A DNA stretch of 63,898 nucleotides, counting the filler, from Octopus bimaculoides (lineage: Eukaryota): assembly GCF_001194135.2 (NCBI RefSeq). It is 4 parts of 4 records of this genome, joined end to end, with 100 filler letters (N's around TTAATTAATTAA, not from the genome) between each part and the next. Parts side by side here need not be neighbours in the genome. Positions count along the whole stretch, not along the records: positions 32,655 to 61,430 come from NC_068983.1; 3 more parts are not named here. One strand, written 5' to 3'. The notes beneath the pieces were generated by a model. That model searched no databases. It was not told the origin of the DNA and was given only the letters and a program-made list of their open reading frames with translations. Shown piece after piece: positions 1 to 63,898 of the stretch. A program made the position numbers and the translations under genes. Every line of letters starts with the position of its first letter. The first letter of the stretch is position 1.

Positions 1-32
<32 letters not shown>

Positions 33-2119
33 ATAAGTCCCACCTTAAGAATAGTTACTCGGTTCGATTTATTCGGCTTATCACTTTCATGACTGTGATC
101 CAATTTGGTCGGCGTCCAATGAATGTAAAAAAAGAAAAAAATAACAAATCACATGTGTATATGTATATATATGACACCATATGGATTTCCAAACTTGAAA
201 ACATGAAATAGTTTTTGTGAGGTCGTTTTATCTCGAATCAAATAAGCTATAAATAATACGTTTTAAATATGGCGGCATCTGTCCCTTTAAATGGAAAATA
301 TTGATGTCTACACGTAGAACTCAAACCCACATTCAACGTAAACATAACAGTTGTTCTATCAATTAATCCATGCAATCCTTTTTAATCTTCCTGCCCTTTT
401 TAGAAACTTTATAATTATATATGAGAATTGCATGTCGCTGAAGCCATAAGACATACTAAAGGGGACATGAATCAATTACTTGGAATGCTTTATATCGAAG
501 CAAACAAGTTCTAAATAATAGCGTTTAAATATCAAGTCAAAACCGCTTTGGTTATAAAGTGTCGAAAGCTACACGTGGGATGCGAATACAAAACTTGTGT
601 GAAAATAACAGGCTTTCTACTAGTGAACTAATACAATTTTTTGGAATCCGTAGAACATACTATACACTAAGCAGTTACTTACATTGCTGTACATATCATT
701 GCTATACATACCAGCTCTGACCATTTTACGTTTATACGTATTTTGATATATAGATAGAGCACTCCGCTCGTGAATATTGACAATGCACCTGCTCAGGTAT
801 GCGTAGGCCTGTGCAAAAAAGTTTGAGGAAGACTGAAAGCTGGTTCTGCTATAATTTCATTTAGAAGAGAACCTCTAGAAAGTCTTGAGGTGTTCTCTTA
901 GAAATGTTACCATATCAGTTTTTACTGGTACAACAGAATAAACTCCGATATTTTACAGGTTATTCGCGTGGGACTCCTAAAATTATGTAGGACATCATGG
1001 GATCTTCCTGTAGCTAATTTTTCATCGTTTCACTTCGCATCTTACCATTAGGCCACGAGATGGTGCACAGAGTGTCTTGTAAATTTCTGTGCTTTCAAAT
1101 GTAATGTACTGCATTAAAATTCTTTGGTTCGAACGCATGAGCTACCGGTGATAAACTAATAATATTTTAACCAAGTAACAGATGCAGCTATGAATTTTAA
1201 CTGTCCATTTTTACATTAAAATGTATTTATATTAAGGATCCCTCGGTGAATGTTGACCCGGTATATTCGCATGTATAGACTAAATTAAGCAAGACTACTT
1301 GGGGAGATTTGACCGTTAGCTAAGCATACACACCACCACTTTTCCTGGATACTGATATTAAGCAAAATTTCATAAGGACGATAGTCACTTGCCCATGCAT
1401 ACAAATTTCCTTCTCTCCTGGATACAGGTGTTTGTGCAGGGAAATGGCTACCTGCTTGGGTAAAGGTGCGGGACAGTGTCGATGCCCAATATGATGATTG
1501 GAACCGAGAATTAAAGGACATGCCATTTAGTTATGCTTTTAAAATCTTAAATACAGACTAGCTATAATTTGGGTTTCGATATATTAATATCTGCCAAAAT
1601 CTTGTACCAGTTGCTACATGTGCAATATTTCTCTATTTACTGTGTGATTTCGTACTAATGGATAGATTTTGTTTCCGGCATGACTTGGAAAAATCTGAAA
1701 TTCCTTCTGTTCATATATATAAATACCTTCAAAGCAAAGGTTTGTATATACATATACGGACACGCAAAAGCACAAAAACACACACACGTACACACATACA
1801 CGTGCATACATGTTTCTTGTTCTTTTTCGTGAATTTTTAATCTGTTACACAAATATCACGTAACACACAAACCAATATTGTTTCATCATTTGGTATACTT
1901 ATTAAATATTTTCCTTCTATAAATAAACTACGGATATCTAATTTACATTATCCATCCTCATAAAATATAAAAATATTACAGCATATTTCTAAATAACGAA
2001 AATGATTTAATGTTTCAGTTTTCTTGAATGAATACTGTCTTGAACGTTATTTAGGTTCACCATTGCTACGTGTAAGTGAGACCATCAACGATAATGTATC
2101 CAGCTCATTGGGCACCATG

Positions 2120-2440
2120 TAAATCCTTATATAAATTCTTGAGGTCGGTGGAGGTTATCTAAATGTTTATACAAATTGTTGAGTTCAATCTAGAGAATGT
2201 GAGATTATAGATAAATTGCTTAGGTTAGTGTTGATTACGTTAACTGGGGAGTGCAATATGGATTATTGCTGATATCAATGTGGTTTATCTAAACATTTAT
2301 TAAACTGTGAAAATCCTTGTGGATTAAGTAAATCTTTATATGAATCGTAGAGGTTAATGTCGATTATGTAAATATTTATTTCAACTGCTAATATCTTTAA
2401 ATATTTATGCATATTGCTGAGGGCAATGTGGAATATTTTA
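2120..2440. repeat. Degenerate ~40-bp minisatellite, about 7-8 units
   Basis: Units start at 2120, 2160, 2200, 2290, 2329 and 2369. Approximate consensus TAAATATTTATATAAATTGCTGAGGTCAATGTGGATTATG. Confidence 0.75.
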
Positions 2441-4609
2441 ATCCTTAATTAAATTATTGTCATCCATCTCTATTTTCTTTCGAAAACATGTAAATGTTTG
2501 GGGTCGTAATAAACTATGTAAATCCAGCATGTGGGTTTGTTGCTGATTAGCATCATGTCAATCCTGGTCAAAGAAATTTGTGATCAAAAGCAAGCTTTAG
2601 GCCAGCGTAACTTTCACTAAAGCACGACAGCGAGTTCTAAAATTTGCTCAAAGAAAATATTGCCTTCAATGTGAGCGTAATATATAAACCTCTGTTAATG
2701 ACAATGAACAGTTACGTGTCGTTATTGAAATAAATTCAAGCCAAACAACTAGATAGGTGGATAAAGAGTTAAGCTTTGAACATTCCATAATTTCTAGATT
2801 ATTTATGCAATATTTAAAAATTCAAAATATCAGCACCTGAGTGCTACTTGATTTGAATTAAAATCAAATATATGTACCAAAAGGAAAACCACACAATAAA
2901 AACAAGACCGCTTATCAACATGAGGTCTATTCTGCACTTATTCTACAGAATAAAAGCGATCCATTTGTTGATTGCTTTAAGATACGTGAGATAAAAATGC
3001 ATTCAATAAGCAGTGTCTGAGTTGTGATGAAGCATAAAATCATTTCTCCAAACTCGATGCTACTTCAAAAACAAAAAAATGCTCTGGAAAGTCTATGTTG
3101 GAATCGTCCACTACGCTATTTCGCGTTATCTTCTTAAATAAGCACAGAAGAGATGTATTGACAGCTGAGTGGAAAAACGCATCAAGTACTTGAGCGTTTA
3201 TATCCACCATTCGTCAATCAAAATTACTAATTGTTGTCCATAACAATGCCTGATCAAATATGTAAATCAATATGTTGGCAGAAAAAATCAAAAGATCTGA
3301 GCTTTGTTCCTCTATCTTGACCAGAGTACTCCTCACACTGTTCACCGCAGGCTATCACGTTTTTGTTATTACCTCGATAACTTCTTGTAATTCAAAGTCT
3401 TCAACAACAAAACATCAGCTCTCAAAAACCCTTAAAAGTATCGCCCGGTTCCATGTTTCTAGTATTATATGCTACTTATTGATTCTTGTCAGATGAAGTA
3501 CGTATGTTCTAATATTTATTATTTCTTTTAACTGAAGGCAAATAGCTGCCAAAGTCGTTACCACCGTGGATAAACTGTTTAGCGACAGATTTTTCTTGCT
3601 CTTTATGTTACGAGATCAAATATTCAACTTTGCTTTTCATCATTTCGGGGTTGATAAATTAATTACCAGTCAAGCACTGGATACGATGTAATCGACTAGT
3701 CCTTACATGCCAAATTTTCAGGCCCTGTGTATGTATTAAATGCAATTATTTCTTTTAATTGTATAATTTAGATATAAGAGCAGCAAATTTGTGGTAAGAT
3801 AAAAATCGACAGAATTCATTTCACAGGTACGCCATTTTATCATTCTCAGAAGGATAACAGGCAAACAGATGTCTCCGGTGGAAACTGAATTGAGAAAGTA
3901 CAGCAACTGTAGAAATACTGAAAACATATTTTTCGACGGGCTAAGAAATCTGACAATAATTTTATCCGAGCTGAATCACATTGTAATAAATTCTGTGTTT
4001 AAATCCTGTAATAATATTTGGCTTGTAACAGATATGTAACCATAACAACCTTCAGACATTCAGTACCAGGGAGTCGAAGTTGTTTGCCAGCACAGCATAT
4101 ATGTAGAAATGTTGCAGTGATTTGAAAGGAGATGTTATCTGGACTAGCTGTATTGGGATATGTGCTGTCAGATGTAACAGCAATTTGATATCTGAATTAC
4201 AAGAAGAAAAAGAAACGATTTAGAGATATGATCAAACATTGCTTTACAGATAGAATATTGAAAGAATTAATTTACGAAGAAGACCTCATTGTTAACATAC
4301 GCTTAAAGGATGCTAGTCAAAAGATATATTCATAGTGAGAGCAACTAATGAGATAAAAACACTGCTTAGATTAGAATAGATATGTAATGTCTGTTTTCGT
4401 TTTCACTATTTCGTCATAGTAGACGTTTTTCCATTAAACAATTCAACTAGCATTGTTTCCAATCATGATCATGTGATATTCAAATACCTACGGAAAGGAA
4501 CGAGTTCACGCTATTTTATCACCTGCCTCTGATGTGTCAATCACCCACAAAATATTCAGGTAGAAAATAATTTTTTTCATTTAAAGTTACTTCATGTAAT
4601 GCAAGTAGT

Positions 4610-4820
4610 TTTTTCTAATATAGGCACAAGGCCTGAAATTTGGTGAGAGTTGAACAGTCGATTACATGGACCCAGCGTTTCACTGGTACTTAATATATAG
4701 GTACCGAAAGGATGATAAGGGAAGTCGACCCTGGACAGAACATGAACTCAGAACGTAGCACCAAATGAAATACCGCTAAGCATTTCGTCTGGCGTGGTAA
4801 AGAATCTGCCTCCTCACCTT
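4610..4820 (-). mobile_element. SINE family B (Meta-domain-like)
   Basis: Reverse of gagctggcagaa...gcttagcggtatttc...gagttcaaatt...gtcgactttgcctttcatcctttcggggtcgataaattaagtaccag. A + fragment is at about 3620-3735. Confidence 0.8.
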
Positions 4821-4839
4821 ATTATTATCATAATATTCT

Positions 4840-5001
4840 AACTGGGCCCACCTGCACGGTCATGCGCTGTTTATCTTGATAGGAGATCACCATGTCACAC
4901 ACATATAGTTGTGATGACTGTACACGGTGTAACCTACCAGAAGGGTAGTCATGATGGGTATACTGGGCTTCGTATATTTCATCCCGGTCTCACTTTGATC
5001 C
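4840..5001 (+). mobile_element. Probable LINE 3' tail running into (ATT)n
   Basis: gggtagtcatgatgggtatactgggcttcgtatattt resembles a recurrent octopus repeat end as I recall it. It abuts a long ATT tract. Confidence 0.35.
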
Positions 5002-5061
<60 letters not shown>

Positions 5062-5097
5062 CATCATCATCATCATCATCATTATCATCATCATCAA
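5002..5097. repeat. (ATT)n(ATC)n microsatellite
   Basis: Seen directly. Confidence 0.98.
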
Positions 5098-5252
5098 AGG
5101 CAACGAGCTAGAAGAATTATTTCCACTCTGGAAAATTTGCTTCGAGTTATTTTCTCCGTTTTTACTTTTCCATCCTTTTGACGCCATTGTTTAACTAGGG
5201 TCGATACAATTGACAAGCCCCCACCCGAAGAATTTTTGATATTGTGCCTAGT

Positions 5253-5620
5253 GACCGTGTGGTAAGTGGCGCTTGCTTACCAGCCACATGGTTCCGAGTT
5301 CAGTCCCACAGCGAAGCACCTTGGGCAAGTGTCTTCTACAGCCTCGGGCCGACCAAGGGCTGGTGAGTGGATTTGGTAGACGGAAACTGAAACAAGCCCG
5401 TCGTATGTATATCTATATATATTTGTATGTGTGTGTGTGCATGTTTGTGTGTATTTGTGTATGTTTGCATGTCTGTGTTTGTCTCCCACCCACATCATCG
5501 CTTGACAACTGATGTTGGCAAAAGAGACCGATAGAATAAGTCCTAGGGTCGATTTGTTCGATTAAAGGCGGTGCTCCCGCATGGCCGCAATCACATGACT
5601 AAAACAATTAGAAAGGAATA
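5253..5620 (+). mobile_element. tRNA-derived SINE family A (CORE-like centre, internal TA/TG microsatellite)
   Basis: gtggtaag...gagttcagtccc...ccttgggcaagtgtcttcta...gatttggtagacggaaactgaa...ggcggtgctcc.gcatggcc; recurs many times in the window. Confidence 0.9.
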
Positions 5621-5657
5621 AGACAAGAATGTCAGGAAAGTGTATCTAGAAAAATGC

Positions 5658-5682
5658 ATCATCATCATCATCATCATCGTCG

Positions 5683-5778
<96 letters not shown>

Positions 5779-5810
5779 CCGTCATCGTCGTCGTCGCTGT
5801 CGTCGCCGTC
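5658..5810. repeat. (CAT)n microsatellite
   Basis: Seen directly. Confidence 0.98.
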
Positions 5811-6732
5811 AGCACGTGTCTTGTTGTAGAAAACTTAGTGACAAACTCACACATTTAAAACTTTCAAATTAAATATGGCTTCCTCTCCAGTGTAATTTTA
5901 ATGTTAGTACTACAGATTTTGCTAATCATCTGTTCTTTGTATGGAAGATATTATATTGTACAGATAAATGCCCTTTCCTCTCCTGAAACGCGAATAAACT
6001 ATGTTGCCCTCTGCGTATATCTTCCATGTCAGATATAAATATCTCTTATAAATCCCAAGCAAGTTATTTATTGAAAAGTGTTATGTAATCCTGTCATTGG
6101 TTATTTCGGAGAAAATCTGAAATACGATTTAAGTGTTTCTAATCTAGCTATCATATCAGATTGATGTATCAACATAATGAAATATGAAGTTGTTGAATTC
6201 CTTATCGTAGCGTGGACCGAAATGTCAAAAGTTTCCTCATAGAAAACTCAATTAGAATTATAATATAACATATTTTCATATTAACAATATTTCATATGAA
6301 ACGGGGCACCGGAGTGGCAACGTCGCGGGAACATACCAGTCAAATTTATCGTCTTATTTCATTCTTCTCTGAATTTGCTTATAACACAATGTGTTTCAAA
6401 GCTGATAATACACGGCGTCGTTGCTCCTTACAGTAATACTTTGACCCTATGACTTGCATAAGTTCGTCAACAATTAAACCTTATGTCCTCTGGGATTACT
6501 GCTGTAGTCACGTCACATTGTCGTTTCTCCTTATTGTAGCTCTATAGTGGTTATTGGTTCATCAACCCTTAAACCTAGCTTCCTTCAAGGTTATCGTTGT
6601 AGTTAGATTAGTAGAAAGAATCTGGGTGTCACTGCCCTTCCTTATTGCAATACTATTTCTCGCTGGCTTTCATAGATTCATCAGCCCTGGAATTTTGTCC
6701 GACGCGCTAATGATTCTGCCAGTTCACTCCGT

Positions 6733-6786
<54 letters not shown>

Positions 6787-7045
6787 AGCTGCTGCTACTA
6801 CTACTACTACTAATAATAATAATAATAATAATAACAAAAAGAAGAAAAAGAGGAAGCAGAGGTGGACGAGGAGGGAGCGGACGATGAGGCAGAGAAGGAG
6901 GAGGAAATTGAGGAGGAGGAAGGAGGAGGAAATTGAGGGGGAGGAGGAGGAGTACGAGGACGAGAAGAAGAAGAAGAAGAAGAAGAAGAAGAAAGGGGAG
7001 GGGAAGAAGAAGAAGAAGAAAGGGGAGGGGAAGAAGAAGAAGAAG
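6733..7045. repeat. Compound (CTA)n(ATA)n(GAG/AAG)n
   Basis: Seen directly. Confidence 0.97.
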
Positions 7046-7712
7046 ACAATAAATAATGGATTTTCTCCAAGTAGCGGCAAGACGTAATCTTCGCTTATAT
7101 TTAAACGTTATTTTTCTGAGAGCAGAAATCAAGTTGAATTTATCGTTTGCCTCTACGGAGTTACGATGCTCTTGTTGTTCTTCTTGGTGTTGCTGTCATA
7201 GTCATCATCAACGTTGTTGTTGCTGTTGTTGTTTGCGACTCCTTTTTCCCTGTTCGATCTTTCGATTGTTATTCTCTTCGTATAGCAATAAAATAAATGT
7301 AAGGAGAATATTATTATCTAGATTAGCAATATCAATAAAACGGTAGTTCCAGTATGATGTATAGAGAACCATGTCGCTGATAGAAAGGGACTGAGGGGGA
7401 AGAATGTAACAGAGAATGAGAGAGAGAGGAAAGCATAGATCTATATAGTGAGAGATAGAAGAGAGCAGAAGTGTACATGAAAAAGAGATGGGGGAATGAA
7501 AGGAAAATGGAAGAAAGAAAAGGAAAGAAAGAGACAAAGAAAGAAAAACGAAGAAAGAAAGGAAAAGAAAGAAAGAAAGAAAGAAAGGTGGGTAGACACA
7601 AGATAAGAGGAGAAAATTGGGATAAATGTGGAAAGGTATAGAGCGTATTGAACAGAGGTAAGAGAGAAAGAACAGAAAGTTATGGAATAAGATAGTGAAT
7701 GAGTGAACAACT

Positions 7713-7713
<1 letters not shown>

Positions 7714-7790
<77 letters not shown>
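7714..7790. repeat. (GA)n within a purine-rich tract
   Basis: Seen directly. Confidence 0.98.
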
Positions 7791-7793
<3 letters not shown>

Positions 7794-8640
7794 CGAGGGC
7801 GAGAAGGAGAGAGAAAGAGAGAGGTGTGGTACGTAAATGGTACGAGGGAAAGGAGGAAAGCCGAAACAGACAGCGATAATAAGAAATACTAAGTTCAGGT
7901 TATGCGATTTAAAACGTTCCAAACGTGACTATTTTGTCGATTTGTATATCTATAAACCTCTGTTTGTCAGGGTTGAACATACGTCTGCACATTTTGGGGC
8001 AGTCCTGGTCAAATATTTTCGAGGAAAACTAGCTGGCACTAATTAATACAAGGTTCCTATACATGCTCTCGTTGTTTTTACATGGAGCAATCTGTTCACT
8101 TAGTGCCATACACTCCGGTACCAGTGCGGTCGCAGATAACTTAACGACCTAGAAGGCTAATTGTTGAAAGTGCTAACAGCTCCAGTAATTCACCGTTCCA
8201 GATTGGGATGTTCTTTGTTGAACTCCAAATAATTAAAAGACAAATTTGCCCTCACACGAATTTGAACACTGAGTGCAGTGTGTCGGAACGTCTAAGGCGA
8301 ATCATTCTACGCAACGTCCGACATTGGAGCATTTCTTCCAATGAAATGCCCAGTATCAATATATTTTCATTGACCCCGAAAATAAAGAAAGAAATAATAA
8401 CCGCTACCAGATTCGAACTCCTGACGCAGAAATTCGGAAGAAATACCAAATTATTCTATCGAACGCCCGACATTCAAGTAGTTCTGCCAAGCAAAGTAGT
8501 TTTTTCTGTTTTCAACCACCTCCGAAAGGATGGAAGCCAATGTTGACCATCACGAGATTTGAACTCACAGCAACGAAATTCAGAACCTTTAGCATAAAAA
8601 ATTTCTATCCAACAATCAAATACACCGTACTTGTGTTGTA

Positions 8641-8848
8641 CGAGGTGGTGCGGAAAAGTTCCTGCTTTCGGTAACAGAAAATACAGGTGGATCAGTTAAT
8701 TCTGATTTTATTCAGCCTATTCTCCTCTCAGATTCCCACACACTGTTTGCAGTGGTCCATCAGTTTTTACTAAGCCCTGTAAAAGAACTGGGAACTTCGG
8801 GCTTTCACGATACCCTTATATCCAGGAGCTTTTCTGCACATCTTCGAA
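8641..8848. mobile_element. Mariner-derived MITE
   Basis: TA|cgaggtggtgcggaaaagttcctg at the left and a degenerate inverse ccaggagcttttctgcacatcttcg at the right. The interior resembles a decayed mariner transposase C-terminus on -. Confidence 0.7.
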
Positions 8849-10861
8849 TACGTATATGTATCGTAAAACATGGCCTTCCATTTTCATGGGAGGACAGTTG
8901 GCAAGAAACAGCTTCGAGATGGATTTTTGCATCTAATTTTATTTCCAGAATATCATAATATCATAAGTACATTGTGATTTATAGCGAGCCTCCCCTCCCT
9001 TAAATCGACCAAAAAAGGAAATCGAACAAAAGAATCCTGGATTGTTCTGAAAAATCTTGATATTTACTGCTGGAACGTACAAAAAATAAATACGCAAGAT
9101 ATCGTGTGGAATCTCGCTGTTTACCGAACAAATAACGATAAGATATTGTTTGGCATTTATCAGTACAGATCAGCAATTAGTTTGTTCAGAGAATTTATAA
9201 GCAGGAAGCAGCCTAGATTGACAACACTGAACGGTCTCGAAACACTGGTTGTCCCAGAGTCCCTGGCGCTAATTAATCGAATGTGTTATAAACACACATT
9301 CGTCGTAAATGAGAAGTTATATTACTGTGACAAAACACAGCAACGATTAGCCTGTTCACGTTCGAATCTGCCAGAATTTATAAAGAATACTTATAAAAAT
9401 TATCGGGATGATTCTTGCTGTTCGCTACACATATCAAGATATCTCTTAGTATTCGTTGTAAATGACTTTTATGATAATTTAATGGTTCGTCTATTATTGA
9501 ATTCGTTAAACATTATCTAAAAATGTATTAAGTATCAATTAATTTAATTAGAACTTCACTATTCATCATCTCATCAGACAATTACGTCTGTCAGTGGGAG
9601 TCAATTATTGACCATTTAAGTGTAAGTTTAAATACTAGTAGTAGTAAGTCTCGTTTAGAATTACACCACAGTTAAGGAAGTACTAACTGTGTTGAATAAT
9701 TTAGTCTTACATACCTCTAAAGGGACAGGATGGTGCCAACTACAGTATTTTTCACATTAGAAAATACCTGATGCTGAAAGACAACGAAAGCAAAAATATC
9801 AAAAGTAGCTGTGAGCGAGCGATAGAATCTGTAGGTGGGCGCTCGGCCTGCTAGAATAAAGGAAATAAAAAAACTCTCTTTTCCAAGCAGACTATTTGAG
9901 TGTAACTAGTAAATAGCTGATGTTCGATTACCTGGGACTGGACCTAATAAAATCTACAACTTCAAAAGTAACAGGGAACCAAATGATAGCTTTTGCACTT
10001 CAGACAATAAAGTATGATTTACAATTTGATTTATGAAACATGTATTTGGAAATTTTAAGACAGTGAAATATATTTTATATAATGAAGATGAAAAATAGTT
10101 TTCAAACCGATTGTAATTTAGTGAATATATNNNNNNNNNNNNNNNNNNNNNNNNNNNNNNNNNNNNNNNNNNNNNNNNNNNNNNNNNNNNNNNNNNNNNN
10201 NNNNNNNNNNNNNNNNNNNNNNNNNNNNNNNNNNNNNNNNNNNNNNNNNNNNNNNNNNNNNNNNNNNNNNNNNNNNNNNNNNNNNNNNNNNNNNNNNNNN
10301 NNNNNNNNNNNNNNNNNNNNNNNNNNNNNNNNNNNNNNNNNNNNNNNNNNNNNNNNNNNNNNNNNNNNNNNNNNNNNNNNTATATATATATAATAGAGAG
10401 ATATATAGTATAAATACATGTTTATATATATGTATGCACACATACACAAGCGCACACACAAATAGACATAGACACACACCCACTCACATACACGCATACA
10501 CACATACATACATACATATATATAAATATGATATAAATACATATATGTATGAATATCTACAAATACGACACGTTGTCTATCGTTCGAGGATTTGTATAAC
10601 AATAGCAGTAATTTTGCTTATATAATAGTAAGGTTTACACTTGTGTCTGAAGAAGCAGAAATTTGCAAAATACGTCCAAAAATATGAATATAAGCCAATT
10701 AAACATGCAACATATGTGACGTGAGAACATATAGACGTTAAATGTTCATTTTAATATTAATAAAGTCAATTTAACAATCATTTGCGACATATGGACATAT
10801 TTATAATAGCGCACTTATCTACAGTCTCCTCCAAACACACGTAGACACACACACACACACA

Positions 10862-10911
<50 letters not shown>

Positions 10912-11530
10912 CGCATATATGCATTCATTTAGCTATATGTGTGTGTGTATATGTCTATGTGTGTGTGTGTACTGAGGTTTGTATGTATATGTATGTGTTG
11001 TTTCATGTATATTTATACATATGTATACACATACATGTGGATGCATATGTAAACGCTTCTCTATGTCTATATTTTGTATATGTCTGCCAATATACATATG
11101 CAAGAATATCATTTCTTTCAATATTCAAGCCCTGGATATTGTGTTAGCTTCCTGGATTCCATGTAATAAATATACTTTATGTCATCAGGAAGGTGAGCTA
11201 GCAAAATCGTTCGGGTACCGGAAAAAATCCGTACCGGCATTTTATCCGACTTTACGGCGGTCAACTTTACCTTAACTTCTTCGGAGTCGACAAAAAAAAT
11301 GTTCATTCTGAAATACAACAATATATTTTCACATCAGGAATCTTGCAACGCAAATGCATAAACATATGTTTGTGTTCAACTTTACGATGAAAGTAAACAA
11401 AGTTTGCTTTTAGAAGAGTTGAGATGTATTGGAAGATACAGAAATAAATTTATTTCTCAAACGCGTGATAATGCTAATAAATAGCGTGATCAGGATAAAT
11501 TATCCATATATTGCAAAAAAATACGTTACC

Positions 11531-11603
11531 GGCCAGCCATGAGACTCGAACTCAATTCTCTGTGATTACGTGTCAAGTGTTTTACCATTAAACTAATCTG
11601 CCC
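11531..11603 (-). pseudogene. tRNA-like pseudogene or isolated SINE head
   Basis: D arm GTTT-AATGGTA-AAAC; T arm TGAG-TTCGAGT-CTCA; loop CACGTAA (CGT, Thr-like). Acceptor and anticodon stems are mismatched, so it is not called a functional tRNA. Confidence 0.5.
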
Positions 11604-11617
11604 AGCAACGAATTCTT

Positions 11618-11665
<48 letters not shown>

Positions 11666-11945
11666 TAAATACAAAATAAATTACAATGCACGTACACTGA
11701 ATAATAATGCATTAAAGCTCAGTGGAAGTTTAAGATGGAAAAAATCGGACAAGAAATGGTGTTGCATGCACGGATCTTCATCAGATAACGGGAAAAGCTC
11801 GGAGAAGAGGAAACGGTGGAGGAATCAGACAGTGAGGGGGAGAGTATATGTGCAGTTACATGGCCAGAAATAACTGAGTGGAAGTTGGAGAGAAATAGAG
11901 AATGTGGTCTCTCAAGGCAGGAGAAACATTGTGACTGAGTGAGAG

Positions 11946-11977
<32 letters not shown>

Positions 11978-12631
11978 AGTGCGTGTGTGAGTATGTGTCT
12001 ATGAGTATGTATATGTGTGAGTGCCTGTCTGTGTGTTTGTCTATGTGTGAGTATGAGTGTGTGACACTAACAGATTAACAGCCGTAGATGTAGCATATGT
12101 GATTGAGTATATATGTGTTTGTGTGCGTATGTGATCAAAGAAAAAATGAGTGACAGTTAGACAAGCAGTTGAAAATCAGAGAGAGATAGAGAGAGAGTTG
12201 GGGATAGATTAGAATAGTGAGGTCAGGAATGCAATAAACATATACACAGAATATTTTCGTCCAAATATCTTGCTTAATTCCTAAACTGAATCATAAACTA
12301 AATCTCGAAGCATAGTGGATAAATTATTGAAGTAAATAAAACCGAAAGATGTGTGTTTTTCTTTCTTCATTTTAATCCAACGTTCTTCCAGTGCTTCATA
12401 CAAATCAACAAAAACATGTCGGGAGACGTTCCATTCCTCTGTGTAATACGTTTCATTGGTGCAGATACGTCTGGCCTTAAAAACAACAAACATGGAAGTT
12501 CAAAAACTCTTCCAAACAATGGAAGACGGAAAGAAAACTTGCTTGCAAGTTTTTCCCTCGGGAAATAAGAGAAACTATATTGTATTGATCAAGAACAATG
12601 GAAGCACCAGCAGCAACAGTAGCAGCAAAAC

Positions 12632-12635
<4 letters not shown>

Positions 12636-12688
<53 letters not shown>

Positions 12689-12920
12689 CAGTAGTAGCAG
12701 TAGTAGTAGCAGCAGCAGCAGCAGCAGCAGCAGCACTAGCTGCAGTAGTAGTACCAGTAGTAAAGTGAAAACATCGACCCATTTTCCCGAGAGTCAATAA
12801 CTTCACCTGCAATTCGGTTTATTGTCTCAGAACCCTTCTAGAATCAGTAGTAGCGGCAGCAAAATCGTTATCATTGTTGCTATTATTAATAATATTATAT
12901 TATTGTTGTTGTTGTTGTTG

Positions 12921-12964
<44 letters not shown>
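12636..12964. repeat. (AGT/AGC)n and (TTG/TTA)n microsatellites
   Basis: Seen directly. Confidence 0.95.
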
Positions 12965-12966
<2 letters not shown>

Positions 12967-13110
12967 AATTAAAAGAAGAGTGCCGTTTGCTATCTAGTGA
13001 ACAATATTTCGACGCAAGATGTCGAAATGTTGTTCACGAGATAGCAAATGGCACTCTTCTTTTAATTTTGACTCTATATCTTCAGGAGGAGTTACCTCAA
13101 TCCTTTCTAT

Positions 13111-13210
13111 NNNNNNNNNNNNNNNNNNNNNNNNNNNNNNNNNNNNNNNNNNNNTTAATTAATTAANNNNNNNNNNNNNNNNNNNNNNNNNNNNNNNNNN
13201 NNNNNNNNNN
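13111..13210. other. Artificial scaffold linker N44-TTAATTAATTAA-N44
   Basis: An identical 100-bp structure occurs three times in the window. Confidence 0.97.
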
Positions 13211-13500
13211 AAATACCCAAAGTTCCATGAGGCTCCGGCAGGGGATGGTGGCGAACCCTGCTGTACTCTTTCACCACAACTTTCTCTCACTCTTTCTTCC
13301 TGTTTCTGTTGTACCTGTATTTCAAAGGGTCAGCTTTGTCACACTGTGTCACGCTGAATATCCCCGAGAACTACGTTAAGAGTACACGTGTCTGTGGAGT
13401 GCTCAGCCACTTGCACGTTAATTTCATGAGCAGGTTGTTCCATTGATCGGATCAACTGGAACCCTCGACGTTGTAAGCGACGGAGTGCCAACAACAACAA
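13211..13500 (+). mobile_element. SINE family C, 3' part
   Basis: About 90% identical by eye to 61531-61790; ends in (CAA)n. Both copies start at scaffold breaks. Confidence 0.9.
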
Positions 13501-14009
13501 CCATTGATATATAAATTCTTCACTTCATTGAGGAAAACAGTGAAATAATTGAATCATCATTGTTTAATGTCAACTGTTTCATGCTTGAATGGGTCAAGTG
13601 GAATTTGTTGAGGCAGATTTTTGATGGCCGGACACAGCTTCTGCTACTAACCCTTATCCGTTTGTAACCCAGGTAATATTTTCTCCATAGCCAGACATGC
13701 TTTACATGGAAAACTGGGAACAAACACCTCTCTATCTTTCTATGACTGTAATGCTCATTTACAACAATCATGTGATGTCTAGATGAGGATACACATGAAC
13801 ACACACACACATACATATATTATCATCAACATTTAACATCCATTTCAATGCTGGTAGGGGTTGCACCAGTTTCCATAGTTTATTTGGCTTGGTTTCAACA
13901 GCCCATCCTAATGCCATCCACTTTACAGAGTGTACTAGATGCTCTTTTATGTGGCACTTTAGTTTTACGTTCTCAATTCTGTTGTGGTGGGTGGGTCATA
14001 TATATATAT

Positions 14010-14187
14010 CTGCACACAACAGGTTTTTTTCAGTTTCTGTCTACAAAATCAACTCAGAAAGCTTTGAATGGCCTGGGGCTGTAGTAAAAAAAACAAATGC
14101 TTGCCCAAGATGCCATGTAATGGGACTGAACCCAGGACCATGTGGTTGGGAAGCCAGCTTCTTAGCTACACTACCACACCTGTACCT
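14010..14187 (-). mobile_element. SINE family A, 5' half
   Basis: ttgcccaagatgcc...gggactgaaccc...tgtggttgggaag. Confidence 0.85.
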
Positions 14188-14544
14188 AAAACCATAAAAT
14201 AATATTATATCACCCCCCCCCCTTCTAAACAAAGCACAGAAAAGGATTATGCAAAAAAGTGTTCTGACAGATTACATCAACTTTTTGAAATTAGGATCAT
14301 CAATATAATTTATGCCTCTTGTAATATTGAACAAAAAAAAAAAAATACTGCAGTAGATGTATAAAACCTCTTTTTAGATTTTTATTCCTACACCATCATT
14401 GTTATCAGTTGACATCCCTTTGTCCATGCTAGTATGTGTTGGATGGTTTGACATGGAACCAAAGAAGACATTTGGGATTGGTGCAACGCTCTAGCTCAAC
14501 CACTTCAAAGTGTACTGGCTGCTTTTTAGAGGCCTCTGTGTGTG

Positions 14545-14930
14545 TATGTGTAGGCATGACTGTGTGGTAAGTAGGTTGCTTCCCAACCACATGGTTCCAG
14601 GTTCTGGGTCCAGACCCACTGCATTACATCTTGGGCAAATGTCTTCTACTATAACCTTCAGCTGACCAAAGCCTTGTGTGTGGATTTGGTAGATGGAAAC
14701 TGAAAGAAGCCCATCATATATATATGTGTGTGTATGTATGTATGTGTGTCTTTGTGTCTGTGTTTGTCCCCATCACCGCTTGACAACTGGTATTGGTTTG
14801 TTTACACCCCCATAACTTAGCAGTTCAGTGAAAGGAGTCCAATAGAATAAGTACCAAGCCTAAAAAAAAAATAATTACTGGTGTCATGCCCCAGCATGAC
14901 CACAGTCTAATGACTGAAACTGATAAAAGA
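14545..14930 (+). mobile_element. SINE family A, full length, CpG-decayed
   Basis: Same motifs with CG changed to TG/CA (gtagatggaaactgaaagaagcccatca). Confidence 0.9.
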
Positions 14931-14954
14931 TATATATTTGCATGTGTGTATGTG

Positions 14955-16612
14955 TTGGGTTGTCCAGAAAGTTCATGCTGATTTTTAAAGGAAAGAAAAA
15001 GGTCAATAAATACTTGCCATTACATTTTTAATCAACCAAATATGAACCATTTTGTTGCATAGTGCGTTTCCATCTTTCCTTTAACTTGAAAATACCCTCT
15101 TCCGAGAATTGAGGTGGTTTCATGGCAAAGAATTCATCAAGGTATCTTTTTACGTCACTCAAGGAATTGAAATTTTTACCATTAAGACTATTCTGCAGAG
15201 ACTTGAATAAGTGGAAATCCGAAGGAGCAATATCTGGTGAATATGGAGGGTGGGGTAACACATCCCAGCTGAGATGCAGCAATTTTTGTTTGGTTCCCAA
15301 AGAAACGTGCAGTCTTGCATTATCATGTTGGAAAACAACACCCTTCCTGTTGGCCAATTCTGGACGTTTCTCTTGGATTGCTACTTTTAACTCGTCCAGT
15401 TGTGTGCAGTATTTCTAAGAATTAATTGTCTGGTTACTTGGGAGAAGCTCATAGTACAGTATTCCTTTCCAATCCCACCAGACACAAAGCAAGACTTTTT
15501 TAAGGTGAAGACCCGCTTTTGGGGTGGCTAAGGGTGGCTCATGTCGCTTACTCCAGGATGGCTTTCTCTGAACATTTCGGTAGATAATCCATTTCTTATC
15601 ACCTGTCACAATTTGCTTTAAAAAAGGTATGTTTTCATTTCTTTTATGAAGCAAATCACAGATGGAAAGCGATCCAAATGGTTCTTCTCACTCAACTCAT
15701 GTGGTACCCAAACATTGTAGTGATTTGTGTACCCAAGCTTTACCAGGTGCTCATGAACGACAGATTTTTATAGGTTGAGGCTTTCTGTCAGTTCTCAGGT
15801 TGTGCAATGTGGGTTATTCTCAATTAATGACTTGATTTGGTCATCATCTGTAGTGGATGGTCTGCCTAATTGCTCTTTATCAATAAGGCTACAATCTCCA
15901 GCTCGGAACCTTGCAAACCACTTCCGTACAGTTCTTTCGGTTAAAGAAACATCACCGTAAACTGTGCATATTTCTTTGGCTGCTTGTGAGGCATTTTTCC
16001 CTTTACGGAAAAAGAAAAGCATCAAGTGTCGAAAATGAACTTTCTTATCTTCCATTTTAAAGGGTTACAGAATTAACACAGGTTATAGGAACAGAAACCT
16101 TCTTCCACGAAAAGATAGCTTAAACTATGCTCTAAATGGAGGTGTAGTCAAATCCTATTTTATGGACTCAACCATGTTCTAAAATAAGTCGAAAGGNNNN
16201 NNNNNNTTGATTTGGTCATCATCTGTAGTGGATGGTCTGCCTAATTGCTCTTTATCAATAAGGCTACAATCTCCAGCTCGGAACCTTGCAAACCACTTCC
16301 GTACAGTTCTTTCGGTTAAAGAAACATCACCGTAAACTGTGCATATTTCTTTGGCTGCTTGTGAGGCATTTTTCCCTTTACGGAAAAAGAAAAGCATCAA
16401 GTGTCGAAAATGAACTTTCTTATCTTCCATTTTAAAGGGTTACAGAATTAACACAGGTTATAGGAACAGAAACCTTCTTCCACGAAAAGATAGCTTAAAC
16501 TATGCTCTAAATGGAGGTGTAGTCAAATCCTATTTTATGGACTCAACCATGTTCTAAAATAAGTCGAAAGGTAAACTACTATAAATCGGCACAAACTTTC
16601 CGGACAACCCAA
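14955..16612 (-). mobile_element. Full-length decayed mariner (D,D34D) DNA transposon
   Basis: TIRs ttgggttgtccagaaagttcatgctgattt and aaatcggcacaaactttccggacaacccaa. TA follows at 16613-16614; the left TA reads TG. The 5' part is duplicated across the 10-N gap at 16197-16206 (assembly artefact). Confidence 0.95.
15028..16055 (-). pseudogene. Mariner transposase pseudogene
   Basis: Three fragments broken by stops/frameshifts: HTH (MEDKKVHFRH...TVRKWFARFRAGD), IVTGDKKW...KKVLLCVWWD, and HDNAR...HPPYSPDIAPSDFHLF. Confidence 0.95.
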
Positions 16613-17030
16613 TATTTGTTTTCTGCTGTTGCACAATGTCACCTTCATACAAGCAATGTCATCTACTTCCAACCTTACATGAAAACATATCCAGCCATGG
16701 TGAAATATCACCTTGCTTGGAAAACAAGTGAGGGTTGGTGACAGGAAGAGCATCCATCCATAAGAAATGTGCCTTAATAACTTACATCTGACCTATGCAA
16801 GCACAGAAAAGTAAATGTTAAAAAACAATGATGATTATGTAAACCAAAATTTGTTTCAAGAATTTCTCAGTTACTACAAACAAACCACCTGTAACTGTTT
16901 TCTACAACATATTTGTAGTATAATCTTTCTAAGAGATAGACTAATCAACTAGGTTATATGTATTCAAATTATTTCAACAAAAAGACTCATGCCACAACAG
17001 GATTGAGATCCTCAAACTAAGGTACAACAT

Positions 17031-17186
17031 AAAAAGCACTGGTTCTGGTGTCACTTAAAAGGCACTGGTGATGGTACCACACAAAAAGCACTGGTTCTGG
17101 TGCTACATAAAAGGTACTGGTGATGGTGCCATGTAAAAAGCATTGGTTCTGGTGCCACTTAAAAGGCACTGGTGATGGTGTCACGT
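17031..17186 (+). repeat. 26-bp minisatellite x6 with strict A/B alternation
   Basis: AAAAAG..CTGGTTCTGGTG units alternate with AAAAGG..CTGGTGATGGT units. Confidence 0.95.
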
Positions 17187-17509
17187 AAAAAGCACCCAGT
17201 ACGCTCTGCAGACTGGTTGAGTATTAGAAAGGGCATCCAGCCATAGAAACCAAGCCAAAGCAGTCTACAGGATTTGCTGTGACCCCTGGCCTTGCCAGTT
17301 CCTGTCAAGCTGTCCAACCCATGCTAGAATGGAAAACAGACATTAAATTTTGATGATGACTATTGTGATGTCTGATTCTCGATTGCAGTTCAAAAGCTCA
17401 GAATCTTGTTTTACCTAGGAAATATTCTTCAATATCATATTTCCTTTCATTAAGACAATTTAGAGCCTGAACCTATCAGTGTATGACTACTGGTATACAG
17501 ATGAAAAAG

Positions 17510-17750
17510 TGAGTGCAATGCTCACTTTCGAACTGAGAGTGTAAAGATGGATGAAATGTCACTAAGCATTTTGCCTGGTGTACTAATGATTCTGCCAGCT
17601 CGCTTGCCTTAATAATTATAATAATGGTTTCAAATTTTGGCACAACGCCAGCAATTTCAGGAGGAAGGGTTAAGTCAATTACATCAACTTCAGTGCTCAA
17701 CTGGTATGTATTTTATTCACCCCAAAAAGAAGAAAGGCAAAGTCGACTCA
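17510..17750 (-). mobile_element. SINE family B fragments
   Basis: aatgattctgccagctcg and aaaggcaaagtcgac motifs. Confidence 0.8.
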
Positions 17751-18835
17751 TACATTTTTATTAACCTGGAACATTTGCCTTTACATATATATTACACACA
17801 ATAGAACAGCATTGAAGAGATATTGAATAGAATAAGTACAAGTTTTAATTGTATAATATGGTAAATACTAATACTTTTTAATTTTGGCACAAGGCCAGCA
17901 ATTTTGAGGGGTGGAAGAAGTCGAATACATTGACTTCAGTGCTCAACTAATACCTGTTCTTACAACCTCTAAAGGATGGAACAAATTAATTAGAAGGAAT
18001 GAGAATGCCTATCACAAAGCTGACTGACATAGCTTTGAGTAGCACCTCTGGGAGTTCAAAATCTTAGGTTTTTTTTTTATAACACCCAACAGAGTTTCAA
18101 GAATATTTGACCAGGCATTTTTGCAGGAATATTCCAGCTCATTTCATTACACACCAGCCAATTTGATTGACTGAGCCATTTTTAAGTAGACATTAATACC
18201 TTTTATGGTGACACATTTAATTTTTCAAAACTGGCCTCGCTTTTCATGGCAGTGTTGTGCTAAGCTGTAGTCCTGAGCTGGTGAACCTGAGCATGATGGT
18301 TCAAAACTCAGCAGGAATCTTGCTACAAGTTGAATGAACCTAAATTTTCAAACATGCATTTCATATCTATTACCATGTAGAGTCTACACAGACATAATAG
18401 AATTATATTTACCAGTAAATGCTAACCCTGGCAATTACTTTATACTTAGATGTCTTCTTGAATAAATTGCTTCCATGTCACTAATTATTTAGACTTATTT
18501 CCAATGGCATCAGCTATGCATCGTGGGGAATTAACCATAATTATTTTGATTCATTATCTGAGAGATATCGCACAGTTTACCATTATGGAATGTACAAAAC
18601 AGAAACCTAGTCTTAATCCCGGCAGCTTACATTTTCAGTTAGAATACTTGAGCTGTTACTATCTTTATTTATTTATTCATTCATACATTCAATCATTATT
18701 TTTCTGAAACATTCTCAAGAACATATTATTGTCTTATTTAATTGAATCTCAAGATATTATTAGAGTTGGATTTAATTGGAACTCGTACTACACTAATTAC
18801 TGTGGAGTGTATTTTCAACATAAGATATTAGATTT

Positions 18836-18937
18836 TTGTTGTTGTTTTTGCTTTGTTTTCGCTGTTGTTGTTTGTTTTTGTTTTATTTGTTGTTGTTTTT
18901 GCTTTGTCTTCGCTGTTGTTGTTTGTTTTTGTTTTAT
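18836..18937. repeat. 51-bp tandem duplication of T/G-rich low-complexity sequence
   Basis: Two near-identical units differing at one position. Confidence 0.85.
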
Positions 18938-19122
18938 TTCTACTACTCCATCCCCTTCTTTTGTTTCAGCTTCTATTCATGTTTTACTATATCCAGACAT
19001 TTCTTTCGACAGCTCTCTATGACTACTACTCCATAGTTTTTTTGTTTTTCTTTCTAAGCAATCTATCATTCTGATTGTACATTCCTGAACAATAATGGCT
19101 TCTGTTAAAGTTTAAAACCAGT

Positions 19123-19156
<34 letters not shown>

Positions 19157-20323
19157 AGAGACAGAGTTAGACAGATAGGGAATATCACAAAAATACATCT
19201 ATTTTTTCAATTTTGTTTTTAAATAAATTTTAAGCAATATTTCAATTTAAAAGGAAAAGAAAAAAATTTATATATCTTTCAATAATTCCAAAATAAAATT
19301 GGCAGTGGTGAAGATGTAGAGGATGAGAAACAATAAAATATCAAATAGTAAGATATTTTAATTACTTCTCTGAAGCTTCATATATCTCTGGCATTGGATA
19401 GCTTACAAGAAAATTGAAAATGTATGTTTACTGACACTCCAAATAGGCATGTTGTGAAAGAAAGGGAACTGTAGATGCTGGAATGGGAGAAGCAGATTTT
19501 TAGCACTGCTTTTACTTTCTACCTTTCTAGAGAAAGTATGTCAATGTTGTTTCTGTCTGAACCAATTCACCACAAAAATCTTTCCCTAATACAATTATTA
19601 TATCAGCTTTTATCAACTATTAGGATATTAGGGTGCAATCATAATAAATTGAATTGAAGTAGATTGAATTAAATTAAGATATGAAATTGAATTTTAAAAT
19701 TATCTCTACCAAGTGTTTGTGCCTGGGGGTTATAAAATAATAATAATAATAGTAACAACAACAATAATACAATAATAATAATATATTGTGCCCATGCACA
19801 ATGACACACAAAATATTAATTTTTTATTTATTCAGATTTAAAGTAATTTCTGTGAGTGGATACATACATGTATGTGTAAAATACAGGTATTTAATCAGGT
19901 ATCAATTTTGACAAAATAAACTGTGATAATTGGATTCTTTTCCTAAAATGTTTAATTTAGTTTAGTTTATTTGCCTCAGATCATGTCATGCTGAAGATTT
20001 CAAATAAGAATGAAATGGCCACTACACATGATTACCTTTGACTAGAAATTTTAAGATCTTTGTAATGAGTAAGCAAAAGAAAAAAAAAATTACATATGTA
20101 TATTCTATACATCTTCTTTGTTCTTCAGTTTAAAATTCAAATTTCTATTCCCACCAAGATTTATCAGAAATAATTATCTCCCTTAACAATAGCTCTCCAT
20201 CAAGGCACACCATGTGTTTGACATTTAAATTAACTAAAGCAATTGGAAATGAATTACTGCAAAGTCATTCAGTTTGCTTTTGATGTTGTACAACAGTTAA
20301 CATTGTAATTCTTCTCCTTCTAG

Positions 20324-20410
20324 GTCAGCAAAATGCATACCCAGATGGAACACCACCGGAATAATATTCAGAAACACCATACTGAAGAAATGAACAAAAT
20401 TATTGAAAAG
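20324..20410 (+). CDS. CEP112: Internal coding exon (phase 0/0) of a coiled-coil protein, CEP112-like
   Basis: Acceptor ttcttctccttctag| and donor AAG|gtaacc; 87 bp open: VSKMHTQMEHHRNNIQKHHTEEMNKIIEK. Aligns ungapped to human CEP112 VNKLKAESEKMKIELKKTHAAETEMTLEK (recalled from memory; 8/29 identical). Exon status is firmer than the gene name. Confidence 0.65.
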
Positions 20411-21029
20411 GTAACCATAGTTAGGCCAATGAATCAACTCCTCTTTTTCACTATAAATTTAGGAATTATGAAGCATTTTGAAGTTTTAGTTTCTCTTGCG
20501 TCCTTGAGTACATTAGGGAGCAAGCAAGCTGACGCCATTGGTTTCTGTTGGCTATGGTTTTAATCTACATCAAGTCATGTGATATTGGCCTCTCTCATAT
20601 CATTTATGAATGTTCTGCACCATGTAATTTCTTTTTCCCTTTGGTGGTGTCCATTTAAAAGCTGTTTTAGAATGGCTTTGTTTTGGTAGCCAGAGTATGT
20701 GACCTGCTAGTTTTAATTTATGTTCTTTGATAATGTTTTCACTAAGAGGGCTTGTGTTGACTCATTGGTTATGTGCCCTTGCCAGTATGTTCTCAGAATC
20801 CTTCTCAAGCATTTCTGGTGGAACACATTCAGCTATCTGTTAATTTCCATGGTACTCTTGTGTGTCTCTCTGGCTTAGTTCATTGAACTATGCTATTGTT
20901 AGTGAGCATGCCTAAAATTATTTAAGCAAGACATCTTGGTTAAATTAAGAGTAACAATCATCATTTCATGTTAGCTTTCCATGCTGGCATGTGTTCTGTG
21001 GGTCTTGGAAGTCCTAGTTGGTTATTACA

Positions 21030-21480
21030 GGTGTGGTTATGTGACTGAGAAGCTTGCTTCCCACCATGTCTTGAGTTCAGTTCCACTGCAAGACACCTTG
21101 GGCATGAGTCTTCTACTATAGCCTCGGGTCAATGAAAGTCTTGTGAGTGGATTTGATAGACGGAAATTGAAAGAAGCCTGTCATGTATGTGTATGTATGT
21201 ATGTGTGTGTGTGTGTGTGTGTTTTTATGTGTGCTATTGTTTTGACATCATGTGAAGATTGTAAACAAGTATCACCATCACACAAGTAATGTTGTTTGTT
21301 TCTAGTCTTCCAATGAAAAACATGTCTGACAATGGGGAAATATCACCTTGCTTGGAAGTAGGTGAAGGTCAGCAATAGGAAGGGCATTGGGCTGTAAAAG
21401 CACTGCTTCAACAGATTCCATATGACCCAAGCAAGCATGGAAAATTGGATGTTAAACAATGAGAAGGATGATGATGTATG
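21030..21480 (+). mobile_element. SINE with family A head and RTE-type tail
   Basis: Family A head to the microsatellite, then ggaagggcat...gcaagcatggaaaattggatgttaaa-(GAT)n. Confidence 0.8.
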
Positions 21481-21939
21481 CCTTCTTTGATGGATCAGAG
21501 CAAAAGTCTCTCTCATAAGTTTCATTTTTGGCATGGTTTCTGCAGCTGGGTGCTGTTCCTGTCACCAACCACTTTACAGAGTGCACTGGAAGCATTTAAT
21601 CGTGGTATAATCCCTAAGGAAATTACTATACATAAAAGCATTACTGAAGGGCTTTATCAACCCTCGTGTCTCCACTTGCTGGCCGACTACTTTGCAGATT
21701 GTCCTGGATAGATTCTATACTGGCACCAACACTAGTGGGATTATTGTGTACCCCATAAGCTAAGACATGTTTGTTCAATCAGGGCTATGTAGCTGAGGAA
21801 GTGAATCGACGAGAGAAAGAGAGAGAGCAATAACAGAAATACCAGGATAGATGGACGAATGAAGGAGGCAAGAGTATGGAGTGAAAGGGATGAAGGAGGA
21901 GAGAATTCTGAATGGTATTTGTAATATGAAAATACATAT

Positions 21940-22345
21940 CTTTAATTATTTTACTTGTTTCGATCATTAGACTGCAGCCATGCTGGGGCATCACTTTGAA
22001 GAATTTTAGTTGAATGAATCGACCCCAGTACTTATTTTTTTAAGCCTGAAGTTTATTCTGTTGATGTCTTTTGCCGAAGTGCTAAGGTACAGGGAGGTAA
22101 ACATATCAAAACCAGTTGTCAAACGGTGGTTGGGGACAAACAGACACAAAGCCACACACACATAGCTATATACACACACACATACACACAAAGGTTTCTT
22201 TCAGTTCCCAAATCCACTCACAAGGCTTTGGTCAGCCTGAGGCTACATTAGAAGACATTTGCCCAAGGCGGCATGCTATGAGACTGAACTTGGCACCATA
22301 TGGTTGGGAAGCAAACTTCTTACAACACAGCCATGCCTGCACCTA
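21940..22345 (-). mobile_element. SINE family A
   Basis: gccatgctggggca...tcgaccccagtacttatt...ttgcccaaggcgg...tggttgggaagc. Confidence 0.9.
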
Positions 22346-22430
22346 TATATAATATTATATTAAGTAATAAGTAATTGAAAAAAATTATATAGTATTTAAA
22401 TGTTTTCACCAACACTTCTCTTCCTTTCAG

Positions 22431-22493
22431 ACCTCTTCAGAATTAAAGAATTTAGAGAAAGAATTCTCTACAAGGACTCAAATAACTAATACT
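22431..22493 (+). CDS. CEP112: Next internal coding exon (phase 0/0), CEP112-like
   Basis: Acceptor cttctcttcctttcag| and donor ACT|gtaagt; 63 bp: TSSELKNLEKEFSTRTQITNT. Continues in register with the recalled human segment ANSKLKQIEKEYTQKLAKSSQ (21 aa, 6 identical). Confidence 0.65.
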
Positions 22494-22727
22494 GTAAGTA
22501 AATTTTTTTTTTATTTTTTGCCTTTTACAAGTTTTTCATTGCACTGGAGCACCACCTGAAGTGTTTAGTTTAACAAATCGAATCCCAATACTTATTTTGT
22601 TAAGTCAGGTACTCATTCTACCAGTCACTGAAACTTACAAGGATGTAAACAAACCAACACAAAAGCACACACACATATGATGAGCTACCTCAGTTACTAC
22701 TACCAAATTCACTCACAAGGTATTCAC

Positions 22728-23710
22728 TCACAAAGTATTGCCTTTTGCATTTTTCAATGCAAGAAACCTATTAGGCAGGCTACTGATCAGATGACGAATA
22801 TTCTCTTGGGGAATTTCTTGCCAAGTTTCATGCAGTAATCTCAAAAGATCTGGTTTTGAGGATGCTTTGTTGTTCTTTTTATGAAGTGTCCTGCCCATTA
22901 TGCTCCAGAGGTGTTCAATAGGATTCACATCAGGGACTGGTTTGGCCATGGAAGCTTTTTAATGCCATTCTCATCCAACTAATCTTGAGTCTTTTTAGCT
23001 GTGTGACAAGGAGCCCCATCTTCCATAAATAAAGAGTCTTCTTTAAACATTTCACCACTGGGAGAAGACTGGCAGGAGTCCTTTCTGCAATATGGACACA
23101 TATTTATCTGAGTTTATGTTTCCCTCACACTCCATAGCTCTGATTGACCATTGCTCCCTAGACTATCACAGAATAGCCGCTGTGTTTCATTTTTGGCTGC
23201 AATCTTTTCATGTCAAATTCGTGATCACAATCTCCAAACCCACACTCGACCACTGGACTCATCAGAGAATATGACAGTGTCCCAAAATGCTAGTGGTTTC
23301 TCCACCATCTCACTGACCCAATCTTTTCTCTGCTTGATATTGGCTGATGGAAGAAGTGGCTTCCTTCTTGCTGCTCTGCCATAGTAGCCAAGTTTGTGGT
23401 GATATCTGACAGCTGTTTTGGGACTGACATCAACTGGTTCTGCTATGTCAGGGGTCTTGCAACGAGCATTATCCTCTACACTTCTCTTAACAAAGTGAAG
23501 GTTCCTGTCAGAGGGCCCTGGTCAACCTGGACAAGGTGATGTTGACTCCTTCCTCTCCCTGGTGAATTGCGCAATCACTCTATTAACTGAAGAAAGAGGG
23601 ATCTCAAGGTTTTCTGCAATTTTATGCTGACTTGGTTCACCTTCAGATTGACCCACAATACAGCCTCTTTGAAATTCGGTTAATTCCAAGGCTTCTTTTG
23701 TATGTGGCAT
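22728..23710 (-). pseudogene. Tc1-like transposase pseudogene
   Basis: N-terminal [20 protein letters not shown]...[16 protein letters not shown], then AARRKPLL, VIFSDES, EDGAPCH, and DVNPIEHLWSIM...IPQENIRHLISSLPNR. Several stops/frameshifts; no TIRs seen. Confidence 0.92.
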
Positions 23711-23764
23711 GATTAAACAGTCACATATGGAACCTGAAATATAAAAATGCAAATTAATAAAAAG

Positions 23765-23960
23765 TACACTACTGCTTGACAACAGGTGCTGGTTTGTCCT
23801 CATAACTTAAGCAGTTCAGCAAAAGTAATTGATAAAATATGTACCAGGCTTATAAAAAGTAAAAATGAGTATTAGAGTCAGTTAAATTCTTCAAGGTGGT
23901 GTCCCAGCATGGCCATTGTCTAATGGCTGAAAGTAGTAAAAGATAAACGAAAAAAAGATA
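23765..23960 (+). mobile_element. SINE family A, 3' half
   Basis: cttgacaac...aacttaagcagttcagcaaaa...ggtggtgtcccagcatggcc. Confidence 0.8.
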
Positions 23961-24186
23961 AAAGAAATATATTTAGCATCTGTTGTTACTGTTGTTGTTA
24001 AGCAATTTGGTTAACTCTGTTTAAGAATTTCAATGGCACTTTGGTATCCATTGAGTTGATAATAGGTAAACAAAGCACCAATCTATTATGTTTCATGCTT
24101 TAGTGATCTGTTGATGCAGTTGGTTGGTTGAGTGTTCTGCAGTGTAGCAATAGCAGTCAGGGTAGGTTCTCCCAGCCTGTTTTATT

Positions 24187-24232
<46 letters not shown>

Positions 24233-24269
24233 CTTATGTGAGTGAGAGAGAGAGAGAGAGAGAGAGTGT

Positions 24270-24720
24270 GTGTGTGTATTTGTTTCACTCATCAGACTAG
24301 CTATGCTGAAGTACTATTAAATGAATTGACCTCAGTACTTATTCCATATACACTTGTGGTTCACACAGACACACACATAAATATATAAAGCAGGCTTCTC
24401 AGTTTCTATCTACCAAATTCATTCATAAGGCTTTGGTCAGCCTAGGGCTATAGTATAAGACATGCTCAAGGTGTCACACTGTGGGACTAAACTTAAAAGC
24501 CTGTGGTTGTGAACACACACATATGCACATGCACACACACACACACACATATATATGACAGGTGACTGCACAGTTTCTATCCATCAAATTCACTCACAGG
24601 CTATTGGTCAGCCTGGGGCTATAGTAGAAGACTCATAACCTAGTTACCTCACATTGGGATTGAACTTGAAACTCCATGATTGTGAAGAAAACTTCTTAAC
24701 CACACAGCCATGCTTGTGTA
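24270..24720 (-). mobile_element. Two adjacent SINE family A copies
   Basis: Two ...caaattca.tca.a.ggct.t.ggtcagcct...gggctatagta.aaga segments. Confidence 0.8.
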
Positions 24721-25199
24721 TGTCTGTGTGAATGTTCACAATCTGTGCTTGGCTATGGCTATAAAAACATCATCATCATTTGCAACTCACTTACAAGCAG
24801 TATTTCACTGTTTGTCTTTGGGCTGGAACTCATGATGTTTGTTGACATTTTCTGTCAACGAATCACCTGATAGCTTTGTGATTTCAAGTTCCCCTGGAAT
24901 AAAAGAATCACTTTCTTGAAAAGAAAGTTGAGGGTTAGAGACAGAAAGAGCATTGAACTATAAAAATCCTGCCTCAAATACTTCACCCATCTTAGCCATG
25001 CTAGCCATGATGTTAAATAAATGAACAAGTGTCATGTGAAATTTGCAGGCTTTGGTATATTTTTTTCAATCAGGATATTTTTTTTAAAAGATGTAATTTG
25101 AGAGTGGGTACATCATTAACTATAATACTGATAATAATTGATGTAGTCATATGGTGAAATTAGGTATATCAGCCAGCCCACTTATACGTACCTTCCTTC

Positions 25200-25625
25200 A
25201 TTGGACACTAAACTCTGCTTGCAAAGACCTATTGGGGCAAGCGAAAGCGAAATCGTCATGGCACCTGTGCCCAGCATCACCTTCCTGGCACTTGTGCCGG
25301 ATGGCACGTGTAAAGACATTCGAGCAAGATCATTGCCAGTGCCGTCGAACTAGCTCCTGTGCAGGTGGCACGTAAAATGCACCATTTTGAGTGTGGCTGT
25401 TGCTAGTACCGCCTGACTGGCCTTTGTGCCAGTGGCACGTAAAAGCACCCACTACACTCTTAGAGTGGTTGGCGTTGGAAAGGGCATCCAGCTGTAGAAA
25501 CTCTGCCAAATCAGATTGGAGCCTGGTGTAGCCATCTGGTTCACCAGTCCTCAGTCAAATCGTCCAACCCATGCTAGCATGGAAAGCGGACGTTAAACGA
25601 CGACGATGATGATGATGATGATGAA
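25200..25625 (+). mobile_element. RTE-type 3'-end repeat (family D), young
   Basis: ggcacgtaaaa motifs; ggaaagggcatccagctgtagaaac...ccaacccatgctagcatggaaagcggacgttaaac-(GAT)n. Related copies at about 16620-16835, 17031-17365, 26700-26940, 27150-27390 and 29790-30190. Confidence 0.85.
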
Positions 25626-25768
25626 GTACTTGTGAAGTTAGGTACAATGTTGAGATATGAAAGGACATCCAGCCATAGGAGTCATGCTAAAGTAGACATT
25701 GGAGCATGATACAATCCTTCTACTTGTCAAACCCAGTCAAACTGTCCAACCCATGTCAACATGGAAGC

Positions 25769-26397
25769 CAGTGGTTCTCAACTGGGATCCTTTCCCTGCA
25801 ATAAATTACTTATACTTCTACAATATCTTCTATCTTTTACTTGTTTCAGTCATTAGGCTACGGCCATGCTGGGGCACATTCTTGAATTTTTTTTTTAGTC
25901 AAATGAGTCGACCCCAGTACTTATTTTTTAAAGCCTGGTACTTATTCTATTGGCCTCTTTTGCCGAACTGCTAAGTTACAGGGAAACAAACACACACCAA
26001 CACCAGTTGTCAAGTGGTGGTGGGGAGACAAACACAGATACAAACACACACACACACACACACACACATAAGGGGTCTCTTTCAGTTTCCGTCTACCAAA
26101 TCCAGTCACAAGGTTTGGTCAACCTGAGGCTATAGTAGAAGACACTTGCCCAAGGTGCCATGCAGTGGGACTGAACTCAGAACCATGTGGTTGGGAAGCA
26201 AATTTCTTACCACACAGCCACACCTGCACTTATAAAAACATTACCAACAATTTTTTAGACAATTCCTAATAATACTTAATTATATAAATATAATAGGATT
26301 TTTTTAAAGCAATGAATGGCTATGGGAGAGGTGGGGTCCAGTTGAATAAAATAGGAATCAAAGGGGTCAATAGGCAACAAATGATTGAGAACCACTT
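25769..26397. mobile_element. hAT-type MITE interrupted by a SINE
   Basis: Ends CAGTGGTTCTCAAC and TTGAGAACCACT(T). A minus-strand SINE sits inside at about 25830-26230. No 8-bp TSD recovered. Confidence 0.65.
25830..26230 (-). mobile_element. SINE family A (inside the hAT MITE)
   Basis: Full motif set in reverse complement. Confidence 0.9.
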
Positions 26398-27444
26398 CCT
26401 TAAATAATTGAACAATAATTATCACTGTAATAATGGTGAAGTGTTCAAAACAATTAAGAAACTTACCGAGATAAATACAATTTATATAAATACCAAAATG
26501 AACTGAAAGCAAGAGAAGGAATATATAAATTTTTTCATCTATCAATTCATTTTGCAATTGTGAAATTGTGTGTTGAAACAGATATTGTTCTATTTCAGGA
26601 TGGTAATTTTTTTTTCTTGCCAAATCAACACATGCACTATATATTTTTTCTTCACTCGTTTATTACTATTCTTACTTTATTATTTTAACTCGTGTCCATT
26701 GTCCGGAAATCTTTCATCTCACATCTGTGACCTCTTCAGCGACAACCCTCCACTCTCCCATGCTTACATCAGTTCAGTGGAATATTTTGAGGAAGATTTT
26801 CTACAACAGGGTGCTCTTCCTGTCACCAACCCTCACCTGTTTCCATGCAAGGTAATATTTCCCCCATGGTGTGACATGTTCTTCACTGAAGACCAGAAAC
26901 AAACAACATTGCCTACATGATGACAATGCCCATGATGTTAAGAAAAAGGTGCATACACACACACACACAACTGGTTTCTTTCAGTTTCCATCTACCAAAT
27001 CCAATCACAATGCTTTAGTCAACCTGGAGATATAGTAGAAGACTTGTGCAAAATGCCATGCAGTGGGACTGAACCTGAGACCTCATGCACGGGAAGTAAA
27101 TTTCTTAAACATGCAGCAACATCTGCTCCTGTGTGTGTGTGTGTGTGTGTGTACCTTTGTCTTGACCTGACGTGATGTTGTAAGTAAGCATCACTATCAT
27201 GTAAGCTACATTATTTGTTTCAGTTTTCCATGAGAAAACATGTCTGGCCATGGGGAAATATTACCTTCATTGAAAACTGATGAGGGTTGGCAACAGGAAG
27301 GGCATCTGGCCATGGAGAATCTGCCTCAACAACTTCCAATGAACTCATGTAAGCATGGAACATTGGATGTTAAAACGGTGGTGATGATTTTATATATATG
27401 GTAGAATGGAAGAAACAGAACTCAAGTGTATGTGCATGTGTGTG

Positions 27445-27500
<56 letters not shown>

Positions 27501-27677
27501 NNNNNNNNNNNNNNNNNNNNNNNNNNNNNNNNNNNNNNNNNNNNNNNNNNNNNNNNNNNNNNNNNNNNNNNNNNNNNNNNNNNNNNNNNNNNNNNNNNNN
27601 NNNNNNNNNNNNNNNNNNNNNNNNNNNNNNNNNNNNNNNNNNNNNNNNNNNNNNNNNNNNNNNNNNNNNNNNNNNNN

Positions 27678-27727
<50 letters not shown>

Positions 27728-29333
27728 AGAGAGAGAGAGAGGGAGAGTTCTTTTCCTTGTTTTCTTTCTTTAAATAATTTTCTCTTCCCTTTCTTTTGTT
27801 CTTTTCCCCTAATAGTTCCCTCTGCCTATCCCTGAACATTCCACTGTTTCTCCTTGCTTCTTTTCCTTATTCATTGACTGCTTTAGAAGAGGTGCAGAGT
27901 TCATCTTTACATTAAATGCTAAAGTTTCGAATTCTCTCAGTCAAAGAATGATTAGAATATCAGAATGATGAGTGTTACAAACTAGAATTAAAACACATTT
28001 TAGAAAAAAGAGAAAAGGGTGAAAAAAAAAGAATTTTATCATTCTATTTTTCTTTAAGTTTATCCTTAAAACATCTGCTCAGTTCTTTCCATATGACTCA
28101 AGACTCCCTTGAGAACTAGTGCAGTTGCCCATTAGAAATATAACTTCTGGGTTGACCCAAGTGTAAATTTCTTTCAGACATATGCAGGCAGTTTAACTCC
28201 ATACGTGTATTTCACTTCACGTTATGTTTTTTTTGTTTTTTTTTTATATTTTTGTTTCTGTTTTGCTTCCAAAGCTACTTTAACAATATTATTGCAACTT
28301 TGATGTTGTTACGTATAAAGAAAGTACTCAAACTCACTTAATAAAATAGTAATACAAAATAAAGTAGTTTGAGATGTATTTGCTGATAGCAACAATGAGA
28401 CCTTCTGTACTGGATGGAAGTATGAAAAATAAAAACCACTAATGTTAATTTTTCTCTTGGATTTTATACTAAGAAATAAAGTAAAAAAACAAAACAAAAC
28501 AAATTACTAATATTTTTGTAATTCCCAGATAGATTTCCTGATTCAGGATTCTTTAAGTACTTATTAAATAAACACTTAATACGAGTTTATCCACTCAATT
28601 TTTAACATCTGACATAGTTGTAGTATCTAGTACCTTGTACTTCATACTTGTTTCAATCATTGGACAGCGGCCATGCAGGGGCACTACCTTGAAGGGTACT
28701 TACATTTAAAACTTTTTTTAAAGTCTGGCACTTATTCTATTGGACTCTGCTAAGTAACAGGGACGTAAACAAATCAACAACAGTTGTTAAATGATGGTGA
28801 GAGACTAACATAAACACTTAACAAAAACGTAAATACTGGGGTTGTTCAACTAAACCCTTCAAGTTAGTGTCACCAGCATGGCCACAGTCCAATAACTGAA
28901 ACGAATAAAAGATACAAGGTATGTTTATTTCCCCATTGCTTTTGTGACCCAGCAGTTAGGAATGTTGAACTCACAAACATTAAAGTTGTGAGTTTAATTC
29001 CTTGGCCAGGCAGTACATTGTATCATTGAGCCAGCTATATTTTTTCACATTGCTCTGGATTATTCAGCAGCACCCAACTACTAGCAAACTGCTGGTGCAG
29101 CCCTCTCTCCCTCCTACTGTTATATCCTTGCTGCTCCACACTGACTTACATTTAGTGTAGGAGGGTCAACAGGATATCTGTCTGCTTCTGATTACATCAT
29201 TTACTTTCCATTTGACTCATTCACACTTAGAGGTCTTAATACATTGCCTTCGTTTAACTTCCTTTACTGCGACAATGTCCACCACACCTGTAAAAGAGAA
29301 AGCAATGTCACACACCTTTGAAGAACTGATTAA

Positions 29334-29551
29334 CCCTTTAACATTTAAACTGGCCATATCCGGCCCAAATACTTTACCTGGTTTATGTTCAAACTGACAA
29401 GACTCAGCCTCTCACAGCTGCCTAACAATGCTATTGTAAAAATAAACAATCACATCATTGAAATCTCAAAGCTATGAGATAATGCATGATTAATTCAAAG
29501 CAATGAGAATAAATAGGCATTAAATTTGACAATAATCTGAATGCTAAAGGG
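29334..29551. mobile_element. piggyBac-type MITE
   Basis: TTAA|CCCTTTAACATT ... AATGCTAAAGGG|TTAA. TTAA TSDs at 29330-29333 and 29552-29555. Confidence 0.92.
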
Positions 29552-29959
29552 TTAAATGTGTACCACATTAGACCTAGTGAATAAATCTAAATCAACTGCA
29601 AATTTTAGATCCCATCAAAATCCTTTAGATTATTGGTCATGATTTGTTCAAGAAATAATTGAAAAGTCCTGGTGATAATGAGCAGCCTTGTCTAATGCTG
29701 ATGCTTGTTTCAAGCCACATCCTTGTTTCATTTTTGTTGAAGAATTTCACAAGTTATTCTCTTAAATACTTTTCACAGTATTCATTATCATCATCATCAT
29801 TTAGTGCTTGTTTTCCTTGCTAGCATGGGTAAGACGGTTTGAATGGTGCTAATAAGCCAGAGAGCTACACCAGGCTGCAGTTCATTTTCACTTGGTTTCT
29901 ATGGTTGAATGCCCCTCCTAATGCCAACCACTCCACAGAATGTATTGGGTGTTGTTTAT

Positions 29960-30090
29960 GTGCCACTGGCACAGGTGCCTTTCATGTGCCTTTTATGTAT
30001 CACCAGCATGAGTGCCCTTTACATGTCACCAGCACGGGTATCTTTTACATGTCACTAGCACAGGTGCCTTCTACATGTCACTGGCACTGG
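29960..30090 (-). repeat. Related ~26-bp minisatellite in a family D copy
   Basis: Repeated ttttacatgtcacc/tagcac.ggt units. Confidence 0.8.
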
Positions 30091-32044
30091 CCATGACTAC
30101 AATTTCGCTTAGTTTGACATGTCTCCTCAAGCACAGCAAATTGCTAAAGGTCTTGGTCACTTGTCATTGCCTTCATGACATTCAACATCCAATCAAACTT
30201 CACTACCTCGATCTACTAGATATATTGAGGTATTGTACACCTTTATACCATCTTGCAACACTTTACTGCTCTTCTCCATACCCAGTCAAAGTCTCTTTCT
30301 TCTAAAGTGAACACATAGGTGGTATAGTACTATTTGCCTGCAGTTTTAGATACCTATTTAGTACTGTCTGATACTACATGGATGACTTTAAGCTGGTATG
30401 TTGTTATTGTTTTCACCCTTTGAATTAAAATATCCATTTTATTTTAGGGGACTTCAGCTGGTGTTGCTCTGACCAGCTTCTTCACTACCACCACTGACAT
30501 CAATATATTAGTGTTGGTGGTGAAGAAGCTGAAGTTCCTGAAGTTCCCAGGGACTTGTGGAAATCACAAGACCAAGCAGATTTCTTCTATTTCAACTCAA
30601 CCAGTCAACTGAATCTGCAACAATGCTGCATTTTTGCCTGTTTTATTTTTATGGGGCAATGCAGTCATTAATGTTTTGTCTGTTAGGAAGGCCATTTTCC
30701 TCTATTACCCAATTCAGCACTTTAACAATTTGCTTTGCCTTTCTCATGTTATTTCTCTCGAACCCCTCCTGCACATAGGAAACCTAGGTAGAATCATCTT
30801 ACACACACATTTAGACGTTACATTATTTGTGAAAGGACCAATATCTAGAGTACCTGGATTAGTCACTGAAATAATGTGTAACAAACTACTAACAAATTTA
30901 AAAACATTTTATGCCTGTGTGAGTCATGCACAAATAAACTATTAAATAGCTTTGATATTTTATAACTTCCTAGATCTAATATTGATATCGTTACTTGTCT
31001 TTAGACCTAATTTGCTTTTCAACTCTGTGAAATTGATGACTACATGGATGACATGAGTAACAGTGCTTACTCAATAATCATTAAAGTTGCTCCTTTTCTT
31101 GTGATGATGGACTTCTGTGGGGGTTTTGTTTTTAATGTTCTTTTTATGATCCTACTGCCTCCATTACTTTCTTCCTTAGTTACTTTTTAGTTGGGCAGCT
31201 CTTCATCAATATTTAAATAACTAATAGATCATCATACTATGAGGGTTCTAAGATGAAATTCTTAGCTATTATTAATGAAAAAGCACTTCTTCACCCTACC
31301 AGTCCATACAAAGATTTGGCACTTCATCATTTTTGTGGACACCTACAAGAAATGTTGAGAGAAATGGGGCAATCAATCATTCAGCAATTTAGAAAATGGT
31401 AACTAAATGTCTAAGTCTGTAAAAAAAAAACCCCAACCCAAAGCCAATATATGATATTGGATATAAAATTAAGAAATCTTCTACAGGGTGCAACAGGAAA
31501 ACCTCCCATCTTTTATATGGCTTTTACTATGGTGCTAGTGGAATTAGGCAGATGGTAACAGTGTCTTCTTAATGTTTTACCAGTTTTATTTTCAGTGACC
31601 CATCGTGATTAGAACTGGTGTACACTGTGCATTTGACAACCTGTAAAATGTAGGGGGTGTTTTATTTTTGTCACTCCCGCTCTATAATACCACCAATAAA
31701 CCTTAAATTTTTAACAAATCAAAGCTCTGTAATAAGTGTCATTAATAATAACAAATGTTGGCATTTGGGAGTTTTATTTGTTATATCTTTCTCTGCTTAC
31801 ACGAACGTTTTCTTTTCGGACAAAACCCTTTGTAACCTTCATCCTGTCTTTGTCCTTACATGTTTTTAATTTATATTAGCCCTTGTGGCCAATAAAACCA
31901 GAATTAATTATTATTATTTCATATATGCATAACAGATTAGACTGTTGGAAAAGAAAAATTCCTAACATTGGGCTACAAGTAACTTTAGATGCCAAGAACC
32001 TTCCTAAGTATCCTAGCTGTCCCAAATAATACTATTTTCAGTGA

Positions 32045-32225
32045 TTATTATCATTAGCACACTGGCAAAATGCTTAGTGATATTTCATCCATCTTTATGT
32101 TTGGAGTTCAAATTCTGCCAAGGTCAACTCTACCTTTCATCCTTTCAGGGTCAGTAAAATAAGTACCAGTGGAGCAATGGAGTTAATGTCATTGACTTAC
32201 ACCCTCGCCCTAAATTTACTAGTCT
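32045..32225 (+). mobile_element. SINE family B
   Basis: gagttcaaattctgccaaggtcaactctacctttcatcctttcagggtc...aagtaccag. Confidence 0.85.
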
Positions 32226-32236
32226 TATTATTATTC

Positions 32237-32554
32237 AGTATTTTTATTTTTATAACGTGCTTTCCCTAAACTACCGAGCGCAGCTCTGTGTGCCTTGGGT
32301 ATGTGCTGTGGTTTGCTGTGATGCTCTTATGGTTACTGTATTGAAAGTGTTTTGCGTAGGATGTGTGTGGTGCCTAGTAGTGCAATTTTCTGTATGTTAT
32401 ATATATTTGTAAGTCCTGCTGTTTTTGTTATGTATTTGTCTGAATATTTTTTTATTATACCTAAGGCACCTACTATGATAGGAATTGTTTCTGTTTTTAG
32501 ACCCCACATTCGAGTTACCTCTATTTCCAGGTCTTTGTATTTTGAAAGTTTCTC
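32237..32554 (-). mobile_element. R4/Dong-like RLE LINE 3' end, cut by an assembly linker
   Basis: Intact 73-aa frame 32554-32333 EKLSKYKDLEIEVTRMWGLKTETIPIIVGALG...IQKIALLGTTHILRKTLSIQ*. The 3' UTR ends in AATAAA-like sequence followed by a short (TAA)n. Confidence 0.9.
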
Positions 32555-32654
32555 NNNNNNNNNNNNNNNNNNNNNNNNNNNNNNNNNNNNNNNNNNNNTT
32601 AATTAATTAANNNNNNNNNNNNNNNNNNNNNNNNNNNNNNNNNNNNNNNNNNNN
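32555..32654. other. Artificial scaffold linker
   Basis: Same structure. Confidence 0.97.
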
Positions 32655-32669
32655 CATAGACCGGAATTC

Positions 32670-33260
32670 ATCCAGCTCTCAATCCATCATCCATCCATTC
32701 ATCCACCCCTCTATTCACCCATCGATCGATCGATCGATGCATCCTTCCACTCATCCATTCATCCATCTATCAATCCATCGATCGATCCATCCAGTCATCC
32801 AACCGTTCACCCAGCCAACCCGCCAACCAGCCAGCTATCCCTCCATCCCTTCCCCCCCCCCATTTCCCCTCCCTCCATTCCCTTTCCCTCCATTCATCCA
32901 TTTACCTTAGATGTAAAGCTACGTCTATGTCACGCAGTTGAAGGTTATAATGGTAAGCGTGTGAAAACATTCATCATCATCATCATCATTGCCTTTCCTC
33001 TCCTCCTCATCATTCATCTTGACCTATTTCTATGTTTTGTACTTTTTTCGTTCTTGGTTTCATCGTATCATCAACACCCGCCACCAGCACCATCGCCACC
33101 GCCTCCGACGTCTGAACCGCTACCACCACCACCACCACCATCATCACCACCACAACAACCACCTCCACCACTACAACCACCACCACCATCATCGTCGTCG
33201 TAGTCGCAAACATCTTCGTCAGCATCATCATCGTCAACATCATCATCGTCGTCATCATTA
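32670..33260. repeat. Degenerate (ATCC/ATCG)n and (CAC/CAT)n low-complexity sequence
   Basis: Seen directly. Confidence 0.9.
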
Positions 33261-33374
33261 TATTTTCCTATTTTGCTTTAAACTCACCTTCTAATCTCTT
33301 TTACAATCTCTTCCCGTGTCAACAGTGTGTCCGTTGTAACATCAGCGCCATATTGTGTACACGTAAGAGTGTTT

Positions 33375-33710
33375 ATGTGTGCGTCTGTGTATGACTGCAT
33401 GTATGTATGTATGTATGTATGTATGTATGTATGTATGTATGTATGTATCCATATATGTATGCATTTATGTATGTACGTATGTATGTATTTATGTATGCAT
33501 ATGTGTGTGTCTATGTATGTATGCGTGTATGTATGTATGTATGTATGCATCCATGTATGTATGTACGTATGCATACATATATGTAATTATGTATATGTGA
33601 TTCTATGAAAGTATGTATGTATGTATGTATGTATGTACGCGTGTACATTTATGCTTTATATATTTGTATAGGTAAACATGTTTGTGTATGTGTATATGTA
33701 TGAGTGTGTA
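33375..33710. repeat. (TATG)n tract
   Basis: Seen directly. Confidence 0.95.
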
Positions 33711-34544
33711 TNNNNNNNNNNNNNNNNNNNNNNNNNNNNNNNNNNNNNNNNNNNNNNNNNNNNNNNNNNNNNNNNNNNNNNNNNNNNNNNNNNNNNNNNN
33801 NNNNNNNNNNNNNNNNNNNNNNNNNNNNNNNNNNNNNNNNNNNNNNNNNNNNNNNNNNNNNNNNNNNNNNNNNNNNNNNNNNTATATATATATATATTCA
33901 TACACATACATATAAAATATGTATTTATATCTGTGCATAAATATATATCAGTACACACATATGTATATAAGTATGAGTGTCTGTGTATGTAGTGTAAATA
34001 TATGTGCGTATGTGTCTGTGCATGCGTATGTATGTGTATGTGTGTGTTAATGTGCGTGATAAAGATGTCAGAAGCCATAAAATAGTTATTTTGCCAAAGT
34101 TCCGTGATGATGTCTGGTGTAAACAGTGCGAAGAGATTCACCCGGCTGTCACAGGAACACACCAGTCAACAACATTGACTTGTCTGTAATTCATCTTTAA
34201 ATACATGTTAATTACTCTCCGAATTAATGAGATCAGTTAACAGTCATCAATTACAAATTAAATAATACATAACTGACATGAGATTTCGGTTCTGAATAAC
34301 ACCTACCTTTATTTTGAAGAAATAGTTTGGAGGAAAATTGAAATTTAATAATAATAGAAATGCCAACATAGAAAGAAAAAAAAAACTGACTACACATACA
34401 AACACAAACATATATCCTTTTATTCTTTTCTTAGTTTCACAGTCTTTGAATTGTGCTCATGCTGGGGCATCGCTTTCAAAGGTGTTTTAGTTGAACAAAA
34501 TCGACCTCAGTTTCTTTTTTTTCAGCTGGAATATGTTTTGTGGG

Positions 34545-34720
34545 TGAACGTTGCGTTGTAGTTAGGGTGTTGCTCTTTCGATTACCAGATCGTGGTTTCG
34601 TTTCCCAGACTGGCGGTGCGTTGTGTTCTTCAGCTAAACACGTCGTTCCATGTTGCTCCAGTTCACTCAACTGTATACGAGTAACCTTGGTACGGACTGT
34701 CGTTCAGAGGAAATGTTGGT
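34545..34720 (+). mobile_element. Degenerate tRNA-head, CORE-like SINE
   Basis: gtagttagggtgttg...gtttcgtttccc...gcgttgtgttctt. Confidence 0.6.
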
Positions 34721-34914
34721 CAGCCCGCCTTGTCAGCGTGTTAGCATCATTAGAAGGCTACAACAACAGGTGTATTATCAATCGATAGACTGGTCGATAC
34801 GTTGCTATTTAATGGAACTCCTTGTTGGAAGGCTGGTTTGCTGGATGGACATAAGAGATGCAACATAAACAGAAACACCGCAGACATAGGAATAAACGGT
34901 CTACACACACACAC

Positions 34915-34965
<51 letters not shown>

Positions 34966-36040
34966 TATACACACACGCACACACCACAATCTTTTTACAG
35001 TTCACGAAATTCAACACGTATTACCGTATCCAGGGCTGAAGTTGNNNNNNNNNNNNNNNNNNNNNNNNNNNNNNNNNNNNNNNNNNNNNNNNNNNNNNNN
35101 NNNNNNNNNNNNNNNNNNNNNNNNNNNNNNNNNNNNNNNNNNNNNNNNNNNNNNNNNNNNNNNNNNNNNNNNNNNNNNNNNNNNNNNNNNNNNNNNNNNN
35201 NNNNNNNNNNNNNNNNNNNNNNNNNNNNNNNNNNNNNNNNNNNNNNNNNNNNNNNNNNNNNNNNNNNNNNNNNNNNNNNNNNNNNNNNNNNNNNNNNNNN
35301 NNNNNNNNNNNNNNNNNNNNNNNNNNNNNNNNNNNNNNNNNNNNNNNNNNNNNNNNNNNNNNNNNNNNNNNNNNNNNNNNNNNNNNNNNNNNNNNNNNNN
35401 NNNNNNNNNNNNNNNNNNNNNNNNNNNNNNNNNNNNNNNNNNNNNNNNNNNNNNNNNNNNNNNNNNNNNNNNNNNNNNNNNNNNNNNNNNNNNNNNNNNN
35501 NNNNNNNNNNNNNNNNNNNNNNNNNNNNNNNNNNNNNNNNNNNNNNNNNNNNNNNNNNNNNNNNNNNNNNNNNNNNNNNNNNNNNNNNNNNNNNNNNNNN
35601 NNNNNNNNNNNNNNNNNNNNNNNNNNNNNNNNNNNNNNNNNNNNNNNNNNNNNNNNNNNNNNNNNNNNNNNNNNNNNNNNNNNNNNNNNNNNNNNNNNNN
35701 NNNNNNNNNNNNNNNNNNNNNNNNNNNNNNNNNNNNNNNNNNNNNNNNNNNNNNNNNNNNNNNNNNNNNNNNNNNNNNNNNNNNNNNNNNNNNNNNNNNN
35801 NNNNNNNNNNNNNNNNNNNNNNNNNNNNNNNNNNNNNNNNNNNNNNNNNNNNNNNNNNNNNNNNNNNNNNNNNNNNNNNNNNNNNNNNNNNNNNNNNNNN
35901 NNNNNNNNNNNNNNNNNNNNNNNNNNNNNNNNNNNNNNNNNNNNNNNNNNNNNNNNNNNNNNNNNNNNNNNNNNNNNNNNNNNNNNNNNNNNNNNNNNNN
36001 NNNNNNNNNNNNNNNNNNNNNNNNNNNNNNNNNNNNNNNN

Positions 36041-36103
<63 letters not shown>

Positions 36104-37184
36104 TGTGTGTGTGTGTATGTATGCACGCGTGTGTGTAACGGGAGATAAGCATTTTGACATACTAAAAAGTTGTGCTAAATTTTATTAAATTAAATTCTAT
36201 TCAGACTGAATAATACCGGATATATTAGACACTATAATTTAGTCTCTGAACTACTGAAAACAGATTGGTCAGTATAGTTTTGCTTACGAAAAACTGATTT
36301 CATTTGCATCAACAACTCACAGCGACTCCGATACCGATAACAACATCAAACAGCTGGATCTTGGCAGCCACGGCGCAATCAAATCTTTTCTGATAAGTCA
36401 TGAAGTTACCAACAATGATCACAAGAATAAAGAAGAAAAACGGATAATGTGGTACTCAGTGCATTCTGTTCTTTACTTGGAGAAGTAACCGGTATGTTCC
36501 GAGTTTAAATCCTACCTCAGCCAAATTTGCCTTTTATTCCCCCGGGTTCGACAGAAGAAAGTACTGGGATCAGTAATGTGGTATAGACTTGTATCTAAAG
36601 TAGAAACCATGGTAAGTACGCATCACCCAACAGAAATCGAAATCACGTCTCCACCGCTGGATTAACCAGCACGTGCTTAAGGCATCAAGGGAGGTGGGGG
36701 AAGGGGGAACCATAGAAATGGTAAATGGTTTACGGCACAAAAGAAATCACTTTAAAATTGCTAAAATAATATTCGAAGTGGTTTATATGATCGGAAATAT
36801 AATTTCGAAGTGTTCATTGTGTCATAGGGCGTATCTGATCAACAACTTTGCAATTAAAAAAGTAGGAGAAATCTTTTCAAATATAAATAAAGGAGAGGTA
36901 TACAAATAGAATCATTTATCTTCCATCCTATTGTTAGCTTTGTTTCATTTTGAAAAATAAAGAAATTATTTTATGGGTTATTATTGCTTATATTTTGAAT
37001 TACATACTTATGGAGGAACCAATATCTTTTAAGTGCTTAAGGCCTACATGGCACTTAATCCGACGTTGCACCCCTCCATCAAACAATACACAGCAGTCTT
37101 CTGTACATATGTGTAACTCGGGACACATGTTTACGTATCTGCTTTGTTATGTGTATGTGCATGTATGTACGCATGTATGTATGT

Positions 37185-37545
37185 CATTGTTCAGTTTTAT
37201 TTTAAGATTTCTTGCCAATAGAGAAAGAGCCGGTTTCTAACCTAGATCCAAGCCGCCTTCATTGGAATTTCAACATCAACAACAGGGTATGTATGTATGC
37301 ATGTATGTATGTATGTGTGCAGGTGTATATGTATTTATTCTCATGCATATACTTGCATATCTCTGGAAAGTTTCACAGAATTTTACACTTCTAGTGATGG
37401 ACTGGATCTGTAGTCTTCGAATTAGCTTTCTCCTTTCTGGTTTTGAGAAGCCTAATTTCTCAAGACGGGTATTTAGGCAGCGTGTTACATATCCCATTGC
37501 CCCAATAATTACAGGTATATACCTGAAATTGTAACCTGAGTAGAG
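37185..37545 (-). mobile_element. RLE-type (R4-like) LINE 3' end embedded in (ACAT)n
   Basis: LYSGYNFRYIPVIIGAMGYVTRCLNTRLEKLGFSKPERRKLIRRLQIQSITRSVKFCETFQ; 3' UTR ending aaataaaactgaacaatg. (TATG)n on both flanks. Confidence 0.85.
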
Positions 37546-38439
37546 ATGTATGTATGTACGTATGAATGTATGAATGTATGAATGTATTAGTGTGTATGCA
37601 TATAAATATATAACTTATAACGAGAGAGAGAGGAGAGAGAGGGCGATGGAAAGAAAGAGCGATGGAGAGAGAGGGCAAAGGAGGGGGAAGAGAGAGATGA
37701 GAGAGAGAGGGGAGAGAGAAAAGGGGGAGAGAGAAAAGGGGGAGAGAGAGTACTAAGACAACATGGACAATAATTAACGAAAAGAACCATCAAGAAACAT
37801 AGAAATGCTTCTCATTAACCATGTTTTGTCTGGATTTATAAAAGTTTCAGTGCCGTTTAAATGCATCTGTTTTCCGGAAAGCGTTAGTGATTATATACAT
37901 CATTAGGGTAGACGATAGAACACGATGAAGTCTTTGAACTTAAACTTCGAAGGACAGTGACTTAGACTAGAACGAAACATCAGTAAGAAAGAAATGTAGA
38001 TTATTACGACTTATCATAAAATACATGGTGTCTTTCGATTCATGACAAGAAGCACAGAGAATGAAATTTTCGTCAAAATATCACCTGAATGAAAAAGAAT
38101 TTGAGACGTATTGTTAGTGCGACCTTTGCTAGATAAATGAACGAGACAATAGTATGATGAAAAAGGAACAGCAATAGCAGTATAAATGGGGAGTAGGAGG
38201 TTGAAAAAAAGTGAGAGACAGTGAGAAAGAAAGAGAAAATGAAAGAAAACAACAGATGGAGTAAGTCAGAGCGAGAGAGAAAAACCTGTTCACATGTAAA
38301 ATGGAGAGTGTGCAGTAGGAATATAAACATAAATAGTAAGTAGTCGATGTTGACAACAATTAACGAAGAGAACAGCAGACAACAGTCGACGTACCCTCAT
38401 CAGCCGTCTTACCTGAATTCATAACGATTTTAGGACTAG

Positions 38440-38520
38440 AAAACACAAAGCTTTGAGTAGATTTGGAAGGCGGAAACTGAAAGAACTCCATCGTATATAT
38501 CTACATCTGTGCGTGTGTGC

Positions 38521-38559
<39 letters not shown>

Positions 38560-38830
38560 CGCGTGCGTGTGTGTGTGTGTGCGTGTGTGTGTGTTTCTTT
38601 GTGTCTGTGTTTCTCCTCCACCACCACCACCATCACCACCACCAGACAGCCGGTGTTGGTGTGTTTACGTCCCCGTAACCTTGCGGTTCAACTAAAGCGA
38701 CCCTATAGAATAAGTAGTAGGCATTGAAATGAAAGTCCTGGGGTCGATTTGTTCGACTAAAACCCTTCAAGGCGGTGCCCCAGCATGGTCACAGTCAAAT
38801 GACTGGAGCAAGTAATAGGTAAAAGGAAAA
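38440..38830 (+). mobile_element. SINE family A, 5'-truncated
   Basis: gatttggaaggcggaaactgaaagaa...gtttacgtccccgtaac...ggcggtgccccagcatgg. Confidence 0.9.
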
Positions 38831-38979
38831 GATATATAATAAATGTAAGTTATACAAAAAATACAGAAGTTGTGGCATAGAAATATATGTGATTATAATA
38901 GAATATTTTATTTTCCTTGTATATCATGTGATAAGTTATCTGATTATTACAACTGGAACTGAAACCACCATTCGTTTCT

Positions 38980-39003
38980 ATACTACTACTACTACTACTG
39001 CAG

Positions 39004-39079
<76 letters not shown>

Positions 39080-39080
39080 C
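38980..39080. repeat. (CTA)n microsatellite
   Basis: Seen directly. Confidence 0.98.
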
Positions 39081-40004
39081 CCTTCACCACCATCACCACT
39101 GCTACCACCACAACTTGGTCGTTTTAACCAAAGCTACTCTGATACAACGAAACGAGTCAAATCTCCGACTGAGAATAAATTCCTTCCCCCTCTCGAATAG
39201 CTCCCGTTAAGACACGCGGGCACTGCACTCCCTTCTGTGACTTAGTCATTCAAAATAATAGCGAAGGTTGTTGTCCGTTCCTTCCATTTGCTTACGTGAC
39301 ACAGAGTGTCTTAGTGTCCAATGTCTCTATCGCTCAGTAGCCGCTGTTTCTCTCCATCTCTCTCTCTCTCCCTTCCTCTACCTCCCTTTCTCCATTCTCT
39401 TCTCTCTCTCTCTCTCTATCTGTCTGTCTCTCTGTCTCTCTTTCTCATTCTCTTTCTTTGCATTTGTTCCGTCATATGTTCCGATGATACTTCTATTTCT
39501 CTACTACAATTTCACTAATCCATATGTGTACTTTCCTCCAGCTGTAACTTCCACCTTTGTTTCTGTTCTCTCACCCTTCCTCTCTAACAGCCTCTGAACA
39601 CTCAGGCATACGTATATGCACGCACATGAACACACATACACACTCACATACATGCGCATACCAACTGACACCACTTCCACAAACACAAGCGAATCTCGCA
39701 TACACAGATTATATGTATAAATAAATGTGTGTATGTATGTATTCATGTATGTATGTACATACATCTATACATCATATATAAATATATATTTATGTACACA
39801 TAGATACATATACATATGCATACATACATAGATACAGCATACATGCATACATACATACATACATGTATATATATGTATATATGCCACTCATATATACACG
39901 CACGCATATGTACATCTATATATGTGTATGTGCATATACAACAGACAGGCATATACACACACATGTATGTGTACACACACACACACATACACATGCATAC
40001 ACAC

Positions 40005-40044
<40 letters not shown>

Positions 40045-40811
40045 ACATACACTATTGTGTATATTAGAACTAATCCTCCAACATTCTCGAACATGTTCAG
40101 ACCACACCACATTACATTTTAATAAACCGCGTGTGCGTGATGTAGAGAAAGAAATTTAATCTCATTCAGCCCGTCTAAAGCAGTATTTATATTTTATATT
40201 ACCAATTCGAAAGCTGATAGTTAAATTCTACACAAAACACTGTTAAACTATTGTCCGACTACTGTAAACACTTTATATTCACAGGTACCAAATCATCGCC
40301 CTCGGTCGTGCCGAAAATATTAAGCAATCTATAAAACTTGTTTGTTTAATGGGCGGCTGGTTTGACAATTGAGCCGTTGAAATGTATATATTAGCACAGT
40401 CGTAACTAAAATATTCCATATAGTAGCGACAAAGATCTTTTATTATATTGAACTCCCACTGTTATGTTTCACAAATTAGCGGAACTGTTCTCTTATTTTG
40501 ACGTATGTAGTTTAAACGTTTTAGCTAGTCGCAAATCGTTGATCGATAATTTTTAAATTCAAGTACAAAGATCACGAGATCTAGTAAATTATGAAACGTT
40601 TCATAATTTTTTCACCTGTTTTAGAACCATATATGAAATAAATTGAAATCAACCAGAAATTGAAACCATTTCGTGGACTCTATGCTCTTCACCACTAACT
40701 CTGTAGTAAAAGGTTTCATTGGTCTCGGTATAAAGGTATAAAGGTGGGAGTAAGATTACACACACACTCACACAAACATACACACACACACACATACATA
40801 CATACACACAC

Positions 40812-41185
40812 CTAACCGCATGGTTCTGGGTTCAGTCCCCTACGTGGCACCTTGGGCAATTGTATTCTACTGTAACTCCGGGCTGCGTAAAGCCTTGCGA
40901 GTGGATTTAGCAGAAAGAAACTGAAAGAAGACCCCCGTATATATATATATGTGTGTGTGTGTATGTGTGCGTGTGTGTGTTCCTTTGTCCCCCCACCACC
41001 ACTGACAACCGGTGTTGGTTGTTTACGTTCCCATAACTTAAGCGGTTTGGCAACAAAAGAACTGATAGAATAACTATCAGACTTAAAACACAAAACTAAG
41101 TCCTGGAGTGGATTCGTTCGACTAAAATTCTTCAAGGCATTGCCCCAGCATGGGCGTAGTCGAATGACTGAAACAAGTAAAATAT
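40812..41185 (+). mobile_element. SINE family A
   Basis: gggttcagtcccc...ggcaccttgggcaa...ccccagcatgg. Confidence 0.9.
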
Positions 41186-41279
41186 TAAAAAATAGTCTGT
41201 GTGTGCATGCATGTATATATTTCTTCCGTAATCGACAGAATGACATGGATGAACACTGTATTTTATATTAATAATACTG

Positions 41280-41450
41280 GAAAAGGCGACGGGGGTCTGT
41301 CTTAACTTTCTGAGTTCAAATTCCGCCGTGGTCAACTTTGCCTTTCATCCTTTCGGGGTCGATAAATTAAGTACCACTTGCGTTCTGGGGTCAATCTAAT
41401 CGACTGGTTTCCTCCCCAAAAATTTCGGGTCTTGTGCCTTGAGTAGAAAC
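41280..41450 (+). mobile_element. SINE family B
   Basis: gagttcaaattccgccgtggtcaactttgcctttcatcctttcggggtcgataaattaagtacc. Confidence 0.9.
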
Positions 41451-41544
41451 GAATATTTTTGGTGGGGTATAATATTTGCCAGCCTGAGAATCACTGCCGT
41501 GTTTCACAAAACATAAAATCGATCTAAATCACGGCTATATGTTT

Positions 41545-42670
41545 GACCGAGTTAATCTTTTACTTGTTTTAGATATTTGATTGCGGCCATGTTGGGGCAA
41601 CACCTTGAAGATTTTAGTCGAACAAATCAACCACAGGTCTTATTTTCTTTTTAAGCCTGGTTACTTATACTATTGGCTTCTTTTTCCGAACCGCTAAGTT
41701 ACGGGGATGTAGACATATGGCATAGACACATGACATAGACACACGAACACTGATTGTCAAGCGGTGGTAGGGGAACAAACACAGATACAAAGACACACTC
41801 ATAGATATTTGTATACATATATGTGACAATCTTCTTTCAGTTTCTGACTACCAAATCTACTCACAAGGCTTTGGTCGCCCGACGCTATTGTAAAGGACAC
41901 TTGCCCAAGGTGCCACGCAGTGGGACTGAACCCGGTACCATGTGGTTGGGAAGTAAGCTTCTTTATTTCATATAGATTTGCGATACAGGCATTACAGAGA
42001 GGGAACAAACAAGGACAAACATAAAGGGTGAAGAAGCATTTACGTTTTAAAAATGTCAAATAAATCGGATGAAAAAATGAATTGAAATATGCAATAAAAA
42101 TTTTAAATTTTGAATAAGTCATTGCGCTCCGCAATGAGGAGCGTTGAACGAAAGGCGCCCGGCCATCTGGGTAGAACCTTTACTTTTTAACCCGACTTCA
42201 CTTACCTGGTGCCAATCGCACCCAACTTGCTCGCCACAGGCTTCCGTCTTTTCAGAAACATATCTCGTGACAGACACTTCTTCTCCAGCCTAATCTTACT
42301 ACCGAGGTGGTAACTAAAAAAGTCAACCAAGCCCTGGCCAGAGACAAAGGTACCTGTCACTATACCTTTCACACGCGTCTTCCATATTGTTTCTTTCAGT
42401 ATGGCTACTACGCAGAGAAAACAAGCCTTCCTTTCCCTGTTAAGGAAACGTGGTGGCACAATCTCGATGATAGACTCAGCTGATAGCTGTATTCTTCCCA
42501 TCACTGACAACAGTTGTTCGACAAAAACTATCAGTCCCGATAACTCCGGACACGCCACGAATGCGTGCAAGATGGTTTCCCTATCTTGCCCACGTCTCGG
42601 GCATGTCGGTGAGACGGCACTTGCGTGCCTTGGGAAGTAAGAAGCTTCTTACCACACAGTCACACCCGCG
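41545..42670 (-). mobile_element. SINE family A split by the Tx1-like insertion
   Basis: Body at 41545-41963; the remainder of the head (accacacagtcacacccgcg) resumes at 42651. Confidence 0.9.
41964..42629 (-). mobile_element. 5'-truncated L1/Tx1-like LINE inserted in a SINE head
   Basis: Open frame 42202 to about 42628: ...CPRRGQDRETILHAFVACPEL...ILKETIWKTR..., a decayed C-x2-C-x7-H-x4-C knuckle typical of Tx1 ORF2 ends. T-rich 3' UTR. TSD ttgggaagtaagcttctt at 41946-41963 and 42630-42650 (second copy has 3 extra nt). Confidence 0.85.
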
Positions 42671-43237
42671 TCTATGATAAACTGAAAATATATACACAGG
42701 GTAGTTTGAACACAGAACTGAGAAAGTTAGGAGTCAGTAAAGTAATGTACTTTGTCAGGTACTCTAGTTAGGTAACTCTATTGTATTGGTGACTCTCACC
42801 GTCACCATTTACAGCTTTGCATTAGAAATGTGCCCTAGGAGATAAAATAATGGAGCACCAGCTCAAATGTCATGGGTTCGAATATGTTGTGTTTCTTTGT
42901 ATTTCTATGCATGAACCACTATTCTACATTACCTCAATTCACTTAGCTGTCAGCAGTAAATATATCACATGCTCTGGACAAACGTATGACCATCGCATCG
43001 TATCTTTATGTAGAAAATCCTAAAACGCTTCGACAGTAACTTCTCGCAAAATGTGATAAATGTTATTAGAAACATAATATATATTGAGAATTTACAGGAA
43101 GTTGACAAGGCATTCGTCAATTATTAACTATTGCCACCCATGTACGTTTATGAACTGTGCATCTCAATGCTATTCATTTAAAGGTGAATATAAATAAATA
43201 TGCACACACATATATGCATATATGTATACGTACATAC

Positions 43238-43286
<49 letters not shown>

Positions 43287-43534
43287 NNNNNNNNNNNNNN
43301 NNNNNNNNNNNNNNNNNNNNNNNNNNNNNNNNNNNNNNNNNNNNNNNNNNNNNNNNNNNNNNNNNNNNNNNNNNNNNNNNNNNNNNNNNNNNNNNNNNNN
43401 NNNNNNNNNNNNNNNNNNNNNNNNNNNNNNNNNNNNNNNNNNNNNNNNNNNNNNNNNNNNNNNNNNNNNNNNNNNNNNNNNNNNNNNNNNNNNNNNNNNN
43501 NNNNNNNNNNNNNNNNNNNNNNNNNNNNNNNNNN

Positions 43535-43585
<51 letters not shown>

Positions 43586-44469
43586 ATATGTGTTTGTATG
43601 TATATAATGTAGGTATTATATCATAGATGTTTAGTTGAATAATCTTCAGCAGACCTCAAGTAATTGACTTAAGAAACGTTGAGTGTGTTATAGTTTACAA
43701 GCCAAATCATAACGAGTAATGTTCCAGCAGTATCTAAATTATAAAGATATATATGCTTCCCACCTGTTTATTGCATGGTTGATATTACTACTTCGAATGA
43801 AACTATTACCTATAGCATGACAGCTCTTAATTTTAACAAGCATAGCTTAATACACAGGAAACATAAATCTAATAAATACGAATAAAACCGGCTTAAAAGT
43901 ATCGCGAGCAGCTTAACACACTACAAACTGATTATTTCTGTTTAACGATGTGAATGTATATATTTGGCGTAAGTTACAAGTCCACTGCGTGTGGACTTTT
44001 TCTCTTCGAGGCTGATTGTCGCTCGTTGCAGTTGTTGTTGCTGTTGGCGTTTAACCCTAGGTAAGCCCTAATTAATTTGACCTATGATCAAAGGCTACCA
44101 ACAGACACCATTTCTTCTTTTCGTTTTATTACGTCATAGTCACTTGCATAGCCAGAGTGGCCCTTCTGTTTGCCACCCTCGGACCCCACAAGAACACATA
44201 CTGCCAACAGCAGACCTAAATGTTCCATCCCTTTAAAAGTGCCGCCCAGAGCGGATCACCCCTTCGGCCTCCTAGCTACGCTAGTGGTCATGGGGAATCT
44301 AGAAGTATATTATCCAATCATTTTTTAAATTTATATTAGATAGTAGGGTGTGATTTAGGGGAGATTCGGCTGTTTTTCCAAGCAGTTGGAAAAGCAATAT
44401 CGAAACACTGTTTTTCTCAATATTTGATATAATAGAAGTCAGTTAATTTTAATTCAATATATTGTCTCT

Positions 44470-44920
44470 TTGTGGAAGGCTGCGAGCTGGCAGAATCATT
44501 AGCACGCCGGGGAAAATACTTAGCGGCATGTCGTCTGTCTTTAAGTTCTGAGTTCAAATACAGACGGGTCTACTTTGTCTTTCAACCGTTCAGGGTCAAT
44601 AAAATAAGTACCAGTTGAAGAGTGGGACCGAAGTAATCGACTTACCATCTCTCCGCGAACTTGTTAGCCATGTGTCAAAAATTGAAACCAATATATGTAT
44701 TGTGCCTCTGTGGAAGGCAGCGAGCTGGCAGAATCATTAGCATTCGTGATAAAATGCTTAGCGGCATTTCGTTCCGAGTTCAAATGCCGACGGAGTCGAC
44801 TTGGTCTTTCATCCCTTTCGAGTTCGATAGAATAAGTACCAGTTGAACACTAGGGTCGGTATAATCGACTTAACTCTTCTCCCGAAATTGCTGGTCCTGA
44901 GCTAAAATTTGAAACCAATG
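44470..44920 (+). mobile_element. Tandem pair of SINE family B
   Basis: Two consecutive gtggaaggc.gcgagctggcagaatcattagca...gaaaccaat units. Confidence 0.9.
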
Positions 44921-45319
44921 TATTTTGCTTCTATCTCTCTTACTTCCCTCTTTATCTTCCTTTCCATCAAAACAATATCAAGTTTTTAATTTTTCAAAAT
45001 AGCGGTATTTTAATTGGGTATAACCATTTTTTTTTTACATAAGGGAGGAACGCAATCCCCTTGCTTCCTTCCTTATACCAAAAGAAACTATAGATATGTC
45101 TTTTATTTTTTTTTTTGTATGGTAGACAAGCACTGCTCTTATGAGAAACGAAGCCGCCTTACAACAAAAGAAATCTGAAACCAGTTATGGCCATGGACTG
45201 CTTCCCTCTAAGGAGACAAGCAAAGCCTAAAAATGTCTCGCTCAAGAGACGGCTAAATTTCCACTGGAAATTCAATTAAGTATAATTCCTGTTTTGTCAT
45301 TTAAAATTTATGAAGCCAC

Positions 45320-45625
45320 GCGCGAGTGATTAGGTTATTTGGCTCATGATTGTAAGGTCATCAGTTCGATTCCCGGTGGCGCGTTGTGTCCTTGAGTAAG
45401 ACGTTTTAATTCACGTTGCTCCGATCCACTCAGTTAGCAAAAATGAGTAGTACCTGTATTTCTCAATACCCAACCTTGTCATATTGTGTGTCTCGCTGAA
45501 TCTCCCTGAGAACTGCATTAAGGGTATGCGTGTCTATGGAGTGCTCAACCACTTGCACGTTAATTTCATGAGCAGGCTGTTTCTATGATCGGTTCAACTG
45601 GAACATTCGTCGTCGTAACCGACGA
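45320..45625 (+). mobile_element. SINE family C with tRNA head
   Basis: agttcgattcccgg B box, CORE-like tgtgtccttgagtaagac, and the same tail as 13211. Confidence 0.85.
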
Positions 45626-45665
45626 AATGTCGTTTAGTTTATTTACAGAAAATTGACTTCAAAGC

Positions 45666-45740
<75 letters not shown>

Positions 45741-46745
45741 ACACACGCACATACATATGCTGCCTGCATGCATGAAAAATGAATCTGTTTTCATCCCATG
45801 TGCACTATCATACGTTTTGGCAGGAGGGTACAGCCTATAAAATCGGCCTCAGTACGTGACCAGGGTCGATTAGAGGTGTCAGCTACGGAGTTTGTCAGAA
45901 AACATTATCAAAATGAATATATAATAAAAATTATAGGAAACAAAATTTTTGAATAGATTGTGAAGGCGGCGACTTGGCAGAGTCAGTAGAGCTTAGATAG
46001 ACTGTCTTGCAATATTAGATCTATCTCTCTGCTCTCTTGGTTCAAATTACATCGGGGACGGATTTGTCTTTCCTTATTTTGGGGGGTCGATAAATATAGT
46101 GCTAGACCAGAGCTGTTGATTGGCAGAATTGCTAGTAAAGTCTGACTTCATGTCTTGAAGTAACTGCTGCAAACTCTTTGCATTCTGACGGCAACACTCG
46201 AGACGATTCTGGTGCTTAATTGCATCAGCCCTTTCTTGGAATGACTTGCATGCGTAGCTAACTATTGGTCTTCTATTATGTGTGGGTAATGTCACACGAA
46301 ACAGTGTTAAATGAAAAATATTCGTATAAAGTCATATTTAATACATTCGAGTGTATTTGGACATGATAAGACCTTTCACTGCAGACTTTTGCGAGAAAGA
46401 ATCCTCCACCTAGACACATTAGAAAACACACATTAGAGGGAGGGAAACTATGATAACGTCATTAGAACCTACGATGCATATGGCTTCTACGCCGTTCCGT
46501 CTTGTCAGCTGCGAAAACAGTCTGCGAACATACACACACACATTATACATACATACAAACATATGTATGTATGTATACATACAAGAGAGTCAGGAACGGA
46601 AAACAGTAAATAAAGACTACATATGTTTCATAGCTAAACAATGTTTCAGTCCTGTATTTAAAAGATGAGGAATTATGTACATTGTTTACATTATTTACAT
46701 TATTTACATTCGACGGATATTTGTCCTTATATGGTTTGTTGTTAA

Positions 46746-46788
46746 CATGTTTCGGCTGATATGCCCTCCAGCCTTCATCAGGTGCCTT
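46746..46788 (-). ncRNA. Degenerate hammerhead-like motif (left arm)
   Basis: ggcac CTGATGA a ggctg-gagggcatat-cagcc GAAAC atgtt. Core and stem II intact; the 3' strand of stem I is damaged by a short deletion. Confidence 0.5.
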
Positions 46789-47140
46789 GTTATTATTATT
46801 ATTATTATTATTCAGGTCACTGCTTGGAATCGAACTGGGAATCTTGGGGTTAGTAGCCCGCGCTGTTTACCACTACGCCATATAACTGTGGGCACTTATG
46901 GAGTGAATTTTAGGGCTTATAAATCTAAGGAAAGATAGGAAAATATTAGATTTATAAGCCCTAAAATTCACTCCATAATTGCCCACGGGCATATGACGTA
47001 GTGGTTAAGAACGCCATATTCCGAGTTCGATTCCAAGCAGTGGCCAGAATTATAATAATAATAATATTAATAATAATAATGATAATAATAACATTTAAAA
47101 ATACTTTATGAATGAGAGCCCAGGTTCGAAATTTCCCCAA

Positions 47141-47186
47141 GACACCTGATGAAGGCTGGAGGGTATATCAGCTGAAAAGTTGTGTT
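47141..47186 (+). ncRNA. Degenerate minimal type I hammerhead-like motif
   Basis: gacac CTGATGA a ggctg-gagggtatat-cagct GAAA a GTT gtgtt. Stem I gacac/gtgtt, stem II ggctg/cagct. The C after GAAA is A here, so this copy is probably inactive. Confidence 0.6.
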
Positions 47187-47514
47187 AACAACAAACAAGA
47201 TGAAGACAAATATCCATCAAATGTAAATAATGTAAACAATGTTTGTTACATAACATTGTTTTTCTATGAATCATATGTTTAGTTTTTCCATTCTTGGGTT
47301 TCTATTCGCATATTTAACAATTATGGTTACTAAACAGTGAGCTGTATAGTGACTCTCAGCTTATCGAACTTTCCATTTATTTCAATATAGGACAAAGTGT
47401 ATTACATTTGACGGTTATTAAGCTCTATCGTATATTGTCCATTTTTTGTCAACTGCATTAGCTGTGTGTACGCTTGAAGCCTACTAACTTTCTATGCCAG
47501 AATTTTTCGGATCG

Positions 47515-47585
<71 letters not shown>

Positions 47586-47655
47586 CATGTATTTATATAT
47601 ATACATACACACGTATAAATATACATACATACATATGTGTGTTATGTGTGTGTGT

Positions 47656-47714
<59 letters not shown>

Positions 47715-49130
47715 TGTGACAGCAATAACTGCTCAGTTCTGCGCCTTGGAGAAGAACTTTCCTCGTGCACATTCATAGTTTCACAAAACATAGGTTGGAA
47801 AGGCCCCAAGATGTTATAACCGGTATGTATAGCTGTATGTGTTTGTGTGACAGGGAGTTAGTTAATACACATATCAATGAAAATAGTCTTCCGTATGCAG
47901 TCTGCTTTATGATATTTCAAGACATCACTCAATATTTTTATGTCGTTTACGAAAAGGCCTGATTGTTACGTTATTTCATCGATCGCAGGAGTACAAAAGA
48001 CAAACTCGGCCTGAAAATGTAAAAGAGACGTGAACCAGAGATACCACAAGGAATTTAATCACATTCGACGACCTGCCCATTCTGTCAATTACCCGCCCTT
48101 ATACGAATAACAATCATAAGTGCACTTACCACTATTAAAAAGTATGTGCGGGTAGTGTTATATAACAGAGGCTGTGAAGAATAAATAGGATGAAATCAAA
48201 GCTAATGAGAACAGATGGCCTGCAGTTTTAATTTCCTTTGATATTTAGAATTATTATATTAACGAGTTCTTTTTCGTTGTTGTTACCGCAACTTCCACTC
48301 CCATTTCTTATTCTTTCATTCTTTTCATTCTTCCTACATTGTCTTCGTTCCTTTTTTTCTTCATTTTTTTCTTTACTTCCTTTCTTCATCCCTTTTTCTG
48401 TTTTATCCTCCCCTTTCTCTCTTTTTCTCTTTCATTTGATATTTTGCTTTCTTTTCTGTTTCCTACTCCTCATGTAACGTATCTTTTCTCCTGACGTACA
48501 TTCAGAAGCCTATAATTGGCAGAATTGGTAGTGGTGGTGGTGGTAGTAATAATGATGGTAGCAGTGCTCGTCGGCTGTGGTAGTGGTTGTGGTGCTTGTG
48601 GTAATGGCAGTGATATTAGACTTCTCTATTGTATATGAGGTAGTTGTTACAGTGGTATTAGCCTTGGCTGTGATGAAAAAAAAAACGAGGATGTTACTAC
48701 TGAAAGCTGTGTCCTTGTTACACATTGAATGAAGGTGGTATTAATAGTGTTATTTTCGCTGTTGTTTATGCTGTTTTGCCCCGAATCGAAGATACCTATA
48801 ATCAAGCACATACCATCTGCGAAAATCCTGTCTATTATTTAAGACATATTGTATTTGCACAAAGTTTTCCATTGAGTTTCCACTTTTTAAGACGTTTGAA
48901 TGAAATTTGAAGGTGTTTTGACTCCTACGTCTAGCATATCTTTAGTAGCCGAGTTGGAGTGATTAAAATCAATTATGGCGGTATTGGTGATAATACAGGT
49001 TGTGGGCATGGCTTATCTGAAATAAATTTATTGTAACTAATTAATTCAGAACTAATTACGTGTATGTGTTTATAACATTTATATGTGTACATGTATACAT
49101 ACACACACAGTATGTATGTAGTATGTATGT

Positions 49131-49461
49131 CTCTTCTATTTTTTAATTATTATAAATCTCCCACTGAGGAGGGAGCTAGTTTCCAACCAAGAAACGAGGC
49201 TCTCTCTTTGAGATGTAGTTAACACAGACAAATTCACATTTGGAACTTGAGAAAAGTCTTGCATATTTTTACTGTCCCCTCACAGATTGCACTTGTAAAG
49301 TACGAATCAGCCGGTTAGTTTGTCTATCTGAAAATCCCAGTTTATCCAGATTCTCCTTTAAGCATTTACTAACAAAACTTAGTGCTCCAATTATTATTGC
49401 TATGAATATGACTTCATAGTCTGGATATAGAAGCTGGAGGTTTCGAAACAGTTGTCCATAG
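49131..49461 (-). mobile_element. RLE-type (R4-like) LINE 3' end embedded in (ACAT)n, second subfamily
   Basis: YGQLFRNLQLLYPDYEVIFIAIIIGALSFVSKCLKENLDKLGFSDRQTNRLIRTLQVQSVR, then after a 1-nt frameshift TVKICKTFLKFQM*. The 3' UTR shares a gagc-gtttc-aacc-aga motif with the 37185 copy. (TATG)n on both flanks. Confidence 0.85.
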
Positions 49462-49636
<175 letters not shown>

Positions 49637-49854
49637 TAATGCAGATAACTGAGCAAAAACAGTTGTTGAAAATAAAGTTAATCCACAACAGTTGACTGAA
49701 GAGACAATCGAAGTAACAGTTGCTCGAATAAAAAAAATTAGTGGAGTCGTAGCAAATATCAAAAATAAAGTTATAGACTCACTTTTTACTACAATATCAA
49801 TTTATTTTTCTGATCAAAGTGTAGAAACAGGAATAGTCATAATAGTTCTGTGTA

Positions 49855-50365
49855 CCTGACAAGTTCATTATGCAGAATATTCTCAACTCTCTTACGGGAT
49901 ATGCTGATAGCATGGGTTATTTGATGTATAGTGAATAACCCGTAATCCATCACCATGTGGTGAACATGATCAATGTTTTCCTTGGTGGTGGCAGGTGCAG
50001 GACATCCAAACCTTGGGTCATCTTCAAGACTCTCTCTTCCCCTCCTTAATTCAGCTTCCCAATATTGCACAATTGACAAAGCTGGAATCATCCCCTAATG
50101 TAGCAACCATATCAGCATGAATATCCTTGGGGGTTAAACCATTTTTCTGCAGGTCCTTGATAACACCATGGTGACAAATTTTGTTCATTTTCAAGAGAAG
50201 TCGATACTAGTTACTTTTGAAGTCTTCTTTGAACTGTCAGATATCAGTTTACCTGAAAAAACTCGGCAATTATTAATAAAAAATAGCTGAAGTTAATGCA
50301 TACAAGATTTCACAGCTCTAGTACCACTCCGGCATAGAGCCTGTGAACTTTTCAGCCCACCCTCG
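49855..50365 (-). mobile_element. 5' fragment of a second mariner family
   Basis: TIR TA|cgagggtgggctgaaaagttcacaggc; ATG at 50188; frameshifted HTH MNKICHHGVIKDLQKNGLTPKDIHADMVATLG / WEAELRRGRESLEDDPRFGCP...VENILHNEL. Confidence 0.9.
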
Positions 50366-50399
50366 TATTTCGTACGACAGTATTTGGGGGCCCGTGAGT

Positions 50400-51250
50400 C
50401 TATCGATGTTGTTGCTATTTCTGCATGTATATGTGCTTTGTTTTCTGTTTTTGCTCATGGTGGGTGAGGGAGTCAGTAATTTTAGAATACTGCTGTAGTA
50501 GTGTCCTGGAGTTTTGTAAATGTCTCTGGGTATTTGGAGGTTATCTTGCATATGGTGCAGTAAATTTAGTTGTTGTGGTGGTGTGGGTTGGCAGAAAATA
50601 AACACTGTGACAATAAACGCTGCTCCTCACACAAAGCCAGGTGATTTTTCATCTTTAGTACTTTTTATTTCGTTGTCCAGCTGGTCAGTGTATGACATAT
50701 ATTAATGTATGTACGTAGCTTATTGTGGCTTATTCTGGAAAGAGTGGTGGTCCGGGTAGGACTGATTTAGTCCCTATAGGACCCAATACATTATCTGGAC
50801 ATCATTGTTGATTCAGTCTCTTATCCAAATGTAGTACCTGTGATTCTTTACAGAAAGCATGTGCTTTTTTTTTTTAGTCTGTTTACAATACGTTGTGAAT
50901 GTTGTGAGGGTATACAATTTTCTATACATTTGTCTTCTATGTGCGTTGAGTGTATAAAGCTATAAAGTTATTAGATATCCTTATTGATTTTGGGGTGCCT
51001 GATGGAGCCAAAATAGTGCTCTAAGTAATCGGTGCATATTTTCCTTTTGTTCTTGCATTCGTTGAGTGCTTTTAGTTGTGCTGTAGTACTTTATAAAGAC
51101 ATTTACTTGGTGCTATAGTGTTTGTAAATTATTCAGTGTTGTTATCGTTACATATGGACTAGCGGCTCATTTTTATTGTTAGTGGTAGTGGTAGTGATGG
51201 TGCTAGTATATACTGTTTTATGGTTGTCATTCGATATAAATGTTTGCCTG
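50400..51250 (-). mobile_element. Probable decayed Penelope-like (GIY-YIG region) relic
   Basis: Strong A/C-rich minus strand. TVYTSTITT followed by sequence resembling the YVG...RY..H..SF pattern. Heavily broken. Confidence 0.35.
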
Positions 51251-51299
51251 CTTTATCATTTTCATGGTTGAGTTATTTATCTTTTGTTACACTTTTTGT

Positions 51300-51700
51300 T
51301 TATTCTGTTATTCTTTTATTTGCTTCAGTCATTTAACTGCAGCCATGCTGGAGCACCGCCTTTAGTCGAACAAATCGACCCCAGTACTTATTCTATCGGT
51401 CACTTTGCCGAACTGCTAATTTACAGGGACGTAAACACACCAACATTGGTTGTCACGCGTTGGTGGGGGACAAATATAGACGCACAAATACACACACACA
51501 CACACACATACACACACACACACGTATATATATATATATATATATATATACGACAGGCTTCTTTCAGTTTTTGTCTACCAAATCCACTTGGTCGGCCCGC
51601 GGCTATAATTGAAGACGCTTGCCCAGGGTGCCACGTAGTGGGGACTGAACACGGAACCATGTGGCTGGTAAGCAAGCTGCTTACCATACAGCCGCTTCTC
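51300..51700 (-). mobile_element. SINE family A
   Basis: gccatgctggagcaccgcctttagtcgaacaaatcgacccc...gggactgaacacggaaccatgtggctggtaagc. Confidence 0.9.
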
Positions 51701-52067
51701 CGCCTATACTTTTGTTATTTAATTCCTGGTGTTATTTCGGCTGACTGTGGGTTTTCATGTAGTGTGTGGGTGATTTGTAGAAATGATAGAGAGTTGGACA
51801 AATGCCGTATATTATTTGTTCCAGCTCTTTATGGCACAAATAATACCAAGTTTCAATCATATCAAGATCAATTTTGCTTTACATCCTTCCAGACTGGTAG
51901 AATAAAGTTCTTTTCAAGTATTGAAGTCAGACTCACACTATTAGTCTTGGCTCTCCTCATCTAAGTGAAGGGCGTGGGAGACCACCTACAATATTTCTTT
52001 CTTCAAAGAAAGGGGCCAAGGTTCCGCATATTATTGCATGGTATGATTATTATGATGGTGGTAATAA

Positions 52068-52280
52068 TCCTTTCTAAAGGCGCAAGGCCTGAAATTTTGA
52101 GGGAGAGGTCTAATCGATTACAACAACGCCAGTACTCGACTAGTACTTAATTCATCGACCCCGAAAAGAGGAAAGGCAAAGTCGACCTCGGCGGAATTTG
52201 AACTCAGAATGTGAAGAAGGGCGAAATACCGTTAAGCTTTTCGTCCGACATGCTAACGATTCTGACAGCTCACCGCCTTA
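52068..52280 (-). mobile_element. SINE family B, well preserved
   Basis: atcgaccccgaaaagaggaaaggcaaagtcgacctcggcggaatttgaactcagaa. Further degenerate copies at about 8235-8590, 11190-11300, 45960-46110 and 60500-60670. Confidence 0.9.
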
Positions 52281-52449
52281 TGATGGTGATAATAATGATG
52301 ATGATGATGTAGATGATGATGATGATGATGATGTTGATGAGTTAATGTTTGAAGTTGTCCACTGTTTTTTTTTTCTTAGCCTGGCTATTTCTAGTGTAAA
52401 ATTGATGTTGCGTTCTTTTTTTTTATGTTTCCTCCTGATATATGTTTTC

Positions 52450-52900
52450 GCTTGCGTTTATAGCTAATTTGTTAAATATAAGTACTGCAAGGGTGATAGT
52501 ATCTCGCTAAATTCTGAAAAACTCACTGGTGTATCTTGATGCAACTAGTTGCATTGTGTTGTTTTTGAAGTTTATAAATGTGTTACTTGTTGTCTTTGTT
52601 GATGTGTAAGTTTGTTACTATGACTGTTTGGTAGGTAGGTAGTCCGAAGAAAGTAGGCAAATTGCTTGCAAGGTAGTTGTGATAACTAGGTATATGAAAG
52701 AGATGCGATGTCTAGAGAAGCGTTGTTGTAGAGGGACTGTGAGATATATGTTCGTTTTGGTGTGATTTGCTTAGAATACACAGGAAGTTAAAAGGCGATG
52801 ATATTGCTAAGTCTTTTGTTACCTGAACTACGTGGAAACGGCGACTTGTTAAGAGCATTGACTCTTCCTCATGAGTGATGCTTCTCAAAGAGTGAATATA
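52450..52900 (-). mobile_element. Probable decayed Penelope-like (GIY-YIG region) relic
   Basis: A/C-rich minus strand; TYISQS then, after a frameshift, LQQRFSRHRISF, resembling the YIG.T...RF..H..SF motif. Confidence 0.4.
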
Positions 52901-52992
52901 TGGAGGGTACATAACCTGAGGGTGGTCGGTGAGGTCGATGCTGCTTCTGCTGCTGCTACTACTACTACTACTACTAGTACTACTAGTACTAG

Positions 52993-53026
<34 letters not shown>

Positions 53027-53176
53027 GCTACTTCTGCGGCTGCTGGAATTTGCTTTTAAAAATTGAAATATCTAGCAAACATTTTAACTAACCTAAAGTT
53101 TGTTCCTAATCATTGCTTGGCGCTGATGCTGTCATAAACATACACACATGCAGACAGACAGACAGACAGACAGACA

Positions 53177-53225
<49 letters not shown>

Positions 53226-53831
53226 TCTCACACACACACACTCACACGCGCGCGCGCACATAATAAAGGAAATCGCATTGTTCGTTTTTATTTTGAAAAC
53301 CTACATTTGTAGTCTAATATCATTTCTTAATCCCTCTATTTGTAGCTTTTCGTTTCCTCTGGGCCATACATAAAGCCGACTTCAATACAGAAATAGTCGT
53401 AATATTTATATTTGAGCTAAGTTTACATTTCACATGAGATACAATTCTTAAGTGGCTACTTAATTTAAAGCTGTTGATTTTAAAAGTGTTTTTTGTTATT
53501 TTTTTGTTATCATGTTACAAGAACGCACAGAATGCAGGTATAAAATGTGCAGGCGGATGAAAATAATGTTACCAGAAATTATTTGCTTGTATACAAAAAG
53601 ATTGCGTATGGATACTGGAAAATGGTAAATGAGAGTAATTTCATTAACAAGTCTGAACAGAACAAAGTTTAGTTGATAAATGTTCATAACAATCAGTTTG
53701 TAGTGTTAGAATAAGTCAGAGTTCACTATAAACAAAAAATGCATGCAAGAGAAAAATATTACAGCAAAGCATCATGGGCAAGTGTCTTTCACGATGTGTG
53801 TATACATATACATATACATATACAAATACAT

Positions 53832-53867
<36 letters not shown>

Positions 53868-54469
53868 CCCCAGGAGCGCCTTCGGATTTAAACATCCCCT
53901 GGTTGCTTGGATGCTTCAGACTACCCCTGAAGGATCGAGGCAAACCTACCACTTACCTATATANNNNNNNNNNNNNNNNNNNNNNNNNNNNNNNNNNNNN
54001 NNNNNNNNNNNNNNNNNNNNNNNNNNNNNNNNNNNNNNNNNNNNNNNNNNNNNNNNNNNNNNNNNNNNNNNNNNNNNNNNNNNNNNNNNNNNNNNNNNNN
54101 NNNNNNNNNNNNNNNNNNNNNNNNNNNNNNNNNNNNNNNNNNNNNNNNNNNNNNNNNNNNNNNNNNNNNNNNNNNNNNNNNNNNNNNNNNNNNNNNNNNN
54201 NNNNNNNNNNNNNNNNNNNNNNNNNNNNNNNNNNNNNNNNNNNNNNNNNNNNNNNNNNNNNNNNNNNNNNNNNNNNNNNNNNNNNNNNNNATGAGTATAT
54301 GCATATATACATACAGGTATGTGCATACCGACATCCACCTGTATGTATAGGTGCATATCTGGGTACAGGACATTGCAAACAAAACGTAGACGAGAAAACA
54401 CACAAGCCACATAGAGAACATTCTACTTCATCAGCTACCCCCGTTTTAACACCGGCGTTTCGAAGAGCT

Positions 54470-54690
54470 ATATATATTCTTTTACTTGTTTCAGTCATTT
54501 GACTGTGGCCATGCTGGAGCACCGCCTTAAAAGAATTTTTAATCTAAGAAAGCAATCCCAGGACTTATGGTCTGCAGGCTTAGTACTTTTCCATCGTTGC
54601 CTATTGCCGAACCGCTAAGTTACGGGGACGTAAACACAACAACATCGATTGTCAAGTGATAGTGGGGAGACAAACACACAGATATATATA
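54470..54690 (-). mobile_element. SINE family A, 3' half
   Basis: ggccatgctggagcaccgcc...ccgaaccgctaagttacggggacgtaaacac. Confidence 0.85.
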
Positions 54691-54699
54691 TATATATAT

Positions 54700-56960
54700 G
54701 ATGAACTCTCCCGTCGGTTTCGACGTATGAAGCTTCGACAACGTACTCTTTCTTTGTCAGTCATAATGGTTATATCGAATGTGACATTTAAGTCCCGCCA
54801 ACGATTTGCAAAGAAGGCCACAGATGTTGCAAGTATGAGGATTCCAGGTCACTGCAGGTGGTATATTTGCAGCCGCTTTTCTCCTTTATCTTGCACCCCG
54901 AAGCCTGTTAATGCTGGTTGCAACAAAGTTTTTAATACCATTTTGACACAACGATCTCCATTTTGTTCGCTCAAAACTGTTGTGAGCTATTTTCATTTCT
55001 AAGCAGTTACTCTTCAGCTTGTCTTTATATCTGAGCCATGGTCGACCAACACTCTTCTGTCCACTCTCAAGCTGGCTGTACATAATGACTTTGGGTATTT
55101 TTTCGTCACTCATTCTGACGACATGACCAGCCCAGTGCAGTTGTGACTGTATAAGGAAGCTCTCAATTCCACCAATCTAAACAAGTCGGCATTAGAAACT
55201 CTGTCTTTTAGTGCATGACCGAAGATTGTGCTCAGACAGTCTTTGTGGAAGATGTCGGGATGGTTAATGTGTCGTCTATAGGGTATCCACGATTTTGAAC
55301 CATACAAGAGTGTAGTAAGAATTGTTGCTTTATAGACCTGTACTTTGGTGACTGAGGTGGAGTTCAACACGGCTTCAAAGTGATCTTTCCATAATTTCAG
55401 GATGCTAGATTTGTCAGTCAATAGTCTCTCTATTCGATGAAAAAATAGGAATAACACCGTGCTCTTGAGGACCATACACTTTCTTGAAGCCACCATAAAA
55501 GGCTTTAGAATCCTTTCTGTCTGCAGCTTCTTGGGGGTCAGCAGCCTTGAAAGACCACCAAGTCTCCTTCATTTGTCTCAGAGCTTGTTGGACCTGGCCT
55601 CTGCATTTCTTGTAGGCATTCCCTTTTCTGGATATGCTCTTATAATTTAACTATGTTTTATGACAGCTGTGCATTTTATCTAACAACTGTTGGACATCTG
55701 TGTTGTTATCGTTGAACCAATCTTGATGTTTATGAACAGAAAGTCCAAGAACCTCTATAGATGCAGAATACGTTGCGTCATGCAGAGCCATCCAAGTTGA
55801 TTCTATGTCATTGATATCAACAGTGTTGAGTGCAATGTCCAACTTGATAGAGAGTTCACTCTGCTTTTCAACAGTTTTCAAAGGCAGAACATTAATGCGC
55901 TTAGGTACTGATGACTTTTGTGGTCTAGTGTGTTTCAGATGGAACGTAATCTTACTAGGGAGAAGAAAATGGTCAGAGAGATAGCAGGTGTTATGAAAGG
56001 AACGTGTACTGTTAAAGTCCCTAATATCTCGTTTCTTAATGATAACATAGTCTATGAGATGCCAGTTCTTTGATCTAGGATGTATCCAGGTTGTCTGGCA
56101 TCAATTTCGCTGTTGGAAAAAGTTATTTGTGATGCTTAGACTGAATTCCCTGCAGACCGCTGGAGTTCATTCGACCTACACTGTGGCTACCAAGTACACT
56201 CTCCTATGCCTGATAGTCAGTACCCTCACGAGCGTTAAAGTCACCCATAAGGATAAGTTTATCCCTATGGTGACAACTGGAGATGACATCACAGAGTTAG
56301 TTGTAATATTTATCCTTTTCCTGCTCGGTGCTGGTCATGATTGGGGCATAGCAACTAACAAGCGTAGCACGGGTGTTGTTATCAAGTTCAATACCTTTGG
56401 GTAGAGAAAGCTAGCTATTTCTGTTTTGATGGCAAACCAACACCAGTGGGGCATGGCTTGTCTTCATTTCTTCCACCTTTATTTTCTTCTACCTTAGATG
56501 ATCCTGCAAGACAAATTTCACTGAGTGCAGCTATTTCAATATTGTATTTATTTAGTTCAAGGGCAATCAGTGCTGCTTTTCGTTCTGGTGCTGAGTGACT
56601 GAGTGGAGAGTGTGCACATTCCAAGAACTAAGATTAACATTCCAAGAACCAAGATTAATATTCTTCATGTTTCGACAGCGTTACTGAATAACCAGACAGC
56701 CGTAGCGGGCTGTCAAATTCAAGCTGAGTAGGCAATGCTTAGGGCTCCTTTTCTTGTCCCTCTCCCTGTTGGAGAAAGCAGTGCTGTGTCTAAATAGACC
56801 TACTTTATCACCACTGGAAGACACGGACAGTACAGTTACTCACAAGTTTCGTGCTGGAACGGCTATCACCCAATGGTCGCCGACTGTGTAGAGATCCAGC
56901 AAGAGACTTCCAGTAACACCCTTTACCTGTCCCTGCCGCTTTCACTCTCTCGCCAGAAGA
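54700..56960 (-). mobile_element. RTE-clade LINE, decayed, with the RT domain internally deleted
   Basis: APE start PERKAALIALELNKYNIEIAALSE; HPRSKNWHLIDY near 56050-56090; HKHQDWFNDN; LWKDHFEAVLN joined directly to TKVQVYKATILTTLLYGSKSW; GRPWLRYKDKLK; terminal C2H2-like CNICGLLCKSLAGLKCH. Confidence 0.92.
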
Positions 56961-57119
56961 CTTTCTGATTTTTCAAGTTGAAGCTGTGCCGTATTCACTG
57001 AATACATGTAAGTTGTCAGAAAACCTACACATATGATTTGATTTGAGTGTTAAAGGCTTGTGTAGAACCAGCCACACATTTTGGAAGTGATGATAGCAAG
57101 AATATGGTGCACTTATGTT

Positions 57120-57620
57120 CCACAATACCAAGAACAACACACCTCAGGCTTTTTCTTCGGAGGTTTCCATCTCTTAGACGAGGTGCTACAAACAAGCTAT
57201 GAGTCAGAGTTTGCTGATAGTACAGTCCTGTTAGAGAGACCCTCAGCAACCAAATACCTGGTTTTATATCAGAATTTCTCTCTCCTAGATGGGATGCCTT
57301 CACCACGGTCAAGGAGCTCCATCTGCCTCCTAATATATGGAATTAAATACATCAAATTTAATATATACACACACATACACATATAGTTGGTTGGCCGTTG
57401 ACTACTCATGAGTTCCTTTGCCCTTTATGACTGGTTTTATTTTTCGTCCTGCAGGGTGTCCACCAATCACCCTCCTCACCAAGCAAGCTTGGTAAGGTTG
57501 CCAGTTTAGTCGCCGACGACCCGACCATGTAACAAATTGTACTGGGTTACATGTTACCAGTAGTGAACAAGAGCGACTAATACCACTCAAGAGCGACCAG
57601 ACTTGTATTTTTGAGAGGTG
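57120..57620. mobile_element. Probable RTE 5'-UTR-like fragments
   Basis: Motifs tttctctctcctagatgggatgcc and tttagtcgccgacgacccgacc resemble RTE UTRs as I recall them. No coding evidence. Confidence 0.35.
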
Positions 57621-57719
57621 GGGTTTCCCTAAAGAAATGACGAACTTCTTTCAGTCTCTGTCTGTCAAATCCACTCTTAGGGCTTTGGTCAGCCCGAGGC
57701 TAGAGTAGAAGGCACTTGT

Positions 57720-58466
57720 AATAACATGAAATTAGTTACCCGACAGTAAGAATTCAAATAAAGTAGCCCCAAAAAGAGCTTTAATGCGTTCCCAGAGTAT
57801 ATAGAACATAGGAGGAAATACTAATAAGGTGTGTATACTAAAATCGTTAAGTATGTTCCGTAATAACAGGATAATCATGTATGAGATAATAACAATTCAA
57901 AGTAAATAACTCTGAAAAGGGCTTTTGTGCGTTCCCAGAGAATATTACCCTAAGGGGTGCTAGTGTTGGTATATTTGTGAATAAGTCACCAACCGANNNN
58001 NNNNNNAGAGAATATTACCCTAAGGGGTGCTAGTGTTGGTATATTTGTGAATAAGTCACCAACCGAAATAAGTGGATCTATTGTCTAGGAAAATACTATT
58101 TACTTGTTTAAGTGTTGTACTGGATAAATTGCGAAAATACTTCTAACAGTTCAAATTCTAAGAAATAAGCATAGTCAATTTGATTTACACCAAATGATTT
58201 AGGAAAATGAATGGGTTATTTCCCTTGCTGTTTAAATCTGGGCAAATGGGTTATTTCCCTTGGATGTTAAAATGAGATATATTAGATATATAAAAGGATC
58301 CCTTCCAGGGGCCCTATTATCGATTTTTTTTCAACAATGAGGTTTCCAGACATGAGTACTATTCACGTGTCAATTTTCATCAAAATCGATAAAACGATGT
58401 AGGAGGAGTTGGCTAACAACCCCACAAACACACCCACAGACAGAATTTCCCACATATGTTGTAGAT
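57720..58466 (+). mobile_element. Possible Helentron/HINE (DINE-1/Lep1-like) non-autonomous element
   Basis: 3' end aattttcatcaaaatcgataaaacgatgtaggaggagtt...cacagacagaatttcccacatatgttgtagat. Internal ~145-bp degenerate direct repeats (gcgttcccagag twice). Confidence 0.4.
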
Positions 58467-59389
58467 TACAAATACTTTTATTAGCTTCTGGTTAAAGAAA
58501 TTTAAGTTAATATTAGTTACTGATAATTTTATATTATAACTTATAGTGGTGGTATATTAATGAGTATATAGTGTTTTATAATTAACATTTGAATGATGAA
58601 TTAATGTATTTCACTCATAAAATATTAGTAAAATTAATTCCAATCGTGTTTTGTTTTGGAAAAAATTTATAAGGCTTCAACCTTCGTTATAGTAATATCT
58701 ATGGAAGACCGGTGGGATTATTATTTATATGGACTTAACGATTGGTCGCAATTTATCATATAAATTAGTTATTGCAGTTTACTATTAATACCGATACAAT
58801 GTACATTGATTTATATGTCTCTTTGTTGTAGTTTTGTTAAAATTAGTGTTTAATCTTGCCTATATATTAATTGATTAAAATAACGTGGTCATTAAGCTTT
58901 TACTTTTATATTATACTACTGAAGATGGTTGGGAGAAAGTCAAAACAAATAAATAAATAAAATATTAGTATAATATTTTTACTCCTTATCAAGAACCCAC
59001 ATTTTCTGCAATCCGATTTTTTATATAAATACGTGTGGTCGTCATGGGAGGATTTTAATCTGCCTTTTCCGAATCTGTACTTGCAAGTGTTTGTGCATAG
59101 ACGTGCAAACTCGCTTTGTTACGGGTATGTATTAACACTTGTTCGTATTTTTTTACATATATTGCGCTGAAGATAAAAGAAAATCTATTTAGGAACTTAA
59201 TCTTGAAATTAGCTAATTCGCAGTTAATGTGGAGTCTTTTAAAACATCTTCTCACCAGCCCGCTTTCAATCGCATGTATTCATGGAATTGTTTCAGTAGC
59301 TTCGTAATGCTTGGACATTAATTCAGTATGGAGGAGATAAGTGTTGTTTTGACTTTCTCCCTTAAAATAATTGTATATATATATAGATA

Positions 59390-59850
59390 TGTGGTAAGTA
59401 GCTTGCTTACCAACCACATGGTTCCGGGTTCAGTCCCACTGCGTGGCACCTTGGGCAAGTGTCTTCTACTATAGCCTCGGGCCGACCAAAGCCTTGTGAG
59501 TGGATTTGGTAGACGGAAACTGAAAGAAGCCCGTCGTATATATGTATATGTATATGTGTGTGTGTTTGTGTGTCTGTGTTTGTCCACCCACCATCGCTTG
59601 ACAACCGATGCTGGTGTGTTTACGTCCCCGTAACTTAGCGGTTCGACACAAAGAGACCTATANNNNNNNNNNCACCATCGCTTGACAACCGATGCTGGTG
59701 TGTTTACGTCCCTGTAACTTAGCGGTTCGACACAAAGAGACCGATAGAATAAGTACTAGACTTACAAAGAATAAGTTCTGGGGTCGATTTGCTCGACTAA
59801 AGGTGGTGCTCCAGCATGGCCACAGTCAAATGACTGAAACTAGTAAAAGA
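59390..59850 (+). mobile_element. SINE family A, young CpG-intact copy
   Basis: Near-consensus sequence; part is duplicated across the 10-N gap at 59663-59672. Confidence 0.95.
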
Positions 59851-61084
59851 GTAAAAGAGTAAAAGATATATACATATACATATATATATGTATGTATGTA
59901 TATATATATATATATATTTATTTATTTATAATTATTAATTTTATATATATATACATAAATGTAAATGTATATGTATATGTGTGTGTGTCCATGCGTGTGT
60001 ATGTGTGTGTGTATGTCTGTGTGAGTGCGCGCGCGCGTTTTTATGTTTGTCCACCATAACCACTTGACAACCGATGTTGATTTGTTTACTTCCCCGCAAC
60101 TTAGAGGTTCGCCAAAAAAAAAATGTGTGATTGAATCAGTATCAAGCTTAAGAATAAATTGTGCGGTGGATTTGTTCGACTAAACCCTTAAGATCGTGAC
60201 CCAACATAGCAGCAGTCTAAAAAATGATACAAGTAAAAGAAAGACTTGTTAGAAGTCTGCAAGGTAATATTTGAGGAATATTTTGCTGCTGTTTCTTACA
60301 CATCCAATGACCACTATGAGGTTTCGTTATACAGGTCTGGTGTTGAACTGGGCTTCGTGTCAGACGTATCAGCTCTATACATATCTCAACTGGTACTTAG
60401 ACAAGCATGAAGGACGTAACGAAATGTCACACAACGAAATCTTTAGTTCGCTACTCTACGGTTTCTGCACAGGGTCTATGCTTCTGTAATAATGATTTCT
60501 TACACAGACCCAAGGTCATAGTACTTGACTAGGACTCATTTATCAATCCTGCAAGGATGAAAGGAAAATACAATCTCAGTTGGATTTGAACTCGGAATGT
60601 AAAAGCGAAGTAAATAAAAAACCATTAAGCCTTTTACTTTGACACGCCATTGATTCTGTTGATCCGCCGCCCACTTCCCGTGTAATAATAACTGAGCGCC
60701 GGCCATAAATCTTTCACGGTTCGTCGGGAGAGGATATTGAAAAAAATAAAAATAAAAAACGAAGAAACAAGACAAAATAATGCTTGTAAGCGGGGTAGAG
60801 AAGGCGATATATCCAAGGAGAAAGCTGCTGGTAGCCCTAGCTGACTGATGTGATGACAGACAATAACAACATGGCTGCTGAGACATGTCTCAATCATTAA
60901 CTCTACGGAAACAACAACAACAATAAAACTGGCACAAGCAGCCACAATACTAGCAGCTGAAACAAAAGAACAACAACACCACCACCACCACCATCGCCAG
61001 AATCGACTCCAACAACAAGAACAAGCATTAGTAACAAAACAACATCTAATGCCTCGAGCCAACGAATGACTCTCAACGTTGTCA

Positions 61085-61290
61085 CTCGTGCTGTCTAAGC
61101 ATAGCAGTCAAATCTCCCTCAGACCAACGGTCCTGAATTGCAAAATCAACAACAAAATAGAATACCTTGGAAAGTATTGGCCTGTGTGTGAACATTGGTA
61201 CCTAAGACAAAAATCAGGATGGTTTGTAACGATTAGAATGTTATCGATCATAAGTTTGACTGGTCAGGGTTGACCTGCGGCTAAACAACT
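61085..61290 (+). mobile_element. SINE-like repeat family E ending in (CAA/CTA)n
   Basis: atagcagtcaaatctccctc...gatcata.g.....tcagggttgacctg.ggctaaacaac. A reverse copy is at about 44030-44400. Confidence 0.65.
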
Positions 61291-61296
61291 ACAATA

Positions 61297-61341
<45 letters not shown>

Positions 61342-61430
61342 GTCACCATCACCACTACCAACACCACCAACACTACTACCACCACCACCAAAACCACCAC
61401 CACCACCACCACCACCATCATTTCTTCTGC

Positions 61431-61530
61431 NNNNNNNNNNNNNNNNNNNNNNNNNNNNNNNNNNNNNNNNNNNNTTAATTAATTAANNNNNNNNNNNNNN
61501 NNNNNNNNNNNNNNNNNNNNNNNNNNNNNN
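61431..61530. other. Artificial scaffold linker
   Basis: Same structure. Confidence 0.97.
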
Positions 61531-61790
61531 TCCACGAGGCTCCGGCAGGGGATGGTGGCGAACCTTGCTGTACTCTTTCACCACAACTTTCTCTCACTCT
61601 TACTTCCTGTTTCTGTTGTGCCTGTAATTCAAAGGGTCAGCCTTGTCACACTGTGTCACGCTGAATATCCCCGAGAACTACGTTAAGGGTACACGTGTCT
61701 GTGGAGTGCTCAGCCACTTGCACGAGCAAGCTGTTCCGTTGATCGGATCAACTGGAACCCTCGACATCGTAAGCGACGGAGTGCCAAGGA
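61531..61790 (+). mobile_element. SINE family C, 3' part
   Basis: Matches 13211-13500. Confidence 0.9.
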
Positions 61791-63633
61791 TCTTCTCCCA
61801 CTCGTCTTTCCATGTTTGTCAACCCTCTCTCCTTCTTATTCTCCTCCCCTTTCTATCAGTCATCTCCTCTTTATATATCTATCTGTCGGTCTCTCTCTCT
61901 CTCTCTTTCTATCTCTGTCTTTCTCTGTCTTTTTGTTTGCATTTCCCTCTTACATTCTTCCTTCTCCTACTGTTGTAACTCCCTCTCTTTCTCTCTTACA
62001 TGCTTCTCCTGAACATGCATTGCTACCCTTTCTTTCTTGTTTACTCTACCCATTCCTCTCTACCTCACAACACTTGAGAAGTTAAACTGCCCATCGGGTT
62101 ATAACTTCTCTCTGGTTATGTCATGTCTTTTCTTTCCGGCGATCATCGCCAGGTCAAATTTAATTAACACCATGTCCAAATTCTCATTAATTCATTAAAT
62201 CAGTACTTTTCTTCCTTCACCTCAACGTGATATGTGGGTGAACCAGAAATTGGGCTAACGATCGCAAAGGTGCTTGAATGATAATCTAAATAATAAATGA
62301 TATAATATATTCTTAAGAATACAAACATTTCTTATTTTACAGAAAAGGAGTTCAACAAAATGTTCAAACGTCAAATTTTTCTTTAAAAAAATTGTTGTTT
62401 TCCAGGAAAAGGCTTAATAAAACGTTGAGCCCTCAAAAGCTAGAAACTAGAATCGAAAATATGAAAAATTTTAATTGACATTTTGATGCACTTTTTGAAA
62501 AAATAATAGTTTTAGTAATAAACTCTTCTCTTCTATTCCTTCTCTTTCTTTTCTTTTTCTCTCCATTCCATTTTTCAATCCTTTTTCTTCATCTGGGTCA
62601 TCAACCCTCTTCCTAGACATATCTCACTTTCATATTTCTTCTCTCTCTCCCCACCTCTCTCTCTCTCTCTCTCTCTCTTTCACTCNNNNNNNNNNNNNNN
62701 NNNNNNNNNNNNNNNNNNNNNNNNNNNNNNNNNNNNNNNNNNNNNNNNNNNNNNNNNNNNNNNNNNNNNNNNNNNNNNNNNNNNNNNNNNNNNNNNNNNN
62801 NNNNNNNNNNNNNNNNNNNNNNNNNNNNNNNNNNNNNNNNNNNNNNNNNNNNNNNNNNNNNNNNNNNNNNNNNNNNNNNNNNNNNNNNNNNNNNNNNNNN
62901 NNNNNNNNNNNNNNNNNCCCTCAAAAGCTAGAAACTAGAATCGAAAATATGAAAAATTTTAATTGACATTTTGATGCACTTTTTGAAAAAATAATAGTTT
63001 TAGTAATAAACTCTTCTCTTCTATTCCTTCTCTTTCTTTTCTTTTTCTCTCCATTCCATTTTTCAATCCTTTTTCTTCATCTGGGTCATCAACCCTCTTC
63101 CTAGACATATCTCACTTTCATATTTCTTCTCTCTCTCCCCACCTCTCTCTCTCTCTCTCTCTCTTTCACTCGCACTCTCTCTCTCACTCTCTCCCCCTCT
63201 CTCTCTCCTCTTTCCCTCCCTCCCTATCTCCCTCTCTCTCGCACTCTCTTCTTCCTCCTTTCTTTTCCATTCTTTATTCCCTCATTCACTATGTCTTCAA
63301 TATAAACACAATATATATTGCTTCATATCAATACTGAGTGTCGATTTTTCTTTCCTTTTCTACTAGGATGGCGTATGGCCTTCCGTTGTCCTTAACCAAC
63401 TATTTTTTCTACATCATATACATGGCTTCCCTGTCATGTTTCGCCCTCAAGAACAAAATGATTGAAAAGGACAAAATGACTGAAATGAACACCACATATT
63501 TGACTAATGAACCCAATTATGCCGTATGTTAAATATAACAATCATTTCATAATTTCATAATTTTTTGCCAAATTCGGCTACTTTGACATACAATGATGAA
63601 TACTAATCAAATTATTCTTTTTCAGTACCAATT

Positions 63634-63703
<70 letters not shown>

Positions 63704-63793
63704 GGGAGAATATACAAAAAATAACAACAGACGAGGACAGGTGGTGTAAATAACAAAAGTATATATTAGTATGACGCTCGGGAATACGGAAAG

Positions 63794-63830
63794 TCTTTGA
63801 CGTTTCGAGCTACGCTCTTCAACAGAAAGA
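63794..63830 (-). ncRNA. Minimal type I hammerhead-like motif in a Penelope-like terminal repeat
   Basis: tcttt CTGTTGA a gagc-gta-gctc GAAAC GTC aaaga. Perfect stems I and II, palindromic ACGT stem III, GUC cleavage triplet. One core deviation (A6 to U). Confidence 0.7.
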
Positions 63831-63898
63831 ATACGGAGACAAGGAGAAAAACACGGAGAAAAAAAATTGAATAGTGTTCAGTCAACGGTCAATCATAA

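Follow-up and report, generated by a model that had tools for sequence, protein, structure and literature searches.

LINEs with a restriction-like endonuclease (RLE) fall into clades that are mostly target-specific (PMC4640811), and among these the R4/Dong elements insert either into rDNA or into microsatellites (PMC7998251). R4 occupies the 28S rDNA, Dong is found in (TAA)n, Togen in (TG)n, and some HERO elements in microsatellites (PMC4640811, PMC7998251, PMC3812793). In cephalopod genomes, 'Dong-R4' is among the most abundant LINEs of the repeat annotation (PMC8967140), and a 2026 annotation of O. vulgaris counted 1,129 insertions of nearly full length, each ~4.2 kb, in five Dong-R4 families with recent activity (PMC13282606). 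Insertion preference is not mentioned in these cephalopod Dong-R4 annotation papers (PMC8967140, PMC13282606). Microsatellite-specific RLE LINEs are therefore already known, and the (ACAT)n/(ACTT)n target described here is apparently new: no description of an ACAT- or ACTT-specific RLE element (Dong, R4 or HERO) was found in the literature searched, Repbase Reports lying outside it.

The window, i.e. the whole stretch of Octopus bimaculoides DNA that was analysed (63,898 nt, filler included), carries two LINE 3' ends, hereafter fragments A and B, whose full-length relatives were recovered from other loci. The elements are 3.6–4.4 kb in length, consistent with the annotated ~4.2-kb Dong-R4 (PMC13282606), and consist of a single ORF of ~1,100–1,200 aa in which a small three-helix N-terminal domain and an RT are followed by a CCHC motif and, at the C-terminus, a PD-(D/E)XK nuclease. 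The comparison with Dong and R4 made in the original prediction was apt, since that clade inserts into rDNA or microsatellites (PMC7998251, PMC3812793). As in Dong (Bombyx mori, Anopheles, Biomphalaria, Darwinula), there is a single ORF with RT, CCHC and RLE and no N-terminal zinc fingers, the insertion lies in a microsatellite and the tail is identical to the target. The repeat is however (ACAT)n, or (ACTT)n in a sister lineage, whereas both target and tail of Dong are (TAA)n; moreover, an Rfam scan (E up to 1) of L010, L001, L009 and L002 revealed no HDV-like ribozyme such as has been shown at the 5' end of Dong (PMC3774820). Rfam otherwise returned sub-threshold mir-297 noise on the repeat. 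Domain layout and clade label are shared with nematode R4, the target of which is a 28S rRNA gene site and no microsatellite. The microsatellite-specific HERO families (Repbase Reports 2014, cited in PMC4640811) and the fish element Togen, in (TG)n, are likewise RLE-type LINEs, but their repeat units differ. Waldo (R1 clade; WaldoAg1/2, WaldoFs1) inserts into (ACAY)n, in essence the repeat found here (PMC3812793); its APE endonuclease, however, is N-terminal to the RT, whereas the elements studied here lack an APE and bear their PD-(D/E)XK at the C-terminus, and the resemblance in target is thus convergent, Waldo being an APE-type element of the R1 clade. The closest solved structures are those of R2, by sequence for the RT and by fold for the CCHC and nuclease region, although R2 has a 28S rDNA target and N-terminal zinc fingers plus Myb, in place of which a small three-helix domain without fingers is found here.

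Fragments A and B in the window

Fragments A (37183–37545) and B (49129–49461) are 5'-truncated LINE 3' ends, both on the minus strand (Table 1). Their positions had been given correctly in the original prediction, with ends shifted by 2 nt, and the abutment on ACAT that it reported was also found, as (ACAT)n in the element sense occurs at both the truncated 5' end and the 3' end of each fragment. The two peptides share 45% amino-acid identity, and the DNA of A and B can be aligned across the ORF's end and the ~105-nt 3'UTR, both elements finishing ...GAC followed by ATACATAC. The earlier view of two divergent families inserted independently is supported. A and B read as dead, 5'-truncated copies of two related non-LTR retrotransposon families; a tblastn search of the piece holding them found no third copy.

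The 5' flank of fragment A (ATGT/ATGAATGT on the plus strand) adjoins the truncated 5' end with zero spacer, this junction having been set by reference to copy L002 of O. vulgaris. The ORF remnant of A is without its native stop codon and, when aligned, falls on the C-terminal helices in the model of the nuclease domain. An (ACAT)n array lies at the equivalent internal place in L002 and L015, and, judging from the sequences compared, the internal array of fragment A is a family A trait and not a second insertion site. Its 3' (ACAT)n is the element tail and/or the downstream half of the target repeat. In fragment B, the 5' (ACAT)n grades into (AC)n as far as 49637, and comparison with L009 places the junction inside element-internal ACAT, that is, in microhomology. 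The ORF part of B (49461–49237) has one frameshift and is followed by a stop codon (49236–49234), and (CA)n-like sequence comes after the (ACAT)n tail.

Table 1. Features of fragments A and B, with positions in the window, and repeat context of related loci.
Feature	Positions	Strand	Basis
Fragment A, 5' flank, imperfect (ACAT)n, element sense	37546–37598	-	TRF; ACAT score 22/24
Fragment A, coding remnant, last ~69 codons (LYSGYNFRYIPVIIGAMGYVTRCLNTRLEKLGFSKPERRKLIRRLQIQSITRSVKFCETFQRY...)	37339–37545	-	tblastn
Fragment A, internal (ACAT)n separating the ORF from the terminal 3'UTR module	37287–37338	-	TRF
Fragment A, terminal 3'UTR module, ends ...AATGAC	37183–37286	-	
CTTG-hairpin-CCGG motif in the 3'UTR module of fragment A	37227–37254		
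Fragment A, 3' (ACAT)n	37148–37182	-	TRF; ACAT score 21/24
Fragment B, 5' flank, (ACAT)n, element sense	49462–49503	-	TRF; ACAT score 23/24
Fragment B, coding remnant, last ~75 codons (YGQLFRNLQLLYPDYEVIFIAIIIGALSFVSKCLKENLDKLGFSDRQTNRLIRTLQVQSVRG/TVKICKTFLKFQM) and stop	49234–49461	-	tblastn
Fragment B, 3'UTR, ends ...GAAGAGAC	49129–49233	-	
Fragment B, 3' (ACAT)n tail, ATACATAC-T-ACATACATAC	49109–49128	-	TRF 49109–49130
L002 (O. vulgaris, family A): 5' (CCAT)n then ACATACATAC; internal ACAT array like that of A			
L009 (B-like, ~870 bp): ACAT at each end			
L015: ACAT, B-like copy, ACATACATATATATA, A-like copy with different truncation point			
L016: ACAT, then B-like copy			
L003: B-like copy, then a copy consisting only of the ~105-nt family A terminal module, then degenerate ACAT			
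L011: (AC)n as tail			
L010 and L017 (same family, ORF of 1,208 aa intact): (CATA)17-18 upstream, (ATAC)n downstream			
L018 (58% identical): (ATAC)28 upstream, (ACAT)n downstream			
L022: tail is (ACAT)n			
L023 (distant family, ~40% identical to P0009): (TACA)34, full-length element, (TACA)20			
L024: (TACA)66, element, (TACA)35			

The encoded protein and the element RNA

No match was obtained with the A and B fragments in Pfam, nor with the 59-aa fragment in a word-indexed protein search. An exhaustive profile search with A and B retrieved 235 proteins, the long matches being of 649–1,208 aa. The closest protein was P0004, a hypothetical protein of Octopus vulgaris on chromosome OX597824.1 (86% identical to A), and fragment B showed 60% identity with P0013. 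Full-length relatives contain an RVT_1 domain (E 1e-20 to 1e-27) followed downstream by C-x2-C-x8-H-x4-C, by (R/K)PD...(I/V)(I/V)(E/D)...K..Y and then by the segment present in the window. The window fragments correspond to the last 63–75 residues, C-terminal to the catalytic residues and to the RT. An APE domain (Exo_endo_phos) was absent from about 15 long proteins at E up to 1–10, and no C2H2 motif was found in the N-terminal 450 aa of the relatives.

The best PDB sequence matches were R2 proteins, over the RT (E 1e-21), and PDB sequence profile searches with the nuclease region and with the N-terminal domain gave nothing. The last 213 residues were modelled with AlphaFold (AF2; pLDDT 90.3), and the best Foldseek match of this model was R2Tg (9dou_A; E 9.4e-9, TM 0.71). 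The R2 proteins of Platysternon and Bombyx (R2Bm) came next, with E of 9.4e-9 to 3e-4 and TM of 0.62–0.71 across the three, and these matches cover the CCHC and nuclease region of the R2 proteins. On the predicted fold, the elements are confirmed to carry a C-terminal PD-(D/E)XK restriction-like endonuclease of the R2 group. The 'RLE-type' label initially given to the fragments is correct by homology, in view of the RT, CCHC and PD-(D/E)XK motifs of the relatives and their R2-like modelled fold.

At the N-terminus, a conserved motif of ~70 aa (RRNRDY..KWT.ELN.D...GYMKRLK.LWD..HPE...K.LRQQA.FVEKK) is kept across families only 40% identical overall. It has no Pfam match and models as three helices (pLDDT 74), for which Foldseek returned the Myb domains 2cjj and 3osf at a non-significant E of ~7. 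The modelled three-helix domain agrees with the divergent Myb/SANT-like domain of R4/Dong (PMC7998251), and does not prove it. The elements best fit a putative R4/Dong-like position, to which the 'Dong-R4' label given to the abundant ~4.2-kb RLE LINEs in cephalopod annotations (PMC13282606, PMC8967140) lends only indirect support; HERO, some families of which are microsatellite-specific (PMC4640811), is a possible alternative.

Approximately 45–70 nt before the 3' end, families of both lineages carry a hairpin with a 5-bp stem and a ~5-nt loop, bordered by YCTTG before the first stem strand and by CCGR after the second; the motif is also present in L024 and is weak in decayed octopus B copies. 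In nine sequences, pairing was preserved in 86.7% of cells vs 53.7% in shuffles, and compensatory (both-side) changes were seen in 4/5 pairs, slid controls giving 24–44%, on a small sample in which the structure was derived from the very nine sequences scored. No structure was predicted when eight octopus-type 3'UTRs, aligned with MAFFT, were given to RNAalifold. A second hairpin, CTCCC/GGGAG in B and TTTC/GAAA in A, had been drawn by eye and was discarded, the two families being out of register. At the 5' end, L010 and L018 have in common the conserved block AGGACGTGTGGATTAYCGCTCT.

Junctions with ACAT and ACTT arrays

Exact ACAT tracts of at least 8 bp number 48 in the piece, where they account for 617 of 27,014 non-N bases (2.3%). 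Flanks were compared by an ACAT score, defined as the best 24-mer match to (ACAT)6 within a 36-nt window on one given strand; 36-nt windows of the piece reach at least 20/24 in 1.3% of cases and at least 22/24 in 0.5%. The caution originally expressed, that ACAT is common here, was fair, yet this abundance is insufficient to explain the pattern, as the 5' flanks of A and B score 22 and 23, and the chance of both fragments having such flanks is ~3e-5.

Eleven 5' junctions could be read, some in the window and the others at related loci of octopus-type sequence and further assemblies. Sense ACAT at a score of at least 20/24 is present in eight (fragments A and B, L002, L009, L010, L018, L015B and L016) against a background of 0.2–1.3%. 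Of the remaining three, L017 (18) and L015A (17) have weaker or offset ACAT, and L003A (12) has none. The chance probability of 8/11 is ~1e-13, for a sample of about a dozen junctions gathered via protein look-ups in which some loci may be non-independent (L010 and L017 are possibly one locus; L003–L008 are one locus). Some flanks are short because Logan contigs stop at repeats, and L012/L013 (an old diverged copy), L014 (an internal piece) and L019 (no junction) were uninformative. The 5' junctions are thus enriched in ACAT rather than free of such enrichment, and the (ACAT)n-targeting lineage first proposed from A and B is supported, on this small sample, by the eight junctions and by full-length elements of four families (L010/L017, L018, L023 and L024), all with long (ACAT)n both upstream and downstream.

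Every junction read in DNA has a single orientation, with ACAT on the sense strand of the element. Peptide P0033, known from the peptide alone, hints at a 5' flank of (ATGT)n, in the opposite orientation. Flanks read from called peptides (HTYIHTYI, TYMHTY and one MYVCMY) are anecdotal, and this type of reading was dropped in favour of DNA since BLAST had extended into the flanks. On the P0368 scale, 5' truncation points fall at residues ~940, ~1080, ~1130 and ~1145, in addition to full length, and such widely different points indicate that the upstream repeat is the target and not the element's own 5' end.

Several loci are nested. In L015 the A-like copy begins within the tail of the B-like copy, and the module-only copy of L003 begins at the family A internal ACAT array. 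Upstream of L023 there is an older truncated copy starting directly after (ATAC)4, with another truncated copy, also preceded by the repeat, downstream, and ARAGORN found no tRNA in this locus. The upstream array of L024 is preceded by an (ATAG)n array and not by an element end. A clean ACAT 3' tail is absent in several old copies, namely L002 (ending with TGACATATAT), L011, L015A and L003B; in the first three, the simplest explanation is that the array has decayed to repeats rich in AT or AC.

The sister lineage shows the same arrangement on (ACTT)n. L001, from the same assembly as L024, contains three head-to-tail copies, each with (ACTT)n on either side and nothing else between them, and the 5' ends of L020 (full length) and L021 (truncated) lie directly after (ACTT)n. 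In a neighbour-joining tree of the C-terminal region (78 columns), which is rough, without bootstrap and indicative only, the ACTT copies form one group, most ACAT copies another, and L023 stands further out. As the ACAT and ACTT targets follow this tree, target choice seems to be inherited with the lineage. TAA arrays were not found at any junction, the repeats being ACAT, or ACTT in the sister lineage.

Proposed insertion route and competing explanations

We consider it likely that an R2-group LINE lineage, most similar to R4/Dong, integrates by TPRT specifically into (ACAT)n, with ACAT on the sense strand. Starting from the observed domain layout, nuclease fold, junction anatomy, orientation, repeat-separated head-to-tail nests and conserved 3'UTR hairpin, a route of insertion can be proposed. 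By analogy with R2 and Dong, the element protein would bind (ACAT)n and nick the (ATGT)n strand, with the N-terminal domain and/or the nuclease possibly recognising the repeat. The RNA, through its (ACAU)n 3' end, would then pair with the nicked DNA, priming cDNA synthesis, and the 3'UTR hairpin may represent, again by analogy, the RT's hold on its own RNA. Finally, the 5' end of the cDNA would be joined by microhomology upstream in the same repeat, often after premature termination; joining guided in this way fits the junction of fragment B in internal ACAT and the module-only copy of L003, which starts at the ACAT array.

Element-specific simple-repeat ends are common among LINEs and ACAT is abundant in the piece, in keeping with a different reading where ACAT is a carried tail or a product of RT slippage, its association with 5' ends derives from older tails or from chance, and the nuclease has no real specificity. 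Indeed, at L015, L003 and L023 the 5' repeat is the tail of an upstream copy. Insertion into older tails, however, already amounts to repeat targeting, the 66-unit array of L024 follows (ATAG)n and no element end, and the junctions are exact, spacer-free and of constant orientation in DNA, with the very low chance probability given above for 8/11; we regard this reading as improbable. A second possibility, suggested earlier for Waldo-A/B near CA repeats of Drosophila (PMC3812793), is passive accumulation, with insertion occurring anywhere and copies surviving better in repeat-rich, gene-poor, low-recombination DNA. The extreme abundance of simple repeats in the window, as detected by TRF, would be in line with it, but it predicts proximity, and not nucleotide-exact abutment on both sides or a fixed strand. 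It also leaves unpredicted the use of one repeat per lineage within one genome (ACAT for L024, ACTT for L001), and L023 and L024, having perfect arrays and intact ORFs, suggest young copies that are already confined to the repeat, all of which makes passive accumulation very improbable.

It might also be argued that the flanking microsatellites expanded after insertion, from short ACAT-like seeds at the element ends, considering that family A has an (ACAT)n array within its 3'UTR and that microsatellite birth from LINE tails is known (PMC3812793). A separate seed would nevertheless be required for each of the unrelated 5' truncation points, and 17–66 perfect units are already found upstream of full-length copies with intact ORFs, so that post-insertion growth appears hardly credible. 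Specific integration into (ACAT)n is the reading that we retain.

On a broader scale, and as a tentative suggestion that we would not regard as the probable outcome, the elements may belong to a widespread, undescribed R4/Dong-like branch that switched from (TAA)n to tetranucleotides, with ACAT and ACTT sisters in one genome having the hairpin and the three-helix domain in common; the recently active 'Dong-R4' of octopus could then be spreading and interrupting ACAT arrays. If true, targeting of (ACAT)n would state concretely where a group of LINEs inserts that recent annotations record in octopus as abundant and as active of late. A preference for repeats would also defeat short-read insertion callers, and failure of such callers at repeats may account for no new 'Dong' insertions having been found (PMC9115989). 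The close ACAT and ACTT lineages would represent a natural pair for mapping the residues that read the repeat, a matter relevant to the retargeting of R2-type elements, and the finding would bear on the high frequency and the frequent interruption of ACAT arrays in these genomes.

Internal repeats and 5' ends of the LINEs

In family A, the LINE family of the R2-like nuclease (RLE) type to which the window fragment at 37183-37545 belongs, the stop codon is separated from the terminal 3'UTR module by an internal (ACAT)n (Table). One copy, in the related locus L003, consists of this terminal module only, and its start point is the internal (ACAT)n.

At the extreme 5' ends of the full-length ACAT-type families of L010 and L018, a conserved block, AGGACGTGTGGATTAYCGCTCT, is found in common, followed about 60 nt downstream by a second conserved block, TATCCATNGCGA, with which pairing is possible. 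These blocks may represent a structured 5' RNA element; no HDV-like ribozyme was recognised at these 5' ends by Rfam.

A 128-aa ORF in the window (peptide ...KVQVYKATILTTLLYGSKSWIPYRRHI...), for which no Pfam domain match was obtained, looks like the post-RT region of a different LINE type.

Microsatellite surroundings

The simple-repeat load of window positions 32655-61430 is very heavy (116 TRF rows in 28.8 kb), with many compound arrays, such as ACAT adjoining AC, and several N runs, which shows assembly breaks within such arrays. At L024, which holds a full-length ACAT-type LINE, the ACAT arrays are bordered by (ATAG)n/(GATA)n, indicating that the insertion sits in a compound microsatellite. 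Rfam matches to mir-297 on (ACAT)n and related arrays scored 40-47 bits, below the gathering score of 90; at the L010 and L002 arrays they represent microsatellite noise rather than a gene.

Features of the LINE loci and their repeat arrays
Feature	Position	Remark
Family A internal (ACAT)n / terminal module	window 37287-37338; L002 (O. vulgaris) about 10427-10470; L015 about 905-920; L003 493-597	
Conserved 5'-end region	L010 82-140; L018 117-170	common to two full-length ACAT-type families
128-aa ORF	window 55110-55496	- strand
(ATAG)n/(GATA)n arrays	L024 3167-3445, 7766-7805	bordering the element's upstream and downstream ACAT arrays
mir-297 sub-threshold matches	L010 3-76, 4428-4503; L002 4731-4801, 13397-13467	
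Repeat of ~610 bp, two copies	L023 7405-8015, 8352-8967	each between (TACA)n arrays
Shared ~70-nt sequence (...ggcgaataaaa)	L001 3316-3386, 8640-8708	each upstream of a different (ACTT)n array

Possible further elements in the arrays

Immediately downstream of the ACAT-flanked LINE of L023 lie the copies of a ~610-bp repeat, whose plus-strand end (...GATGCTCTACCACCTGAGCTATCTGACCACC) resembles an antisense tRNA head. No tRNA was called in it by ARAGORN; the repeat may be a tRNA-derived SINE, in the same microsatellite as the LINE and in reverse orientation.

In the sister lineage flanked by (ACTT)n, an end similar to the ~70-nt sequence of L001 was also observed at L020 (360-400), ahead of its array. 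This shared sequence looks like the 3' end of one more (ACTT)n-tailed element, which suggests that the arrays contain nests of several families.
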